Of a stretch of 64,000 bases of DNA, positions 1 to 64,000 are shown one piece after another. The stretch is from Pseudomonadota bacterium (GTDB lineage Bacteria > Myxococcota > JACRCW01 > JAFGSX01). Position numbers and translations under genes: made by a program. The notes beneath the pieces are model-generated. The model had not been told where the DNA came from. It ran no database searches and was given only the letters and a program-made list of their open reading frames with translations. The stretch lies in assembly GCA_043821645.1 (NCBI GenBank), contig JBDRCO010000072.1, positions 32,001-96,000 of the forward strand. Direction: 5' to 3'. The stretch's first letter is position 1. Each line of letters begins with the position of its first letter.

Positions 1-3000
1 CGACGATGGCGGTGGGCAGGGACGTGGGTAACCCCTGGATGGTCCCGGGGAGCAGGTGGGACAGCGCTGCGAGAGCAGAACGTCGGACATAGGACGACGT
101 CACGGGCGCCGGGAAGATCAGGCGCTGCACCGTGGCCACGCCCGCCCGGCCGAACAGGTCGTGAAACACACGACGGTGCGCCTCGATGCGCTCTGCCACC
201 TGAGGCGCGGTGGGCAGCTGGTCCAGGGCCTGCACCTCGTTGAGCGCGAAGGCCGAGGCCATGCGCTCATCGCCCGGGTCCATGCCCGCTGGCATGGGCT
301 GTCGCAGCACGAAACCGAGCACGTCGTCGGCCAGATCGTCGAGGGCAAAGGCCTCGGCACCCTCGAGCGCGATGCGGTCCGTCACCGGCGGTACCGCGAA
401 GGGCAGCTCCGTCCCCGGCACCTGGGTCCCGATCTGGGTGATCACGGAACTCACCGGGCATGCCGTGGTGGCGAGGTCGCCCAGCACCAGATCGCGCGGC
501 GTCTGGTCCCAGCCCACCGAGGCGTCACTCCGGGTTCCGAGGTCCGGGCTCCCTCCCTCGAGGGTGTTCATCCCTGCGTCATCCTCGGGCTCGACCACTC
601 CTGGCACCAGCAGACTGCTATCGCAGGCAGGGACCAGGCTCAGGCTTGCGGCCAGACCCACGACGGCACAGAGCACCAGTACACCGCGCTTGCGGCGCCG
701 CCAGGCCACGAGGACGCCCAGCAGACTGCCGACGATCAGCCAGCCTCGGGGCATACCCGCGGGCCCCGCGCTGCAGGTGCAGCCGAGGCGCAGCACACCC
801 TTGGCATCCGGGAGCCCGGCCTCGACGCCTGCGTCCACCAAGATGACGAGTCCACCTCCGTCGGGCACGCTGATGTCCACATCGACGCCGCCAGCATCCT
901 CGACCCCGGCGTCCTCCTCGGTCACGCAGACCGTGAAGCCCTGGGGATCCAGGTCCACGCTGTGATCGCAGTCATTGTCGAGGAGGTCACAGATCTCGGG
1001 CGCGCCCGGGTACACGGTGGGCTCGCTGTCGTCGCAATCACCGTCGCAGTTGGTGAAGCCGTCGGCGTCCGCATCGAAACAGGTGGCGCACATGTTGAAA
1101 GCGCCCAGCATCGCGTCGACGTAGCCGTCGCAGTTGTTGTCGATGCGATCGCAGGCTTCGCGTGCGTGGGGGTTGATGGTGTTGTCGGCATCGTTGCAGT
1201 CCCCGCAGTTGGGGCTGAAGCCATCGTTATCCAGGTCCTCCTCGCCCTCATCCACCTGGCCATCGCAATCGTCGTCGATGCCGTTACGGGGAACCTCGAG
1301 CCGGTCCGGGTTCACATCCGGATCGGTATCATCACAGTCACCCAGACAGGACACCCAGCGGTCGCCGTCTTCGTCGAAGCCCTCGTCTGCCGGTCCGTCG
1401 CAGTTATTGTCCTGGCCGTCGCAGATCTCGGGCGCCGCCTCGATCGTGCCAAAGGCGCCATGAACCGCGGCATTGTGGTCGTTGCAATCACCCTGGCAGG
1501 TGGTCACGCCATCGCCATCGATGTCGGTGTCCTCGTCGATGAGGCCATTGCAGTCGTTGTCGATGTTGTCGCCACAGACCTCGCGTCGCAGAGGACTTCG
1601 CAGCGGGTCCGTGTCGTCGCAATCTCCGGCGCAGACCGTGGCATGGTCACCGTCGGCGTCGAAGCCCTCGTCGACGGTCCCGTCGCAGTTGTTGTCAAAA
1701 CCGTCGCAGACCTCCGCGTGACCAGGGTTGATCTCGGCGAAGCGGTCATCGCAGTCGCCCTGGCCTATGGTGTAGCCGTCGCGATCCTCGTCCACGTCCT
1801 CGTCGATGGCTCCGTCGCAGTCATCGTCGATGCCGTTGTTCCAGATCTCGGCGAAGCCCGGACCCACCCGGGAGTCGCGGTCATTGCAGTCGCCGTCGCA
1901 GTTGCGGTAGCCGTCCTGATCCAGATCGTGGCAGGCGCCTCCCTCGCAGGCCCCCGCCTCGTCCACGACGCCGTCGCAGTTGTTGTCCTGGCAGTCGCAG
2001 ATCTCCACGGCACCGGGGCGATTGTGAGGATCGCCGTCCTGGCAGTCGCACTGATCCGGGGGCAAGAAGGGACAGGCGCCGCAGTCCCGGTAGCCGTCGC
2101 GGTCCAGGTCGAAGTCCTCGTCGGTGTCGCCATCGCAGTCGTTGTCCTCATCGTCGCAGGCCTCGACGTCGGGTAACACCTGTCCCACACAATCGCCCAC
2201 CGCAACGCCACCGCGGCACTCGGCCAGACCTGCCACACACAGGCCCACGCCGAGCGTGCTGCGAGGGCCGGTGTAGCAGGAGGTCTCGACACCATCGATG
2301 TCGCCGTCGCAGTCGTTGTCCTTGCCGTCGCAGATCTCGAGGTTGCCGGCGTAGATCTCGGGGTCGGTGTCATTGCAGTCACCGCCACAGGTGGTCACGC
2401 CGTCACCATCCAGATCGTGTCCCTCGTCGACCACGCCGTCGCAGTCATTGTCATAGCCATCGCAGTCATCGACGGCGATCGGGGTCACCTCGTCGCTGCA
2501 GATCGCCGAGAAGCTGCCCCCCTCGCAGCGATTCGCACCGCCCTGGCACAGGCCCACCCCCTCGGTCTCCGGGGGCTGGCCGGTGTAGCAGGCGCGGGTC
2601 AGCACGCCACCCAGACCATCGTCGTCGGGGGTCCCGTTGCAGTCGTTGTCAGCGCCGTCACAGATCTCGGTACCCCCTGGCTTGACGTCGATGCGTGTGT
2701 CATCGCAGTCGCAGGACATGGCATTGAGAAAGGCGCACAGGGCACAGGAGCGCGCGCCGTCGCCATCCGCGTCAAAGGTCCCCTCGTCGATGGTGCCGTC
2801 GCAGTCGTTGTCCTTGTTGTCGCACAGGGTCTCGTCCTGCGCCGGGTCGTGCGCGGGCAGCACCAGCGCGCCGCCGCAGGCGGACCAGCTGCCTCCGGCC
2901 TGGCAGCTCTGGGTGCCGCTGTGGCAGAGACCGCGGGGCGCGCAGCTGGCGGCATGCCCCGGGCAGTTCCCGGTGTAGGTCGCCGCGGTGACGTTGGTGC

Positions 3001-5506
3001 CTTCGAAGCACACGCGGTCCGCCACGCCGGCGTTGGGTGAACCATCGCAATTGCGATCCACAGCGTCGCAGGTCTCGGTGGCGCCAGGCTTGATGGTCGC
3101 GTCGGCATCGTTGCAGTCGCAGGCCGGCGCCGCGGGAGCACTGCAGGTCCCGCACGCGCGCACGGTGTCGTTGTCGGCATCGATGATCAGTCCATCGTCG
3201 GGGGTTCCGTCGCAGTCCTCATCCTGACCATTGCAGGTGACCTCGGGATCGGCCGGAAGGCCGACCGGGACCACCTCGCCCGCGCAGGCACCCCAGTTGG
3301 CAGGATCGCTGACGTTGGTGTTGATGGCCTGACAGGTCTGGGTGCCGCCGTGACACAGCCCGATGCCGTTGGTTCCCCCGGGTCCCGTGTAGCAGGTCCG
3401 GCTGAGGTTTTCGTCGACGCTGTTGTCGCAGTCGTTGTCCAGGGTATCGCAGGCCTCGACCCTGGCAGGACGGTTGCACCAGGCGCCGTACTGCACGTTG
3501 CTGTTGTCGTTGCACTCCGTCGCCGCGCAGGCCGGGACCTGATCGCCATCGGCGTCGGCGAAGCCATTCCAGGGTGCGCCATCGCAGTCCTGATCCACGC
3601 AGTCGCACAGCTCGGGTGCTCCGGGATAGATCGCGTTGTTGTTGTCGTTGCAGTCGCAGGGCGTGACCGTGCACCCCGTGCAGCTCAGGAAACCATCGCC
3701 ATCCACGTCGAAGGTCTCGTCGATGAGCGTGTCGCAGTCATTGTCCTGGCCATCGCAGATCTCGGGATTGCCCGGGAAGTTGTCGGGATCCGAATCATCG
3801 CAGTCGCAGTTGGCCGCGCCCAGGTAGGTCGTGCAGCCGTCGCCAGCAGCCACGTCGCAGCGCCCGACCCCGTCGCCATCGAGATCGAAGCCCTCGTTGT
3901 TGGTGCCGTCGCAATCGTTGTCCGTGGCGTCACAGACCTCGATGCTGTCCCCGGTGGAGTCCGAACATTGCTGCAGGCCGGTGACACACGCGTAGGTGCC
4001 CTCGCGACACTGATCGCTGTCCGGACCGTCGCAGGGCTGGTTGTACCAGGTCTCGCCGCTGCCATCTGCCGAGGCGGGATTGCAGTCATCGTTGGTGTTG
4101 TTGTTGCACAGGTCCACGACGTGGATGCTCTCGTTGCACTGCACACCGCTGCCATTGGAGCGGCAGCCCCAGGTGCCGTTGACGCACAGATCGGCGTCCG
4201 TGCCGTCACAGGGCTGGGTCAGCTCGGGCCAGTCCTCGTTGTTGGTGCCGTCGCAGTCGTTGTCCACCGCATCGCAGCGCTCGACCGTGTTGCTCGTGTT
4301 GTCGCTGCACCCCTGGCCCCACACGCTGCTCCCGAGATCCACGCACACGGCCGTTCCCTCGGCGCACAGATCTGTGTCCGGTCCGTCGCAGGCCACACCG
4401 AACCAGGCCTCGACGCTGCCATCGGCCGTGGCCGGGTTGCAGTCGTCGTCCACGCCGTTGCAGACATCGGGATCGGCATCGTTGGGATCCGAGCAGGCCT
4501 GGCTGCCGGCGCTGCAGGAGTAGGTGCCTTCGGGGCAGAGGTCGGCATCGGTGCCGTCGCAGGGCTGGTTGTACCAGGCCTCGGCGGACCCATCGGCGGT
4601 GGCCGGATTGCAGTCCTCGTCCTGGCCATTGCAGCGATCGACGAAGCTCAGGCTCTCGTTGCAGCGCGTGCCCGTGCCATTGGCCAGACAGACCACGGTG
4701 CCATTACTGCACAGATCGCTGTCCGTGCCATCGCAGCTGCTCCCCAGGCTGGGCCAGTCCTCGTTGTTGCTGCCGTCGCAGTCATTGTCGATGGCGTCAC
4801 ACAGCTCGACGCTGTTGCCCGTGGTGTCGCTGCAGGTCTGAGCGGACCCGGTACATTGAAAGACCCCCTCGGCGCACAGATCGGTGTCCGGGCCATCACA
4901 GGCCTGGCCGTACCAGGCCTCGGCCGAACCATTCGCGGTCGCGGGATTGCAGTCGTCGTCGATGGCGTTGCACAGGTCAGGGTCCGCGTCGTTGGGATCG
5001 GAGCAGGTCTGGACACCACCCGAGCACGCGTAGGTGCCCTCGTTGCAGAGGTCGGCATCGGTGCCATCGCAGGGTTGATTGAGCCAGGCCTCCCCCGAAC
5101 CGTCGGGTGTCGCCGGGTCACAGTCGTCATTGAGGCCGTTACACAGGTCCGGATCGGCGTCGTTGGGATCGTCGCAGACCTTCAGGGCGCCCGTGCACTG
5201 GAACAGACCTTCGGGGCAGATATCGGTGTCTGTGCCATCACAGGACTGGTGATACCAGCTCTCGGCGCTGCCGTCGGCGGTGGCAGGACTGCAGTCATTG
5301 TCCTTTCCATCGCAGATCTCGGGCCGGGCGCCGCCGACGCACGAGGCGCCTCGCACCGTGTTATCCGAGTCGTCGCAATCTCCCTGCAGGCAGCTGCAAC
5401 CGTCACCATCGCCGTCGGTGTCATTGCACTGCGCCCGCGCTGTGGTCGGCACCAGCAGCATCACACCGGCGAGCAAGGCCAGGCTCAGAAATTGTAGTGT
5501 GCGCAT
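1..5506 (-). CDS. Giant secreted Cys/Asp-rich repeat protein (MopE-like 'putative metal-binding motif' repeats) with an internal MYXO-CTERM-like motif and a second lipoprotein-type signal; 3' end runs off the window
   Basis: ATG at 5506 overlaps the upstream stop (TGATG). Translates MRTLQFLSLALLAGVMLLVPTTARA|QCND (Sec signal). About 27 E-x-C-D-x2-D-N-D-C-D units counted by eye. Bases 1020 to 2 were translated by hand with no stop. The + strand shadow ORFs 56-2176, 2417-3040 and 3350-5497 all lie in the antisense frame of this ORF. Confidence 0.9.
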   Translation of the reverse strand, partial: MRTLQFLSLALLAGVMLLVPTTARAQCNDTDGDGDGCSCLQGDCDDSDNTVRGASCVGGARPEICDGKDNDCSPATADGSAESWYHQSCDGTDTDICPEGLFQCTGALKVCDDPNDADPDLCNGLNDDCDPATPDGSGEAWLNQPCDGTDADLCNEGTYACSGGVQTCSDPNDADPDLCNAIDDDCNPATANGSAEAWYGQACDGPDTDLCAEGVFQCTGSAQTCSDTTGNSVELCDAIDNDCDGSNNEDWPSLGSSCDGTDSDLCSNGTVVCLANGTGTRCNESLSFVDRCNGQDEDCNPATADGSAEAWYNQPCDGTDADLCPEGTYSCSAGSQACSDPNDADPDVCNGVDDDCNPATADGSVEAWFGVACDGPDTDLCAEGTAVCVDLGSSVWGQGCSDNTSNTVERCDAVDNDCDGTNNEDWPELTQPCDGTDADLCVNGTWGCRSNGSGVQCNESIHVVDLCNNNTNDDCNPASADGSGETWYNQPCDGPDSDQCREGTYACVTGLQQCSDSTGDSIEVCDATDNDCDGTNNEGFDLDGDGVGRCDVAAGDGCTTYLGAANCDCDDSDPDNFPGNPEICDGQDNDCDTLIDETFDVDGDGFLSCTGCTVTPCDCNDNNNAIYPGAPELCDCVDQDCDGAPWNGFADADGDQVPACAATECNDNSNVQYGAWCNRPARVEACDTLDNDCDNSVDENLSRTCYTGPGGTNGIGLCHGGTQTCQAINTNVSDPANWGACAGEVVPVGLPADPEVTCNGQDEDCDGTPDDGLIIDADNDTVRACGTCSAPAAPACDCNDADATIKPGATETCDAVDRNCDGSPNAGVADRVCFEGTNVTAATYTGNCPGHAASCAPRGLCHSGTQSCQAGGSWSACGGALVLPAHDPAQDETLCDNKDNDCDGTIDEGTFDADGDGARSCALCAFLNAMSCDCDDTRIDVKPGGTEICDGADNDCNGTPDDDGLGGVLTRACYTGQPPETEGVGLCQGGANRCEGGSFSAICSDEVTPIAVDDCDGYDNDCDGVVDEGHDLDGDGVTTCGGDCNDTDPEIYAGNLEICDGKDNDCDGDIDGVETSCYTGPRSTLGVGLCVAGLAECRGGVAVGDCVGQVLPDVEACDDEDNDCDGDTDEDFDLDRDGYRDCGACPFLPPDQCDCQDGDPHNRPGAVEICDCQDNNCDGVVDEAGACEGGACHDLDQDGYRNCDGDCNDRDSRVGPGFAEIWNNGIDDDCDGAIDEDVDEDRDGYTIGQGDCDDRFAEINPGHAEVCDGFDNNCDGTVDEGFDADGDHATVCAGDCDDTDPLRSPLRREVCGDNIDNDCNGLIDEDTDIDGDGVTTCQGDCNDHNAAVHGAFGTIEAAPEICDGQDNNCDGPADEGFDEDGDRWVSCLGDCDDTDPDVNPDRLEVPRNGIDDDCDGQVDEGEEDLDNDGFSPNCGDCNDADNTINPHAREACDRIDNNCDGYVDAMLGAFNMCATCFDADADGFTNCDGDCDDSEPTVYPGAPEICDLLDNDCDHSVDLDPQGFTVCVTEEDAGVEDAGGVDVDISVPDGGGLVILVDAGVEAGLPDAKGVLRLGCTCSAGPAGMPRGWLIVGSLLGVLVAWRRRKRGVLVLCAVVGLAASLSLVPACDSSLLVPGVVEPEDDAGMNTLEGGSPDLGTRSDASVGWDQTPRDLVLGDLATTACPVSSVITQIGTQVPGTELPFAVPPVTDRIALEGAEAFALDDLADDVLGFVLRQPMPAGMDPGDERMASAFALNEVQALDQLPTAPQVAERIEAHRRVFHDLFGRAGVATVQRLIFPAPVTSSYVRRSALAALSHLLPGTIQGLPTSLPTAIV
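960..5400 (-). repeat. Tandem coding repeats: about 171-nt (57-aa) period at about 3900-5300 and about 135-160-nt period at about 960-2150
   Basis: The motif gcagtc(g/a)ttgtc or a variant recurs on the + strand near 3911, 4082, 4253, 4439, 4610, 4778, 4949, 5120 and 5291, and near 970, 1130, 1265, 1400, 1550, 1685, 1817, 1976 and 2135. Confidence 0.85.
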
Positions 5507-6864
5507 CAGTAGTACCCTCCCACCTCGAAGCCGAGTGTGGTCAGCCGCTCGTCGAGGGAGAAGCGGCTGGACTGCCAGCCGCCGAAGCTCGCGGTGCGCA
5601 GGCCGGCCCGCGCGAAGAACAGGGGCGCCGCGTGCAGGACCAGCCACGCCTCCCCTTGCCAGGCGGGGCGCAGCATGATGCCGCCGCCCTGCCCCACGGG
5701 TTGGCGGGCCGCCAGCACTCCCTCGACGGTGAGGAGCGGTGGCCACAGAGGTTGCACCGCGCGAGCGTGCACTTCTGCAAACAGGTAGCGCGTGCTCGGC
5801 GCAGGCAGGCAACAACCAATCTCGCTACGCTGCCAGCCCCAGCCGCCGCCGAGACCGAGCCAGGGCGCGTACGCATGATGGAACAGCATGCGCCGGTAGC
5901 TGCCGCGCAGGGTCAGATCGTCGTCGTCGATTCGGACCTCACCGCCCTCGTAGCTGCCGCTGTAAAGACCCCGGCGATAGGAGGCATCCAGCACCAGGTC
6001 GGCGAGGGGCGAGCGATTGAGCGCGGGGATGAGGCGCAGTGGCAGAACCGACGCGCTCACGCTCCACCCGGGCAGGGCTCCCGATTCGATGGGGATGACC
6101 CTGCGCAGCTGGCTGCCACCGAGATCGACCTGGCGCGAGCCCACGGAGAAGCCCGTCGCCAGGAACAGCGCAGGCACCCGCTTGCGCGCTCGTTGCAGCG
6201 AGGCCAGAGCGTCAGCCTCCCGCTGTTCCTCCTCGAGGATCTCGTCACTCGGCGACACCACCGCGGCGCGACTGTCACCGCGGGCCGTGCGCTCCTGCCA
6301 GGGCTGCGATGAGGCCGGACTCACCTCGGCCACGCCCACGTCGATGGCGACAAGCGGGGGGTCTGCATGCTGCAAGAGCACGCGGGCTTTCTGGTCGATG
6401 AGGCTCGCGATGCGCTCGGCGTCCTTGTCCTCGATGCGGTCTGCCTTGATGCCGCGGATGGGGATACTCCGCGTGGCCTTCTGACCCAGGTTCGAGTACA
6501 CCAGAACCGTGAGTCCGCGCTTGGACGCGGACAGGATGATCGCGCGCTCGGCACCGACCGCCGCGGCCAGGCGCGCCACCCCGTCGGGCATCAGCAACTG
6601 GTTGGGCCACACCCTGGTGCGTTTCTGGGCTTCGACCACGTCGGCGTGGTCGACCACGCGCTCACCAAAGCGCGCGCGCAGCGCCTTGACCAGACGCGGA
6701 TGACTATCGAGGGCCTGCTCGCGAGCCACCCCAACCACCGGCGCGACCAGGATTCGTGGAGCTGGGGCCCCCTCGTCGGCCGCGTGGAGCGGCTGCGCCA
6801 GCAGGACAGCCAGCGCCATCCCCAGCAGGAGGCTGGTCCCGAACTCTCTCTCGACGCGGAGCAT
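5506..6864 (-). CDS. Exported protein with a probable C-terminal outer-membrane beta-barrel
   Basis: Signal peptide (LLLGMALAVLLAQPLHA). The C-terminal half has alternating beta-strand patterns and ends GFEVGGYY (aromatic beta-signal). Start re-chosen at ATG 6864. Confidence 0.65.
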   Translation of the reverse strand: MLRVEREFGTSLLLGMALAVLLAQPLHAADEGAPAPRILVAPVVGVAREQALDSHPRLVKALRARFGERVVDHADVVEAQKRTRVWPNQLLMPDGVARLAAAVGAERAIILSASKRGLTVLVYSNLGQKATRSIPIRGIKADRIEDKDAERIASLIDQKARVLLQHADPPLVAIDVGVAEVSPASSQPWQERTARGDSRAAVVSPSDEILEEEQREADALASLQRARKRVPALFLATGFSVGSRQVDLGGSQLRRVIPIESGALPGWSVSASVLPLRLIPALNRSPLADLVLDASYRRGLYSGSYEGGEVRIDDDDLTLRGSYRRMLFHHAYAPWLGLGGGWGWQRSEIGCCLPAPSTRYLFAEVHARAVQPLWPPLLTVEGVLAARQPVGQGGGIMLRPAWQGEAWLVLHAAPLFFARAGLRTASFGGWQSSRFSLDERLTTLGFEVGGYY

Positions 6865-6946
6865 GCAGCACCTCGCTGTCAGGTCGCACCCATTATACGT
6901 GACGGAGCGGGAGCCTGCACTCGAGCTTGCCGACCTGCCCGGCCCT

Positions 6947-8449
6947 TCAGAGAACAGCGACGCCACCATTCCCCCGCGCCAGACTCTGCAGGTCGACCCG
7001 GGTCAGGGGGCGCGACACCTGCAGCACCATGTCGCGAATCTGCTGCGCCTCACGCCGGATCTCGCGCCAGTGCTCGACGATCCCGGCGCCATCAAAGCCC
7101 GCGGAGAACAGCCGCTCAAAGATATCGCGCAGCGGAAGTGTGCCGTCCCCCAGGCTCAGGTGGCCGTCGCTGAGCCCATCATTGTCATGCAGCTGCAGGT
7201 GCACGATACGGCGCTGGGCCCGGTCCAGGAGCTGCAGCAATTCCTCGGTGTAGTCGAGACCGTTGCGGTGAAGATGGGCATAGCCAAGATCCAGCGCCAC
7301 CTGTGCCCCTGGGATCTGCTCCGCGGTCCGAGCCAGGCGTTCCGGCCCGACCTGCCGCCCGTAGTCGGGGCCATTGCCGATGGCGAGATCCACTCCGCTG
7401 TCCGCCGCGCGCGAGGCCAGCTCCTGCATCAGCGGCAGGTCATCCACGCACAGCGCTGGCACCACCAGCAGACAGGCTCCCACGTCGACCGCGAAGCGGA
7501 CCAGCTCCTGTCCCAGATCGCGGCCCGCGGTTCCAGCCAGGGAGACCAGCGGCGCCAACACACTCAGCTGCAGACCCATGCCGCTGGCCATGGAATGAAA
7601 ACGGGCGCGGGCGCGGGCGTCGATGTCCGAGGGCATGAAATTGTCGAAGAAGACCTCGAACGCGCTCAGGCCCTGTCGGGAGGTGTGCCGCAGCTCGTCC
7701 TCGACGAACAGGCCATTGAAGCGGCAGCTTTGCAAGCCCAGCCACAGGAAGCGGCGTTGCTGCATGACCACGCCCTGGCGTCGGCGCAGCAGGACGCCCA
7801 GAGCATGCGTCGCCTGGGGCAGCTCGGGGAGCAGGGTCACGGCCTCGCCCACGGCGTGGGTGGCATGCGCGTCGCTGCCAGCCAGGGCCAAGCCGTCGAT
7901 CTTCTGGCACCAGCGCGCGGCAAGGTCGTTGCGATTGTTCAGGTCGCGGCGCCCGTTGACCACCTCGACAGCGTCGATGAGGTTGGGTCCTCCGAAGGGC
8001 GCTCCGTGGTTGCGGTGCCTGAACGGATGGGCCGCAACCAGGATCCCCCCGCGCTCGACCACGAAGCGCCTCAGATCCCAGGGGTCGGCGCGCAGCAGGT
8101 CGATGCCATCGAGGGCGCTCGGATCCAGGCCCAGCACCAGCACGTCGTCCATGGTGCGCGGGATGCGGTACTCGAGCCCGAAATAGATCTTTGGTGCCCC
8201 GGGCAGGTGCTCGGCTGCAGCGCACGCCGCATCGAAGCCACGCCGCACGGTACTGGCCAGCTGCTGCTGGTCCATGGCCAGAACAGCGCTCTGCTGGCGC
8301 AGCTCGTCCGGCACGAACTGTGCGGTCACACACAGGCCTGCCAGACCATTGTGCGCCGCCGCCGCCACCATTTCCCCGGCCGTGGCCACCGCTTCCGGAG
8401 TGCACTCGGCGGTATGCACGTGCAGGTCAATGGCAAAGGGGCTCGACAT
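6947..8449 (-). CDS. PHP-domain protein fused to a xylose-isomerase-like (AP endonuclease 2) TIM barrel
   Basis: PHP motifs DLHVHT, AHPFR, EVVNG and GSDAH. C-terminal DLG..H, LHDNDGLSDGHL.LGDG and GIVE motifs. Start at ATG 8449 (MSSPFAID). Confidence 0.75.
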   Translation of the reverse strand: MSSPFAIDLHVHTAECTPEAVATAGEMVAAAAHNGLAGLCVTAQFVPDELRQQSAVLAMDQQQLASTVRRGFDAACAAAEHLPGAPKIYFGLEYRIPRTMDDVLVLGLDPSALDGIDLLRADPWDLRRFVVERGGILVAAHPFRHRNHGAPFGGPNLIDAVEVVNGRRDLNNRNDLAARWCQKIDGLALAGSDAHATHAVGEAVTLLPELPQATHALGVLLRRRQGVVMQQRRFLWLGLQSCRFNGLFVEDELRHTSRQGLSAFEVFFDNFMPSDIDARARARFHSMASGMGLQLSVLAPLVSLAGTAGRDLGQELVRFAVDVGACLLVVPALCVDDLPLMQELASRAADSGVDLAIGNGPDYGRQVGPERLARTAEQIPGAQVALDLGYAHLHRNGLDYTEELLQLLDRAQRRIVHLQLHDNDGLSDGHLSLGDGTLPLRDIFERLFSAGFDGAGIVEHWREIRREAQQIRDMVLQVSRPLTRVDLQSLARGNGGVAVL

Positions 8450-8709
8450 CCTGGGGCCTCGCTGGGGCCGGGATCGTGGCCGAGCCACGCCGGCGATGCA
8501 ACCGCCGCGTGCCCTTAAGACCGAGCGCGGAGCTGGGTGTGGAGGGATGGCCGCCGCTGGTGCTCGCCCCCCCCCGGCATCCCGTTGTCCGGATGGGCAC
8601 AAGAGGGGATTGCGCTTCCGCGAAGCCAGTCGTTGATTCCCCGGGTTCTGTTCGATATGGATGCGCCCCGCTTGAAAGATCCGCCACCCGTGGTGGCAAG
8701 GAGCGCTCG

Positions 8710-10257
8710 ATGCTCGAAGGGATGCGCAGGCACGCAAATTCGTTCATCACCACCGTGATGTTCGGGATCATCATCATCGTTTTCGTATTCAGCTTCGGGC
8801 CGGGCTCTGCGCGCTATTGCGGCAATGCGCTGCCCATGGCGGCCGCGGTCAATGGCCGCGCCATCACCGCCGCGGAGTTCCAGCAGCAATACGCTCGTAC
8901 TTTCGAGCGGATGCAGCAGTACCGGCCCAACTATTCTCTCGACACCGCCAAGGCCGAGAACCTGAAGAAGAGCGTGCTGGACCAGCTCATCGGGCGCGAA
9001 CTCCTGGTGCAGGAAGGCCAGCGCCGCGGGCTCACCATCGCCGACGAGGAACTGGCACGCGAGATCGTGAACATGCCGATGTTCCAGCAGGAAGGCGCGT
9101 TCGATCGCGACCTGTACCGCCGCTATGCGACCAGCCTCAACCTGTCCGAGGCCGGCTTCGAAGAGGAGCTGCGACGCGACCTGCTGGCCCAGCGCATGCG
9201 CGAGATCCTGCAGGACACCGTGGCCGTCAGCGGAACAGAGATCCGATCCCTGTGGGAGCGACGCAACAACCGCGCTGATCTGTGGTTCGTCAAGGTCGAT
9301 CCCTTTCATTTCCGCAAGGAGATCCAGGTCAGCGATGACGAGGCCAAGACCTTTGCCACGGAGCAGCGGGCCCGCGTCGAGGACAGCTACAACCAGCATG
9401 CCACCCGGTACAACAAGCCCGAGCGTGTGCGTGCGCGCCACATCCTGATCAAGGTCGCCGAGGATGCGCCCGATGCTGAGCAGCAAAAGGCCCAGCAGCG
9501 TATCGCCGAGGCCAAGAAGCGCATCGCGGATGGTGAGGACTTCGCTGCGGTGGCCAAGGCACTCAGTGAAGACTCGAGCGCGGCCCAGGGTGGCGACCTC
9601 GGCGCGCAGCCCCGCGGCTCCTGGGTCAAGCCCTTTGAAGACGCGGCCTTTGCTCTGGAGCCAGGCGCGGTCTCCGACGTGGTGCGCACCCAGTTCGGTT
9701 TTCACATCATCAAGGTGGACGCCAAGGTTGCGGCCGAAACCAAGACTGTCGACGAGGTGGCGGTGGAGATCGCCCGCGACGTCCTGACCGAGGATCGCGC
9801 CAAGGAGAAGGCCAAGGCGGCCGCCGAACTATGGCTGGCCCGGCTCAAGGACGCCGCGGATCCCGAGAGCCTCAATCCGCCGGCAGAGGATCAGAAGCCC
9901 GACCCCTTCGCGCCCAAGGTCGACAGTACCGGCACCTTCGAGAAGGACGCGCGCTACGTGCCCAAGGTCGGTATTGCCGGCGACCTGGCCACCAAGGCCT
10001 TCGAGCTCACCGTCGAGGCCCCGGTCCCGGCAGCCCCCATCGAGGTCCAGGGACGCTACTACGCGATCAAGCTCAAGGACCGGCAGATGCCGGATCCCGC
10101 CAGCTTCGACACGGACAAGGAGCGCCTGCGCACCGAGCTGATCTCGCGACGCCAGATGAGCGTGGTCGAGGACTTCATCAAGGTCCTGCGCGAGGTGGCG
10201 CGGGTCGAGCTCAACCCCGGCCTGGTCTCCTACGACGACGAGAGCAACCCCACCTGA
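8710..10257 (+). CDS. ppiD: PpiD/SurA-type membrane-anchored peptidyl-prolyl isomerase/chaperone
   Basis: N-terminal TM helix and SurA-N domain (AAVNG..I). Parvulin motifs RARHILI, FAAVAKALSED, GGDLG, FEDAAF and TQFGFHIIK. GGAG upstream of ATG 8710. Confidence 0.88.
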   Translation: MLEGMRRHANSFITTVMFGIIIIVFVFSFGPGSARYCGNALPMAAAVNGRAITAAEFQQQYARTFERMQQYRPNYSLDTAKAENLKKSVLDQLIGRELLVQEGQRRGLTIADEELAREIVNMPMFQQEGAFDRDLYRRYATSLNLSEAGFEEELRRDLLAQRMREILQDTVAVSGTEIRSLWERRNNRADLWFVKVDPFHFRKEIQVSDDEAKTFATEQRARVEDSYNQHATRYNKPERVRARHILIKVAEDAPDAEQQKAQQRIAEAKKRIADGEDFAAVAKALSEDSSAAQGGDLGAQPRGSWVKPFEDAAFALEPGAVSDVVRTQFGFHIIKVDAKVAAETKTVDEVAVEIARDVLTEDRAKEKAKAAAELWLARLKDAADPESLNPPAEDQKPDPFAPKVDSTGTFEKDARYVPKVGIAGDLATKAFELTVEAPVPAAPIEVQGRYYAIKLKDRQMPDPASFDTDKERLRTELISRRQMSVVEDFIKVLREVARVELNPGLVSYDDESNPT

Positions 10258-10877
10258 GCGAGGCAGACACGCGCGAGATCGAGCTCAAGCGTGGCCTGGC
10301 GGGCGAGGGTGCCTGGCTGCGCCTGTGCGCCCACCTCGGGGTCCCCGCGGCCGAGCGCCCGCAGCACAACCTGTTCGTCGACACCCGGGACGGTGCGCTG
10401 CGCGCGGCCAGCCTTGCGCTGCGGCTGCGGCGCGAACCTGGACGCGGCCTGATCACGGTCAAGGGCCCCGCCCGGCGCCACGGCGAGGTCGCGGACCGGC
10501 TCGAGATCGAGTGTGTGGTTGATGCCGAGCAGGCGCAGACGCTGTGGGATGAACCCGACCGCATGCGGGCACTCGACGCGGCTCCTATCCATCACCTGGG
10601 TACCCTGCTCGAGTCCGGGCCACTGTTGGAAGTAGCGCGCTTCACCAACCTGCGACGGAGCTATCCCTGGAGCGCAGCGGATCAGTCCCTGGTCCTCGAG
10701 GTGGATCGCACCCTGTTCACTGACGGCAGCGAGGACTTCGAGGTCGAGGTGGAGCTTCAGGATGCAGCGCTCGCGACGCCCGTGACCGCGGCCCTGCACG
10801 CCCTGCTCGACGTGATCGGCGTGGAGCACCAGGCCCAGCCCCTGAGTAAGCTGACTCGCGCCCTGCGCCACCGCTGA
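10254..10877 (+). CDS. CYTH-domain protein (triphosphate tunnel metalloenzyme fold)
   Basis: EIELK N-terminal motif, plus ALRLR, ITVKG, RLEIE, LEVD and FEVEVE. The only plausible start before EIELK is CTG 10254, which overlaps the ppiD stop. Confidence 0.8.
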   Translation: MSEADTREIELKRGLAGEGAWLRLCAHLGVPAAERPQHNLFVDTRDGALRAASLALRLRREPGRGLITVKGPARRHGEVADRLEIECVVDAEQAQTLWDEPDRMRALDAAPIHHLGTLLESGPLLEVARFTNLRRSYPWSAADQSLVLEVDRTLFTDGSEDFEVEVELQDAALATPVTAALHALLDVIGVEHQAQPLSKLTRALRHR

Positions 10878-10944
10878 GCGCCGGCCCATGACGGGCGCTG
10901 CGACTCTGACCTACAATGCCTCGCCTGAACCCGTCGGAGGTCGC

Positions 10945-11391
10945 ATGCCTGCCCTACTCGATACACTCCTCACCGACATCAAGACGGCCATGAAGGCCCA
11001 GGACAAAGTGCGCCTGCTGGCACTGCGGACCTTGCACTCGGAGATCAAGAACATCGGCATCAACGCCGGACGCGAGCTCACCGACGACGATGTGATCGCC
11101 GCCGTGGGCCGGGCCATCAAGCAGCGCCAGGATGCCATTGAGCAGTTCAAGGCTGGAGGACGCCAGGACCTGGTGCTCAAGGAAAGCGCAGAGATCGCGC
11201 TGTACCGCGCCTACCAGCCGGCCCAGCTCGACCGCGACGCGATCCTCGAGCTGACCCGCGCTTGCATCGCCGAGAGCGGTGCCTCGGGCAAGCAGGACCT
11301 GGGACGTGTGATGAAGCTGCTGATGCCCCAGGTCAAGGGTCGCGCCGACGGCAAGCTGGTCAACCAGATCGTGATGGAGCTGCTGGGCTGA
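10945..11391 (+). CDS. yqeY: GatB/YqeY domain protein
   Basis: IKTAMKAQDK, KQRQDAIEQF..GGRQDL, DLGRVM and KGRADGK. GGAGG Shine-Dalgarno (SD) at 10936-10940. Confidence 0.9.
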   Translation: MPALLDTLLTDIKTAMKAQDKVRLLALRTLHSEIKNIGINAGRELTDDDVIAAVGRAIKQRQDAIEQFKAGGRQDLVLKESAEIALYRAYQPAQLDRDAILELTRACIAESGASGKQDLGRVMKLLMPQVKGRADGKLVNQIVMELLG

Positions 11392-11426
11392 CGGATTTTG
11401 CCAGCGCCTGCGACCACGCGTCCTGC

Positions 11427-12524
11427 TCAGGGTCTCGTTGTGGGTGTCGCCGGTGGAGGAGACACCACCCGCCCCACAGCGCGTTGCTCGCGAGCCCAGG
11501 CCGCGTGCTTGCGGACTTCTTGCTCAGCGCTGCGATCGAGGGGTGAGAAGCCCCAGGCCGGCTCCAGCGGCCGCGGTGGCGTACCGTCCGCCCCGGTGTC
11601 GATCTGCCAGAACAACACACCGACGATGCGCGGTGCCTTGCGCAGAGCCTGCAGCAGGGCTCGGTAGGCGCGGAGCTGGGCGTCCGCGTCGACGGGCATG
11701 GTACCGCTCGCCGGCCAGACCCAGGGCTCGCGCGCGTTGTCCGTGGTGGCCTTGTAGCCGGCCTCGATGAGCAGCACGGGGCGGGCAAACCGCGTGGCCA
11801 GGCCCGTGAGTTCCTGCACCATGGCCGCGGCCCCGAGGTCCAGTTCCCGGGGCGTGGGCCGCAGCGAGGCCGTGAGGGGGGCGAATCCATTGACCGAGAT
11901 GAAGTCGAGCTGGTCCCAGAATCGCACCTGCGCCACCTCATCCCAGTTGGCGCTGTAGGTCAGGAGCCCCGAGAAGCGAGACCGCAGGCGCCCGATGAGC
12001 GCAAAGAAGCGCGCATCGTTCGCCGGGTCGGCGGTGAGACCCTTGAGCTCGACGCCGAAGGACAGCCCGTCGACACCGGCCTGCTCGGCGCGCGTCGCCA
12101 CCTCGTCGATGAACGCGCCGTAGCCATCGAAGAACGCCCGGGCCCTGGCGGCACTGCGGCGAAGGTCGCCGCGCCAGAGATCGCCATCTATCCACAGGTG
12201 TGGGACCACCAGAACCTGCAGACCTCGACGGTGCGCGTGGTCGGTCAGGCGCCTGAGCTGTGCGGCATCCGGCAGCGCCGGCGCCCGCGGGGAATCGTCA
12301 TCGAGGCCACGCAGGCGTGCCGCCAGCACCAGGGCCACGCAGCTGGCTCCGGTGTCGGCCAGGCGATCCAGGCGCGCGAGCACTGCCTGGCTGCCAAAGC
12401 CTCGCCCCTCCTCGTTCTCGACCAGGTTGAAGCCCACGGCCGGCACGGCGAGCTGGCGAGGAGCGAACACGGGTGTGGTGGGCACCAGCAAGGCGACGGC
12501 GCTCAGGATCAGGCCCCGCGTCAA
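11427..12524 (-). CDS. Secreted GH113-like TIM-barrel glycoside hydrolase
   Basis: Signal peptide, WRG, GVEL (putative acid/base Glu), TYSANWDE, FWDQLDFI and IEAGY (putative nucleophile Glu). TTG start overlaps the PilZ gene stop. Confidence 0.75.
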   Translation of the reverse strand: MTRGLILSAVALLVPTTPVFAPRQLAVPAVGFNLVENEEGRGFGSQAVLARLDRLADTGASCVALVLAARLRGLDDDSPRAPALPDAAQLRRLTDHAHRRGLQVLVVPHLWIDGDLWRGDLRRSAARARAFFDGYGAFIDEVATRAEQAGVDGLSFGVELKGLTADPANDARFFALIGRLRSRFSGLLTYSANWDEVAQVRFWDQLDFISVNGFAPLTASLRPTPRELDLGAAAMVQELTGLATRFARPVLLIEAGYKATTDNAREPWVWPASGTMPVDADAQLRAYRALLQALRKAPRIVGVLFWQIDTGADGTPPRPLEPAWGFSPLDRSAEQEVRKHAAWAREQRAVGRVVSPPPATPTTRP

Positions 12525-13207
12525 CGCGGGACCTGGATACGCATGTCCTTGATGATGGAGTCCTTGAGCTTGTCCACGATGTCCTCGATTTTGCGACGCT
12601 GGCGCTGGTTTCCGAACTGGAACTTGACGCCCATTCCACGCCTCGCCCCGCTCTTCGAGGCCCAGGCCACGGTGCCGCGCAGGCGCAGCCCCATCAGATA
12701 GCCCGGAGGTTTGAGCTTGAGCTCCAGCTCGGTCCCCACGTCGAGGACGTTGTCGGTGGCGATGAACACGCCGCCAACGGACAGGTCATCTGCCATGTCC
12801 GACAGGAAGCGAGAATCCGAGGCATACGAGATGCTCAGGGCCACAGGCAGCCGGTGCGAGGCCCGAACCGTGAAGTCCACCTCGCGACCGCGCGCGAAGT
12901 CCAGCACGAGATCGCGGGCCTGGCGCTCGCCGTCGTCGAACTCGACGCCTATGCCCGGAGGCATGGAGCTGCGACCGCTGCGTACGCGGCGCCAACGCAC
13001 CGAACCCTTGAGGCGAAAGGCCTTTTGCTCCTCGAGAAAATTGATCTCGATGTAGAGCATCTCGCCGACATCGAAGGCCACCTCGCCCTGCACGAACACA
13101 CCGTCGGCACCGTCGCGGTGGTAGTACACCTCGAACAGCTGGTGGCGGTTGCGCAGGGGAACGAGCAGCGTCGGGATCTGTGTCGTCATCTGGACCGGCC
13201 GGCTCAA
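12521..13207 (-). CDS. Tandem PilZ-domain protein (myxobacterial TIGR02266-like)
   Basis: Two PilZ folds (G.VRW...GIGVEF; G.VAW...GMGVKF). The second has RASHR (RxxxR) and DLSVGG. Confidence 0.85.
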   Translation of the reverse strand: MSRPVQMTTQIPTLLVPLRNRHQLFEVYYHRDGADGVFVQGEVAFDVGEMLYIEINFLEEQKAFRLKGSVRWRRVRSGRSSMPPGIGVEFDDGERQARDLVLDFARGREVDFTVRASHRLPVALSISYASDSRFLSDMADDLSVGGVFIATDNVLDVGTELELKLKPPGYLMGLRLRGTVAWASKSGARRGMGVKFQFGNQRQRRKIEDIVDKLKDSIIKDMRIQVPR

Positions 13208-15180
13208 GGAAGCAGCGGCCGCAGGAACAACAGTAGGCGGCTCGCCAGCAAGCGTCGGGCATCCACGCGAGGGGCCGCGCTGGCCACGTAGGCCACGCTC
13301 GGCGTCACGGCCACGGCGGTATCGAAACCAAAGGCACCCTCGGCGAGCAGGCGCTCCCGGCGCCAGGTCCCGGTCTGGGCGTCGCGCCGGGCCATGGCGA
13401 GGTCCATGAACGAGGCGTCCTGGTACACGACCACCGCGGATCCATCGGGCAGGTAGCCCATGGCTGCGTCCGCACCCACGAAGGACACACCCGGTGGGTG
13501 AGCCGCGCCGTCCTCGATCACCTCGAAGCCGCCCCCGTGCAGGTCGACACCGCGGTAGAAGCGCAGGGTATGGCGCGTCACATCCTCGTAGGCCACGCCC
13601 AGGGTGTTGCTGACGCCGTCGAAGGCCACGGAGGCGAAGCGCCCGACGTCACCACCGTGGCGACCATCCACGCCGTCGCCGTTGATGACCACAGGCGCCT
13701 GTGGCCCCGTGGCCGAGATGCGGGCGCCGCGCAGGTCCCCGCGCAAGCCATCGTAGTACACGACCACGTCGTCCGTGGCGGTCCGGATGAGGCTCGCAAA
13801 CAGGCCCACACCGCGGGGCAGACCGGCCAGATCCGGTGGCAGCGTGGCCTTGCACCTCGGGTTCCCGCCGTCGTCGACACAGGACTGACCGCTGGCACAA
13901 CCGGGCTGGCAGTCGCTCCGCGGTTGACCGCAACCCGGCGCACCATTCTCCAGCACGCATACCCGGCTGGCGCCGCAGCTGTCGTCGCAGGGATCGCGGA
14001 CCTCGGCGGTCTCGACGGTGCTCAGCTGCCAGTCGGCACTGCTCTGCGGGTGCTCGTTGCGGGACGTTGCCACGCGCAGGGCCGTGGCGGCGTGGCCATT
14101 GAGCGTCAGGCCGCTGACCATGTAGGCCACGCGCAGGCGTCCGCTGACAGGATCCAGCACCATGGAGGCGTAGCGTCCTGCGTCGCGCTCGGCGTCGACC
14201 ACGTGGACGGACCAGCCCCCCGAGGCCAGGTCGAACAGGGCCATGCGCAGGTCGCCGTTGTCCTGATCGTAGTAGGCCACCCGCGGCTCGCCGCGGCCGT
14301 TGACCACCAACGAGGTGTACAGGCCCACATCAGGGCCGGGTGTGATGATGCCGCGACGCGGGCCATTGGGATCGCCGCCGAGTTCGCCGGTGGCGGGCAC
14401 GCCGTCGACGTAGGAGAGCCACTTGAGATCGGCCTGGCTGGTGTAGTGTGCCACCACCAGATCCCCGAAGGTCTCGTCATAGGCAGAGACCAGCACCTCG
14501 CCGGCCCCCACGGCCACCGACGCGAAGCGCCCGACCACGCCAGGTTGCAGCGGTGGCAGCGAGGCGCAGTGGCAAATTACCGGGCAGCAGATGTCCCCGG
14601 TCATGACATCGGGATTCTCCAGCACCAGCAGCTGACCCGGCGCACAGCTGAGGCCACTGCAGCCCTTCTGTTTGTCGACGGGATGGCAGCGATTGCTGCC
14701 GACCTCACACACCTGGCCGTCGGGGCAGGTGCCGCTGCACGGCGCCCGCGCCACGCACCAGTTCTTGAAACAGGAGGCGCCGGGCGCACACTCGTCGTCG
14801 CGACGGCAGGCTTGGTAGCGGCAGACTCCCGCGGTGGCGCCGCTCTCCCGGACGCAGTACAGCGCTGGATCGTGCAGCCGATCCAGGCAGTCGATGTCGG
14901 TCTGGCACTCGTACTCGAGCAGGATGGTATTGGCCTGGCAGGCGTTCGAGGCCACGTTGCAGTAGGTCCCCGGGCAGCACTCGGCATCGTCCTCGCAGTA
15001 GGTCGACACGCAGGTGCCGTAGCGGTAGGCCTGGTTGGTCTTGCAGCTGGTGGCCAGGTCACAGGTGGCCTTGGGGATCTCGACCAGATCGTCCTCGCAG
15101 TCGCAGCCACCCGCCGCCGCGATCGCGAACAACATCGAGGACAGGCCGAGCCGGAGGGTCGTCTTGGTCACGCGTCGCAT
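13204..15180 (-). CDS. Cys-rich lipoprotein with a beta-propeller-like C-terminal region
   Basis: Lipobox-like AAAGGC. Cys-rich N-terminal part. Repeated blades (D/V)G(R/L)(F/Y)(A/T)S...VAYYD...DL. Start re-chosen at ATG 15180. Confidence 0.75.
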   Translation of the reverse strand: MRRVTKTTLRLGLSSMLFAIAAAGGCDCEDDLVEIPKATCDLATSCKTNQAYRYGTCVSTYCEDDAECCPGTYCNVASNACQANTILLEYECQTDIDCLDRLHDPALYCVRESGATAGVCRYQACRRDDECAPGASCFKNWCVARAPCSGTCPDGQVCEVGSNRCHPVDKQKGCSGLSCAPGQLLVLENPDVMTGDICCPVICHCASLPPLQPGVVGRFASVAVGAGEVLVSAYDETFGDLVVAHYTSQADLKWLSYVDGVPATGELGGDPNGPRRGIITPGPDVGLYTSLVVNGRGEPRVAYYDQDNGDLRMALFDLASGGWSVHVVDAERDAGRYASMVLDPVSGRLRVAYMVSGLTLNGHAATALRVATSRNEHPQSSADWQLSTVETAEVRDPCDDSCGASRVCVLENGAPGCGQPRSDCQPGCASGQSCVDDGGNPRCKATLPPDLAGLPRGVGLFASLIRTATDDVVVYYDGLRGDLRGARISATGPQAPVVINGDGVDGRHGGDVGRFASVAFDGVSNTLGVAYEDVTRHTLRFYRGVDLHGGGFEVIEDGAAHPPGVSFVGADAAMGYLPDGSAVVVYQDASFMDLAMARRDAQTGTWRRERLLAEGAFGFDTAVAVTPSVAYVASAAPRVDARRLLASRLLLFLRPLLP

Positions 15181-15332
15181 GGCATCCCACCCTGCAATAT
15201 CGCAGGCACTTCCATGATCCATGGGCAGGCTAACACAGGAGCTGCGGGATCAGCCAGCCAAGCCGGGCAGGACACGGGGCTTCGTGGCGCCCTGAAGTCG
15301 TAGAATCCGGGACAGGGTCGGGGACCGGGTCG

Positions 15333-18300
15333 TCAGTAGGCGCAGGAGAGCCCACCGACGGCGCCGCAGGCGTTGGCGCGGGTCGGAGCGACGATGCCCG
15401 TGCACCCGGCGCCCTCCCACTGGAAGTCGCGAACGAACCACCAGTCTCCCGGATGCATGGTCGGGCTGTTGACCATGGTCGTCTGTTGGCCGCTCGCTGT
15501 CTTGCAGTACATGCGAACCTTGACTGTGGTGTCCGCGCCACCATCAGAGCCGAAGTAATGCACGGCCACCGTGTAGCGCTGGTTATTGCCCAGAGGAATG
15601 GCCCTGCTGGGCACCGGCACGGAGATGCTCTCGGGGGTGCACACCGTGCGCGAACCGTCAGCATAGCAGCCACGTCTGTTGTCGACGTCGAGGGTGGGGT
15701 CCTCATTGCCGTAGGTCGCGACTCCCCAGTTCGTGGGAAATGTCGGTAATACACATGCAGCCTGCCCAGGCACCACCACCTTGCAGGCGTTGCAGCCGGA
15801 CCAGTGGCAGTCCCGCAGAGCGGTCGCGGCGTTGCTTCCATAGCTGTCGCAGATCCAGTAGGGCACCTCGTTGTCGATGACGGTGTCGTCGCCGTAGGGG
15901 CACCACCAGTTGGTCCCGTAGTAGTAGTTCTGTTCGGCGTAGTCCCAGGCGTGGCCCCAAGCCCAGCTGCCACCAACCGGGCCCAGCAAGTGCAGGTCCA
16001 TATCCACATTGCTCGCCGACATGATCATGGTGACGTTGAGCTCATCTGTCGGAGGCGGAATGTTGATCGCGTACGGGCAGACCTGGTCGGGTACCGTCGG
16101 ATCGGGATGCGACATGGTGAGCCGCAACGTGTAGTCGCCAAACAGCACGGGCTCGAAGGTCACGGCGTTGGTCGACACACCTGACAGGGCCAGGCTCGAA
16201 TTCCCACCCGCTGGGTCACTGATCAGCGACCACGACATCCGGAGGTTGGCGTCGTCGCTGTCGATCGCCACCGGCACGGTCAGGGTCACGGGCTCGAAAA
16301 GCACCGGCGGCACCGGCGCGTGCGACTTGGCCGCGCAGTTCATGGTCGACAGGCCCTCGTCGATGTAGCCGTCGCAATCGTTATCGATGCCGTCGTTGCT
16401 CTCGCTGAGGGCGCGGTTGCGCAGAGCATTGCTATCCGCACAGTCGTCGTCGCTGCCATAGGTACCGCCCTGCCAGATATCGTCGGCACCGCACTTGGGC
16501 GTGGCGTCACCGTCGACGTTGATGCGGTCCTGGATGCAGTGCAGCGTGTTGTCGCAGCGTGGGTTGGTGAAGCACTCGCTGTTGGTGAGCGCGCACACCG
16601 GCGGGTTGCGAGTCTTGCAGCCCCCGGTCTGGGCATTGGTGTCGCAGTAGGCCTCGCCCTGGCACCAGGTCGCCGTGCAGCGCTCGTCGTGGGCCACCAC
16701 CTGGGCCGCGCCTCCGCTGCAGATGTGATCGGTGCAGGCGAGCGTGTCCTGGGGCGGGGTCTCGAGGTCGTTGGCCGCCCACGAGATCCCGCTGGCGGTG
16801 CACACGTCGCTTCGACAGTCGGTGGTCGAGGCCTGGGGCGGCGTCTCGGCGTCTGTCCACTCTGACACCGGGCTGCCGCTGAGGCAGATCTCGCGCTTGC
16901 AGTCGTCTGCGGCGTTCTGGGGCGGGGTCTCGGAGTCGTTGTTGGCCAGGCCGACGGTGCCATTGGCACTGCACACCTGGCGCTTGCAGTCGTCCGTCGC
17001 GGTCTGCGGCGGCACCTCGGTGCTGTCGGGGATCCAGTCCAGTCCCCCCAGGCACACGTCGGTGTGGCAGTCGGTGGCCGAGGCCTGGGGTGGAGTCTCG
17101 CCGTCGTTGTCGATGGAGGTGACGACACCGCCCAGGCAGATCTCCACCTTGCAGTCGTCGGGTGCGAGCTGAGGAGGTGTCTCGCCGTCGTCATCGACCG
17201 TGGCCGGGGCACCGCCCTGGCAGACCTGGCGCTTGCAGTCGTTGTTCGCCACCTGGGGCAAACTCTCGGCGTTGTCCGCCTGCGATATCACCGAGCCGCC
17301 CTGACAGATCTCGCGCTTGCAGTCCTGGCTCGAGATCTGCGGCGGGGACTCGGTGTCGTCGGCGACCGTGCGAATGGCGCCGGTGTCGCAGATCTGCTTG
17401 TAGCAGTCGGTGCTGGAGCCCTGAGGGGGCAGCAGGGTGTTGTCGTTGAAGTTGATGCAGCCGTTGGCCGTGCACTGGTCATTGGTGCAGGCGTTGTTGT
17501 CGGCGCAGGAGGCGTGGTTGTACTGCACGTTGAGGTTGCCGGCCTGGCAGGTGACCTGGGTGCAGGCGATACCGTCGTCGGAAGGCAGATCGCCGTCGTT
17601 GGGGGTCTGCACCACGTGACCGGCCGAGCACACCGCGGTGCGACAGTCGCCGGCGAGCTGGGGAGGCAGGGTGGCGTCGTTGGCCTCGTTCTGGCAGCCC
17701 AGGGTTCCGTCGCACCGATCGTTGGTGCACAGTTCGCCGTCGTCGCACGCGCTGTCGTCGGGTTCGTGGACCACGCGGTCCGTCCCCTCGTCGCAGCGGT
17801 CCACGGTGCAGGCGATGCGATCGTCGAGCACCGGAACGTCCTCGATCAGGCAACCCAGGGTGATGCTGCAGACGTCGCGACCCGTGCACCACAGGGCATC
17901 GTCGCAGTCGACGTCCTCGCGGCAGCCGGCGTGACGCACGCACACATTGTCGACGCAGGCCTGGTCCGCGGGGCAGTCGTCGTGGTCGGCGCAGACGCCG
18001 TTGCGCTCGCAGACCCCGGCCTGGCAGTGCTGGTCGATGGGACAGTCATTGTTGCCGGTGCAGGGGTCATTGCGCTCGCACACGCCGCTGTCGCCGCAGT
18101 GCTGATCGATGGGGCAGTCGCCGTTGTCCGTGCAGGCGTCGTTGCGACTGCACACCCCGTCGATGCAGGCCTGGGTCAGGGGGCAGTCACCGTCGTCCTG
18201 GCAGGTGGTGTTGCGCTCGCACAATCCAGCGTCGCCACAGTGCTGATCGTCCGGGCACTGGTCGTCGCCAGTGCACGCGGGGTTGTGCACGCAGGCCCCG

Positions 18301-18644
18301 TCCTCGCAGTGGGCCTCGGGCGGGCAGGTCGTGTCGTCGCTGCACGCTCCCATGCGCGTGCAGCGTCCATCGACACAGGTCTGGTCCGGTGGGCAATCCG
18401 CGGCCTCGGTGCAGGCGTCGTTGGCCACGCAGAAACCACCCTGGCAACTCTGGTCAGACGCGCAGTCCTCGCTCGTCGAGCAGTCGGTGACCACGCGACA
18501 GGCGCTGTCGATGCAGCGCATGCCGTCCCCGCAATCGCCGTCCTCCAGACAGGCCGCGCCCTCCTCCAGACTGGTGACCAGCGAGGACCGTGCGCACCCT
18601 GCCCCGAACACCAGCGAGACCAGGAACGCGACATGCCATCTCAT
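15333..18644 (-). CDS. Large Cys-rich repeat lipoprotein with a C-terminal YfaP/DUF2135-like domain
   Basis: Lipobox FGAGC. Nine 4-Cys repeats and about ten PPQ..DC...C repeats. One DGIDNDCDG unit. C-terminal DMDLHL...LDVDN...PESI...YTVAVHYF. Confidence 0.85.
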   Translation of the reverse strand: MRWHVAFLVSLVFGAGCARSSLVTSLEEGAACLEDGDCGDGMRCIDSACRVVTDCSTSEDCASDQSCQGGFCVANDACTEAADCPPDQTCVDGRCTRMGACSDDTTCPPEAHCEDGACVHNPACTGDDQCPDDQHCGDAGLCERNTTCQDDGDCPLTQACIDGVCSRNDACTDNGDCPIDQHCGDSGVCERNDPCTGNNDCPIDQHCQAGVCERNGVCADHDDCPADQACVDNVCVRHAGCREDVDCDDALWCTGRDVCSITLGCLIEDVPVLDDRIACTVDRCDEGTDRVVHEPDDSACDDGELCTNDRCDGTLGCQNEANDATLPPQLAGDCRTAVCSAGHVVQTPNDGDLPSDDGIACTQVTCQAGNLNVQYNHASCADNNACTNDQCTANGCINFNDNTLLPPQGSSTDCYKQICDTGAIRTVADDTESPPQISSQDCKREICQGGSVISQADNAESLPQVANNDCKRQVCQGGAPATVDDDGETPPQLAPDDCKVEICLGGVVTSIDNDGETPPQASATDCHTDVCLGGLDWIPDSTEVPPQTATDDCKRQVCSANGTVGLANNDSETPPQNAADDCKREICLSGSPVSEWTDAETPPQASTTDCRSDVCTASGISWAANDLETPPQDTLACTDHICSGGAAQVVAHDERCTATWCQGEAYCDTNAQTGGCKTRNPPVCALTNSECFTNPRCDNTLHCIQDRINVDGDATPKCGADDIWQGGTYGSDDDCADSNALRNRALSESNDGIDNDCDGYIDEGLSTMNCAAKSHAPVPPVLFEPVTLTVPVAIDSDDANLRMSWSLISDPAGGNSSLALSGVSTNAVTFEPVLFGDYTLRLTMSHPDPTVPDQVCPYAINIPPPTDELNVTMIMSASNVDMDLHLLGPVGGSWAWGHAWDYAEQNYYYGTNWWCPYGDDTVIDNEVPYWICDSYGSNAATALRDCHWSGCNACKVVVPGQAACVLPTFPTNWGVATYGNEDPTLDVDNRRGCYADGSRTVCTPESISVPVPSRAIPLGNNQRYTVAVHYFGSDGGADTTVKVRMYCKTASGQQTTMVNSPTMHPGDWWFVRDFQWEGAGCTGIVAPTRANACGAVGGLSCAY

Positions 18645-18809
18645 GAGTCACCTCTGCCATTGATCTTGGACCGTCCACACCTTATCGGCCTGCGGTCGCA
18701 CCCGGTTGTGCCGCGACCCGGTCCCGGTCCGGTCCAGCATGTGCCTGGAATTTTAATGGCTTTGCGCAGGATCCGCCAATAAGCCAGGAATCTTGCCTCA
18801 GCTGCCCGA

Positions 18810-20213
18810 TCACTTTCCCTGAGCGGTGGGCGCCCCGGGGCCCAGCACGAGCAAGCGTTCGGAGGCGAGCCGCACCAGGGGATCGACCATGGGATCGCTG
18901 GTGGGACCCAGGGCCACCCCGGAGTCCGACAGCACCACATCTGGGTCCAGGGGGTGATCCAGGGGCTTTCCCGAGGGAGACAGGTAGCGTGCCGTGGTCA
19001 CCTTGGCGACCGCGCCGTCGCTGAAGCGCAGGAACTGCTGTACCGAGCCCTTGCCGAAGGTGGTTTGCCCCAGCAGCGCGGCACCGCGCCGCTCGCGCAG
19101 GGCCTGGGCGATGAGCTCGGCGGCGCTGGCGGTGTCATGGTCCACCAGAACCACCAGGGGCACGTGGGAGCAGGGGCCCGCGGCCTTGACCACGAGATGT
19201 CCGAGGTCGCGCTGCCCCCGGCCCTCGAGGTGGGCCACGGGGCCGGGCTCCAGGAACAGGCCCGCGAAGTTCTCGGCCTCATCGACGCGTCCACCTTCGT
19301 TGCCACGCAGGTCCAGCACCACACCCTGCCGCCTGTCACAGGCAAGGTGCGGAGCCAGTTCCTGGGTCGTGTGCGCGGTCATGGGACCGGGCCTCACATA
19401 CAGAACCTTGCCCTGGGCCAGCTCGCGCACCCAGGGACGTGCCGCTGGGCGCTCCTCGCGCATCAGGTCGACGGTGAGATCGACCCCACTACGCCGGGTG
19501 ACGCCGACGCGGGTCCGGCTGCCGCACGGACCAGAAAGCAGGGCGTAGATCTCCGCGGCATCCATGCCACGGCAGGGCTTGCCGTCGACGGAGCGCACCC
19601 TGTCTCCGCGCTCGATGCCACCCACGTAGGCGGGCGAGCCTGGGCGCACATGGCGTACCATCCCCTCCTGGCCACATTCGAGGGCAATGCCGACGTCGGC
19701 AGGCGTCTGATCGGGTTCGTACGACAGGCGCTGCACCATGTCCCGGGTCAGGTAGACCGTGTAGCAGTTGCCCATGCCCTGCACGGCGCCCCGCAGCGCA
19801 GACTCCACCAGACGTTCCCGCGGAACCCGGGTCGCGCCGTGGAGTGCATCCGCCGCCTTGAGGATCCCGACCATCACCTCGTCCAGTTCGGTGGGATGGG
19901 GCAGCGAGGCGACGGTCTGCCGTCCCACGCGGATGCGGTATCGCTCGCGGTGTGAGCTGGCGTCGAAGTCGGCGCGCGGGACCTGCTGCACCATGGCCAC
20001 CAGCGCTCCGCGCAGCATGCCGTCGACGTCGGGGGGGGTGTAGTAGATCGCCGTGACGCCCGACAGGACCTCCTCGATCTGGGCCCAGGTGTCATCCTCG
20101 GCGCGGGAGGCCTGCCCGGCACCCTGCGCGCCCGCAAGGGCCAGCGCGGCAAGCACGACCGCGGCTCTTGGCGCTCGCTGCACCCGTGCTCTGTGAAGGC
20201 TCGTCTGCCGCAC
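18810..20213 (-). CDS. Carboxyl-terminal processing protease (S41A, PDZ)
   Basis: PDZ motif GSPA..GGIERGD, LDLRGNEGG, TASAAE (catalytic Ser) and TFGKGSVQ (catalytic Lys). Signal peptide. Start uncertain. Confidence 0.88.
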   Translation of the reverse strand: MRQTSLHRARVQRAPRAAVVLAALALAGAQGAGQASRAEDDTWAQIEEVLSGVTAIYYTPPDVDGMLRGALVAMVQQVPRADFDASSHRERYRIRVGRQTVASLPHPTELDEVMVGILKAADALHGATRVPRERLVESALRGAVQGMGNCYTVYLTRDMVQRLSYEPDQTPADVGIALECGQEGMVRHVRPGSPAYVGGIERGDRVRSVDGKPCRGMDAAEIYALLSGPCGSRTRVGVTRRSGVDLTVDLMREERPAARPWVRELAQGKVLYVRPGPMTAHTTQELAPHLACDRRQGVVLDLRGNEGGRVDEAENFAGLFLEPGPVAHLEGRGQRDLGHLVVKAAGPCSHVPLVVLVDHDTASAAELIAQALRERRGAALLGQTTFGKGSVQQFLRFSDGAVAKVTTARYLSPSGKPLDHPLDPDVVLSDSGVALGPTSDPMVDPLVRLASERLLVLGPGAPTAQGK

Positions 20214-20510
20214 CTGCTGCTCTCCCGGGTGTCGCCGGAATTATGCTGCCCCCCGGTGGCCCGACGCCGCGCGGCCCGCGTGCGCGCGATGCAGTATGCC
20301 ACGACCGTGAGACGGTCGACAGACCACAGGTGTTCAAGATCGACATTTCTGGCCGGTGCGGGCGCTCCGTTCTATATTGCGACTCGCGGCGGCCCCGGGA
20401 TGGGTTCGCACGCGGCAGTGCACGGATGGTGCACCCGAAAGGTACGCGCGAGGCGACCCGGGAGAGATGGCCAGGGTCCGTCCTTGACACCTGGGAGCGG
20501 AGCGCCGATC

Positions 20511-20519
20511 TGTTACACT
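20511..20519 (+). promoter_or_regulatory. Possible extended -10 element (TG-n-TACACT) for clpX
   Basis: TGTTACACT about 50 nt upstream of the clpX GTG. A TTGACA at 20484 is 24 nt away, too far to be its -35. Confidence 0.3.
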
Positions 20520-20568
20520 GTGTGAGGGACCCCGGCGGTGCCCTTCGCGCGAGACAGGAGCCGGACAC

Positions 20569-21819
20569 GTGAGCCGTCGCAGCACCCATGGTGGACACCT
20601 CAACTGCTCGTTCTGCGGCAAGAGCCAGCGCGAGGTGCGCAAGCTCATCGCCGGGCCCACGGTCTACATCTGCGACGAGTGCATCCGGCTGTGCAATGAC
20701 ATCATCGCCGAGGAGAGCCAGCGCCAGGGCGAGGAAGCGCAGCCCGAGAACCTGGCCCGACCGCGCGAGATCAAGGCCTTTCTCGATGACTACGTGGTGG
20801 GCCAGGAGCGCGCCAAGAAGGTGCTGTCGGTCGCGGTCTACAACCACTACAAGCGCATCTTCTCGCGCGTGGACCAGGGCGGGGTCGAGATCGCCAAGAG
20901 CAACATCCTGCTGCTCGGCCCCACCGGAGTGGGCAAGACCCTGCTGGCGCAGTCCCTGGCCAAGTTCCTCAACGTGCCCTTCGCCATGGCCGACGCCACC
21001 ACCCTGACCGAGGCCGGCTACGTCGGTGAGGATGTCGAGTCCGTGATCCAGAGCCTGCTGGCCACCGCCGACAACGACGTGGAAAAGGCGGCTAAGGGCA
21101 TCGTCTACATCGACGAGATCGACAAGGTTGCACGCAAGGGTGAGGGCCCGAGCGTGACCCGCGACGTCTCCGGTGAGGGCGTGCAGCAGGGCCTGCTCAA
21201 GCTCATCGAGGGCACCCGCGCCAACGTGACCCCGCGCGGCGCCAAGAAGTACTCGCACCAGGAATACGTCGCCGTCGACACCACCAACATCCTGTTCATC
21301 GTCGGTGGATCGTTCAATGGCCTGGACCAGCTGATCAGCCGACGCATCGGGCGCAAGGGCATCGGCTTCGGCGCCGAGCTGATCTACAAATCGGAGCAGC
21401 GACTGGGCGAGATCCTGCGCCACGTCAAACCCGTGGACATGGTGCAGTACGGCCTGATCCCCGAATTCGTGGGGCGCCTGCCCGTGATCGCCACCCTCGA
21501 CGACCTCAGCCGCGAGGACCTGATCACCATCCTCACCCAGCCCAAGAACGCGCTGTCGCGCCAGTACAAGAAGCTGTTCGACCTCGAGAAGGTCAAGCTC
21601 AGCTTCACCCGTGGCGCCCTCGAGGCTGCAGCCGATCAGGCCATGAAGCGCAAGGGAGGAGCGCGCAGCCTGCGCGCCATCCTCGAGAACGTGATGCTCG
21701 ACATCATGTACACCGTGCCCTACCTGCCCGGGATCAAGGAATGCAAGGTCACCCGGGAAGTGGTCGAGTCTGGCGCCGAACCCATCCTGATCATCGAGGA
21801 AGAGAAGAAGGTCGGATAG
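20569..21819 (+). CDS. clpX: ATP-dependent Clp protease ATP-binding subunit ClpX
   Basis: C4 zinc finger CSFC...CDEC, Walker [30 protein letters not shown] and IGF loop. AGGAG SD. Confidence 0.97.
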
Positions 21820-21884
21820 TCGGTTTATCCGTGCCCCGCCTCCTGCCTTGACCCTGCGCCGTCTGCCGAACAGGATCGCCGATC

Positions 21885-22865
<981 letters not shown>

Positions 22866-22867
22866 GC

Positions 22868-24187
22868 ATGCTGCCGTCGCTGCGCCTCGCCGGGCTGTGC
22901 GCGGCCCTGTCCACGCTCACCCTCGGGGCGACGCTGTGGCCGCAGGCCCTGTGGGCCGGACTCGCCGCACAGCTCACGCTCCTCGCCTGCGCCCTGCTCG
23001 ACGGCCTGCTCATCCACGGCCAGCCCAAGCCGCAGGTGCGACGCGTGTTGCCCTCGAAGCTGGTGCTGCACCGTCCGGCCGAGGTCCGGCTGGATGTGTC
23101 GGGGCTGCGCCGAGATGAGCGGATCGTGCTCGCGGACACGCCGCCATCCTTCCTGCATAGCGAGGCTCACAGAGGTGAGTTCCTTGTCGGCGGCGAAACC
23201 GCGACCCTGAAGTATCAGGTGCTCCCCCTGCAACGAGGCGCGTGGAGCTATGGACCGGTAGAGCTGCGCCGCAGGGGGCCCCTGGGGCTGGTGCACCGGC
23301 GATGGCGCTGGTCGCTCGACGACAGCATCGAGGTACTGCCGGACCTCGCCGCGGCAGGGCGCGCCGCTCTGGCCATCCGCAAGGCGCACCGCCTCGGTGC
23401 CGGGCGCGGTGTGCGCGGTGCCGCCGGAAGCGGGCGCGAGTTCGATTCGTTGCGCCCCTACGTGCGCGGTGACGACGTGCGGCTGGTGGACTGGAAGGCC
23501 ACGGCACGGCGACGCCAGCCCGTGGTCCGCCATGACCAGGCCGAGCGCCACCAGAATGTGTTGCTGGTGCTCGACGCCGGACGGCACATGACCGCGCGCT
23601 CCCGCGCTCGCCGCGGAGCCGGTCAGGCGAGCAAGCTGGACCTGGCCCTGGAGGCCGCGCTGGCGCTTGCCTGCGCAGCCATCGACGTGGGCGACCGCGT
23701 GGGCGCCCTGATCTTCGACGACAAGCCACGCCACTTCGTGCCCTGTGGTACGGGCCGCCGCCACCTGCACCAGCTGTCTCGCCGCATTGGCATGGTGCAG
23801 GCCCGGCTGGTGGAAGCGGACCCCGCCGCAGCCCTGGCCGTGGTCCTACACAGACTGGCGCGGCGCAGCCTGGTCTGCCTGTTCACCGACGTCAGCGATC
23901 CGCTGTCGGCCCGGGCCCTGGTCGAGGCGCAGCGGGTGCTGGCACGGCGGCACCTGGTCCTGGTGGTGGCCTTGCGCGATCCCGATTTCGACCGCGACCG
24001 GGGCGTGCACGACCCCGCCAGCGATTCCTTCGAGCGCCTGGCAGTGCACGAACTGCTCACCCTGCGCGGCCGCGCGCTACACCTGCTAAGCAGCGCAGGA
24101 GCGGCCGTTGTCGACGTGGGTGCGCACCAGATTCGGACCTCGACCCTGGATGCCTACCTCGACATCAAGCTGCGCGGTCGGCTCTGA
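22868..24187 (+). CDS. DUF58-domain membrane protein (MoxR partner)
   Basis: Two N-terminal TM segments, EFDSLRPYVRGDDVRLVDWKATAR and LVLDAGRHM. Starts 2 nt after the moxR stop. Confidence 0.9.
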   Translation: MLPSLRLAGLCAALSTLTLGATLWPQALWAGLAAQLTLLACALLDGLLIHGQPKPQVRRVLPSKLVLHRPAEVRLDVSGLRRDERIVLADTPPSFLHSEAHRGEFLVGGETATLKYQVLPLQRGAWSYGPVELRRRGPLGLVHRRWRWSLDDSIEVLPDLAAAGRAALAIRKAHRLGAGRGVRGAAGSGREFDSLRPYVRGDDVRLVDWKATARRRQPVVRHDQAERHQNVLLVLDAGRHMTARSRARRGAGQASKLDLALEAALALACAAIDVGDRVGALIFDDKPRHFVPCGTGRRHLHQLSRRIGMVQARLVEADPAAALAVVLHRLARRSLVCLFTDVSDPLSARALVEAQRVLARRHLVLVVALRDPDFDRDRGVHDPASDSFERLAVHELLTLRGRALHLLSSAGAAVVDVGAHQIRTSTLDAYLDIKLRGRL

Positions 24188-24241
24188 GGACGCTGTGCTG
24201 CAGCCTGTCAGCCCGGCCACCCCAAGGCCCCAAACTAGGCG

Positions 24242-24270
24242 TTGCCGCATACCGTGGCCTGTACTAGCTT
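24242..24270 (+). promoter_or_regulatory. Sigma70-type promoter for tRNA-Arg
   Basis: TTGCCG (24242-47), 17-nt spacer, TAGCTT (24265-70), then a GC-rich discriminator GCCGCGG, 12 nt upstream of the tRNA. Confidence 0.55.
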
Positions 24271-24282
24271 GCCGCGGCGAAT

Positions 24283-24356
24283 GCGCGATTAGCTCAGTTG
24301 GATAGAGCGTTGGCCTCCGAAGCCAAAGGCCACAGGTTCGAATCCTGTATCGCGCG
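24283..24356 (+). tRNA. tRNA-Arg(CCG)
   Basis: Acceptor stem GCGCGAT/ATCGCGC. D arm GCTC-AGTTGGATA-GAGC. Anticodon arm TTGGC-CTCCGAA-GCCAA. T arm ACAGG-TTCGAAT-CCTGT. CCA is not encoded. Confidence 0.96.
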
Positions 24357-24416
24357 CTCCTGTTCACCCTTTCGCACCGCCATCCACGGTGCGTGCGAAC
24401 TCGCGGAGTGAGGCGC

Positions 24417-24818
24417 ATGGGGGACCGCAAGAAGGCCGCAGATCGACGCAGTGCCAGCCAGCCGGTGAGCGCGGACAGACGCAGGTCCGATCGGCGACAG
24501 TCGGTGCGCGCGCCCATCGACATGTGGATGGAGGAGTCCAAGGGCAATGAGCTCTACTTCCGCCGCACCGGAAACCTGTCGTCGGGCGGGGTGTTCTTCG
24601 AGCAGAGCATCCCGCATCCCCTGGGCACCCGCGTCAGCCTCAAGTTCACCTTGCCCGGACACCAGACCGTGATCGAGGCCGTGGCAGAGATCGTGAACAC
24701 CCCCGGCGAGAAAGACGGCCTGGGCATGGGCGTACGCTTCGTCGAGCTCGGCCAGCCCGACCGCGATCGCATCGCGTCCTTCGTGCGCCAGAGCGTCGAG
24801 AATCCGGGGGCGCGCTGA
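24417..24818 (+). CDS. Single PilZ-domain protein (TIGR02266-like)
   Basis: RQSVR (RxxxR), NLSSGGVF and GMGVRF. GGAGTGAGG SD before ATG 24417. Confidence 0.88.
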   Translation: MGDRKKAADRRSASQPVSADRRRSDRRQSVRAPIDMWMEESKGNELYFRRTGNLSSGGVFFEQSIPHPLGTRVSLKFTLPGHQTVIEAVAEIVNTPGEKDGLGMGVRFVELGQPDRDRIASFVRQSVENPGAR

Positions 24819-24885
24819 CCACCCCCGCAGGAGCGCGCAGCAAGCCCTGCAGCCCCACACCTTCGACTCTGCGGGGAACCCTGGT

Positions 24886-25320
24886 CTAGATTTCTGTCAC
24901 GGACAGGTTGACCTGCACCGCCTTGTTGGCCTCGATGGTGACCCCGGGGGTGCAGCCAAAGCCGCGGCGCGCGCTGGTGTTCAGGTCCACCACTTCGGCC
25001 CCGAAGATGCGATCCGGGCCCGCCGGAATGTCGATGAGTTCCAGGGTCACCGCGCCACTTTCGAGCTGGTTGGCATTGGCGCTGTCCTTGGCGAGGATGT
25101 CGATGCGGCTGGTGTCCTGAAAGGTGGGGTCGCTGGCCTGCAGCATGCTGCAGCTGACCTTGCCTCCACCCTTGAGGTCCTGGGACAGCACGTAGACCGT
25201 GAGCACGTCGGTGGATGAGAAGGCCGCCAGCTCGAGGGTCAGCTCGGTGCGGCCGCCGACCTCGGGGCCACAGGCCGAGAGCATCAGAGCCAGACCTGTC
25301 AGCAGGCAGAAGCTGCGCAT
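24886..25320 (-). CDS. Hypothetical lipoprotein (beta-sandwich-like)
   Basis: Lipobox MLSAC and GAGGAG SD. Confidence 0.75.
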   Translation of the reverse strand: MRSFCLLTGLALMLSACGPEVGGRTELTLELAAFSSTDVLTVYVLSQDLKGGGKVSCSMLQASDPTFQDTSRIDILAKDSANANQLESGAVTLELIDIPAGPDRIFGAEVVDLNTSARRGFGCTPGVTIEANKAVQVNLSVTEI

Positions 25321-25365
25321 GAGAACTCCTCAGGCCGTGGGTGGCGGAAGACCCACCACAGGTCG

Positions 25366-26250
25366 TCAGTTCTTGGTCACCGTGACCGTTGCCGTGCCCG
25401 TGCCCTGCTGCGAGAGCAGCACGTAGGCGCCTATCCCGACCAGGGCGCCCACCACGACCACGGCACCGGTGACCACGCCGATGGTCACCCACAGGGTCGT
25501 GTCGTCCTCCTCCGCGGTCCCGGAACCCGTGCCGCTGCCAAGGTCGGCCTGGGTCCCCAGCACCTCGAAGACCAGGGGCAGCGTCGGAGTGCCCACACCG
25601 GTGAGCCGGCTGTCCGCAGCGTCGGTGGCTTCCGAGTAGTACTCCACCGTGTAGTCCTCGGGATCGGCGTCAAGGATGAAGCCGGGCACCGTACCGACCC
25701 AGCCTCCGTCGTCGCCCCGGACCGCATCCACCGGTGTGTAGTGCGGTGTGCCCACGCGGCGGTAGAAGAACTGCACGCGCTGGATCTGGGCGGCGCGGGT
25801 CCGGTCACCGATCTCCAGGCGCAGGGCCACGTCCTTGCCTGGCTGCACCGAACCGACCGGCGTGAGCTGGGGCTTGAAGGTCTCATCCAGACCACCGGAG
25901 GTGCGCAAGGTTGAGAACACCGCGTCGAAGACTTCTCGCACCTTGGGCGACACACCGCGGGGCATGGTGTAGCTGGGGTCCGCGAGGATCAGGTTTCGAA
26001 ATGCGGCCTCGGCCCGGGCTCGCTTGCCCAGTGCCACCATCACGGTGCCCTGCAGACGGTACAGGTCGACCAGCTCGGCCTTCTGCAGACCGCCGGACGC
26101 CAGAGCCTTGCGCAGGACCCGGGCGGCCTGGTCGTACTCGGCCTCGTCGACAAGGTTCTGCGCCTCGGACACAGCGTCGGCGCGGGCGTTCACGCTGACC
26201 GACAGTGCACCGAAGACGCACAGAACTGCGAGCGCTCGATGGGGTTTCAT
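25366..26250 (-). CDS. Exported TPR-containing protein with a C-terminal hydrophobic segment
   Basis: Signal peptide ending ARA. TPR-like helices (YRLQGTVMVALG..A.AEAAF). Ig-like part (VEYYSEA). TM segment LWVTIGVVTGAVVVVGALVGIGAYVLL. Confidence 0.75.
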   Translation of the reverse strand: MKPHRALAVLCVFGALSVSVNARADAVSEAQNLVDEAEYDQAARVLRKALASGGLQKAELVDLYRLQGTVMVALGKRARAEAAFRNLILADPSYTMPRGVSPKVREVFDAVFSTLRTSGGLDETFKPQLTPVGSVQPGKDVALRLEIGDRTRAAQIQRVQFFYRRVGTPHYTPVDAVRGDDGGWVGTVPGFILDADPEDYTVEYYSEATDAADSRLTGVGTPTLPLVFEVLGTQADLGSGTGSGTAEEDDTTLWVTIGVVTGAVVVVGALVGIGAYVLLSQQGTGTATVTVTKN

Positions 26251-26364
26251 GGCGCCATCGAACGACGGGGCGAGGTCGATGTCAAGCGCACCCACTTCGC
26301 CGATGCATACCAGATCTGGCCGTTTTTTTGCGCTGAGAGCCGAGTGGTGGCTCAATGGAGCTCA

Positions 26365-26856
26365 ATGGCACCACAACGCACCCCCTGTCCCCCGCGCCCC
26401 CCCGCGACCCGCCGCCGGAGGCCGCGCATCGAAGTCGTCGATCACCAGAACCTGGTCGGGCACTGGGGCTTTGCGCCGGCGGGCGAGGCTCCCGGGCAGG
26501 CTCGCGGCTGCCTCAGCCTGGAGCCCTCGGGTCTGGCCCGCTGGACCCCACCAGCCGCGGCCGGTGCGGATGCCAGGCGTGGCCTGTGGTGCCTGGCCGG
26601 AACCCACCTGGTACTTGCCCTCGACGGTGGCGCCGCCTTCTCGGGCCCGGTGGTGCCCATGAGCAAGCGACTGCTGTGGGGCGCCGGTGTGTGGGTGCGC
26701 CTGGTGCGCGAGGCCTCACGGCCCACGCTGTGCCGGACCCGCGCCCGCGCCATGGGCACACGGGTGACGCCGCGCCCGACCCTGGCTCGGGTGGCGCCTG
26801 CCCTGGCTTCTGCCGCGGCCTTGCTGATGGCCCTGGGTGCGCTCCTGCCTTCGTGA
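26365..26856 (+). CDS. Hypothetical protein with a C-terminal hydrophobic helix
   Basis: GGAG just before ATG 26365, and the ORF fills an otherwise empty gap. No recognised motif. Confidence 0.4.
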   Translation: MAPQRTPCPPRPPATRRRRPRIEVVDHQNLVGHWGFAPAGEAPGQARGCLSLEPSGLARWTPPAAAGADARRGLWCLAGTHLVLALDGGAAFSGPVVPMSKRLLWGAGVWVRLVREASRPTLCRTRARAMGTRVTPRPTLARVAPALASAAALLMALGALLPS

Positions 26857-27082
26857 CCCGAGGCGGGATAGCAGGCCTCTCGTCTATCTATGCCCGCGGC
26901 GACCAGCCCATGACACCGGCCTCCGGCGATGCCCCGCTGAGCCTGACCAAACCGGTGCTGCTCGACGTCCATCTGAACCGATGCTTCGAGGCGCCGGGCA
27001 TCCCCGATGGCGCGACCGGCAGGGGCACTGCGGGCCTGGCCCGGATTGGCATATACTGCATGGGAACACCCGGGGAGGCCCG

Positions 27083-29095
27083 ATGAGCTGGCGACCGCTC
27101 GTGCCTGCGTTCGGCGCAATGCTCTGGCTGGCGGGCTGTCCACCGCAGAGCAACGTGATCTACTGCAATACCAGCCGGGAGTGTCCGGCTGCGAACCGCT
27201 GTGTCGACGGACGCTGCCAGCTTTTCACCCCGCCCGCGGATGCCGCGGCTGCGGACGGCGTGATCCTCGACGCGTCGAGACCCGACGCGACACGCCTCGA
27301 TAGCACGACCCGGGATCGCGCCTCCTCCGGCGACGCGGCGGCCTCAGACCATGCCCTGGGCCAGGACCGGCCGACAGATGCGTCTGCAGGAGATGGCACG
27401 GCACGCGACGACGCCTCGGGACGGGATGCCCTGACGAGCCCGGACAGTGCCGCGCTGGACGCGCAGCCCACGGATGCCGGTTCCGGCGACACCGGGCCCC
27501 AGCCCGATGCCTCTGTCGCGACCGATGCCCTGCAGGCTGGCGACGCCACCTGGCCGGACTCGGCGACCGCGGACGCAGCCGGGACCACAGCCATGAGCGC
27601 CCTGCAGCTGTGCAGCGTGTACCTGAGCGCCATGCAGACGAATGGGACCTGCCAGGAACAACCCACCTATGCTGCCGAACTCTCGGATCAGGAGCTGCTG
27701 CAGCGGGCCTGTCGACCAGGCATGGCCGCCCGGCGCTGGGCGGACGATCTCCTCGCCTCGTGGACGGCTGGTCGCGTCGTCCTGGACTGGCCCCTGGCCT
27801 GGGCCTGCCTGGAGGCCTCGCGCACTCTTCGCCTGCGCAATCCAGGCTACGCCCTGCCCGACGACCAGGGCTGGCAGCAGCTGCAGGCCACCACCTGCCA
27901 CGACTTTCACCAGGGGGCGGTGGCCGACGGAGAGCCCTGCAACTGGTCCTGGGACTGCGCCGACGGCAGTGCCTGCTACACGCTCACCCCCTACCTCGCG
28001 GACAGCACCGTGTGCGGCCAGCCGGGGAGCCTGCATGCGAGCTGTTCCACGGCCTGGCCCTGTGCCGAGAACCTGTACTGTAACGCCGACACCTGCGAGG
28101 TCCTGAAGCAGCCCGGCGAGCAGTGCGTGATGGGCGAGGAGTGCGCGTCCAGCTCCTGTGCGAACAACCTGTGCAGTGCGCTGCCGGCACCCCCCATCGA
28201 GGTGGGCCAGGTTTGCCACGACGGGGACATCTGTGCGGGTGACTGCCACGCGTGCCTCCCTGTCACGTCGACGGGAACAGCACGGCAGTGCCAGCATCTC
28301 GCGCTCAGGGGTGCCTACTGCCGGGATCGCAACGACTGCCTGCCCGATCTGGGGTGCACCAGTCAGCGCTGCACCACCGTCGGCGTGGGCGAGGTGTGCG
28401 GGGATGCCAGCGGGTCCCTGTGCCATGCAGACCTGTTCTGTGTGCACGCCGAGGATTGCCACAGCTACGACGGAGACAGCACGGCCTGTCAGGCGCACGC
28501 ACCGAGCTGTGTCGTCGGAGTCGGCCAGGTTTGCAACCCGGGAGCCAGGACCTGCGTGAGCAGCCTGCCTGCCAGCGGCGCCTGTCTGCCAGATGGCGAG
28601 TGCGCCGAGGCGCGGTACTGCGATCCCGCGGGGCAGTGCCGGCCCCTGGCCGTGCGCACCCAGGCCTGCTCCAGCGACGGAGCGACGGCGCCGCGCTGCG
28701 GGGACGACCTGGTGTGCGTCAATGGTCTGTGCCAGTTCGTCTGTGCCGTCCCCGAGGACTGCCAGCCCGGAGATTTCTGCAACAGCTCCAGCAAGCAGTG
28801 TGAATCCCTGCCCTCCAGCGCATGCACCAGCGACGTGCAGTGCGGTCTCGATCGCTTCTGCGACACGTCCAGCAACAGCTGCCTCGCGACACTCGGCGTC
28901 GGGGCCCCCTGCAGCCGGGACGTTCAGTGCAGCACAGAACAATGCCTGGCGGACCCGGCCAGCGGAGCCCAGCGCTGCGCCATCGACCACGTCGACGGCT
29001 GCATCCCCGACCATCGCGCGGACTGGGTGCGCCTGGTGTTCTTGTTCGGTGCGGTCCTGTTCACCGCGCGCCGCCGATTGCACAGGGGAGACTGA
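27083..29095 (+). CDS. Cys-rich lipoprotein (Dickkopf/EB-like repeats) with a DAG/DAS linker and a C-terminal CTERM-like tail
   Basis: GGGAGG SD and lipobox WLAGC. Many C-x5-C-x5-C repeats. Ends GCIPDHRADWVRLVFLFGAVLFTARRR. Confidence 0.82.
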   Translation: MSWRPLVPAFGAMLWLAGCPPQSNVIYCNTSRECPAANRCVDGRCQLFTPPADAAAADGVILDASRPDATRLDSTTRDRASSGDAAASDHALGQDRPTDASAGDGTARDDASGRDALTSPDSAALDAQPTDAGSGDTGPQPDASVATDALQAGDATWPDSATADAAGTTAMSALQLCSVYLSAMQTNGTCQEQPTYAAELSDQELLQRACRPGMAARRWADDLLASWTAGRVVLDWPLAWACLEASRTLRLRNPGYALPDDQGWQQLQATTCHDFHQGAVADGEPCNWSWDCADGSACYTLTPYLADSTVCGQPGSLHASCSTAWPCAENLYCNADTCEVLKQPGEQCVMGEECASSSCANNLCSALPAPPIEVGQVCHDGDICAGDCHACLPVTSTGTARQCQHLALRGAYCRDRNDCLPDLGCTSQRCTTVGVGEVCGDASGSLCHADLFCVHAEDCHSYDGDSTACQAHAPSCVVGVGQVCNPGARTCVSSLPASGACLPDGECAEARYCDPAGQCRPLAVRTQACSSDGATAPRCGDDLVCVNGLCQFVCAVPEDCQPGDFCNSSSKQCESLPSSACTSDVQCGLDRFCDTSSNSCLATLGVGAPCSRDVQCSTEQCLADPASGAQRCAIDHVDGCIPDHRADWVRLVFLFGAVLFTARRRLHRGD

Positions 29096-29099
29096 GGCC

Positions 29100-30134
29100 T
29101 TGACCGAGCCCCATCCCGCGCGCTGGTTCGAAGGGCCGGACGGACGCGGCAAGATCCGCTGCACCCTGTGCCCGCGCGACTGTCGCCTGGGGCCTGGTCA
29201 GGCCGGCTTCTGCTTCATCCGTCAGAACCAGGGCGGGCACCTGGTCACCCTGGGCCACGGCGTCAGCACGGGCTTCGCGGTGGACCCCATCGAGAAGAAG
29301 CCGCTGTTTCACTTCTACCCCGGGACCTCCATTCTCAGCTTCGGCACCGCCGGCTGCAACCTGGGCTGCCGTTTTTGCCAGAACTGGACCTCGAGCAAGG
29401 CCCACAGCGTGGATCGCCACGGTGTCGAGGCCGCACCTGCCGAGGTGGTCGATCTCGCCGTGGAACACGGCGTACCCAGCATCGCCTTCACCTACAACGA
29501 CCCCGTGATCTTCGCCGAGTACGCGATCGACGTGGCGCGCATCGCCCACCAGCGAGGCGTTCACACCGTGGCTGTCACGGCGGGCTACATCTCGCCAGGC
29601 GCGCGGGAGGAGTTCTTTGGCCACATCGACGCTGCCAACGTGGATCTCAAATCCATGGACGCGTCCTTTTACAAGAAAATGTGCGCGGCCAAGCTCGGAC
29701 CCGTGCTCGACACCCTCGAGTATCTGGCGAAGGAGACGCAGGTGTGGGTCGAGCTGACCAATCTGGTCATTCCCGGACACAATGACAGCGACGACCAGCT
29801 CGAGCGCCTGGCGCGCTGGGTGGTCGAGCACATGGGCCCGGAGGTGCCAGTGCATTTCTCGGCCTTCCATCCCGATTTCAAGCTCACCGAGGTGCCCCGC
29901 ACACCGCCCGCCACCCTGCAGCGGGCCCGCGACATCGCCACCCAGCACGGCCTGCGCCATGTCTACACAGGCAACGTGCACGACCCGCGGGGTCAGTCCA
30001 CCTTCTGCCCGCAGTGTCAGGCGCTGCTGGTAGGTCGAAGCGGCTACCACATCGAGAGCGTGGCGCTCGACGACAAGGCGGCGTGTCTGCACTGCGGCAG
30101 CGTGCTCGCGGGTCGTTTTGGCCCTGCTGCCTGA
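29100..30134 (+). CDS. amrS: AmmeMemoRadiSam system radical SAM enzyme
   Basis: CTLCPRDC, DPIEKKPLFHFYPG, GCNLGCRFCQNW (CxxxCxxC), FTYNDP, NVDLK, YTGNVH and C-terminal CxxC pairs. TTG start at 29100. Confidence 0.92.
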   Translation: MTEPHPARWFEGPDGRGKIRCTLCPRDCRLGPGQAGFCFIRQNQGGHLVTLGHGVSTGFAVDPIEKKPLFHFYPGTSILSFGTAGCNLGCRFCQNWTSSKAHSVDRHGVEAAPAEVVDLAVEHGVPSIAFTYNDPVIFAEYAIDVARIAHQRGVHTVAVTAGYISPGAREEFFGHIDAANVDLKSMDASFYKKMCAAKLGPVLDTLEYLAKETQVWVELTNLVIPGHNDSDDQLERLARWVVEHMGPEVPVHFSAFHPDFKLTEVPRTPPATLQRARDIATQHGLRHVYTGNVHDPRGQSTFCPQCQALLVGRSGYHIESVALDDKAACLHCGSVLAGRFGPAA

Positions 30135-30850
30135 TGGCACCCGGGACGTTGGAGTTGCTGGCCCGGATCGCCCTGGGCGAGGTCCGCAGCGAGGATTACG
30201 TCTCCTGGGCCTGCCGCTCCCTGGAGGAGGGGCAGGACAGCCGTCACCTGCGCATGCTGGCGGGCATGACGGCGGACGCGTCACTGTTCGAGGTCGAGGA
30301 GCTGTTCGGACGCGTGGCCCGCGAGCTTGGCCTGAGTCTGCCGTCACCGGAACGGGCCGTGCTCGACCTGGCCGTGCACATCGCCCGCGCCATGCTCGGC
30401 GGAGAGTACGATCTGAGACAGGGCGTTCGAGAACTGGCCAGACTGTGTGCGGCCAGCGAGTACCGTTACGACGTACTGATGCCCTTTCATGACCTGGATG
30501 AAACCCTCGATGAGATGGACATGGACAGCGGCTACCTGCTGCACCCGGACCTGCGGGAGCGCCCCTGGCCCGAGGTGGCTCGCGACGAGGCCGGGCTCTT
30601 GCTGCGCTTCGTCGAGGCAGGGCTGCTCGATGGCTTCAGGCACCAGGTCGCCTGCAGCGCATGTCCCCACATCGGCAGCCCGCGCAGCCGTGACCTCGAG
30701 GGGTTGTGGAAAAACCTGCGCGATCGCCTGCGGCGGCGCCCGCGGACCGTCGCGTGGGTCTGCCAGCGCTGCGGCAGTGATCAGGTGGTGAGCCTGGACA
30801 GGATCGCGGGACGGAGACGCCTCCTGGACAGCCGTTCCAGCGCGCCCTGA
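30134..30850 (+). CDS. Hypothetical protein with a C-terminal zinc ribbon
   Basis: TGATG coupling to amrS. CSAC...CQRC. Confidence 0.65.
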   Translation: MAPGTLELLARIALGEVRSEDYVSWACRSLEEGQDSRHLRMLAGMTADASLFEVEELFGRVARELGLSLPSPERAVLDLAVHIARAMLGGEYDLRQGVRELARLCAASEYRYDVLMPFHDLDETLDEMDMDSGYLLHPDLRERPWPEVARDEAGLLLRFVEAGLLDGFRHQVACSACPHIGSPRSRDLEGLWKNLRDRLRRRPRTVAWVCQRCGSDQVVSLDRIAGRRRLLDSRSSAP

Positions 30851-30868
30851 GAGTGCGGCGCGGGCGGC

Positions 30869-31393
30869 TCAGCCCTGCTCGCCGCGAAGCAGCGAGTACA
30901 CCCACACGTCGACAAACTCGCCGTCCTTGAACACGCCCCGGCGCAGGGTGCCGTCGAGGTGGTAGCCGACCTTCTCGAGCACCCGGGCCGAGGCCGGGTT
31001 CCAGGCGTAGACCGTGGCCTGCAGGCGCTCGATGGGGAAGTGCTCCAGGGCATAGCGACCGGCGGCGGCCAGGGCGCGCGTGGCCAGGCCTCGCCCCCAG
31101 TAAGGTTCGCCTATCCAGTAGCCGATCTCGGCCGTGTGGCGGTGCACATCGTCGAACAACTCGAAGCCGACACCACCCACCAGCGCGGCGTCCGCCTCGA
31201 TGGCGAACAGGGTGGGGCGATCCGACTGGGCCTGGCTGCGATCTATCCACGCCTCGGCGTCTGCGCGGGTGTAGGGATGCGGAAAACGATCCCGCAGGTT
31301 GCGCCAGACCTGGCGGCTGCTGGCGAGATGAACCAGCGCATCCTCGTCGCCAGGCTGAAAGGGTCGCAGCAGAAGGCCGTCGGCTTGAATCAT
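30869..31393 (-). CDS. RimJ/RimL-family GNAT N-acetyltransferase
   Basis: LLLRPF, FPHPYT, AEIGYWIGEPYWGRG and NPASARVLEKVG. Confidence 0.92.
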   Translation of the reverse strand: MIQADGLLLRPFQPGDEDALVHLASSRQVWRNLRDRFPHPYTRADAEAWIDRSQAQSDRPTLFAIEADAALVGGVGFELFDDVHRHTAEIGYWIGEPYWGRGLATRALAAAGRYALEHFPIERLQATVYAWNPASARVLEKVGYHLDGTLRRGVFKDGEFVDVWVYSLLRGEQG

Positions 31394-31504
31394 CGGTGCA
31401 CGCTAGCGCCTCGCCCCGGCTCTGGCGAGGAAAGGTTGGGGTGTGACCTGGCGCGCGAATCTCGCTAGCATGCCCGCCCGTCGCGGTCGTCGAGAGGAGA
31501 TCCC

Positions 31505-33733
31505 ATGCGCTGCGCGCTGTGCGGCTGTCTTGTCCTGGCCCAGCTTGCTGCCTGCGCCTCGTCGGAGAGCGCCCAGAAAAAGGGCTCGACCCCCGGGGTG
31601 GACTCGACCCGTCCGCCCCCTGCCGCCAGCGGTCTGCGCTATCCCGTGGCCCGGCGCGGTGACGTGGTCGATACCTACCATGGCGAACAGGTCGCGGATC
31701 CCTATCGCTGGCTCGAGGACCCGGACAGCGACGAGACCCGGGCCTGGATCGCAGCCGAGAACGCCGTCACCTTTGGCTGGCTGGAACAGATCCCGGCGCG
31801 CCAGGCCATCAAGCAGCGCCTCACCGCACTGTGGGACTACGAGAAGTTCGGCGTGCCCTTCAAGGAAGGTGGTCGCTACTTCTACACCTACAACCCGGGC
31901 TTGCTGAACCAGAGCCAGCTGTTCACCGTCGACAAGCTCGGCGATCCGGCGAGGCTCTTGCTCGATCCCAATACCCTGAGCGAGGACGGCACCGTGGCCC
32001 TGAGCAGCCTCAGCGTCAGCCGAGATGGCACCCACCTGGCGTACAGCACCTCGAGCGCCGGCTCGGACTGGCAGGAGTGGCGGGTGCGCGACGTGGCGAC
32101 GGGGACCGACAGCGACGACCACCTGCGCTGGAGCAAGTTCTCGGGCGCGGCGTGGACCCCCGACGGCAAGGGCTTCTACTACAGCGCCTACGACCCGCCC
32201 TCCGACGAGAAGAAGGCACTCACCGAGTCCAACTTCTTTCAGAAGCTTTACTACCACCGTCTGGGCCAGGCCCAGGCCAGCGATACCCTGGTGTACCAGC
32301 GCACCGACCACAAGGATTGGGGTTTCGAGGGCCAGGTGACCGAGGACGGGCGCTACCTCATCATCCACGTGTGGCAGGGCACCGACCCCAAGAACGGCCT
32401 GTTCTTTCAGGACCTGAAGCGGAACAAGGTCGCGACCACCGAGCTGCTCAAGGACTTCGACGCGCTGTACCACTTCGTGGGCAATGACGGGCCGGTGTTC
32501 TACGTCAAGACGGACCGCGATGCGCCACGAGGCCGTCTGGTGGCCATCGACACGCGCACGCCAGATCCGAAGAACTGGAAAGAACTGATCGCGCAGGGCG
32601 ACGACACCGTTGAAAAGGTGAGCCACATCGGCGGTCAGTTCGTGCTGCAGGTGCTCAAGGACGCGCGCAACGTGGTGCGGGTGCACGACCGCAAGGGCGC
32701 CCTGGTGCGCGAGGTCGAGCTGCCCGGCATTGGCTCCACCGGCGGCTTTGACGGCAAGGCCTCGGACAGCGAGACCTTCTTCGCCTTCACCGGCTTCACC
32801 ACGCCATCCACCGTGTTCCGCTACGACCTGCGCACGGGCACGCGCGAGCTGTTCAAGGCACCCACCGTCGACTTCGATCCCGCGGCCTACACCACCCAGC
32901 AGGTCTTCTACACGAGCAAGGACGGCACCCGTGTGCCCATGTTCATCACCCACAAGAAGGGTCTGGTCCTCGACGGCAAGCGGCCCACCTTCCTGTACGG
33001 CTACGGCGGCTTCAACATCTCGCTGTCGCCCTGGTTCTCGGTGAGCAACCTGGTGTGGATGGAGCTGGGTGGCGTGTACGCGGTCGCCAACCTCCGTGGC
33101 GGCAACGAGTACGGCGAAGCCTGGCACCAGGGTGGCATCCTGCACAACAAGCAGAATGTGTTCGACGACTTCATCGGCGCAGCCGAGTGGCTTCATGCCA
33201 ACGCGTACAGCTCGCCGGCAACCCTGGCCATCGGCGGGGGTTCCAACGGCGGCTTGCTGGTCGGCGCCTGCATGACCCAGCGACCTGACCTGTACGCCGC
33301 GACCCTGCCCCAGGTCGGCGTGCTCGACATGCTGCGCTACCACACCTGGACCATAGGCTGGGCCTGGGCCAGCGACTACGGCACCAGCGACGATCCTGCG
33401 CTGTTCAAGGTACTGCGCGCCTACTCGCCCTACCACAACGTGAAGGCCGGAACGCGCTACCCCGCAACGCTCATCACCACCGCGGATCACGACGACAGGG
33501 TGGTGCCCGCCCACTCCTTCAAGTTCGCCGCGGCCCTGCAGCAGGCACAGGCTGGCGACGCGCCGGTGCTCATTCGCATCGAGACCAAGGCCGGCCATGG
33601 TGCGGGCAAGCCCACCGACAAGATCATCGAAGAGACGGCGGATCGCTGGGCCTTCGTGACGCGGGTACTGGACATGCAGGTGGCACTGCCCTCCTGGGCG
33701 AAGGAGACGGCCACCACAGGAGCCACACCGTGA
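31505..33733 (+). CDS. Prolyl oligopeptidase (S9A), probable lipoprotein
   Basis: DPYRWLED, YGYGGF, GGSNGG (Ser), DHDDRV (Asp) and AGHG (His). Lipobox QLAAC and GAGGAG SD. Confidence 0.96.
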   Translation: MRCALCGCLVLAQLAACASSESAQKKGSTPGVDSTRPPPAASGLRYPVARRGDVVDTYHGEQVADPYRWLEDPDSDETRAWIAAENAVTFGWLEQIPARQAIKQRLTALWDYEKFGVPFKEGGRYFYTYNPGLLNQSQLFTVDKLGDPARLLLDPNTLSEDGTVALSSLSVSRDGTHLAYSTSSAGSDWQEWRVRDVATGTDSDDHLRWSKFSGAAWTPDGKGFYYSAYDPPSDEKKALTESNFFQKLYYHRLGQAQASDTLVYQRTDHKDWGFEGQVTEDGRYLIIHVWQGTDPKNGLFFQDLKRNKVATTELLKDFDALYHFVGNDGPVFYVKTDRDAPRGRLVAIDTRTPDPKNWKELIAQGDDTVEKVSHIGGQFVLQVLKDARNVVRVHDRKGALVREVELPGIGSTGGFDGKASDSETFFAFTGFTTPSTVFRYDLRTGTRELFKAPTVDFDPAAYTTQQVFYTSKDGTRVPMFITHKKGLVLDGKRPTFLYGYGGFNISLSPWFSVSNLVWMELGGVYAVANLRGGNEYGEAWHQGGILHNKQNVFDDFIGAAEWLHANAYSSPATLAIGGGSNGGLLVGACMTQRPDLYAATLPQVGVLDMLRYHTWTIGWAWASDYGTSDDPALFKVLRAYSPYHNVKAGTRYPATLITTADHDDRVVPAHSFKFAAALQQAQAGDAPVLIRIETKAGHGAGKPTDKIIEETADRWAFVTRVLDMQVALPSWAKETATTGATP

Positions 33734-35403
33734 CCTACAGCCGAGCCGAGCTCAAGGCACCGCGTCTCACCGGCATGGCCTTGCGCGCCGTGGTGAGCCT
33801 GGCCGAGATGCCAGGAACGTCGACCTTGCTGCGCGCGCAGATGCTGGCCCAGATCGGCATCCCGGCCTGGCGTCGGCGTGTCATCGACGATCCGTCAGAG
33901 CCACGACCTCGCTTCGCAGGCACGGACCTCGTCGACGGACCCCAGCCCGATCTGGCCGCTCTGGTCGAGGCTGCGCCGGCCTGTCCACCCTTCGAGAGCG
34001 TCGCCGACTTTGCCCGGGCCTACCGCGACGGACGCACCACACCCGAGCAGGTGGCCGATCGGCTGGTGCAGGCCATCGACGCCAGCGAGCATCTGGACAC
34101 GCCTCTGCGCGTGTTCGTGCGCGTGCAGGCCGACGACATCCGGCGGCAGGCCAGCGCCTCGGCACGACGCCTGCGAGAGGGCCAGGCCCTGGGCCCCCTC
34201 GACGGTGTGCCGGTGGCCGTCAAGGACGAGCTCGACGTGGCGGGCTACCCCACCACCGTGGGAACGGGCTTCCTGGGCCAGTCCGACGCCACCGTGGACG
34301 CCACCGTCGTGGCGCGATGGCGTGCGGCCGGCGCCCTGATCATCGGCAAGGCCAACATGCACGAGATAGGCATCGGCGTGACCGGGCTCAACCCGCACCA
34401 CGGCGCCTGCCGCAATCCCTATGATCCCTCGCGCAAGACCGGCGGCTCGTCGAGCGGACCGGCGGCAGCCGTGGCTGCAGGCCTGTGTCCCCTGGCCATC
34501 GGGGCCGACGGCGGCGGATCGATCCGGCTTCCCTCGGCTCTGTGTGGGGTCTTCGGGCTCAAGCCCAGCTACGGTCGTGTGAGCGAACATGGCGCCGCCC
34601 AGCTGTGCTGGAGCGTGGCGCACGTCGGTCCCATCGCCGCCACCGCGAGCGACCTGGCCCTGGGCTACGCGCTCATGGCCGGCCCTGACCCCAAAGATCC
34701 GTCGTCACTCGGCCAACCCAGCGTCCACCTCGAGGGCTTCAACAGCGTGGATCTGAAGGGCCTCCGGGTCGGCGTGTACCGGGCCTGGTTCGAGGATGCG
34801 GAGCCCGAGGTGGTGCGCGTGTGCCAGGGCGCCCTCGACAGCCTGGCTGCGCTTGGCGCCCAAGTGGTCGAGGTGGAGATCCCGGACCTGGGTGACTTTC
34901 ACCTGGCGCACCTGGTCACCATCGTGTCCGAGATGCTGGCGGCCATGCGGCCTCACCTCGATGAACCCGCTCGCTTCGGTGCCGATGTGCGCTTGAACCT
35001 GGCCCTGGCGCAGGGCCTGTCGAGCGAGGACTACGTGCGCGCCCAGCGCTGGCGTGCGCGCGCCATGCGGACCCTTGACGGGGTGCTGAGCACGGTCGAT
35101 GTCGTTGCCACTCCGACCAGCGCGCTCACCGCGCCGCCCATCGCCGCCGACGCCCTCGACGGCGAGTCGGACCTGGTCCAGCTCAACGCCATCATGAGGT
35201 ACGCCACCCTGGGCAACCTGACGGGGTTGCCTGTTATCAGCATTCCCGTGGGCCAAAGTCACGCCGGATTGCCGGTGGGCTTGCAGCTTCTCGCTCGAGG
35301 CTGGCACGAGCACCTGCTGCTGCGTGCAGCCCGCGCCCTCGAGACCACCCTGACCCGGGGCACGCCGCGCTGGCAGGCGCGCTTGCTGCCCCCCACCCCC
35401 TGA
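33730..35403 (+). CDS. Amidase-signature enzyme (FAAH-like)
   Basis: [15 protein letters not shown] and ADGGGSIR (Lys-cisSer-Ser triad). GTGA overlap with the upstream gene. Confidence 0.92.
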
Positions 35404-35416
35404 CCGAGAGGTAACC

Positions 35417-36046
35417 ATGTCCAGCACACCAGAACCGGCCCTGCTCTCCCCCATCACCATGTTGCAGCATCAGTGGGGACCCATCATCGACAACCTGGCC
35501 CGGGCCTGTCAGGGAGACAGCGCAGCTCGGGAGCAGACCGAGCCCTTCCTGGAGCGCCTGGCGGCCAAGGAGGAGTGGGAGAACCTGCACCGTGCGGTGC
35601 TGCGCCTGCTCGACGGAGAGCGAGACGTCACGACCTTGATCCATGGCCTCGATGCCACCGACACGCTGATCGTGGGCAACGCCCTGATGCGCCTTGGCGT
35701 CGACGTGATGGGGCAGGTGCCTGGCCTGGTGGACCTGGCCGCTCCACCCCCTGCCGCCGAGAGCCGCCAGGACCTGGACCTCGGAGAGTTCGTCGGGATG
35801 GTCGCCTACGCCTGCCGCCCGAACACTCCCGACGAGGTGCGGGCACAGCTCGACCGCGCCTGTCAGGCCATGGCCAGCGACCCCGACGCGGAGCCCGCGC
35901 TGCGCGCCCTGGGTCGAGCCCTGGGCGAGCTCCTGGCGGGCCGCCACGACCCCGACATGAGCGAGCTGCCCGAGGAACTCAGCGATCTCGTGAAGAAGCT
36001 GTTCAAGACTGTTCTCGAGGGCGAACTGGACGCGCCGCGCGCCTGA
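35417..36046 (+). CDS. Hypothetical all-helical protein
   Basis: GAGGT SD and operon position. Two similar halves (RLLDGERD...L / ELLAGRHDPD..L). Confidence 0.7.
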   Translation: MSSTPEPALLSPITMLQHQWGPIIDNLARACQGDSAAREQTEPFLERLAAKEEWENLHRAVLRLLDGERDVTTLIHGLDATDTLIVGNALMRLGVDVMGQVPGLVDLAAPPPAAESRQDLDLGEFVGMVAYACRPNTPDEVRAQLDRACQAMASDPDAEPALRALGRALGELLAGRHDPDMSELPEELSDLVKKLFKTVLEGELDAPRA

Positions 36047-37636
36047 TCAGCCCTGGTCGCTGCGCGCGTCTCCGGGCGGCGCCGGTGCCGGGGATTGTCC
36101 CTGGCCCAGCACGACACCGCGACGCGGGAAGAGCAGCGCACTGATCAGCACCAGCACCGAGATTCCCAGCACCACCCAGTAGACGGACTGCAGACCGCTG
36201 GACACACCCTCGCGCAGCAGGCGCACGGTGGCGTCGGGCAAGCGGTCGCGAACAACGGGATCGATGAGCTGGCTCACCGCCTCCAGACCGGCGGCCGGTG
36301 CGTGCCAGTCCGGCTGCGCAGCCAGGTAGCTCGCCAGCCTGTTGTTGAGCACACCGCCAAGCGCCGCGGCACCCAGGGCGCCTCCGAGGATGCGCATCAA
36401 CATGTTGAAGCCGGTGGCCACACCTCGCTGCTGCCAGGGCACGCTGCTCTGCACCGCGACCAGGTACACCGTCGTCGTGAAGCCCATACCCAGGCCGACC
36501 AGAAAGGCCCCCGCGGCAGCCCAGAGGGGACCGTGGCCACCACCAGGAAGCTCGACCAGGGTAGCGCTGCCGGCAATGAGAAACGCTGCCCCGATCAGGG
36601 CCGCGCGGTGCAAACCGATGCGCACCATGAGTCGCCCGGCGAGGGTCGACGCCAGGGGCCAGCCCAGGGACATGCCGCTGAGGCAAAAGCCCGCCACCGT
36701 GGCCGTGGCGCCGTGCACGCCCTGGATGTAAGTGGGGATGAAGGTGGTGACGCCCATCATCAGCGCCATGGCCAGCAGGGAACCCACGTTGGAGGTGCGC
36801 TGCACGCCCCGCGACCACACCAGGGCCGGCACCATGGGCTCGGCCGCGCTGCGCTCGCGCCACACGAAGGCAGCCAGCCCGATGGGCGCCAGCGCCAGCA
36901 GCGCCAGCGACGGCCAGGACAGCCAGGGCCAGCCCACACCACCCTGCACCAGCGCCACGACCAGGCTGCTCAGGGCAAGCAGCAGCAGCACGGCCCCCGC
37001 AATATCCAGGCGATGCGGCCGGCGCTCGACTTGCTCGTGCAAGAAGCGACGGATACCGAGCACGGCGAGCACACCAATGGGCAGGTTGATCCAGAACACC
37101 AGGGACCAGTGCAGGTAGGTGACGAAGATGCCGCCGAGCAAGGGCCCCACGATGGATGAGATACCCCACACGCTGGACAGGTAGCCCTGCACCCTGGCGC
37201 GCTCCTCGAAGCTATAGATGTCGCCGACGATGGTCGAGGCGATGGGCAGCACCGCACCGGCGCCGGCGCCTTGCAGCGCGCGGCTGGCGATGAGCCAGTG
37301 CATGCTCGGCGCCAGACCGCACAGCAGCGAGCCGAGCAAGAACACCGACACGCCGAAGGTGAACACGGGCGTACGCCCGTACAGGTCCGCGAGCTTGCCA
37401 TACAGAGGTACCGTCACCGCCTGGGTGAGCAGGAAGATCGAGAACACCCAGCTGAACAGTGAGAAGCCACCCAGGTCGGCGACGATGCTCGGCATGGCCG
37501 TGGCCACGATGGTGGCCTCGATGGCGGCCATGAACATGGCGATCATCACCGAGGCCAGCACCAGCCTGCGGCGGGTTCGGTTGACGGCGATCGGTTCCCC
37601 GGATGCCGCGTCAGCGCTCCCGGTCGATGCGGTCAT
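36047..37636 (-). CDS. MFS drug:H+ antiporter (DHA2/MDR type, about 14 TM)
   Basis: ATIVATAMPSI, YGKLADLYGR, RALQG.GAG, GPLLGG and FWINLPIG. Confidence 0.93.
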   Translation of the reverse strand: MTASTGSADAASGEPIAVNRTRRRLVLASVMIAMFMAAIEATIVATAMPSIVADLGGFSLFSWVFSIFLLTQAVTVPLYGKLADLYGRTPVFTFGVSVFLLGSLLCGLAPSMHWLIASRALQGAGAGAVLPIASTIVGDIYSFEERARVQGYLSSVWGISSIVGPLLGGIFVTYLHWSLVFWINLPIGVLAVLGIRRFLHEQVERRPHRLDIAGAVLLLLALSSLVVALVQGGVGWPWLSWPSLALLALAPIGLAAFVWRERSAAEPMVPALVWSRGVQRTSNVGSLLAMALMMGVTTFIPTYIQGVHGATATVAGFCLSGMSLGWPLASTLAGRLMVRIGLHRAALIGAAFLIAGSATLVELPGGGHGPLWAAAGAFLVGLGMGFTTTVYLVAVQSSVPWQQRGVATGFNMLMRILGGALGAAALGGVLNNRLASYLAAQPDWHAPAAGLEAVSQLIDPVVRDRLPDATVRLLREGVSSGLQSVYWVVLGISVLVLISALLFPRRGVVLGQGQSPAPAPPGDARSDQG

Positions 37637-37714
37637 GAGTCGTCCTGCCGCCCCGCAGGGGAAGGTCTCACACAGGTGCGCGCGTCGTGGCGATGGTGTC
37701 TCGTCTCCGGAGTT

Positions 37715-38920
37715 TCAGTTGAGCCACAGCACGTAGCGGAGCTTTCGCTCGATGCTTTCATCGCCGCGATCAACCTCGCTCTTCATGCGCCGCAGCTGCA
37801 TGGTGAGAGTGCTGGGCGGGCGTCCGGTGACGTACCAGTCGCCAAGCACAAGCCGCAGTGCACCTTCGATGTCGTCATTGTCCTCGGCACGATCGAGAGC
37901 CTGGATGTCCAGCACGATATCGCGCGGTTTCGAAAGAAAGCCTCCGAGGTCGATGCTGCCCGCGGGCATGGGCTCGGCGCGTTCGTCGGCGAGCTCGATC
38001 AGGTCGGCCACTCTGAGCACGGTCTCGCCCTTCACCAGGGCCGTGGTGTCGACGAGGATCGCACCCCAGGTCTGGTACAGCACCTCGTCCACGGGCATGG
38101 GCAGCGGGTGGTCCTTCTGACGCGGGTTGGGTAACCACTCGCGCTCGTCATCGCTCTCGGCGAGGTAGGCCTGGCGCGCCTTCTCCGTCAGGTCCAGCCC
38201 GTCGAGGATGAGCTGCCTGGCGCGCGTGATGCGCGTGGCATCGGTGAGCCGGAAGACAATGCGGGATGGCTCGTTCTCGGACTGCAGGGTCTGCAGGGCG
38301 CCGCTCGCATCGTAGGCCTGGGCCAGGTGCAGGGCGGCGCGCTGAAACGACAGGAACGCGCGCGCCCACAGCAGGTCGCCGCGATCGAAACGAAAGGTCG
38401 GTCGACGCCTCGGGTCGCCCTCGGGATAGGGCTGGCCGTCGTGGTCCAGCTCGACCTCGAACAGCCGGCGGTCAAAGTCGTCCACCTCACCGCTGTGGTT
38501 CCAGTCGTACTCCCAGCACGCCAGGCACAGGTCCATGTTGAAGTCGGCACAGCGCGAGGCCCGCGCCAGGTCGTCGTCGATCCGCGCCAGCTCGGCCTCG
38601 GCCGTGTCGAGGGTGAAGCTCAGGTACTTCTGGTTGAGAGTACCTGCCACCTCCACCGTCGCCGCCACACCGATGAGGTCCGCCACCAGCTGGTGCATGG
38701 TGCGCTTGTAACGGGTGATGGCATCGACCACGAGGGCAAAGGGATTGTCCGTGTCCTCCTGCAGCACGCGCGCGCTCTCCTGCTCGGCCTCGACCCACTC
38801 GCCCGTCTGCAGCGTCTGGATCGCAGGCAGCGCGCTCTGCCTCCGCTGTTCGAGGCTGGGGCCTGCGCAACCCAGGCTACCCAACAACACCCAGGCCACC
38901 ACCAGAGATCGCGTACGCAT
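37715..38920 (-). CDS. Hypothetical lipoprotein
   Basis: Lipobox SLGC. Acidic loop DWNHSGEVDDFD and DDEREWLPNPRQ. An alternative start lies at 38941. Confidence 0.75.
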   Translation of the reverse strand: MRTRSLVVAWVLLGSLGCAGPSLEQRRQSALPAIQTLQTGEWVEAEQESARVLQEDTDNPFALVVDAITRYKRTMHQLVADLIGVAATVEVAGTLNQKYLSFTLDTAEAELARIDDDLARASRCADFNMDLCLACWEYDWNHSGEVDDFDRRLFEVELDHDGQPYPEGDPRRRPTFRFDRGDLLWARAFLSFQRAALHLAQAYDASGALQTLQSENEPSRIVFRLTDATRITRARQLILDGLDLTEKARQAYLAESDDEREWLPNPRQKDHPLPMPVDEVLYQTWGAILVDTTALVKGETVLRVADLIELADERAEPMPAGSIDLGGFLSKPRDIVLDIQALDRAEDNDDIEGALRLVLGDWYVTGRPPSTLTMQLRRMKSEVDRGDESIERKLRYVLWLN

Positions 38921-38972
38921 GGAGCGCTCCGTGTTTCGCATGTGACGAGGGGAAACGAGTGCGACCCGAGCT

Positions 38973-39155
38973 TCAGCCAGAGCCCTTGGCTCCGGTCTTG
39001 CGCGCGGGTCCAAACAACACGTAGAGCACCACGGCGATACCCACGACCACGGCCAGCCCCAGGAACAGCTTGGCGACCCGCAGGCCTAGCCCGATGAAAA
39101 AGAGGATCAGCAGCACCGTGCCAATCCAGGTGAGGATCTTGAAGAGCTTGTTCAT
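38973..39155 (-). CDS. Small two-TM membrane protein
   Basis: 60 aa with two hydrophobic helices and a GAGGT SD. Confidence 0.7.
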   Translation of the reverse strand: MNKLFKILTWIGTVLLILFFIGLGLRVAKLFLGLAVVVGIAVVLYVLFGPARKTGAKGSG

Positions 39156-39335
39156 GACCCACCTCGCTCGGATGATGTGGACAGTCTAGCGATCCCGGGG
39201 CCATGACACCAACCTCGAGCGGCGCACCGGGCGCCCGCCGCGTTGCGGTCCGCTTGCACCGTGCGGCCCGCAGCTCCTCGCGATATGTAGGGGATCGCGC
39301 GTCGCACCCGTTCCTGCGCGCCCAGGGAGACCCGC

Positions 39336-41987
39336 ATGACCGACAGCCCTTCACGTGCCGTGCAGCGTCTGGACTACACGCCGCCGAGTTTTCTCATCGA
39401 CACCGTGCAGCTCGGCTTCGAGCTCGACGAGCCCGTGACCACGGTGCACGCCACCCTGGCCCTGCGCCGCAATCCCCAGGCCTCGCGCGCCGAGGATCTG
39501 GTGTTGCACGGCCACAAGCTGGTGCTCGTGCGCCTGCTCCTCGACGGTGTCGAGCTGCCGGCGGAGCGCGTCACGATCGACGAGGAGTCCCTGTGCGTGC
39601 AGGGGGTGCCCGATAGCTTCGCACTCGAGATCACCACGCACATCCGCCCCGGCGAGAACAAGTCCCTCGAGGGGCTGTACACCTCGAGCGGCAACTTCTG
39701 CACCCAGTGCGAGCCCGAGGGCTTTCGCTCCATCACCTACTTCCTGGACCGGCCCGACGTCATGGCGCGCTACACCACCACCGTGGTGGCGGACCGCGAG
39801 CGCTACCCCGTGCTGCTGTCCAACGGCAACCCCACCGAGCGCGGCGAACTCGCCGATGGCCGGCACTGGAGGACCTGGCAGGATCCCTACCCCAAGCCGA
39901 GCTACCTGTTCGCCCTGGTGGCAGGAAAGCTCGAGCGCCGCGAGTCCGGCTTCACCACCCGCTCGGGCAAGGTCGTGCCCATCCACATCTACGTGCAACC
40001 TCAGAATGCCGACCAGTGCGACCACGCCCTCGAGGCCGTGCGCAAGTCCATGGCCTGGGACGAGCACGCCTTCGGCCGCGAATACGACCTCGACCTGTTC
40101 ATGATCGTGGCGGTCGACGACTTCAATATGGGCGCGATGGAGAACAAGGGGCTCAACATCTTCAACTCGAAGTACGTGCTCGCGCGCACCGACACCGCGA
40201 CCGACGACGACTTCGAGGGCGTGGTCGGCGTCATCGGCCACGAGTACTTTCACAACTGGTCCGGTGACCGCGTGACCTGCCGCGACTGGTTCCAGCTCAG
40301 CCTGAAAGAGGGTTTCACGGTCTTCCGCGACCAGCAGTTCACCCGCGCCATGACCTCACCCGTGGTCAAGCGCATCAAGGACGTCAACATCCTGCGCACG
40401 GTGCAGTTTCGTGAGGATCAGGGTCCCCTGGCTCACCCGGTGCGCCCCGACAGCTACGTCGAGATCAACAACTTCTACACGGTGACCATCTACAACAAGG
40501 GTGCCGAGGTGGTGCGCATGCTGCACTGTCTCCTTGGCGAGAAGGATTTCAGAAGAGCCACCGACCTGTACTTCGAGCGTCACGACGGGCAAGCGGCCAC
40601 GGTCGACGACCTTTTGCGCTGCATGGCCGAGATCAGCGGGCGCGACCTGTCGCAGTTCGAGCACTGGTACAGCCAGGCCGGCACGCCGACGATCGATGCC
40701 CGGGGTTCCTACGATGCGGGCCGCCAGGTTTACACCTTGACCCTGCAACAGAGCTGCACGCCCACCCCCGGCCAGCCGGACAAGCGACCTTTTCACATTC
40801 CCGTCGCGGTGGGCCTGCTGGACCCCGAGGGCCGCGAGCTGCCGCTGCGCCTGGCCGGAGAGGCAGCCAGCGCCGCCGCCACCACCCGGGTCCTCGAGCT
40901 GACCCAGGCCAGCCAGAGTTTCGAGTTCGTCGACCTTGCTGCGACCCCACTGCCCTCGCTGCTCAGAGACTTCAGCGCGCCGGTAAGGCTGCGCTTCGAG
41001 TACACCGATGCCCAGCTCGCCTTCCTGATGGCCCACGACAGCGACGACTTCAATCGCTGGGACGCGGGCCAGCTGCTGGCCGAGCGCGTGCTCACCCGCC
41101 TGGTCAGCGACGCCAAGCACGGGCGAGAACTGGTGCTGGACCCGGATTTCGCTCGCGCCTTTGCTGCAGTGCTCGAGAACACCAACCTGGATCGACGGCT
41201 GGTGGCCCAGGCCCTGGTGCTGCCCGGCGAGGGCTACCTGGCGGAACGCCTGGACGACGCGGATCCCGAAGCCATACACCTGGCCCGCGAGTTCGTGCGC
41301 GGCGAGCTGGCGCGCAGCTTGCGACCGACCTTCGAGGCCTGTCTGGCGCGCAACACCACACCTGGTCCTTATGCGGCCGACGGCGAGAGCATTGGCAAGC
41401 GCCGCCTGCGAAACCTCTGCCTGAGCTACCTGATGGTGCTCGACGACTCGGAGCTGAGACAGCGCTGCGTCACGCAGTTCGAGACCGCGGACAACATGAC
41501 CGATGTGCTCTCTGCCCTGGCCTGCCTGGCGGACGTGTCCTGTCCCGAGCGCACGCGCGCCCTGCACGCCTTCTACACGAAGTGGCAGCACGAACCCCTG
41601 GTCGTGGACAAGTGGCTGAGCATCCAGGCAACCTCGCACCTGCCTGGCACCCTCGACGCGGTGCAGGCTCTGATGCACCACAAGGCGTTCTCGCTGCAAA
41701 ACCCCAACAAGGTGCGCGCGCTCATTGGCGCTTTCACCCAGGCCAACCCGGCGCGCTTTCACGAGGTCACGGGGCGCGGCTACACCCTGCTCGGCGACCT
41801 GGTGCTGGAGCTGGACCGCTTCAATCCCCTGGTGGCGGCGCGCATGCTCGTCCCGCTCACCTCGTGGCGGCGCTACGAGCCCGGTCGCCGCACCCTGATG
41901 CGGGCCCAGCTCGAACGCGTGCTGGCCACCGAGGGCCTGTCCAAGCACAGCTACGAGATCGCAAGCAAGAGCCTGGCCGACGCCTGA
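39336..41987 (+). CDS. pepN: Aminopeptidase N (M1)
   Basis: TQCE.EGFR, GAMENKGLN, HEYFHNWSG..VTCRDWFQLSLKEG and NPNKVRAL. Confidence 0.97.
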   Translation: MTDSPSRAVQRLDYTPPSFLIDTVQLGFELDEPVTTVHATLALRRNPQASRAEDLVLHGHKLVLVRLLLDGVELPAERVTIDEESLCVQGVPDSFALEITTHIRPGENKSLEGLYTSSGNFCTQCEPEGFRSITYFLDRPDVMARYTTTVVADRERYPVLLSNGNPTERGELADGRHWRTWQDPYPKPSYLFALVAGKLERRESGFTTRSGKVVPIHIYVQPQNADQCDHALEAVRKSMAWDEHAFGREYDLDLFMIVAVDDFNMGAMENKGLNIFNSKYVLARTDTATDDDFEGVVGVIGHEYFHNWSGDRVTCRDWFQLSLKEGFTVFRDQQFTRAMTSPVVKRIKDVNILRTVQFREDQGPLAHPVRPDSYVEINNFYTVTIYNKGAEVVRMLHCLLGEKDFRRATDLYFERHDGQAATVDDLLRCMAEISGRDLSQFEHWYSQAGTPTIDARGSYDAGRQVYTLTLQQSCTPTPGQPDKRPFHIPVAVGLLDPEGRELPLRLAGEAASAAATTRVLELTQASQSFEFVDLAATPLPSLLRDFSAPVRLRFEYTDAQLAFLMAHDSDDFNRWDAGQLLAERVLTRLVSDAKHGRELVLDPDFARAFAAVLENTNLDRRLVAQALVLPGEGYLAERLDDADPEAIHLAREFVRGELARSLRPTFEACLARNTTPGPYAADGESIGKRRLRNLCLSYLMVLDDSELRQRCVTQFETADNMTDVLSALACLADVSCPERTRALHAFYTKWQHEPLVVDKWLSIQATSHLPGTLDAVQALMHHKAFSLQNPNKVRALIGAFTQANPARFHEVTGRGYTLLGDLVLELDRFNPLVAARMLVPLTSWRRYEPGRRTLMRAQLERVLATEGLSKHSYEIASKSLADA

Positions 41988-42071
41988 TCCCGACGCTGCG
42001 CCAGGCATCGGTCAAATGACCTAGGACGACCAGCCGAAGACGGTTCTCGCCAAAATCCCTACCTTGTAAGC

Positions 42072-43649
42072 ATGGGTGCGACTGCACACTCGGCGGTTCT
42101 GGTCCTGGGGGCTGGATTGTGGCTTCTGAGCCTGGCCTGCGAGCGCACTGCCATCGAATGCGAGCTTGGCTGTGGCCCTGTGCGCGGCCCGCTGGGTCAG
42201 GGTGGCGAGCCTGCGGATGCCGGAGGAGCCGATCGCGAGGATCTGCAGGTCCATTCCGACGACGCGGGAGCACCCATTCTCACCAGCGATGCAGCCTCAG
42301 CCTCGGACAGCGCGCTGGGCGTGGACAGCAGCCTGTGCGGCAATGGCCAGCGCGATCCCGGTGAGACCTGCGATCCTCAAGGCACGTGCCCCGTGCTGTG
42401 CGACGACCAGAACGCCTGCACCGTCGACACCCTGAGCGGTCGTGCGGACAGCTGCACGTCGCTGTGCACCCATGTGGCCACCACCCAGTGCACGGGAGGC
42501 GACGGCTGCTGTCCCCCGGGCTGCGATCAGAGCACGGACAGCGACTGCCCCGCCTGCGGCGCCCTGGACCTGCGCCTTGGCCACAGCGACGTAGCTGTGA
42601 ACTCGAGCGTGGTGCTGCACGGCGGAGGATACTGGTCCGGCAACAGACCTTTGATCTTGGCACCCCGCAGTGACGGCAGCGCCCTGGTGGGCTGGTATGG
42701 CGGCGATGGCCAGGTGCACGTGACACCCTTGACCACCCTGGATACCCGCGCCGGACCGGACCAGCTCCTGGCCGGTGACTCGCTGCGAGGCCTGGTGGCC
42801 CACGATGACGGCTTCGCCGCCCTGGTGGTGCGCGGTCAGGTCATGTGGCTGGTGCGACATGGGCTCGACGGTCAGCTTCGCTGGGAGCTGGCGTTGACCT
42901 CGAGCGTGGATCAGCTCACCGAGGGCGACACCTGGGTCGACGACTGGGGCCACGAAGGGCGCCTGCTGTGGGACGGCGCGCAGTACGTGGCCTATCACGG
43001 CGAGACCCGCTTCTGGGGTGCCCAGGGCAAGCACCAGGGGGATCAGCTGGTGATGGTCGACGCCGCGGGGCAGCGCGCCGGGGGTGGCTGGTGGTGGGGT
43101 TGCAGCCACAGCCTCGACGTGCGCCTGGCGCACAACGGCACGCGTCTGGGACCACTGTGCCTGTCGGACTGCTATCCCGGCCAGGGGGTGTACTTCGACC
43201 ACCAGACCCTGGTGTCGACGGAAAACGGCAATTGCTCGGGAAGTTCGGACGCAGCCCTGGGCGGCCTGGTCGGGGTCGCCGACGGCTTCTTCGTCAGCTA
43301 TGCCGGCCGCGAGGGACGCGACAGCCTCGACGTGGCCCTGCGCTTCGTGCCCAACGGCGGCGCGCCGGGCGAGGAGCTGTGGCTCACCGAGACGCCCGGC
43401 ATCGACGAGGGAAACATCCACCTCGGCCGCTACGGCGAGCACCTGCTGCTGCTTTTCGAGGCCCAGGCCGGACTGCAGGCCCGGGTGCTCCGGCACGACG
43501 GCAGCACCGTCGAGGGCGACGTCAGCCTGGATACCGGCATCGCGGCCTTCAACGATCTGGTGAGCCTGTCTGACGGCGACCTGGGCTGGGTGCACCCGGG
43601 CCCGGATGGTCATAGCCTGCGCGTGAATCGCCTGGCCTACTGCCCCTGA
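42072..43649 (+). CDS. Cys-rich lipoprotein with a beta-rich C-terminal domain
   Basis: Lipobox LSLAC and DAG linker. CGNG..DPGETCD (myxococcal Cys-rich motif), DGCCP and WGCSHS. Confidence 0.8.
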   Translation: MGATAHSAVLVLGAGLWLLSLACERTAIECELGCGPVRGPLGQGGEPADAGGADREDLQVHSDDAGAPILTSDAASASDSALGVDSSLCGNGQRDPGETCDPQGTCPVLCDDQNACTVDTLSGRADSCTSLCTHVATTQCTGGDGCCPPGCDQSTDSDCPACGALDLRLGHSDVAVNSSVVLHGGGYWSGNRPLILAPRSDGSALVGWYGGDGQVHVTPLTTLDTRAGPDQLLAGDSLRGLVAHDDGFAALVVRGQVMWLVRHGLDGQLRWELALTSSVDQLTEGDTWVDDWGHEGRLLWDGAQYVAYHGETRFWGAQGKHQGDQLVMVDAAGQRAGGGWWWGCSHSLDVRLAHNGTRLGPLCLSDCYPGQGVYFDHQTLVSTENGNCSGSSDAALGGLVGVADGFFVSYAGREGRDSLDVALRFVPNGGAPGEELWLTETPGIDEGNIHLGRYGEHLLLLFEAQAGLQARVLRHDGSTVEGDVSLDTGIAAFNDLVSLSDGDLGWVHPGPDGHSLRVNRLAYCP

Positions 43650-43734
43650 CCGCACGCAGCACATCGAGTGGATTCAAACCATTCGAGGGGCACCGTTTTC
43701 ACCGGAGACGAGAGGCCGGCGGGTCCGCTGGAGG

Positions 43735-44304
43735 TCAGCCCTTGGCCCGTCCTAGGCAGCGCCCGTCGCGGGTATCCACGCGCACCTTCTCGCCGCTGGT
43801 CATGTACTCGGGCACCTGGATCACGATCCCGGTCTCGAGAGTGGCGGGCTTGCTCTGGGAGGTGGCGGTGGCGTTCTTGATCACAGGACCGGTGTCCGCG
43901 ATCGTGAGCTCGACCACCTGGGGCAGCTCGATGGTGAGCACCTGCTCGTTGTAGGTCAGGGCGCGCAGCTGCATGCCGTCGAGCAAATAGCCCACGACGT
44001 CTCCCAGGGTCTCGGCGTCGAGGCTGTACTGATCAAAGGTCTCGCTATCCATGAAGGCGTAGCCATCGCCATCCCGGTACAGGTACTGCACCTCGCGCCT
44101 GTCCACGTCGGCCAGTGCCAGCATGTCCGCGCCACGAAAGCTCTTGGTCAGCACCTGGCTGGTCTTGAGATTGCGCAGCTTGGCCTTGATCAGGGTACTG
44201 GCTCCTCGGGCCGACGGCGTCTGGGTCGTGACTTCGAGCACCAGCCAGGGGGCCTCGTCGAGCTCGAGCACAGCGCTCCGCTTGAGTTCAGTGGCCTGGA
44301 TCAC
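43735..44304 (-). CDS. efpL: Elongation factor P-like protein (EfpL/YeiP type)
   Basis: EF-P fold (QYLY.DG, FMD.ETFDQ, KPATLETG..IQVPEY, VDTR). The loop is PSARGAST, the YeiP/EfpL type, rather than PGKG. GGAGGTG SD. Confidence 0.85.
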   Translation of the reverse strand: MIQATELKRSAVLELDEAPWLVLEVTTQTPSARGASTLIKAKLRNLKTSQVLTKSFRGADMLALADVDRREVQYLYRDGDGYAFMDSETFDQYSLDAETLGDVVGYLLDGMQLRALTYNEQVLTIELPQVVELTIADTGPVIKNATATSQSKPATLETGIVIQVPEYMTSGEKVRVDTRDGRCLGRAKG

Positions 44305-44323
44305 GGATTCACCTCCCGCGCGC

Positions 44324-44881
44324 TCAGGCTCCGGCCCAGGGCCGGGTCAGGTCGTTCTTGACGCCGAGCAGGTCCAGCACGCGCCCGATGGTGTTGTCGA
44401 CGAGGTCGTCGATGCTTTTGGGCCGGCTGTAGAAGGCAGGCACCGGCGGCATGACGATGCCGCCCATCTCGGTGAGCGAGGTCATCAGGCGCAGGTGCCC
44501 GAGGTGCAGCGGCGTCTCGCGCACCAGGGCGATCAGGTGCCGGCGCTCCTTGAGCGTGATGTCCGCGGCGCGCACGACCAGGTCCTCGGCGTTGCTCGTC
44601 GTCACCGCGGACAGGGTCCGGATCGAGCACGGGGCGATGACCATGGCATCCCAGGCCGTCTGGCCGCTGGCGATGGCCGCACCCACATCCTCGACGTCAT
44701 GCCAGCGGGTGGCTAGCTCGCGCACCCCGTCCAGGCTGTAGTCCGTCTCGATGTGCATCACCCGCGTGGCCGCCTCGGTGACGATGAGATCGGTCTCGAC
44801 ATGGGCCGCCTTGAGCGCGGAGAGTAAACGCACACCGTAGATGGTGCCGGTGGCACCGGTGATGGCAACAACGATCCTCAT
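44324..44881 (-). CDS. ubiX: Flavin prenyltransferase UbiX
   Basis: IVVAITGATG, IASG, APCS, RAAD..LKERR, RETP and PPVPAFY. ATGA overlap with the upstream kinase. Confidence 0.95.
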   Translation of the reverse strand: MRIVVAITGATGTIYGVRLLSALKAAHVETDLIVTEAATRVMHIETDYSLDGVRELATRWHDVEDVGAAIASGQTAWDAMVIAPCSIRTLSAVTTSNAEDLVVRAADITLKERRHLIALVRETPLHLGHLRLMTSLTEMGGIVMPPVPAFYSRPKSIDDLVDNTIGRVLDLLGVKNDLTRPWAGA

Positions 44882-45687
44882 GCTCTCTTCTCCCAGCTGA
44901 CCAAGGTTCCGACGTCTCCACCGGCCAGCGCTTCGGCCACACGACCATCCACGTTGGCGTCGACGATGCGCGCACGCACACCCTTTCGCGTGGCCTGCAG
45001 CAACGCTGCAATCTTGCCCGCCATGCCGCCGGTGACGTCGACGTGGGTGGATCCGCCCAGGCGTGCGGCGACATGCTCCCAGTTGCCACGGTGAATGTGC
45101 GGAATGGGCCGGGTCGAACCATTCTTGGGTACACCCTCGTACACGCCGTCGACGTCGGTGGCATAGACCAGGGTGTCGATCCCCAGACCGGTGGCGGCAT
45201 AGGGTGCGATCTGGTCGCCGGACAGGATGGCGCACCCCTGCTCGGTGTCGATGGCGGGCACGCCGTAGAACATCGGCACACCACCCTGCTCGAGGATGTG
45301 CCGCGCCACCTCCAGGTCCATTTTCTCGAGCACACCGGCGCGCAGCCTTGCTGACGCCGAGGCCTGCAGTGGGATCGCGGGCACGCCCACGCCGATGAAG
45401 ATCGCGGCGACCTCAGCCGCCAGCAGGTACTGCAGGCGCTGGGTCTCGGCCCATGCCACCAGGGCTGAAGGCACCTGGGTACCGCGGTCTATGCCGGTGC
45501 GCTGCACGATGCGGTGCCCGTAGGATCCGGCGCCGTGCACCAGCACCAGCCTGTCCAGGCTCGCGCCCGCGATCTCCTCGGCCAGTCGCCGGACCACCTC
45601 GGTGCGCACACGCAGCTCGTCGCTGCCCTTGTCCGTGACCACCGAACCGCCGAGCTTGACCACTGCGTCGATGACTGTCCGTGCCAT
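44878..45687 (-). CDS. ipk: Isopentenyl phosphate kinase (amino-acid-kinase fold)
   Basis: KLGGSVVTDK, VHGAGSYGH (IPK-type His), ILSGDQI, TDVDGVY and DVTGGMAGK. Start at ATG 45687. Confidence 0.85.
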   Translation of the reverse strand: MARTVIDAVVKLGGSVVTDKGSDELRVRTEVVRRLAEEIAGASLDRLVLVHGAGSYGHRIVQRTGIDRGTQVPSALVAWAETQRLQYLLAAEVAAIFIGVGVPAIPLQASASARLRAGVLEKMDLEVARHILEQGGVPMFYGVPAIDTEQGCAILSGDQIAPYAATGLGIDTLVYATDVDGVYEGVPKNGSTRPIPHIHRGNWEHVAARLGGSTHVDVTGGMAGKIAALLQATRKGVRARIVDANVDGRVAEALAGGDVGTLVSWEKRA

Positions 45688-45769
45688 GGCTGCACCTTGC
45701 CGCCCGTCGCGGGTGGGCGTCAAGCGTGGGCGACGAGGACCATCCGCACTGGCGTCCACGCGATGCGGC

Positions 45770-46798
45770 TCACCAGTCGCCATCGCGCACACGCAGGATC
45801 TTGATCATCTGCACGTACAGCTTCCGCACCGCCGGCACCACCACCGGGTCGTCGTCCTGCAGAGCCTGGCCGAACTTCTGATGATCCAGACACTTGATCG
45901 AATGAACCGTGGCCAGGGTGGGACTCGCCTTCAGGGTGGGCGCACCCTCATCGTACAGATCGAACCACGGCAGCCCGTAGGTGCTGTAGCTGCGCGCGGT
46001 CACCGGCGTCGCGGGCGGCTCCTCGCCGGTGATCTCGCGCCAGCGCTCACTGTTGACGATGTGCACGAAGATACGCGCGCTGTTGTGGGGATCCCAGGTC
46101 TCCACGCCGTGGGGGTCGGGGTAGATCTTCTGGGTCATGCGGCCGCCGGCGGCCAGGCCCATGCCGGCCCCGGCGCTGCGGGCCCGACTGGGAGCCGGGG
46201 CACCACAGGGGGTGGCCTCCTCGCAGTCGCAGGCCATGTCCACCATACCCTCGTAGGGCGCGTGGTCCGGGAAACGACCGGGCCGCGGCTCGTAGACCTG
46301 CAGCTGCATGCCCCCAAAAAGCTCCTGGCCGGTGACCTGACCCTCGACGCTGTAGCCCATGCCCAGGGGCATGGCCACGAACTGCCGGATCACGCCGGGC
46401 GCCACGCAGATGCCGTCGAGCCAGGGCTGCGGCGGCGTCACCAGGTAGTCCTGTGGCGATGTGTGCAGGCTGTCGGACCAGGGCTGACCGGTCAGCGCGC
46501 AGACCTTGCCGATGCCAACCTTCACTGCCCGCGGCTTCCAGTGCGGCGTGCTCAGGCAGATCCACAGGGCCTCGCGCTGGAACATGGGCAAGAACACGCC
46601 GCCGCGGTCGCGCCATTCGGCCGGGACCCTGTCGGCATAGTCCTGCACCCGGCGCAGCGGAAAGGCACCCAGCCCCGGGGGCAGCGGGTAGCGCTTGTCG
46701 TCGTCGGGGATGCGCAGGGTGCGCTGAAAGGTGACGCGGGTGCCGTCGTTGAAGACCAGGCTGTCGTTGTCGATGCGGACCTTGTCGTGGGTGCTCAT
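45770..46798 (-). CDS. Conserved hypothetical soluble protein
   Basis: AGGAGG SD. Motifs FQRTLRIPDD..YPLPPGLG.FPL, GGVFLPM.QREALW, QPWLDG, RQFVAMPLG.GYSVE.Q.TG and MGLAAGG...QKIYPD, recalled as a conserved family of unknown function. Confidence 0.85.
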   Translation of the reverse strand: MSTHDKVRIDNDSLVFNDGTRVTFQRTLRIPDDDKRYPLPPGLGAFPLRRVQDYADRVPAEWRDRGGVFLPMFQREALWICLSTPHWKPRAVKVGIGKVCALTGQPWSDSLHTSPQDYLVTPPQPWLDGICVAPGVIRQFVAMPLGMGYSVEGQVTGQELFGGMQLQVYEPRPGRFPDHAPYEGMVDMACDCEEATPCGAPAPSRARSAGAGMGLAAGGRMTQKIYPDPHGVETWDPHNSARIFVHIVNSERWREITGEEPPATPVTARSYSTYGLPWFDLYDEGAPTLKASPTLATVHSIKCLDHQKFGQALQDDDPVVVPAVRKLYVQMIKILRVRDGDW

Positions 46799-46853
46799 CT
46801 CGTCCTCCTTGTCGGGGTAGACGGGAGCGACCCCCAGGCGTCACGGGCAGCGC

Positions 46854-48014
46854 GTGAGGTCGATGCAACGGCGCGCAAGATCAGGACTATTCGAAAATCG
46901 TCGGCAGCCCGGTGACAGATCCCCGGAGGCGACGTCTAATACCCGGGTGGATTCCAGGTCCGCCACCGAACAGGAGTTCAGGGACTGCCTGGCGCGAGGT
47001 CAGCGCCGGCAAGCCGCCGAGTGGCTGGTGCGCCAGCACGCGGACACCGTGCTCGGGCTGTGCGTGGCCATGGTGCGCGATCGCACCCTGGCCGAGGACC
47101 TGGCACAGGATGCCTACGGCAAGGCATTCAAGAGCCTGGCCGGCTTTCGCGGCGAGGCCTCGGCGCGCACCTGGCTGCTGACCATCGCCCGCAATCGTTG
47201 CCTCGACCACCTGCGCCAGCGCGCACGCGATCCCTGGGGAGGCGTGGCGCCCGAGGTGGACGGCGACCCGGACCAGCACCCGGATCAAGCACCTTTGCCC
47301 TCGGACCTCTTGATGCGACGCGACGACGTGGAGGATGCACTGGCCGAGCTGTGCGAGGGCGATCGCGCCCTGGTGGTGCTGCGCTTTCGCAATGGCCTCG
47401 ACTACGACGAGCTGGCCATGGCCTTCGGACTGCGCGAGGGCACGGTGCGCATGCGGGTGAGCCGGGCCCTGGCGCGCATGCGGCTGGCCCTCGAGCGCAA
47501 GCATGCGGAGCCCGTGGCGGAGCGCGCGGTGCAGGCCGCGCCGAGCCGTGCCCGCATGGCCGCGGTGCCTGCACCACACCAGATGCCCGATGCCCCGCCA
47601 GCCCCCGTGCCCGAGGACAGGCCCCAGGATGGTGTGTCACCCGCGCGCGCCGGGGAGCTGGACTTCTCCGATGAGGACCTGGGTGCACCGGAGGCACAGG
47701 CTGAGGCGGCGTTCGACGACCGTGACGCCGACGGCGCGGCGGCCGACGAGGCGGCGGGGCTGCCTGCGGAGCTCGAGGAACTCGAGGCCTACGACGACGA
47801 GGTCAAGACCGATCGCGAGCTGGCTGTGCCTGCCCCCGCGGCCGCGCCCGCACCGGCGCGTCGGGGCCCCGCCGAGACCCTGGGCGGCACCGCGCTGCCG
47901 CGGCCGTCCTTCCCGGTCGAGCACCCGCTCACCGCCTACTTCGCAGCCACTCGGGGCGCGCCCAGCCAGGGACTGGTGATGCGGCTGCTGGGGGGAGCGC
48001 GCTCGCTGCTGTAG
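46854..48014 (+). CDS. ECF sigma-70 factor with a long acidic/Pro-Ala C-terminal extension
   Basis: Region 2 AEDLAQD...F.G...TWL..IARN.CLD. Region 4 DYDELA..FG..EGTV..R.SRA. Start uncertain (GTG 46947 is plausible). Confidence 0.85.
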   Translation: MRSMQRRARSGLFENRRQPGDRSPEATSNTRVDSRSATEQEFRDCLARGQRRQAAEWLVRQHADTVLGLCVAMVRDRTLAEDLAQDAYGKAFKSLAGFRGEASARTWLLTIARNRCLDHLRQRARDPWGGVAPEVDGDPDQHPDQAPLPSDLLMRRDDVEDALAELCEGDRALVVLRFRNGLDYDELAMAFGLREGTVRMRVSRALARMRLALERKHAEPVAERAVQAAPSRARMAAVPAPHQMPDAPPAPVPEDRPQDGVSPARAGELDFSDEDLGAPEAQAEAAFDDRDADGAAADEAAGLPAELEELEAYDDEVKTDRELAVPAPAAAPAPARRGPAETLGGTALPRPSFPVEHPLTAYFAATRGAPSQGLVMRLLGGARSLL

Positions 48015-48366
48015 GCAGCGCCCCGGGGCACCCTCGTTCGCGCTCGCCCGCAGAACACCACGCGGCCCCGAGGTGCACGCGCACGTCGCGGGCGTTCTCA
48101 CACGGACCCGTCAGGTGGTGAGGTCTCACCCATGGTGCTGGCGCCGGGGCGTTCAGGTGCTACCTAGTTCCCACGCGCTTGCTCGGAGCAACCGGCCGTG
48201 ACCCTGCTGCCCCGCTGGTCGCCTCTACCGCTCGAATCATGTAGAGAGCGGAGTGGCGAGGGGGGTACCGTCCGCCAGGGGCGTGCCACTCGCTGTGCTT
48301 CGACAACTCCGGCGCCGCTGGAACTTCGGTGACGGCGACCGCGGCAGCTGCGGATGGAGGACTCCC

Positions 48367-49686
48367 GTGCGCAAGGTGGTGCTTTACAGCGTCCTGCTGT
48401 TCGTCGGACTGGCGCTGTCCCAGGTCCTGCCGGCGTTGCTGGGCACAGCCCAGGACAGCGTCGCCACGGCGATCCGCGTGCTGACCATGACGGGCCTGGC
48501 CTTCATCATGATCCACGTCGGCTTCGAGTTTCACCTCGACAAGTCGCGGCTCGGCTCCTACGGCTGGGACTACCTGGTGGCCTTCACCGCGGCCTCCTTT
48601 CCCTGGGTGCTGGTGACCGGCTACTTCGTGTTCGTGATGCTGCCGCCCGAGCTGTGGAGCAACTTCGACGCCTGGAAGGAGACCCTCCTGGCCGGCCGCT
48701 TCGCCTCGCCCACCTCGGCGGGGGTGCTGTTCAGCATGCTCGCCGCTGCGGGGCTGGGCGCCACCTGGGTGTTCCGCAAGGCGCGGGTGCTGGCGATCTT
48801 CGACGACCTGGACACCGTGCTGCTGATGATCCCGCTGAAGATGCTCATGGTGGGTCTGGCCTGGCAGCTGGGCCTGATCGTCGTGGTCATGGCTGCCCTG
48901 CTGGCTGTGGCCTACGTCTGGATGCACCGGGTGCGCCTGCCCCTGAGCTGGGGCTGGGTGCTGGGCTATGCCGCGGCGATCGTCGGCATCAGCGAAGTCC
49001 TGTACGCCAGCAGCAAGCTGGTGGACCCGTCGGTGCCCATCCACATCGAGGTGCTGCTGCCCGCCTTCGTGCTCGGCGTCATCGCACGGCCGCGGGAGAC
49101 CGCCCCCGGCGCCGACGCCGCCGGGGTCGAGCACGCGCTGCACGCGCTGCTCGAGCGTCCTGGCGAGCAGCGCGCCACCTCCGTCATCTCGGCCGCCTTC
49201 ATGGTGCTGGTGGGGCTGAGCATGCCTGCCATCCTCGGCGGGCTGGATGGGCAACATCCGCAGCCGGACCCGGCGGTGCTGCACGCCGCGGCCCCCGGCG
49301 CGGTGGTCGACGATCCTGTCCAGCACGGCGGCCCGGCGCCGGGGCAGGCGACCGTGACGGCCAGCCAGCCGAGCCTGGGATGGGGCCTGATCGCCCTGCA
49401 CGTGCTGCTGATCACCCTGCTGAGCAATCTGGGCAAGATGTTCCCCGCCCTGGTCTACCGGCGTGAGGCACACTGGCGCCACCGCCTGGCCGTGGCCGTC
49501 GGCATGTGGCCCCGCGGCGAGGTCGGCGCCGGGGTACTGGTGCTCAGCCTCAGCTACGGCATCGGCGGCCCCGTGGTCACCGTGGCCATGCTCTCGCTGG
49601 CGCTCAACCTGGCGCTCACCGGGGTGTTCATCCTTCTGGTCCGCAAGCTGATCCACGGCGTGCCAGAGGGGCCAGCTGCCGCCTGA
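48367..49686 (+). CDS. Cation/proton antiporter (CPA family)
   Basis: About 12 TM segments. SPTSAGVL, LAIFDDLD, GKM and GMWPRGEVG. GGAGG SD before GTG 48367. Confidence 0.88.
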   Translation: MRKVVLYSVLLFVGLALSQVLPALLGTAQDSVATAIRVLTMTGLAFIMIHVGFEFHLDKSRLGSYGWDYLVAFTAASFPWVLVTGYFVFVMLPPELWSNFDAWKETLLAGRFASPTSAGVLFSMLAAAGLGATWVFRKARVLAIFDDLDTVLLMIPLKMLMVGLAWQLGLIVVVMAALLAVAYVWMHRVRLPLSWGWVLGYAAAIVGISEVLYASSKLVDPSVPIHIEVLLPAFVLGVIARPRETAPGADAAGVEHALHALLERPGEQRATSVISAAFMVLVGLSMPAILGGLDGQHPQPDPAVLHAAAPGAVVDDPVQHGGPAPGQATVTASQPSLGWGLIALHVLLITLLSNLGKMFPALVYRREAHWRHRLAVAVGMWPRGEVGAGVLVLSLSYGIGGPVVTVAMLSLALNLALTGVFILLVRKLIHGVPEGPAAA

Positions 49687-49787
49687 GGCCCGGCTCGGTG
49701 CCGTCCCCTGCGGCGACCTCGACCGGAGACGGTGCCGCCAACCGGACGCAGGTGGCTCGCAGGCCGCCCATTGCATACCCTGAAGGG

Positions 49788-51035
49788 GTGATCGTTCTGT
49801 CTCCAGCCGCCGCCCGGCGCGGCAGGTGCTTCGTCGCCATCCCGCTGTGGCTTGTCGTGGCCTGCCCGGCCGTCCTACCTGGCGCGGATGCGGGCTCACC
49901 GCACCGCGACACGGGCCATGCAGACAGCGGCACGGTGGAGCTTGGATGGGTGGATGTGGCCTCGGGCGTCGACGCCACGACGGAGGAGGATGCGGGACGA
50001 CGCCACGACGCTGCTGTCGGACTCGACAGCGGCACGCCGCCAGACGGCCCTGCGGACGCGGGCCACGGCGACAGCAGCGATGGCGCGACCGCCGGGGATA
50101 TGGAGACGCTCCAGGACGCGTACATCGTCGAGGATGCCGGCCTGGACACTGACGCAGACCCGGGGCCCGATGCCGCAGAGCCGCCCGACGCCGGCTCTAC
50201 CGACGCCCTGATCCTGACCGCGGTCACCCTCAACACCCACAGCTTTCAGGAAGGTCCGGACTCCCTGGCCAAGCTGCAGCAGATCGGCCAGGGCCTGGCG
50301 GCCCTGCAGGCAGACGTGGTGGGCCTCAACGAGGTGATGAGCGGCGAGTTCTGGTCCTACGACTACGGCGGTGCCAGCTACGACGGCACCGCGCTGATCC
50401 AGCAGGAGCTCGAGGACGCCAGCGGCGTGACCTGGTACCACGCTGCGGTCGGCTTCGCTCACTGGAGTAGCGGCGAGCTGATGTCCAACGTGGTGCTGTC
50501 GCGCTATCCCCTTGTCGAGGTCGACAGCCGCGCGTTGACCACCACGGATTTCTGGCCGGCACCCGACGAGCAGCGCAACGCGGTTTACGTGCGCATCGAG
50601 CTGCCCGCGCGCGGTCCGCTCAATCTTTTCGTGACGCACGCCTGGGGCTGGGACTCGGTGGATACCCTGACCCAGATCGCCGAGGTCAAGACCTTCATGG
50701 CCAGCAAGGCCAGGGGCGATGAGGTCCTCGAGCTGCTGCTGGGGGATCTCAACATGCCCTCGACTTATGCAGGCTACGACGCATGGCTCGACGCGCCCCC
50801 CTTTGTGCTCGTCGACACCTCTGCCGTGGCCAACCCGTCCGGTATGGCCGACGCCACGACCGCGGATGAGATGTACCGCATCGACTACGTCCTGGCCCGC
50901 GAGGGTGCTGTGACGAACCAGCAACCGATGCGCCTGCAGTCGTTTCGGTCCTTTGATGGCCTCGAACACCTGGGTCTCACCCTGCCGCAGGTGTCGGACC
51001 ACTACGGCGTGGTCACGGTGTTCGCGCTGGAGTGA
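49788..51035 (+). CDS. Endonuclease/exonuclease/phosphatase (EEP) domain protein, probable lipoprotein
   Basis: TLNTH, GLNEV, LLGDLN, RIDYV and SDHYGV. Lipobox-like LVVAC followed by a DAG-rich linker. Start uncertain. Confidence 0.82.
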   Translation: MIVLSPAAARRGRCFVAIPLWLVVACPAVLPGADAGSPHRDTGHADSGTVELGWVDVASGVDATTEEDAGRRHDAAVGLDSGTPPDGPADAGHGDSSDGATAGDMETLQDAYIVEDAGLDTDADPGPDAAEPPDAGSTDALILTAVTLNTHSFQEGPDSLAKLQQIGQGLAALQADVVGLNEVMSGEFWSYDYGGASYDGTALIQQELEDASGVTWYHAAVGFAHWSSGELMSNVVLSRYPLVEVDSRALTTTDFWPAPDEQRNAVYVRIELPARGPLNLFVTHAWGWDSVDTLTQIAEVKTFMASKARGDEVLELLLGDLNMPSTYAGYDAWLDAPPFVLVDTSAVANPSGMADATTADEMYRIDYVLAREGAVTNQQPMRLQSFRSFDGLEHLGLTLPQVSDHYGVVTVFALE

Positions 51036-51101
51036 ATCGCCGCGGGGCCCGGTGGCGCACTGGCCGAGGTGAACACGGCAGTCCTGGCTGGACCGCGTCG
51101 T

Positions 51102-52391
51102 TCAACGCGGGGGTTCCACCACCGAGAAGTCCTGCGGATCGAAGCCTGCGGGCCGTGTGGCGTCGATGACCCACTTGCTGGTGGTCTCGGTGCGCGGGTC
51201 GCGCGAGGGATCCAGCGACGAGCCGTGGGCGCCGCCGACGATGACCAGGTCGCGGTCGGGTTGCACCCGCGTGGCGATGGCCCACTCCACGGCCACGGGG
51301 TCGTGAATGTCGACATCGCCGTCGACGACGACCACGCGCTTGAGCGACGGATGTGCGGCGAGGGCGGCCAGGCCGGCGTTCTTGCCCTGACCCGCGGCGC
51401 GCTGGTCGATGGACACCACGGCGTGCAGCCAGCCGCACCCGCCCTCGCTGAGCACCACGTCGCGCAGGCCGGCGACGGTGTTCTGCACGATGCGGAAGAT
51501 GCGCGGCTCCTGGGGCACACCCATCAGGATGCGATGCTCGGAGCCTCCGGGCAGGATCACCTGGTAGATGTAATCATCGCGGTGATACAGCCGTTGCACC
51601 TCGAGCACGGGCTGCTGGCGGATGCCGTCGTAGGTGCCGGTGAGGTCGACAAAGGGTCCCTCGTCGGCGAGCTCGCCCGTGAAGCGCGCCTTCCACACCA
51701 TCTCGGCGCCCGCGGGCACCTGCAGTCCGTCGAGGTCGAAGACGTCCAGGGGCTGGCCGAGCAGCGAGGCGGCACAGGCCATCTCGTCGAAGTCGGGGCC
51801 AAAGCTGATGGCCGCAGCGAGCCCGACCGCCGGGTGCAGGCCCACCACCACCGCGACCTCGGCCTGGCCACCTCCCAGCTCCAGGATCTGGTGCAGGTGG
51901 CGGGGCACGATGCGCACGGCAAAGCGGTTTCCGCCCAGGTACATCATGCGGTGATACGACAGGTTCATGCCGAAGGCCGGGTGGCGGGCGCAGATCACGC
52001 AGGCCGAGGCGTACACCCGCTCGCTGCGCGGGTAGAAGCGCATCAAGGGAACCAGGCTGTCGAGCTGCGGCGTGGCATGCTGGTTGGCGAGAAAGGGGGC
52101 GTCGGTGACGACGCGTAGCTCGCCGGGCGTCGAGATCGCGTCGGCCACATGGCGTACCAGCCCTTCGACGCTGCAGTCCAGGGCCCTGGCCAGCAAGGGA
52201 CGGGTGGCTGCGATGTTGGCGAGCACAGGGGTACGATGGCCCTCGAGGTTCTCGAGCAGCACCGCGCGCGATCCGGCGTCGAAGATGCGGCGCGCGGCCT
52301 GGTAGTTCGTGCTCAGGGGCTCCCGCACGCGATCGAGCCAGCCCAGGCTGTCGGCCTGCTGCACGAAGAAGCGAAGATCTGGACTGCTCAT
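51102..52391 (-). CDS. UbiD-family prFMN-dependent decarboxylase, archaeal type (candidate anhydromevalonate phosphate decarboxylase)
   Basis: NLSYHRM, EGPFVDLTGTYD, LPGGSEH, GGCGWLHAVVSI, GKNAGLAALAAHPSLK, VEWAIATR and GSSLDPS. 429 aa. GAGGA SD before ATG 52391. Confidence 0.88.
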   Translation of the reverse strand: MSSPDLRFFVQQADSLGWLDRVREPLSTNYQAARRIFDAGSRAVLLENLEGHRTPVLANIAATRPLLARALDCSVEGLVRHVADAISTPGELRVVTDAPFLANQHATPQLDSLVPLMRFYPRSERVYASACVICARHPAFGMNLSYHRMMYLGGNRFAVRIVPRHLHQILELGGGQAEVAVVVGLHPAVGLAAAISFGPDFDEMACAASLLGQPLDVFDLDGLQVPAGAEMVWKARFTGELADEGPFVDLTGTYDGIRQQPVLEVQRLYHRDDYIYQVILPGGSEHRILMGVPQEPRIFRIVQNTVAGLRDVVLSEGGCGWLHAVVSIDQRAAGQGKNAGLAALAAHPSLKRVVVVDGDVDIHDPVAVEWAIATRVQPDRDLVIVGGAHGSSLDPSRDPRTETTSKWVIDATRPAGFDPQDFSVVEPPR

Positions 52392-52443
52392 CGCCACATC
52401 CTCATGGTCGGGAACAGGGACGTGCGAGCTCGTGGCCTGGCCC

Positions 52444-53979
52444 TCAGAACTCGACGCGCCGCACCTCCCAGCTGCCTGCAGTGACACGCATGGGCGAGAC
52501 CCAGCGCGACTTGTTGCCGTGCGCGATCTCGATCTCGTACACCTCCGGAGCCAGCTCCGCAGCCTCCCCTCCTCGCACGGTGACCGAAGGCGCCTTCGAA
52601 CTCTTCTTGTAAAACCGAACCTCCGCGTCGACGCGGCTGCCGCGGTCGAAGGTGTCCAGGGTCAGGGTCCCGCGCTCGATGTTGACCAGGCGACGGGTCT
52701 CGCTCCCGCTCTCGATGACGACGTCCTTCAGTTGCTCGAGGTCGCCGCCGCGACCATTTGGATAGAGCACATCGATATCGTAGCGCCCCGCCGCGATGGT
52801 CATGGGCTCGCCCGCCGCCCCTCCCGTGAGCTTCTGTCGCGGCGAGCTGGTCCACACGGTCAACGCCGCCACCTCGGGTTTGCCGTTCTTGGTGGCGTCG
52901 ACGCGCAGCACGCCCGGCGTGAAGTTCAGGTGCAGCCGCTCGTTGCGGCCGACGCGGATCGTGACGGTGCGCTCCATGCCCAGCTCGCGGGGTCGTGCCG
53001 CGTCGTAGGACACGCTGTCGTCGAGGACCGCGCGCAATCGGTAGCGACCGGGCGAAAGATCCACATCCTGGTTCGCAGCGGTGAAGTTGAAATAATCAGT
53101 CGCCGCCGGCAGGTAGAGGTAGACGCGGCTGGGCACGGTCTCGCCGTAGAGCCGGGTGTCGACGTGCAGGGTGCCCATGGTGAAGGCCACGCGCTCGCGC
53201 CGGGCCTTGCCAGGAAGCACCTCGACCTTGCGCAGGCGCTTGCCCTCGAAGTCGTACGAGCTCTCCAGCGACACCACCAGGTCGTAGGCGCCCGGCGGCA
53301 CCAGTGCCTCGTGCCCGGTGGCAAACTCCGTCAGTCGCTCGGTGCTCCCCGGAGGGAACAGGGTCACCAGCCCCGCCGCGGCCTTGCCATTGCGCAGGGC
53401 ATTGACGACCAGCGTGCCGTCGGAGAGATCCAGCGTGAGCCGGGCCGTGCGCCCCGCGGCCACCTGCACCGCGCGGGTCACCTGGCACGGCAAGGCCCCC
53501 TCCTGCTCGAAGCGCACCCGTACCTGGTAGCGTCCTGCCGGAACGCGCAGTTCATTGCCACTGCGGCCCTGGGCCACCACGATCTCGAGGCGCGGCTCCA
53601 GCACCTCCACCTCGGCGGTAACACGGCCGCCATCGCGCAGGGTCTGCACCACCACGTTGCCCCGGCGCAAGGACAGACGCTGGTGAGTGGTCGCCCCGGA
53701 ACGCACCACCACATTGTCGACGACGCTGACCACGCCACCCTCGGCGTCACGGCACTCCACCCGCACCTGGTAACGACCCGCGGCGAGACGCAGGGGCTCC
53801 CCCAGCGAGCCGTCGAGGGCGAGCTCCCGGGGCCTCTCCTTGGCGTAGGCAAAACCCCGGCAGCGCTCGGTGTGCTCCTGGCCATCGACCAGGACCTGGA
53901 ACTGGATCAGTCCTGGCACCTCGTACTGCGCCGGGGCGACGACGAGCAGAGCACCCCACAGCGTCGCCACCACCGCCAT
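52444..53979 (-). CDS. Secreted protein of about six tandem ~80-aa beta-sandwich (PEGA/carboxypeptidase-regulatory-like) repeats
   Basis: Signal-like N-terminus. Repeated G(T/V)L.V.....G and (L/V).(P/A)G.Y motifs. TGATG coupling to the upstream TPR gene. Confidence 0.75.
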   Translation of the reverse strand: MAVVATLWGALLVVAPAQYEVPGLIQFQVLVDGQEHTERCRGFAYAKERPRELALDGSLGEPLRLAAGRYQVRVECRDAEGGVVSVVDNVVVRSGATTHQRLSLRRGNVVVQTLRDGGRVTAEVEVLEPRLEIVVAQGRSGNELRVPAGRYQVRVRFEQEGALPCQVTRAVQVAAGRTARLTLDLSDGTLVVNALRNGKAAAGLVTLFPPGSTERLTEFATGHEALVPPGAYDLVVSLESSYDFEGKRLRKVEVLPGKARRERVAFTMGTLHVDTRLYGETVPSRVYLYLPAATDYFNFTAANQDVDLSPGRYRLRAVLDDSVSYDAARPRELGMERTVTIRVGRNERLHLNFTPGVLRVDATKNGKPEVAALTVWTSSPRQKLTGGAAGEPMTIAAGRYDIDVLYPNGRGGDLEQLKDVVIESGSETRRLVNIERGTLTLDTFDRGSRVDAEVRFYKKSSKAPSVTVRGGEAAELAPEVYEIEIAHGNKSRWVSPMRVTAGSWEVRRVEF

Positions 53980-55109
53980 CAGCGCCCCCGGGACCGCGGA
54001 CCCTTGCGCGGGGCGGGTGCCGGCGTGGCCGGTGCGTCGAGCTGTTGCAGGGCGGCCTGATCGCCCTGGGCCGTGAGCACCTCGCGCAACAGACTCCGGG
54101 CCCCGGCGTGATCCGCACGCCGCTCCAGGGCCTGTTCGAGCAGGCTCCGCGCCTGACCCAGATCCTTCTTGCCGACGGCGATGCGCGCCAGCTCGACGTA
54201 GCCATCGGCGAAGCTCGGGTCCTCGGTCACGCTTGCGCGCAGGATTCGCTCGCTCTCCTCGACGGAGCGGCCACCCACGCGGCGCAGCGACGCCGCCAGG
54301 GCCAGACGTGCCCGCTGATGGTCTGGTGCGCGCCGCAGCACGTCCCGGTAGCAGGCAATGGCGCCGGTCAGATCGTCCTTCTTCGCCAGCAACAGTCCCT
54401 TGTGAAAACGTGCACGCACCTTGGCGGGATCGAGATCCAGAGCGCGATCGTAACTATCCAGCGCCTTCTTGGGCAGCCCGTTGCCCGCGTAGGCATCCCC
54501 CAGGTGCGTGAACAGATCGGGGTTACCGCTACCATACGCCAGGGCGTCGGTGAGGGAGGTGACCGCGTCGTTGTACAGACCGGCGCGGAGCTGCGCATAG
54601 CCCAGGTCACCCATGAGGTCCGCGTCTTCGGGACGCGTGCGCCGGGCAGCCTTCAGGTGCGTGACGGCGGACTCCACCTCGCCCACCATCAGCTCGGTGA
54701 GGCCCAGCTCGTGGAGCAAGGGCCCGTCGCCGGGAACCGCGGCGATGCCCCGCCGGTAGACCTCGAGAGCCTTGGCTGGCTGCTCTGCCAGATCGTAGGA
54801 CATGCCGAGCACCAGGTAGGCTTTGGCCAGCTTCGGATCCAGGGCCAGAGCCTGGTCCAGGTGCTGGATGGTGAGGTCGGACTTGTCGAGCTGGGCGTAG
54901 GAGATGCCGAGGCCAAGATGCGCTCGCGCTTGCTGCTCGGGGGGCACACCCTTGAGCTTGAGGACGCGCTGCAGCACAGGGATGGCCTTGCTGGCCGCGC
55001 CGCTCTCGGCGTAGGTTGTGCCTGCGCGCAGCAGCTCCTCGGCAGTGAGCGCCCGGACCGTGTTCGGCAACAAGCACAGGACAGCCGCGATCAGGAGGAC
55101 AGGTCGCAT
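53979..55109 (-). CDS. Exported tetratricopeptide-repeat protein
   Basis: Signal peptide MRPVLLIAAVLCLLPNTVRA. Multiple TPRs (LG..Y...A...ALALDP). Confidence 0.88.
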   Translation of the reverse strand: MRPVLLIAAVLCLLPNTVRALTAEELLRAGTTYAESGAASKAIPVLQRVLKLKGVPPEQQARAHLGLGISYAQLDKSDLTIQHLDQALALDPKLAKAYLVLGMSYDLAEQPAKALEVYRRGIAAVPGDGPLLHELGLTELMVGEVESAVTHLKAARRTRPEDADLMGDLGYAQLRAGLYNDAVTSLTDALAYGSGNPDLFTHLGDAYAGNGLPKKALDSYDRALDLDPAKVRARFHKGLLLAKKDDLTGAIACYRDVLRRAPDHQRARLALAASLRRVGGRSVEESERILRASVTEDPSFADGYVELARIAVGKKDLGQARSLLEQALERRADHAGARSLLREVLTAQGDQAALQQLDAPATPAPAPRKGPRSRGR

Positions 55110-55764
55110 GCGCCCTCTATACCGCACTTGGGCACGGTGGGCGATGCACGGTGTGTGGGCCTTGCTGCTGATGTCACTGCCGACCCGGAGCGCCGCCCAT
55201 AACCTGGCCAGCATCGACGCGCGGCTGGAGCTGCGAGGGGCTCGTGCCGACCTCCTGATGCGCCTGGACCTGCGCGATCTGCGACATCTGGTCGAGGTGG
55301 ATGCGGACGCCGATGGTCGTCTGACCCCTGCCGAGGTACTGGCCACCCGCGACGCCGTCGCCGAGCTCCTGGCCCAGTCCCTGCGCCTGGTGGCCGAGCC
55401 AGACACCACGTCCTGTCCGGTGCACCTGGCCGGCTTCAAGCTCGCCGATTTCTCCACCGTCGACGTGCACCTGCGCTTCTCGTGCAGCCATGCGATCGGC
55501 GGCGCGACCCTGCACAGTGGCCTGTTCGGGGGCACCGGCCATCGCTACCAGCTGCACCTCGTGGTGACGCGCGGCGACTGGTCCGAGACGCTGCAACTGG
55601 ATGACGCCCACAACCGCGCCGTGCTGTCGGCGCCGCCTGCTGCGCACGCAGTGGCGTGGTGGCTTGGGCTCTGCTCCCTGGCCGTGGCGGTGGCGGCTGG
55701 ACTGTTGCTGTGGGTACGCAGGGATCGCAAGGCAAACGGCCCGCCTGCCTCCCCGCGGGGCTGA
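55108..55764 (+). CDS. Exported protein with a C-terminal TM anchor (resembles the periplasmic N-domain of HupE/UreJ-type proteins)
   Basis: Signal peptide ending SAA|H, DADADG loop, a Cys pair, then a TM helix and RRDRK. Start at 55108 (AGGAGG upstream) or 55144. Confidence 0.65.
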   Translation: MRPLYRTWARWAMHGVWALLLMSLPTRSAAHNLASIDARLELRGARADLLMRLDLRDLRHLVEVDADADGRLTPAEVLATRDAVAELLAQSLRLVAEPDTTSCPVHLAGFKLADFSTVDVHLRFSCSHAIGGATLHSGLFGGTGHRYQLHLVVTRGDWSETLQLDDAHNRAVLSAPPAAHAVAWWLGLCSLAVAVAAGLLLWVRRDRKANGPPASPRG

Positions 55765-55774
55765 CCTTCAGGGA

Positions 55775-56422
55775 TCAGGGGGCCGCGACCGGGCTCTCCG
55801 TCGACGGGCCTGGGGCTGCGACCGGCATCTCGAGCATCTCGACCATTTCCAGGGCGTCCTCTTCCATCTCGAGGACCAAGCCATCGACGCGACTCAACAC
55901 GTAGCGATAGGCCACCAGCGCCGGGATCGCCACGATGAGGCCGTAGGCCGTGGTGAGCAGAGCCTCCCAGATGCCGGAGGCGAGATCGGCGGGGTTGCCG
56001 ACGCCTTGCTTGGTGACGTCCTGGAACACGCGGATCATGCCGGTGACCGTTCCCAGCAGGCCCAGCAGTGGCGCGATCGCGGCGACGATGCCGATGACGC
56101 CGACGAAGCGCTCCAGGTTCGCCGCCTCGTGGCGTCCAACCTCCTGCACCGCCTCCTTGATCTCGGCGCGCACGCGACCCCGGCGCTTGAGACCCGCCGC
56201 CAGCACCGCCGCCACCGAGGAGCTGTGATTCTGGCACAGGACGAGGGCATCACCGGTCTTGCCGCTGCCCACCAGGTCGTGGATCTTGCGCACGAAGCTC
56301 GCAGGCACCACGCGCCCGCGCTGCAGGCTCCACAGCCGCTCGAGGAGGACCGCCAGGGCGATCACCGAGCAGGCCGCGATGATGTACATGAGCACGCCAC
56401 CGCGCTGGAAGAGGTCGAGCAT
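55775..56422 (-). CDS. MotA/TolQ/ExbB proton channel protein
   Basis: GG.LMY.I, ER, APLLGLLGTVTGMI..F and GI.EALLTTA.GL.VAIP. AAGGAG SD. Confidence 0.93.
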   Translation of the reverse strand: MLDLFQRGGVLMYIIAACSVIALAVLLERLWSLQRGRVVPASFVRKIHDLVGSGKTGDALVLCQNHSSSVAAVLAAGLKRRGRVRAEIKEAVQEVGRHEAANLERFVGVIGIVAAIAPLLGLLGTVTGMIRVFQDVTKQGVGNPADLASGIWEALLTTAYGLIVAIPALVAYRYVLSRVDGLVLEMEEDALEMVEMLEMPVAAPGPSTESPVAAP

Positions 56423-56587
56423 GTTGCGCTCCTTGATCCCCGCACAGGTCTGGCCGCGGCTCCACGCCGCGCTGCGGGGCGAATGTACCCGGTCCACCTG
56501 CCCTGTGCCAGCGGGCTCTGATTTTCCCGCCGGAGTCCGCCGTGGCTGGCGGCCCTGAGAACAGCGCAGCAATGGCCTGACACCGAT

Positions 56588-57115
56588 CTACCTGTCGGGC
56601 GTTGTATCCAGGGCTCCGCCGATGGCCCGGGCAAGGTCCTCGTAGGCCTGCACGCCCTCGCGATCCCACACCACCCTCCGCGCAGCGTCGACAACGATCA
56701 CGCGCGGGACACGCACGACCGGCCCCAGAGGGGAGCTGCCGGCGGCAAGACCGGGGCCGGCGCGCAGTACCGGAAAGGGGGATCCGAGCGCGTCGGCAAA
56801 GATGCGCACCACGCGCCCGTTGTCCGGGTCCATGGCCACCAGCACGATCTGCAGTCCTCGGCCTGCGAATTGCTCGTCGAGTGCCCGCAACTTGTTCTGG
56901 TCGGCCAGGCAGGCATCACAGCCCGTGGTGAGGAGGTACAGCACCAGCACACGCCCTGGCAGCTGCGCCGCGCTCGTCTCCCTGCCCTCCAGGGTCCACA
57001 GGCTCAGCTCCGCCACACGCGGCCCGCGGCTCGTGGTGGCGCACGCACTTGCCAGGAGGAACAGCACGACCAGCGCCTGCGCCATGCAGGACATGAGGCG
57101 AGGCCACGCCTGCAT
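56588..57115 (-). CDS. TlpA/redoxin-like thioredoxin-fold lipoprotein
   Basis: Lipobox LASAC, CDAC (CxxC), cis-Pro motif VP and IVVD. Start uncertain (57085-57136). Confidence 0.75.
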   Translation of the reverse strand: MQAWPRLMSCMAQALVVLFLLASACATTSRGPRVAELSLWTLEGRETSAAQLPGRVLVLYLLTTGCDACLADQNKLRALDEQFAGRGLQIVLVAMDPDNGRVVRIFADALGSPFPVLRAGPGLAAGSSPLGPVVRVPRVIVVDAARRVVWDREGVQAYEDLARAIGGALDTTPDR

Positions 57116-57144
57116 CCTGCCTGGCCGCACGACCACCCCCGTCG

Positions 57145-57729
57145 TCAGTAGTAGACCGTGTAGCCCGCCAGCACCGAGACCGCCGGGAAGTAAATGGAGC
57201 CAATGGTAAAGAAGAACTCACCGGCCAGCTCCACGCTCAGGGACATCTCCTCGTGGAAGTACCACTCGAGACCTCCAGCTCCCCGCGCCGCCAGGAACAT
57301 GGCCTGCCCCCCGAGGGCCGGGTTGCCCTGCAATCCCGTCACCGTGTACAGGAACCACAGATAGTGCAGATCGGCTTCGACGTAGGGGCGAATGTCCTCG
57401 TCGAGGAAGTTGTAGCGAATGCCGGAGATGGCGCTGAGGCTGGTCAGCATCTGCGGCTCGTCCGGGGTCGTATCGTGGATGGGCAGCGAGAAGCCGAGCA
57501 TCAGGCGATAGGTCACCCAGAAATTGTATCCGATGGAGTTGGAGCCGCCCACGCCGAGCAGCACCGCGTCACTGGATCCGATGTCGTTGACCCCGAACAG
57601 CTCCAGGGTCAGGTAGCCCACCTGGGGCAGGAAGATCCCATTGTTGCGGAACTGTGCCCGCGCGGCGGTGGGCGCCAGCAGCGCCACCACCAGGACCAGC
57701 GCACCCCATCCTGCTCGACTCCCACTCAT
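57145..57729 (-). CDS. Small outer-membrane beta-barrel protein
   Basis: Signal peptide ending ARA. G.RYNFL....RPY and GGLEWYF. Ends AGYTVYY. GAGGT SD. Confidence 0.8.
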   Translation of the reverse strand: MSGSRAGWGALVLVVALLAPTAARAQFRNNGIFLPQVGYLTLELFGVNDIGSSDAVLLGVGGSNSIGYNFWVTYRLMLGFSLPIHDTTPDEPQMLTSLSAISGIRYNFLDEDIRPYVEADLHYLWFLYTVTGLQGNPALGGQAMFLAARGAGGLEWYFHEEMSLSVELAGEFFFTIGSIYFPAVSVLAGYTVYY

Positions 57730-57876
57730 GGACCCACCTCGTCGCCTGCTGGAGCCTCAGGCTGCACCCGTTTGGGTATCTCTTTTTGCCAGCGCTGTCG
57801 ACCCGCTTGCCCAGGGCACCTGCACCCCGTATTCTCGGTCCGGTGGCGTGCTGGGTTGCGCCCTTGATCGGGGAGT

Positions 57877-59256
57877 ATGACGACGAGAAAAACGCAACAC
57901 CCGGCCGTCTCCCGTAGCTTACCTCGACGTCGATCGCGGTTGCGGGGCACTGCCGTCCTCGCCCTGGTCGCGCTGACCGCATGCCCCGAACTTCCGGACG
58001 TGTTGCCGCTCCTCGATGGTGGCGCGGTAGAGGCTGGCGCCGGTGATGGGCGCATCGCCGACCGGACGGGGGCAGATTTCGGCCACTTTGACGCAGCCGG
58101 CAACGACGCCTCCTGCGGCCCGAACACGCCGCTGTACGGAGATCCCTGCGGCGACTGTGGGATGTACCTGTGCGATCTGACCGGCGCCCTGGTGTGCATC
58201 GATCCCGGGCGCAATGCCTGCAACGTCTGCGGCGAGCTCGACGAGAGTGCCGGCCGCCTCGGTCATCCCTGTGGCAGCTGTGGCCAGGTGCAATGCACCG
58301 CGGATGGCCTGGCGACCCACTGCGTGGGCGAACACACCCCCAACGCCTGTGGCGGCTGTGAGCCCATCAACCCCGTCGACGCCGGCTCCCCTGACGCGCA
58401 CCTCAAAGGACCGCCGGGCGCGAGCTGCTCGTCGTGTGGCAGCGGGACCTGGCGCTGCACGGCGGACCTCAACGACCTGGCCTGCCACCGTGGTCGGGGT
58501 CTCACGGCCTGCGGCAGCTGTGAACGCTGCGTGCTCTACCACGCCACCATGGACCAGCGCTTCGGCGGCGCCTACCTCAAGGCGGGAACGCTGGCCCTGG
58601 TCGAGGACACCGGCACCGATGTCGACGTCGGCAGCAGCGAGGTGGCGGGTACCAGCCGCTCCCTGGTCTTCGATCCCCTCATCGCAGGACCGGGCGCCAG
58701 CGGACTGGCCCTGGCGTACGTTATGCTGTCCCCGACGGCCGATCCTGACGACTTCAACGCCATGCTGATGTTCCCCGAATTCTCGGCTAGCGGCGACGGG
58801 ATCCAGTCCGACGACCTGCGGCGCTACATCGTGTACAGCTGGATGTCCCTCGACGAGTACCGCTACGTGCTCATCTACGACTACTTTTTAGAGACCCTGA
58901 TCTCGGTGGGAGAGCTGGTGCCCGGGCCACCCCTCGCTGCCGGTGTCGACGGAGGCCTGGAAGACGCGACCCTGACCGATGGCGCGAGGCAGGACGGCCC
59001 CATCGCGGAGGGCGGTGCTGGTACCGACGCCGGCGCGGGAGACGCGGCCCATTCCGACGGCACTCTCGTCGACACCCGCGTCCCCGACGGCGCAATCTCC
59101 GACGGCGGACACGACACGTCACCCGACAGCAGCGCGGCTCTTGACGGCGGGCTTCCCGATCAGAACGCCGTCGACACGACGGTCGAGGATGTGAACACGA
59201 CGGACGCCCGGACCGAAGACCTGGTGCTCGAGGACGTCCCCACCGACGCCAACTGA
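57877..59256 (+). CDS. Cys-rich lipoprotein with a DM13-like domain and an acidic DAG/DGG tail
   Basis: Lipobox LTAC. C-G-x-C-G...C...C...NAC-x-x-C repeats. AYVMLS...SLDEYRYVLIY...VGEL resembles DM13. Confidence 0.75.
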   Translation: MTTRKTQHPAVSRSLPRRRSRLRGTAVLALVALTACPELPDVLPLLDGGAVEAGAGDGRIADRTGADFGHFDAAGNDASCGPNTPLYGDPCGDCGMYLCDLTGALVCIDPGRNACNVCGELDESAGRLGHPCGSCGQVQCTADGLATHCVGEHTPNACGGCEPINPVDAGSPDAHLKGPPGASCSSCGSGTWRCTADLNDLACHRGRGLTACGSCERCVLYHATMDQRFGGAYLKAGTLALVEDTGTDVDVGSSEVAGTSRSLVFDPLIAGPGASGLALAYVMLSPTADPDDFNAMLMFPEFSASGDGIQSDDLRRYIVYSWMSLDEYRYVLIYDYFLETLISVGELVPGPPLAAGVDGGLEDATLTDGARQDGPIAEGGAGTDAGAGDAAHSDGTLVDTRVPDGAISDGGHDTSPDSSAALDGGLPDQNAVDTTVEDVNTTDARTEDLVLEDVPTDAN

Positions 59257-59333
59257 CCGCCTCCCGACCTCAGCGGAAGCGTCACGGGACGCCACCGGTC
59301 GTGGGGACGTCGAGCCTCGACGTTTTGCGAACC

Positions 59334-59906
59334 TTAGCGGGAACAACGCGGATACAGCGAACTCTCCTGCAGCGCCTGGGTACAGACCTCCAGAGTGTGA
59401 GGCGCAAGTGCATCCAGCTGCAAACGCAGCGCCTGCTCGCACGAGGACTGGCCCAGGCAGAGCCGACCACCGTCAGCCACGGGCCCGCAGGTCCTGTCAA
59501 CCAGGATGTCGCAGGTGTTGACGGCGTGGCAGTCGGGGTAACGCGCCGTGTCCTGCAGCGCGTTCCCGCAGCGCTCCAGGCCGTCCTCGAATTCCGTCAT
59601 CAGCGTCACCGCGGCGCAGGCCGGAGAATCCTGGCAGGCGTGATCCGCGCCGCAGACCCGGCTCATGAGGTCCGCGCAGGCTCCGCTGGTCAACCGGCCC
59701 AGGTAGTCCGTGCAGCGTGCTGGCCAGTCCAGGGTGTCGACCACACCAGCGTCGAGGGCGGCACCAAGGTACTGATCCCAGCACTCCTGGGCCGACAGAT
59801 TGTCAGCACTCAGATCGGTGGGCGCCCTGTCCTCTGCAGAACACTGCATGGCCGTCGAGCTGACCACGGCAAAACAGACAAGGAACACCGGCTTCAAGGT
59901 CGACAT
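59334..59906 (-). CDS. Secreted or lipoprotein six-Cys repeat protein (paralog B)
   Basis: Signal-like N-terminus MSTLKPVFLVCFAVVSSTAMQC. Two C..CG..C..C..C..AL..YPxC repeats. Confidence 0.75.
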   Translation of the reverse strand: MSTLKPVFLVCFAVVSSTAMQCSAEDRAPTDLSADNLSAQECWDQYLGAALDAGVVDTLDWPARCTDYLGRLTSGACADLMSRVCGADHACQDSPACAAVTLMTEFEDGLERCGNALQDTARYPDCHAVNTCDILVDRTCGPVADGGRLCLGQSSCEQALRLQLDALAPHTLEVCTQALQESSLYPRCSR

Positions 59907-60421
59907 GGGGGATACAGCGCCTTCTCGTTGAGGGCCGACACACACCGCTCCTGGCGCTCGAACTCCTGCGCGCCAGTCTGCACATCGGACATGCCAGCGT
60001 CGGCCAGTGTGACGAGGGCGCCGACCAGGAGGTTGGCGTTGATGCAGGCGGGCGTCGCGTGGCAGGTGCGCGTACCCGTGGCAGGGTCCGGGCTCCCGCA
60101 CACCACCTGCACGAGCTCCGCGCAGGAGTCCCCATCGAGCACCACACCCCCCAGGTCGCGGCACACGGGATAGCGCGAGACATCCTGCAAAGCCTGCTGA
60201 CAGCGCTCGCCGCTGCGGTCTTGCTGCACCAGATAGCGCGCAGCCTCGCACGACAGCTCGTGTTCGCATTGCATGGCCGGACCACAGGTCGTGCTCAGGA
60301 GCACGGCACAGGCTTCCTCGGCCGGCACCAGACCCGCATCATCACCCAGGTTCTCCGGCAGCACGCAGGCCCCGAAGATGAGGCCGCCATAGACACCGAG
60401 CAGCAGGACCACGGTCTTCAT
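59894..60421 (-). CDS. Lipoprotein with six-Cys repeats (paralog A)
   Basis: GGAG SD and lipobox IFGAC. Two repeats like those of the downstream gene. Confidence 0.78.
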   Translation of the reverse strand: MKTVVLLLGVYGGLIFGACVLPENLGDDAGLVPAEEACAVLLSTTCGPAMQCEHELSCEAARYLVQQDRSGERCQQALQDVSRYPVCRDLGGVVLDGDSCAELVQVVCGSPDPATGTRTCHATPACINANLLVGALVTLADAGMSDVQTGAQEFERQERCVSALNEKALYPPCRP

Positions 60422-60487
60422 GAGTGTGTAGTATACTCCATATCGGTCGCCACACACCGTGCGACCCCTGATTGCTGGTGCTGTCTG

Positions 60488-61357
60488 ATGAGATCATCCC
60501 TGGCCCTGCTCGCGCTCTATCTCCTGATCTCGCCGCACCCGGTGCGCGCGCAGGCCGAGTCCCGACCCCGCCAGAAGGTCGCGGTGTTCGATCTGCGCAC
60601 CACCGGTCTCGACGACGGAGCCCGCGGATCCCTGATGGCCGTGTTGACCAAGGCCGTGGCGGCGGCCCCCTGGCTCGATGTGGTGAGCCGCGACGAGATC
60701 GCCACCATGCTCGACGCCGAGGCCCAGAAGCAACTGGTGGGCTGTGACGATACCGGCTGCCTGGCTGAGATCGCGGGAGCCCTCGACGTGGACATGCTGG
60801 TGGCAGGGAGCGTGACCCGGCTCGGCGAGTCGCTGGTGGTGACCCTGCAGCTCATCAACCAGCGCTTTGCCAATGTCATGAACCGGGTGGCTGTGACCTG
60901 GAATGGCCCGCACGATCGTCTGCCCGAGGTCCTGGAAGCCGCTGTGCAGTTGCTGATCCTGGAACCCGCAGACCGGGTGCCGGTGCGGGTTCAGGTGATC
61001 GAGGCGCCGGCGGAGACCGAGGTGTTCGTCGACGAGCACGAGAAGGGCCTGGTGGATGCCCAGGGTCAGCTCGAGGTGGTGGACGTGGCCGTGGGTCTGC
61101 ACACGCTGCGCCTGACCGCGCCTGGTCACCAGATGCGCGAGATCCCCTTCGTCGCGCGCGTCGGCAAGAACATCCGCGTCAACGGAGCCCTGGAGCCGCT
61201 GCCCTTCTACGCCACCTGGTGGTTCTGGACCGGCGCGGCGGTGCTCGGTGGTGGCGCCATTCTGGCAGGTGCGGTGGCGACGGTGCTGGTGCTGTCGGAT
61301 AACACCGGATCGGTGCGCATCGAAGCCAACCCCAACACGGCACAGGAGGTCCCATGA
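60488..61357 (+). CDS. Exported PEGA-domain protein with an N-terminal CsgG/DUF2380-like domain and a C-terminal hydrophobic segment
   Basis: Signal peptide ending VRA. VAVFDL and GCDD.GCLAEIAGAL. PEGA P..EVFVD...G.H.L...PG. PFYATWWFW followed by a TM segment. Confidence 0.8.
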   Translation: MRSSLALLALYLLISPHPVRAQAESRPRQKVAVFDLRTTGLDDGARGSLMAVLTKAVAAAPWLDVVSRDEIATMLDAEAQKQLVGCDDTGCLAEIAGALDVDMLVAGSVTRLGESLVVTLQLINQRFANVMNRVAVTWNGPHDRLPEVLEAAVQLLILEPADRVPVRVQVIEAPAETEVFVDEHEKGLVDAQGQLEVVDVAVGLHTLRLTAPGHQMREIPFVARVGKNIRVNGALEPLPFYATWWFWTGAAVLGGGAILAGAVATVLVLSDNTGSVRIEANPNTAQEVP

Positions 61358-62580
61358 TGCGGGGCGCGACCTGGCTGTTCGCACTCCTCGTGGTCGCCGC
61401 CACCAGCTGCGCCGGGGGAGGCCACGAGATCGCCCTGGGGCGACCGCAAACCCTGCGCGGCCTCGAGGGCGTCCCCCTGAGCGCGACCGCCGAGGTGTAC
61501 CGCGAGGCCCAGGGATGCACGGGCAAGACCGTCACCACCGAGACCCTGGACGCGCAAGGTGATCGCTTCGTGGGGACCCTGCACCTGCGCCCCGGCGCAT
61601 ATTTTTTCTGTGTGCGTTTTCGCTCCGGGGACACCGAGCTGGGTCTGTACCAGGACCTGGCTCTCGAGGTGACGCTGGGGGCCGACGACACCCTCAAGCT
61701 CCTCGATACCCATTTCCATTATCGCGACCTGGACGACGATCAGGATGGCATCGCCAACCTGGATGAGGTGCGCTTCAATTTCGATCTCAACACTCCGGAC
61801 ACGGACAGCAGCACCCGGGTCGACCTGCCGGCGCAGCCAAGCTTCGAGCTCGGTGCCTCGGACAGTGCCGCAACCGTCGTCGAGATCCCGGCTCACAACA
61901 TCGCGATACCCGCCTTCGCCATCGACAGGCTCGAGGTGAGCGTCGAGCGCTACCGCCTGTGTGTGGTGCGCAACCAGGATCCGTGCGCGCCGCCGCGCGG
62001 CATGGATCTGTTCGAGTTCATGAACCTCAACGCGACCGCCCGCCAGCTCCCGGCCACCGGCGTCGCGCTGGAGGATGCCAGACGTTTCTGCCAGGACGTG
62101 GCAGGGGGCGACCTGCCCCTGGAGCAGCAGTGGGAATATGCGGCACGGCCCGATGGCACGGTCTACCCGTGGGGCGACCAGCCCCCCGACGCTGGGCAGG
62201 CGCGCTGCGACTGGATCAACGCCCGCTGGCCGGCGGGTCCGTCCTCGTACCCGTGCTTCGGGGACAGTACGCCGGAACTGGTACCGGTCGCCCACTTTGA
62301 CCTGACCGGAGATCTTCGCGGCTGCAGCCGACGCCCGGGCTCTTCGGCGCCGGACGGCCCCTGCCAGATGGCCGGCAACGCCTGGGAGTGGACGCGCAGT
62401 GACTTCGTGCCCTACGATGGTCCGGCCTGGCCTTCGCCGGGTGCGCTGACCGTCGTCCGCGGTGGCAGTGCGGACTCCCTCGACCACTCTCTCCGCTCGA
62501 CCTTCCGCGTGGGGGTGGCCCCGGACCTGAGTGGCAGCGAGGCCTTGGCACCCCTGATCGGGTTCCGCTGCGTGTACTGA
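61354..62580 (+). CDS. Lipoprotein with an FGE-sulfatase (SUMF1-like) domain
   Basis: Lipobox ATSC. F.IDR.EV, LP.E.QWEYAAR, YPWG, MAGNAWEW, RGGS and GFRC. ATGA overlap with the upstream gene. Confidence 0.88.
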   Translation: MMRGATWLFALLVVAATSCAGGGHEIALGRPQTLRGLEGVPLSATAEVYREAQGCTGKTVTTETLDAQGDRFVGTLHLRPGAYFFCVRFRSGDTELGLYQDLALEVTLGADDTLKLLDTHFHYRDLDDDQDGIANLDEVRFNFDLNTPDTDSSTRVDLPAQPSFELGASDSAATVVEIPAHNIAIPAFAIDRLEVSVERYRLCVVRNQDPCAPPRGMDLFEFMNLNATARQLPATGVALEDARRFCQDVAGGDLPLEQQWEYAARPDGTVYPWGDQPPDAGQARCDWINARWPAGPSSYPCFGDSTPELVPVAHFDLTGDLRGCSRRPGSSAPDGPCQMAGNAWEWTRSDFVPYDGPAWPSPGALTVVRGGSADSLDHSLRSTFRVGVAPDLSGSEALAPLIGFRCVY

Positions 62581-62592
62581 CGACACAACACG

Positions 62593-64000
62593 ATGCGCAT
62601 CCAGACACGCCTGCTCCTGATCCTGCTCGTCGTGGCGCTCGTGCCCGTGACCGTGAGCGGTGTGACGGCCGTGATGCTGAGCCGGCGCGTGCTCACGCGG
62701 CAGATCCAGCAGGTGCAGGTCACCGAGGCGAGGACCCTGGCCGAGAACGTCGACAGCTACATCGGAGAGGCACTGCGCGAGTTGCGCCTGGTCGCCGACA
62801 TCACACCCTTCGCCACCCTGTCCGGCGAAGAACAGCGAGGTGCCCTGGGCCTGGTCTACCGCCTGCACGATGGATTCAACGTGGCCGGGCTGGTGGACAG
62901 TGCCGGCGAGGGCGTGGGACCCCCCGTCTTCACCACGGACAAGGCCAGCGACCCCAGCACCGCGCGCCACCACCCGGTCAACGAGGCCGAGCTGGTCCGT
63001 TTTGCCTCCAACATTCCGCTGCAAGCGGCGCTCACCGCCGGCGCCGCGGTGGGCCCGGTCTACGTGTCGACCGAGAAGGGCTTGCCCCTGCTGGTGCTTG
63101 CCGTGCTGGTTCCGGGGCGGGTTCAGGATCGCGAGATCGTTCTCGCGGTGGAGCTGGCCCTGGATCCCGTGCTCAAGCGCGTGCAGGAGACGGCGTCGCA
63201 GGTCGGTGCCACGGCCTACATCGTGGACAGCCGCGGCCGCGTGGTGGCTCACAGCCTGCCCGAGGTTGCCCTCGCGCGCAGCGACTTCAGCGAGCGAAAG
63301 CCGGTCCAGGCCATCACGGGCAGCGCGCTCGATAGCCACGGCATGGTCCGCTACCGGGCCGGCGACACCCGGCTCGCCTCGGCCTTTGCCAGGCTCGGAC
63401 GCTTGCCCTGGGGTGCCGTGGTCGAGCGGCCCGAACAGGAGGCCTTCGCCCCTGCCAACCAGATCGCCAAGCAAACCATCTTCTGGATCGCCGTCGCCCT
63501 CATCTGCGCCATCGCCGCAGGCCTGGTACTGTCGCGGAGCATTGGCGACCCCCTGCATGCACTGACGCGGGTCGCCGAGTCCCTGGGGCAAGGCGACCTC
63601 GACGTGAGGGCCCGCGTCTCCGGCCGCGACGAGCTGTCGCAGTTGGCCTCCTCCTTCAACCAGATGGCCGACGCCATTGCCCGGCGTGACGAGGAGCTGC
63701 ACGCCTTTGCCGACGACCTGCAAAAGCGTGTGGAGGAGCGAACCCGCGAACTCAAGCTGGCTCAGGACCAGCTGCTGCAATCCGAGAAGCTGGCTGCGGT
63801 GGGCGAGCTGGGCGCGGGCGTGGCACACGAGATCAACAACCCGCTGGCCGGTGTCCTGGGCTCTGCCCAGCTGTTGCTGCTGCGCACGGAGCCCGACCAT
63901 CCGTCCCGCGAGCACCTGGGCAACATCGAATCCGAAGCTTTGCGGATCCGCGAGATCGTGCAGAACTTGCTACAACTGGCCCAGAGCAAGGAGAAGGCGG
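62593..64000 (+). CDS. Sensor histidine kinase (TM, Cache-like domain, TM, HAMP, HisKA); 3' end runs off the window
   Basis: MRIQTRLLLILLVVALVP. HAMP ...GDLDVR.....RDELSQLASSFNQMA. H-box SEKLAAVGELGAGVAHEINNPL. No stop before the window edge. Confidence 0.93.
   Translation, partial: MRIQTRLLLILLVVALVPVTVSGVTAVMLSRRVLTRQIQQVQVTEARTLAENVDSYIGEALRELRLVADITPFATLSGEEQRGALGLVYRLHDGFNVAGLVDSAGEGVGPPVFTTDKASDPSTARHHPVNEAELVRFASNIPLQAALTAGAAVGPVYVSTEKGLPLLVLAVLVPGRVQDREIVLAVELALDPVLKRVQETASQVGATAYIVDSRGRVVAHSLPEVALARSDFSERKPVQAITGSALDSHGMVRYRAGDTRLASAFARLGRLPWGAVVERPEQEAFAPANQIAKQTIFWIAVALICAIAAGLVLSRSIGDPLHALTRVAESLGQGDLDVRARVSGRDELSQLASSFNQMADAIARRDEELHAFADDLQKRVEERTRELKLAQDQLLQSEKLAAVGELGAGVAHEINNPLAGVLGSAQLLLLRTEPDHPSREHLGNIESEALRIREIVQNLLQLAQSKEKA

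Follow-up and report, generated by a model that had tools for sequence, protein, structure and literature searches.

An internal MYXO-CTERM-type tag joined in frame to a lipoprotein signal in a conserved Myxococcota gene family: candidate precursors of two lipid-anchored envelope proteins

Rare internal MYXO-CTERM motifs have been noted by Guo, Haft and Wall (mBio 2025, PMC11980579), who proposed processing of the N-terminal portion of such proteins, so that the novelty implied by a preliminary description of the locus considered here does not extend to internal motifs as such, which were already in print with MXAN_5598 of Myxococcus xanthus. They suggest that this protein stems from two fused genes and propose that its N portion is processed and surface-anchored (PMC11980579). 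By description, MXAN_5598 resembles the present product in its large adhesin-like N part, in the mid-chain MYXO-CTERM and in the second envelope protein that follows it, but its C part is a beta-barrel of the outer membrane that contains an OmpA domain instead of a VWA lipoprotein, and the passages of PMC11980579 dealing with it mention no second signal peptide, lipobox or conserved family. The same passages present TraA, the Cys-rich MYXO-CTERM surface receptor of M. xanthus, and its OmpA-type partner TraB, the ORFs of which overlap (PMC11980579). A Cys-rich MYXO-CTERM protein and an adjoining envelope partner are also found here, and the overlap (GTGA) observed in a split form of the family (L042) is of the same kind; however, TraA and TraB, as they are described, are two genes with an OmpA-type partner, whereas here there is one frame with a lipoprotein partner and a barrel-like protein encoded upstream. 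An archaeal case is that of Haloferax volcanii HVO_0405, a substrate of ArtA in which the tripartite signal is centrally placed. This protein originated when two genes, once independent, were fused, and its mid-chain cut was shown experimentally and found to be sortase- and lipidation-dependent (PMC7157517). The fusion of two genes and the C-terminal-type sorting signal placed in mid-chain are shared features, while the PGF-CTERM/ArtA system is archaeal and, according to the authors, the fusion is strain-specific, in contrast with the conserved family found here; a second export signal after the tag is not mentioned in the passages concerned (PMC7157517).

The second half of the junction is best compared with an ordinary lipoprotein precursor, processed by Lgt and then by Lsp, of which the family itself offers an example (MBI4819458.1): a basic n-region, an uncharged h-region, G/A/S-Cys and, after a disordered tether, a folded domain are common to both, with the difference that here the signal lies approximately 1600 residues from the N terminus and that, in the compact versions, the tail of the tag before it serves as its n-region. 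In viral polyproteins such as those of flaviviruses, internal signal peptides are cut by the host signal peptidase, and stop-transfer and re-start helices alternate along the chain. Also in that case several domains are translocated as parts of a single chain, which is subsequently cleaved at the membrane, but the setting is the eukaryotic endoplasmic reticulum and the cuts are of the signal peptidase I type, with neither lipid anchors nor a sortase-like enzyme.

The fusion gene lies on the minus strand at the left edge of the window (the whole stretch of 64,000 nucleotides that was analysed), where its in-window part spans nt 1-5503, with the ATG at nt 5503-5501 and the frame open at the window edge; its stop is found 994 nt past window position 1 (G000:C72:31006-31008; L002 9006). 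The product (P0003) comprises 2166 residues from MRTLQF (nt 5503), and it is an in-frame fusion, in a single ORF, of a Cys-rich surface protein with its end tag and a lipoprotein with its export signal. By reading the minus strand, GCTCS corresponds to GGC TGC ACC TGC AGC (nt 784-770), RRRKR to CGG CGC CGC AAG CGC (nt 700-686) and the lipobox Cys, which is residue 1628, to TGC at nt 625-623. These positions coincide exactly with those initially given, and the initial claim that no stop follows RRRKR is confirmed as well, the frame being free of stops from GCTCS to Cys1628 and from there to the stop beyond the window. What appears to be a Sec-type signal peptide, judged by eye, occupies nt 5429-5503 (MRTLQFLSLALLAGVMLLVPTTARA, with Q as the residue after the cut), and is followed by the exported Cys- and Asp-rich repeat region of approximately 1550 residues (N part, nt 785-5428) that ends in a DAG-rich linker. 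The N part is matched by PF11617, the MopE-type putative metal-binding motif, with 363.7 bits over 15 stretches (cut-off, 27), and its last 420 residues are 51-63% identical to those of the orthologues.

The internal MYXO-CTERM-type tag (nt 686-784) contains the elements of the signature, namely GCTCS as the GCxC-type Cys motif (Cys1576 and Cys1578, with codons at nt 781-779 and 775-773), a spacer, the helix WLIVGSLLGVLVAW (nt 742-701) and the Arg-rich RRRKR (nt 700-686). The initial assignment of this stretch to MYXO-CTERM found agreement with the TIGR03901 model (cut-off, 20 bits), which gave 22.1 bits when a 72-residue fragment was scored and 23.1 bits when the genome was searched, but only 17.3 bits, below the cut-off, on the whole translation of 1834 residues. 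The extreme C-terminal position expected of MYXO-CTERM is not found, with 561 residues extending beyond the matched stretch; among the best 72 TIGR03901 matches of the genome (20 matches with less than 15 bits excluded), 67 have a stop within 41 residues after the tag. With the recurrence of the junction in orthologous loci, described below, the internal tag is not a chance match. Across the family the CxC or CxxC motif is kept in all the 23 fused junctions seen, and the cut-off of TIGR03901 is reached by seven out of 18 fused junction fragments (nine when TIGR03382 is added), with three of the 18 left without any match. In the scan of the junction fragments the ‘lipo-invert’ tail model NF058595 gave only weak matches (13.2 and 9.8 bits; cut-off, 37).

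The second signal (nt 623-685) consists of the h-region GVLVLCAVVGLAASLSLVPA and of the lipobox Cys. With RRRKR, 20 uncharged residues and Ala-Cys, the layout in the source genome (G000) is that of a lipoprotein n-region and h-region with a small residue and Cys. The usual N-terminal location of lipoprotein signals is not observed, the Cys being residue 1628 of 2166, some 1600 residues into the chain. Lipoboxes may be described by a PROSITE-type pattern or by the stricter [LVI][ASTVI][GAS]C. The sequence found here, LVPAC, with Pro at position -2, fits neither; among 20 junctions, the former fits 15 and the latter four. The Cys after the second stretch is nevertheless kept in all 20 sequences, and position -1 is occupied by G, A or S in 19 of them, the exception being L044 with His. 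The second hydrophobic stretch is signal-sized (12-26 residues including Cys; median, 16). The loop RRRKR (nt 686-700), predicted to be cytoplasmic and common to the tag tail and to the second-signal n-region, corresponds to a segment that is net positive in all of 19 junctions, in which its length varies from 4 to 36 residues, reaching approximately 55 in the database representative P0008. The dual role initially attributed to RRRKR, as tag tail and as n-region, thus holds for the compact versions, where the loop is of 4-6 almost purely basic residues (9/19 junctions), but not as a family rule, since the loop is of 9-36 residues in the other ten.

Cys1628 is followed by a low-complexity tether (nt 467-622) and by the beginning of the folded C part (nt 1-466), most of which lies outside the window. 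In the predicted structure of the 539-residue C part, residues 1-53 are disordered (pLDDT below 50) and lead to a folded VWA-containing body (pLDDT 87.3); according to the model, this is the layout of a tethered lipoprotein. The C part combines an alpha/beta domain specific to the family with a VWA domain, in which a MIDAS-like motif reads DNSAS, and with a beta-sandwich. Its best Foldseek matches are the inter-alpha-inhibitor heavy chain 1 and integrin beta headpieces (E approx. 2e-9; probability, 1.00), with TM values of only 0.26-0.29 across the whole model. Of the positions of the MIDAS-type DxSxS...T...D pattern, D281, S283 and D385 show no variation across 30 sequences, and S285 and T318 hardly any. 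Relatives are annotated in the source databases as ‘VWA domain-containing protein’; searches of the C part against Pfam, including its VWA model, returned no family at E values up to 0.01, and those against NCBIfam returned no family match. From the predicted fold, the C part is modelled as a tethered integrin-beta-like VWA lipoprotein.

The junction, defined as CxC/CxxC, helix, net-positive loop, uncharged stretch and Cys, was found by the genome-contig scan in 18 of 19 informative orthologous loci, among them that of a complete isolate genome (CP120527.1), and in four further database representatives (P0005, P0006, P0008 and P0011), and for one of the latter (P0005) seven cluster members share a length of 1935 residues, on 10 contigs. 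In the split form, L042, gene 1 ends with ...ALRRRRS and TGA, and gene 2 starts on an overlapping GTG (GTGA); the latter begins with VKRFLVLLLPLAC and is preceded by GGAGGAG, so that the Shine-Dalgarno sequence falls within the Arg codons, and the difference between split and fused forms is a one-base shift. A stand-alone orthologue, annotated as complete and of 507 residues, is found in another assembly (P0013, MBI4819458.1). Both P0013 and L042 gene 2 start with (M/V)KRFLVLLLPLAC, and their Cys aligns with the internal Cys1628 of the fused forms, in the same alignment column; it had been asked at the outset whether homologues of the part after Cys1628 are stand-alone lipoproteins, and these are two of them. 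A paralogue (P0014) begins with ...LASAC. In the tree the fused form is found in both deep clades, and the split L042 is nested inside a fused clade with support of 100/99; the order of events, fusion first and split later, is not secure because the outgroup branch is long.

That one-base difference, together with the fact that the source genome is an assembly of 140 contigs and that both other frames stop 17-23 codons past RRRKR, might suggest that an indel introduced by sequencing or assembly has erased a stop and that two genes only look fused. It is, however, hardly conceivable that an error accounts for the same fused frame in 18 of the 19 informative loci, from independent assemblies and including the complete isolate genome, as well as in the seven cluster members of identical length. 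Furthermore, a Logan contig of run X1, which is possibly the source sample itself, covers nt 336-1100 with no differences and no gaps. Contigs of a second study (X2) agree without differences over nt 437-626 and 717-947 and do not bridge the loop; nt 627-716 are spanned by the X1 contig only, and not by those of X2, X4 and X6. The RNA runs X11-X13 contained next to none of the sampled words and have no bearing on expression. The fusion is not an assembly error.

The preservation of the layout among the relatives leads us to propose, as the probable explanation, that the ORF is a true gene, fused long ago and encoding a secreted precursor, and that this precursor is probably cut by a myxosortase and by signal peptidase II into two lipid-anchored proteins. 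The N-terminal signal peptide would export the approximately 1550 residues of Cys- and Asp-rich repeats until the MYXO-CTERM helix halts transfer, leaving RRRKR in the cytoplasm. The next hydrophobic stretch would re-insert as a reverse signal, exporting the 539-residue VWA part, and Lgt and signal peptidase II would bring about lipidation at Cys1628 and the cut just before it. The N part would in turn be cut by the myxosortase at its lipidated CxC motif, and the outcome would be two separate lipid-anchored envelope proteins and a discarded hairpin of approximately 50 residues. Among the genes for these enzymes, lgt reaches 135.9 bits (cut-off, 118.9) and lspA is represented by two genes with 89.4 and 84.9 bits (cut-off, 73.95). 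The candidate for the myxosortase is a CPBP gene broken by contig ends (C102:3-758 and C26:59292-59519), for which the best match is MrtP (112.8 bits; cut-off, 250), followed by MrtC (98.6 bits; cut-off, 195), the scores falling under the family cut-offs because the gene is broken. A type II secretion system is also encoded, with gspD and gspE adjacent. Of the initial claim that one translation product yields two separately anchored proteins, the architecture is real and conserved, and the stand-alone lipoprotein orthologue and the enzyme genes agree with it, while we still infer the cleavage. The topology, both cleavages and lipidations, the final location and any partnership of the products with the barrel-like protein encoded upstream are what we infer for the family as a whole.

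Processing may also be partial, with one cut only, so that, for example, the myxosortase releases the N part and the VWA part stays anchored to the inner membrane by the uncut hairpin. The atypical lipoboxes of G000 and L044 mentioned above, the strict pattern that fits only 4/20 junctions, the three of 18 fused tags that no model matches and the fact that the literature searched offered no case of an internal signal processed by Lgt or Lsp would agree with it. This reading is nonetheless considered unlikely by taking into account the Cys present in 20/20 sequences and the G, A or S before it in 19/20, the split orthologue, which is an ordinary lipoprotein precursor, and second stretches of down to 12-13 residues, which are short for a lasting membrane helix. 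Similarly improbable is a permanent hairpin in an uncut, two-pass inner-membrane protein with both domains in the periplasm and the Cys residues otherwise used, e.g. in a disulfide stapling the hairpin. Such a hairpin would obey the positive-inside rule in 19 of 19 junctions and would place every cysteine in the periplasm, but the model that matches its first element derives from cleaved C-terminal tags; in one lineage the halves are encoded separately, the first ending in a stop behind RRRRS and the second having a lipoprotein signal of its own; and the loop varies freely in length and sequence, whereas both Cys motifs are retained.

The VWA lipoprotein might instead be made mainly from an internal start, which in G000 would be the GTG at nt 709-707 (MAWRRRKRGVLVL...), with the fusion as a by-product. 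In-frame ATG, GTG or TTG codons are indeed found in, or just past, the first helix in five of six orthologues inspected, and the split form uses a coupled GTG of this type with its Shine-Dalgarno sequence inside Arg codons. However, a conserved internal start codon is unsupported, since G016 has none ahead of the basic loop; no Shine-Dalgarno-like sequence is seen by eye before GTG 709-707 in G000, codons for Val and Leu would turn up by chance in a GC-rich helix, and a full-length product would still be made and need handling. This explanation is given little credence, below that granted to partial processing or to an uncut protein, and cleavage of one precursor into two lipid-anchored proteins is the explanation we favour.

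The ORF upstream of the fusion gene (nt 5506-6969, minus strand; likely start, 6864) encodes a product with a signal peptide and a C-terminal GGYY, which is probably an outer-membrane beta-barrel protein. In TGATG, its stop (TGA) and the start of the fusion gene (ATG) share bases. Directly downstream of the fusion gene in G000 are mreB, mreC, a PBP2 gene and rodA; tblastn detected none of them in the flanks of 19 orthologous loci (up to 7 kb per side, less at contig ends), and a link to cell-shape genes was discarded. The prediction of a complex between the last 420 residues of the N part and residues 55-539 of the C part, carried out with alignments, gave 0.09 relative to a mark of 0.32, a value that speaks neither for nor against binding.

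Both Cys residues are in mirror orientation on one small predicted hairpin, and the fusion family would therefore be a natural reporter for the enzyme that lipidates MYXO-CTERM proteins, for which Lgt has been put forward as the candidate (Guo et al., PMC11980579). Because of the large shift in size from precursor to products, it also offers a simple experimental handle on the myxosortase and on MYXO-CTERM lipidation, and the presence of an orthologue in the complete isolate genome CP120527.1 makes the test feasible in a culturable organism. Nothing relevant on precedents for internal lipoprotein signals or for bacterial polyproteins was found in the literature searched. To our knowledge, exported polyproteins cut apart by the sorting machinery of the envelope are not generally attributed to bacteria. 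A conserved family in which a sorting tag runs into a lipoprotein signal would, if confirmed, alter this view, with the natural split version indicating the products to be expected. In the same genome the cassette of tag, loop and signal is also found ahead of two RHS-repeat proteins, where the signal is of the ordinary signal-peptidase-I type, and it would therefore be tied neither to one protein family nor to one signal peptidase. It is tentatively suggested, as a possibility that we rate somewhat short of even, that the cassette of tag, basic loop and signal peptide is a general and portable ‘cut here’ unit for secreted polyproteins of Myxococcota, ancestral in this family. One precursor would then give rise to equal numbers of two proteins with different lipid anchors, which might assemble with the barrel-like protein co-translated from the gene upstream, and a hairpin of approximately 50 residues would be set free. 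If so, sorting tags and signal peptides would work in mid-chain as paired stop-and-restart elements, and such fusions could be annotated by a rule of their own instead of being labelled as frameshifts or two-pass membrane proteins.

The fusion gene lies on the minus strand, where its open reading frame reads ...LRLGCTCSAGPAGMPRGWLIVGSLLGVLVAWRRRKRGVLVLCAVVGLAASLSLVPACDSS..., free of stop codons and still open at the edge of the window, which covers positions 32001-96000 of contig C72 in the source genome G000. The positions given in the preliminary description for the GCTCS motif (starting at nt 784), the RRRKR cluster (nt 700-686) and the lipobox Cys codon (nt 625-623), all read from the minus strand of the DNA, are exact, with no stop between them. 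In the DNA of the same contig, the frame extends 994 nt beyond the window edge before a stop is reached, and the database copy, P0003, is a protein of 2166 residues that begins MRTLQFLSLALLAGVMLLVPTTARAQ and carries the Cys of the second signal at residue 1628, where it had been placed approximately. The fused frame is confirmed. The MYXO-CTERM model TIGR03901 (cut-off, 20 bits) recognizes the internal tag in an isolated 72-residue fragment (22.1 bits) and in a search of the source genome G000 (GCA_043821645.1; 23.1 bits), but yields only 17.3 bits on the whole 1834-residue translation, so that the proposed match holds for the first two and not for the last.

Among 41 genomes searched, five from a different family within the phylum hold the best relatives of the 539-residue C-terminal part, all in open frames of 1832-2016 residues and all five with the junction. 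When one genome was scanned for each species, 20 orthologous loci were obtained (E ≤ 1e-53), one of which was excluded as its contig ends before the junction; the form is fused in 18 of the 19 informative loci (five of the 18 belonging to the same five genomes), including the complete genome CP120527.1 of the isolate Myxococcaceae bacterium GXIMD 01537. A HMMER search of 1.84 billion representatives returned 3630 proteins at E ≤ 0.001, the majority sharing the VWA part only. The junction was read in four additional fused representatives (P0005, P0006, P0008 and P0011), the P0005 cluster comprising seven members of identical length (1935 residues) on 10 contigs. Because the junction recurs in the genomes of five relatives and in 18 of 19 orthologous loci, the fused frame of G000 is not an artefact.

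The N-terminal part is a protein of Cys/Asp-rich repeats in which the PF11617 MopE-type motif occurs in 15 stretches, and its final 420 residues are 51-63% identical among orthologues. No Pfam match was obtained for the C-terminal part in a Pfam search. Its predicted fold (mean pLDDT 87.3, from a 30-row alignment) begins with a disordered segment of 53 residues behind the Cys, followed by an alpha/beta domain specific to the family, a VWA domain and a beta-sandwich. The top Foldseek matches are inter-alpha-inhibitor heavy chain 1 and integrin beta headpieces (E approx. 2e-9, probability 1.00), a likeness at the level of domains since the TM score is only 0.26-0.29 over the whole model. Three of the MIDAS-type residues (D281, S283 and D385) do not vary among the 30 rows and S285 and T318 hardly do, and database sources name the relatives VWA domain-containing protein. 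More distant paralogues of this part are commonly stand-alone, with a crude lipobox-like start in 88 of the best 150 matches.

In the 19 fused junctions (G000 and the 18 loci) the order of elements is constant. A CxC motif, present in all 19 (CGC in 18, CTC in G000; CxxC replaces it in the representative P0008), is followed by a short spacer, a hydrophobic helix, a loop of 4-36 residues with 4-10 Lys/Arg versus 0-4 Asp/Glu, and a second, uncharged hydrophobic stretch that, counted with the Cys, has 12-26 residues (median 16) and is sized like the core of a signal peptide rather than like a lasting membrane helix. The suggestion that RRRKR serves at once as tail of the tag and n-region of the signal fits the nine junctions with compact loops of 4-6 nearly all basic residues, as in G000, and not the other 10, in which the loop is longer; that of P0008 has approximately 55 residues. 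When the split form L042 is added (20 sequences), position -1 of the lipobox holds G, A or S in 19 and His in locus L044. A PROSITE-type lipobox pattern is matched by 15 of the 20 and the strict [LVI][ASTVI][GAS]C pattern by four, G000 falling outside both because of a Pro at -2. Similarly, seven of 18 fused junction fragments reach the TIGR03901 cut-off, nine when TIGR03382 is added, while three are without any match. By these measures, the signals are recognizable but loose; the strictly conserved elements are the cysteine pair, both hydrophobic stretches and the positively charged loop. The recent NCBIfam model NF058595 (cut-off, 37 bits), for a ‘lipo-invert putative C-terminal anchoring domain’, also weakly matched the fragments of loci L043 and L046 (13.2 and 9.8 bits) and may describe something related.

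A stand-alone lipoprotein orthologue of the C-terminal part, as had been sought, was found at L042, where the two halves are separate overlapping genes. The upstream gene terminates ...VSCGCGSSEARSSWWVTGLALALAFALRRRRS followed by TGA, with a terminal tag of 23.8 bits, and the GTG start of the downstream gene, which reads VKRFLVLLLPLACTRLEVSG, overlaps this stop (GTGA). Within the Arg codons at the end of the tag, CGG AGG AGA CGG (L042 6900-6940), GGAGGAG lies just 5' of the GTG as a Shine-Dalgarno sequence for the lipoprotein gene, and a one-base shift is the whole difference between the split and fused forms at this junction. P0013, nearly identical to the downstream product, is annotated as a complete protein of 507 residues on a 74-kb contig of a different assembly, with a lipobox Cys that shares an alignment column with the internal one of fused proteins. 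Thus, in one lineage, translationally coupled genes encode the two halves, one as an ordinary MYXO-CTERM protein and the other as an ordinary lipoprotein. In a maximum-likelihood tree of the C-terminal parts (21 rows, with the outgroup P0014 on a long branch), the two deep clades are made up of fused forms and L042 is nested in a clade with 100/99 support; most simply, the genes would have fused early and split once afterwards, the rooting not being secure.

Candidate enzymes for the processing are encoded in G000. The lgt, gspD and gspE genes and two adjacent lspA genes (G000:C118:155151-156343; 89.4 and 84.9 bits) all score above model cut-offs; a reference title in PMC11980579 links lspA redundancy in Myxococcus xanthus to antibiotic TA. 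The only myxosortase-like gene of the assembly encodes a CPBP protease, with MrtP and MrtC as best models at scores below their cut-offs, as two contig ends interrupt the gene (pieces at locus L029, G000:C102:3-758, and at G000:C26:59292-59519). The pieces overlap by approximately 35 identical residues, so that contigs C102 and C26 probably abut. Upstream of the fusion gene, a minus-strand ORF (window 5506-6969; 487 codons, a signal peptide and a GGYY end) overlaps its start with its stop (TGATG); homologues in the same place, with the same overlap, occur in seven of eight loci of the clade nearest G000, and the 11 loci of the other clade yielded none. An ESM Atlas lead connects the C-terminal half of its product with outer-membrane beta-barrel clusters, and this possible barrel protein could belong to the system as its third component. 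Downstream, on the same strand and just past the window start, are mreB, mreC, a PBP2-type transpeptidase gene and rodA (locus L002 2505-8903, i.e. G000:C72:24505-30903).

The observations at hand are the frame, its two signals, their conservation, the split form, the C-terminal fold and the enzyme genes; the fusion product is probably a precursor cut by Lsp and myxosortase. The N-terminal signal would direct export of the repeat region until the tag helix acts as stop-transfer, leaving the basic loop in the cytoplasm; the second stretch would restart export, now of the VWA part; Lgt and Lsp would lipidate and cut at Cys1628; and the lipidated CxC motif would be cut by myxosortase. Two lipid-anchored proteins and a free hairpin would result, and the N-terminal part would then take the type II secretion route that PMC11980579 describes for MYXO-CTERM proteins. 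The original proposal of one product cut into two anchored proteins gains from the conserved junction, the split form and the enzyme genes, from which we infer the cleavage itself; it is plausible, and strengthened rather than proven by the comparative evidence.

Other outcomes were weighed. That only one of the two cuts occurs is unlikely, and an uncut two-pass membrane protein is given the same low probability. Separate initiation of the C-terminal part at an internal GTG is quite improbable. An assembly artefact is next to negligible: a Logan contig of run X1 (possibly the source sample) spans nt 336-1100 with no differences and no gaps, and contigs from another study match both flanks of the loop without bridging it.

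Distance to the next in-frame stop was measured for the best 72 of the 92 TIGR03901 rows of G000, leaving out the 20 below 15 bits. A stop lies within 41 residues in 67 of the 72 and several rows are internal, so that a tag that is read through is rare but not unique. Among the 45 rows that reach the cut-off, two are internal, the fusion gene (stop after 561 residues) and C31:84347, as are three weaker ones, C31:25626, C106:56325 and C113:72012, the last a partial match with neither helix nor Arg cluster and probably spurious. Two G000 proteins unrelated to the fusion gene, encoded by giant ORFs L111 (G000:C31:24903-31532; internal tag, 16.5 bits) and L112 (G000:C31:83657-89320; 22.4 bits), have the same tag-to-signal junction in another family, with a non-lipoprotein signal. 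They are paralogues, in which a small N-terminal module (signal peptide, YD-type repeat, linker, MYXO-CTERM-like tag) leads through a basic loop to a second, signal-peptidase-I-type signal (...LALAPAARA|Q) and then to 1600-1900 residues with DUF6531 and 7-10 RHS repeats; a beta-helix region is found in L111 only. At G000:C106:56325-56618, a 1416-codon frame has at its end a weak MYXO-CTERM-like tag (15.1 bits), with only KQPGPRWRRRRWWLAGVLILGMAC and 71 further residues behind it; this could be a third example, either short or decayed.

Internal tags have precedents. According to PMC11980579, MXAN_5598 probably arose when an adhesin was fused to an outer-membrane beta-barrel/OmpA protein, and processing of its N-terminal portion was proposed with reference to LPXTG work and to the archaeal ArtA substrate HVO_0405. 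The latter, according to PMC7157517, is a fusion of genes that were once separate, and it is cut at a central site in dependence on ArtA and lipidation. MXAN_5598 is said to adjoin ftsA and ftsZ. The G000 fusion gene lies beside mreB/mreC/PBP2/rodA, a neighbourhood that the 19 orthologous loci do not share. In the portions of the literature searched, neither a signal peptide or lipobox right behind an internal tag nor a conserved family with a tag-to-signal junction was found. Internal MYXO-CTERM tags as such had been described before.

What the first reader, a model, noticed from the sequence alone, without database searches (positions are those of the whole stretch)
44324..52391. Lower half of the archaeal mevalonate pathway (IPK, UbiX and AMPD-like UbiD) in a myxobacteria-like bacterium
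Seen in the sequence: ipk overlaps ubiX (ATGA), and a short 429-aa UbiD with EGPFVDLTGTYD, GKNA..AA.AAHPSLK and GSSLDPS lies 5.4 kb away on the same strand. Established knowledge: the archaeal (Aeropyrum-type) pathway converts mevalonate 5-phosphate to trans-anhydromevalonate phosphate (AcnX-type dehydratase), then to isopentenyl phosphate (prFMN-dependent UbiD-family AMPD, which needs UbiX), then to IPP (IPK). Characterised myxobacteria use the classical mevalonate route or the MEP route, and to my knowledge bacterial use of the archaeal route is reported mainly from Chloroflexota. Inference: this organism makes isoprenoids by the ATP-saving archaeal route. A weaker alternative is that IPK only balances DMAP/DMAPP for UbiX. 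The dehydratase, mevalonate kinase and HMG-CoA reductase genes are not in this window.
Basis: partly seen in the sequence, partly recalled or inferred. Interest (0 to 1): 0.8.

Follow-up and report, generated by a model that had tools for sequence, protein, structure and literature searches.

The report
Archaeal mevalonate route in a myxobacterium
An uncultured, likely oxygen-avoiding relative of myxobacteria carries the full archaeal gene set for the last steps of isoprenoid-precursor synthesis, with neither usual bacterial route found, and likely uses this energy-saving route; it also holds a borrowed enzyme that may be a second, ATP-costing shortcut.

Summary
Confirmed and extended. ipk (44878-45687) overlaps ubiX (ATGA), and the 429-aa ubiD (51102-52391) is the genome's only UbiD. 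Elsewhere in the genome lie a two-subunit aconitase X with the substrate and Fe-S residues of the archaeal phosphomevalonate dehydratase, hmgR-mvk and type 2 IDI. No phosphomevalonate kinase and no dxr, ispF, ispG or ispH were found (94.7% complete). The UbiD groups with archaeal UbiDs encoded beside acnX. AcnX, this UbiD type and IPK occur together in the same 3 genomes of about 400 phylum genomes searched; one carries them as one operon. The sister family keeps mvd-pmk and full-length heme-copper oxidase genes, which this family lacks. The genome also has an Anaerolineae-type ATP-dependent decarboxylase, probably acting on phosphomevalonate, so the archaeal route may not be the only one. No HMG-CoA synthase was found. 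No activity was measured. In the papers I could read, bacterial use is reported only for Chloroflexota; this scan noted it earlier in a Gemmatimonadota genome. Verdict: a known pathway in a new phylum, with a possible two-route twist.

The parts
44878..45687 (-). ipk, isopentenyl phosphate kinase, 269 aa
   Evidence: NF040647 175 bits, cut-off 120; best PDB hits are IPKs, 3LL9 137 bits against FomA 62; His58
44324..44881 (-). ubiX, flavin prenyltransferase, 185 aa, start overlaps the ipk stop (ATGA)
   Evidence: TIGR00421 241 bits; single copy; ipk-ubiX pair kept in G001, ubiX-ipk adjacent in G045
51102..52391 (-). ubiD-family decarboxylase, predicted anhydromevalonate phosphate decarboxylase (AMPD), 429 aa
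   Evidence: only UbiD in the genome; tree with acnX-linked archaeal UbiDs; motif type linked to acnX in 40 of 54 loci. Partner genes outside the window: acnL-acnS G000:C63:24905-26484, hmgR-mvk C68:60400-62633, idi-2 C108:21055-22107, PMD-like gene C95:27781-28791

Best explanation
This bacterium likely makes isopentenyl diphosphate by the archaeal mevalonate route: it encodes HMG-CoA reductase, mevalonate kinase, a two-subunit Fe-S aconitase X predicted to dehydrate mevalonate 5-phosphate, the window's UbiD predicted to decarboxylate the product using prenylated FMN from UbiX, and IPK plus type 2 IDI. Shown: the genes, their family assignments, the active-site residues, the co-occurrence, and the failure to find PMK and MEP genes. 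Inferred: every activity and the flux. Likely history: the family kept the native hmgR-mvk pair and replaced the mvd-pmk module of its sister family with an archaea-related module as it lost heme-copper oxidases; the module has since broken into three places. Among the genomes searched, this one alone also gained an Anaerolineae-type decarboxylase, which may be a second, ATP-costing path from mevalonate 5-phosphate to isopentenyl phosphate through the same IPK.
For: AcnX: both subunits hit the archaeal dehydratase structure best (7CNR; 310 bits against 219, and 123 against 68). The large subunit keeps every residue that PMC8184944 (passages) lists for substrate binding (A47 G48 V49 S50 N53 N78 E137 S138 S139 K366 Y370) and the Cys of each of the three cluster motifs; the small subunit keeps STV. 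UbiD: best genome hits are archaeal at 50-52%. 11 of 18 archaeal loci have acnL beside ubiD, against 0 of 22 bacterial loci. In 66 metagenome loci acnL is present at 40 of 54 with this motif type, 0 of 7 with the other types, and 2 of 5 fragments without the motif. Co-occurrence: among 61 genomes, AcnX and IPK over cut-off and UbiD at 41% or more fall in the same three, G000, G001 and G045. Wider samples give AcnX 5 of 401 (three at 45% or more), IPK 4 of 401 over cut-off and UbiD 4 of 346. G045 has ubiD-acnL-acnS-ubiX-ipk in one run of genes. Absences in G000: dxr, ispG, ispH, ispF; the four GHMP hits are mvk, an HddA-like sugar kinase, thrB and the decarboxylase; sister-family PMKs and a 29-sequence PMK profile find no PMK. 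Oxygen: G000 has only a partial COX1-family match, G001 and G045 none, while G002 and G003 have 3 and 6 matches.
Against: No enzyme was assayed and no characterised AMPD could be placed in the tree. The PMD-like gene makes the archaeal module dispensable in principle for G000. No HMG-CoA synthase was found in G000 or G001, so the source of HMG-CoA is open. G045 also has ispG and ispF, so a carrier need not depend on the module. The small AcnX subunit has Phe where the archaeal structure has Leu27. G000 is 94.7% and G001 82% complete, so pmk could be unassembled; dxs and ispD were checked only by short motifs. The oxygen link rests on three genomes, two of them kin.
Confidence: 0.8

Rival explanations
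1. The haloarchaea/Chloroflexi-type route carries the flux in this genome. The C95 decarboxylase makes isopentenyl phosphate directly and IPK finishes; acnX, ubiD and ubiX are inherited, intact but redundant and on the way out.
For: The gene is intact (336 aa). Its best structure is the Anaerolinea PMD 6N0X (295 bits, next family member 196). All five named hits with an organism label among its 119 nearest homologs are Anaerolineae or Chloroflexota. It has His194, as do 118 of 119 of those homologs, where 30 of 30 relatives' DMDs have Met. PMDh is oxygen-sensitive (PMC10040528, passages) and G000 has a cytochrome bd-type oxidase gene.
Against: G001 has the archaeal module with no such decarboxylase found (82% complete). 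All archaeal-module genes in G000 are intact with full active sites. The enzyme keeps Lys20 and Asn26 where the Anaerolinea PMD has Asn and Arg, and it matches the DMD-like row of the residue table in PMC3857490, so its substrate is uncertain.
Confidence: 0.12
2. The classical route is in use: the C95 enzyme is a diphosphomevalonate decarboxylase and a pmk gene is missing from the assembly.
For: It passes TIGR01240 (242 bits, cut-off 171) but not the PMD model NF040704 (208, cut-off 475). It keeps Lys20. About 5% of the genome is missing.
Against: No pmk lies beside the gene, unlike the mvd-pmk pairs of G002 and G003. The enzyme does not group with the relatives' DMDs. This reading leaves AcnX, AMPD-like UbiD and IPK unexplained.
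Confidence: 0.04
3. The UbiD is an aromatic or furan-acid (de)carboxylase of the HmfF kind, and IPK only supplies or salvages prenyl phosphate for UbiX.
For: The best PDB hit is 6H6V (223 bits; that it is HmfF is recalled), and JGI labels several homologs '2,5-furandicarboxylate decarboxylase 1'.
Against: No PDB hit was named as an AMPD. The proteobacterial UbiDs at 31-37% form a separate clade with a different motif and never sit beside acnX. The reading does not explain the AcnX pair or leave a source of IPP in G001.
Confidence: 0.04

Closest known systems
Archaeal (trans-anhydromevalonate phosphate) mevalonate pathway of Aeropyrum pernix, Methanosarcina mazei and Thermococcus kodakarensis (PDB 7CNR/7CNS)
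   Same: Two-subunit AcnX with the same substrate and Fe-S residues, UbiD-family decarboxylase, UbiX, IPK, MVK and IDI; 2 ATP rather than 3 per IPP (PMC13198327, passages).
   Different: Bacterial host. Class II hmgR-mvk are shared with the sister family, so native. The module is split over three places. No HMG-CoA synthase found. A GHMP decarboxylase is also present.
Archaeal mevalonate pathway of Candidatus Promineifilum breve (Chloroflexota; Kanno et al. 2024; title and citing sentences seen, paper not held)
   Same: The same pathway in an uncultured bacterium.
   Different: Another phylum. The nearest named homologs here are deltaproteobacterial or myxobacterial and archaeal (Nitrososphaeria for UbiD; Bathyarchaeia and Micrarchaeota for AcnX); no Chloroflexota label appeared among the listed UbiD and AcnX hits. 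The P. breve sequences were not compared.
Haloarchaea/Chloroflexi-type route (PMD plus IPK; Roseiflexus castenholzii, Anaerolinea thermophila PMD 6N0X)
   Same: The C95 enzyme falls in the Anaerolineae clade and has the His; IPK is present and no PMK was found.
   Different: It keeps Lys20 and Asn26 of DMDs and coexists with the archaeal module.
Classical mevalonate route of myxobacteria (mvd-pmk)
   Same: hmgR, mvk and idi-2; 39 of 61 phylum genomes have an MVD-family gene over cut-off.
   Different: No pmk and no vertically inherited mvd found in this family.

Membership tests
Lower archaeal mevalonate module (PMDh, AMPD, UbiX, IPK) | Two-subunit AcnX with the mevalonate 5-phosphate and Fe-S residues of type IIb | tested here: met
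   one change, Leu27(S) to Phe
Lower archaeal mevalonate module (PMDh, AMPD, UbiX, IPK) | UbiD in the clade of acnX-linked archaeal UbiDs, apart from aromatic-acid and menaquinone UbiDs | tested here: met
   SH-aLRT 99 and 100; context
Lower archaeal mevalonate module (PMDh, AMPD, UbiX, IPK) | Groups with the characterised AMPDs of A. pernix, M. mazei or P. breve | not testable with these tools
   these sequences could not be fetched by name; one 56% homolog is labelled AMPD by JGI (P0046)
Lower archaeal mevalonate module (PMDh, AMPD, UbiX, IPK) | UbiX, and IPK with its catalytic His | tested here: met
   His as IPK signature from PMC3857490
Lower archaeal mevalonate module (PMDh, AMPD, UbiX, IPK) | Measured dehydratase and decarboxylase activity | not testable with these tools
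   needs biochemistry
Complete mevalonate pathway from acetyl-CoA | HMG-CoA reductase, mevalonate kinase, IPP isomerase | tested here: met
   TIGR00532, TIGR00549 and TIGR02151 over cut-off
Complete mevalonate pathway from acetyl-CoA | HMG-CoA synthase | tested here: not met
   no PF01154 match; relatives' HMGS find only FabH-like genes; I do not file the pathway as complete from acetyl-CoA
Phosphomevalonate decarboxylase (Anaerolinea type), C95 gene | Anaerolineae clade and His at the DMD Met position | tested here: met
Phosphomevalonate decarboxylase (Anaerolinea type), C95 gene | Loss of the DMD Lys, and Arg at the Ile27 column | tested here: not met
   K20 and N26 kept; 53 of 119 nearest homologs also keep Lys; filed as PMD-like only
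Classical (eukaryote-type) mevalonate pathway | Phosphomevalonate kinase | tested here: not met
   genome 94.7% complete
MEP pathway | dxr, ispE, ispF, ispG, ispH | tested here: not met
   controls rang in 9 to 10 of 14 genomes for dxr, ispF, ispG, ispH

The most novel reading that the evidence does not exclude
An unreported clade of uncultured, probably anaerobic myxobacteria and other 'deltaproteobacteria' swapped the classical lower mevalonate module for the archaeal one when they gave up aerobic respiration, with at least two separate acquisitions in this phylum. This genome runs two routes from mevalonate 5-phosphate through one IPK: the 2-ATP, oxygen-sensitive archaeal route without oxygen, and a 3-ATP Anaerolineae-derived decarboxylase when oxygen damages the dehydratase. 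Its HMG-CoA comes from a source other than the known synthase.
Probability: 0.3. Interest if true: 0.75.

Novelty: new member of a known kind. Interest (0 to 1): 0.56.

Why it matters
A pathway described as nearly exclusive to archaea, with one studied bacterial case, would extend to myxobacteria, whose mevalonate genes figure in arguments about the origin of eukaryotic sterol synthesis (PMC8237579). Sister families with opposite lower modules and opposite oxidase content give a natural test of the idea that oxygen and ATP cost decide which route a cell keeps. High-GC bacterial PMDh, AMPD and UbiX, including natural single-chain dehydratases in related genomes, are candidate parts for ATP-saving isoprenoid engineering, which is limited by the dehydratase's oxygen sensitivity (PMC10040528).

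Tried and rejected
Contamination of the PMD-like gene: rejected. Contig C95 is mid-range in tetranucleotide distance (46th of 80 contigs, the window's contig 47th). In run X1 one 3.4-kb contig spans the gene and both flanks at depth 9.6, against 7-10 for the window; X2 and X4, from other studies, cover both stretches patchily. X1 may be the source sample, and contig depth is a rough measure. No RNA holder was listed, which says nothing on expression. A single origin for the G000 and G045 UbiDs: rejected by AU test, p 0.0002, but the group was named after I had seen the tree and G045 is a long branch. Donor and direction of transfer: not resolved; UbiD points to Nitrososphaeria, while in the FastTree AcnX tree Bathyarchaeia and Micrarchaeota nest among the bacterial rows. 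The two weak AcnX hits (G289, G369; 33-37%) and L173 dropped out of that tree and were not checked for residues. The careful UbiD tree did not finish; one search is the quick tree of 84 rows with 39 of 119 database homologs. The Met/His column for relatives is shifted by a gap, so that count comes. The fourth IPK (G175) lies among prenyltransferase-like genes, read by eye; the fourth UbiD (G115) has the other motif type. Leucine breakdown as HMG-CoA source: a carboxyltransferase lies near hmgR, but the other genes were not identified; open. Promoter and terminator scan: nothing above chance. A single-sequence fold of the UbiD never finished and gave no result. RpoB against PDB was uninformative for taxonomy.
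Full report
Observation. Family scans give IPK (NF040647, 175 bits, cut-off 120), UbiX (TIGR00421) and a UbiD that passes the general model TIGR00148 but no substrate-specific one. Each is single-copy. The host is inferred to be a member of Myxococcota from its MglA and from the labels on close homologs; no call names its lineage.

The rest of the pathway. The genome (7.07 Mb, 94.7% complete, 3.95% contamination) has overlapping acnL and acnS genes on C63, hmgR-mvk on C68 and a type 2 IDI on C108. Both AcnX subunits match the archaeal dehydratase structure 7CNR better than the hydroxyproline dehydratases (310 against 219 bits, 123 against 68). They keep the substrate residues listed in PMC8184944 (passages) and the cluster-motif cysteines, with one change, Leu27 to Phe in the small subunit. 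dxr, ispG, ispH and ispF were not found. The four GHMP-family hits are mvk, an HddA-like kinase, thrB and a decarboxylase. No PMK was found with TIGR01220, with the PMKs of two sister genomes, or with a 29-sequence profile. A polyprenyl synthase beside a MenA-like prenyltransferase is a likely sink for IPP (both below the equivalog cut-offs).

Is the UbiD an AMPD? Its best genome hits are archaeal at 50-52%. Of those 40 loci, 11 of 18 archaeal ones have acnL next to ubiD and 0 of 22 bacterial ones do. In 66 metagenome loci, acnL accompanies 40 of 54 with the same catalytic-loop motif type and 0 of 7 with the other types; 5 fragments lacked the motif. Trees place it with these archaeal proteins and apart from proteobacterial aromatic-acid-type and menaquinone-type UbiDs. 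Inside, it belongs to a supported group (37 rows) whose labelled members are Deltaproteobacteria, Pseudomonadota and Polyangiaceae, with one JGI 'anhydromevalonate phosphate decarboxylase'. Thirteen of the 119 listed UbiD homologs share their contig length with a listed AcnX homolog, a soft sign of linkage in this group (one pair looks coincidental). No characterised AMPD could be put in the tree.

Distribution. In 61 genomes of the phylum, the UbiD type, AcnX and IPK fall in the same three: G000, G001 (same family) and G045 (another family). Wider samples add no further full carrier: AcnX 5 of 401, IPK 4 of 401 over cut-off, UbiD 4 of 346, the extra hits being weak or of another type. G045 has ubiD-acnL-acnS-ubiX-ipk in a row and idi2 before a fused mvk-hmgR, but also ispG and ispF. 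Its UbiD appears separately acquired (with the caveats under Tried and rejected). G001 keeps the ipk-ubiX pair and the genes upstream of ubiD in order, so the module is inherited in this family. The sister family (G002, G003) has hmgR-mvk homologous to G000's but an mvd-pmk pair.

Oxygen. G000's only COX1-family match is partial and sits at a contig end; I read it as a nitric oxide reductase fragment from a recalled motif. G001 and G045 have none; G002 and G003 have 3 and 6; 47 of 61 genomes have some match. G000 has a cytochrome bd-type subunit I. PMDh is oxygen-sensitive and the archaeal route works in E. coli only near anoxia (PMC10040528, passages). The fit is suggestive, from three genomes of which two are kin.

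A second route. Contig C95 encodes a 336-aa GHMP decarboxylase whose best structure is the Anaerolinea PMD 6N0X (named as PMD in PMC9254496, passages). Its labelled nearest homologs are Anaerolineae or Chloroflexota, it does not group with the relatives' DMDs, and no other of 400 phylum genomes has a match above 49%. It has the His that 118 of 119 near homologs share where 30 of 30 relatives (30 of the 38 over cut-off were fetched) have Met. Against a clean PMD call, it keeps Lys20 and Asn26 and fits the DMD-like row of the table in PMC3857490; PMC11052028 (passages) describes Chloroflexota enzymes with dual specificity. The contig looks native. I put monophosphate activity at about two in three.

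The gap. No HMG-CoA synthase was found in G000 or G001. This is common here: 22 of the 39 genomes with an MVD-family gene lack a PF01154 match. The source of HMG-CoA is unexplained.

Mechanism. Mevalonate is phosphorylated (1 ATP), dehydrated by AcnX, decarboxylated by the UbiD with prenylated FMN from UbiX, phosphorylated by IPK (1 ATP) and isomerised by IDI-2. All activities are inferred. Confidence 0.8; rivals are sole use of the PMD-like enzyme (0.12), a classical route with unassembled pmk (0.04) and an unrelated UbiD (0.04).

Literature. Searches found no paper placing this pathway in myxobacteria or deltaproteobacteria. PMC13001223 (passages) names only Chloroflexota. PMC8237579 (passages and supplement searches) describes myxobacteria as MVA or MEP users and does not mention IPK or the dehydratase in its supplement. 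I also saw passages of PMC12547664, PMC8677530 and PMC13198327. Kanno 2024, Hayakawa 2018 and Thomas 2019 were not held; Kanno's trees or supplements may already list such genomes. This scan earlier noted the same operon in a Gemmatimonadota genome and two routes side by side in a haloarchaeon; neither was checked.

Verdict. Real, well supported, a known pathway in a further bacterial phylum, with an untested two-route feature. Interest 0.56.

Noticed in passing
P0257, P0258, P0260, P0261, P0262, P0266, P0279, P0315: 8 of the 120 listed AcnX homologs are single-chain, large subunit then small, the reverse of the known fused hydroxyproline dehydratase; one is labelled Deltaproteobacteria. Possible engineering parts.
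   Followed up: partly
L150:7989-12417: A 38% GC bacterial metagenome contig has ubiD, a HAD-like phosphatase (read by eye), acnL, acnS and ipk in one run; the phosphatase might supply prenyl monophosphate.
   Followed up: partly
61-genome sample: 22 of 39 genomes with an MVD-family gene have no HMG-CoA synthase match, which hints at another source of HMG-CoA in this phylum.
   Followed up: partly
L134:13624-16913 (G045): idi-2 followed by a fused mevalonate kinase-HMG-CoA reductase, in a genome that also has MEP genes and the archaeal operon.
   Followed up: partly
L217 (G175): An IPK over cut-off in a cluster with an MfnB-like gene and prenyltransferase-like genes, without AcnX; perhaps a secondary-metabolite cluster.
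   Followed up: no
window 43735-44304 (-): An EF-P-family gene directly downstream of ubiX; a second EF-P lies at G000:C43:9080-9793.
   Followed up: no
window 45770-46798 (-) and 46854-48014 (+): A 342-aa protein with no Pfam match just upstream of ipk, divergent from an ECF sigma factor with a long C-terminal extension.
   Followed up: no
L133:7585-8784 (-): A thiolase-domain gene of the archaeal-like subfamily lies near idi-2.
   Followed up: no
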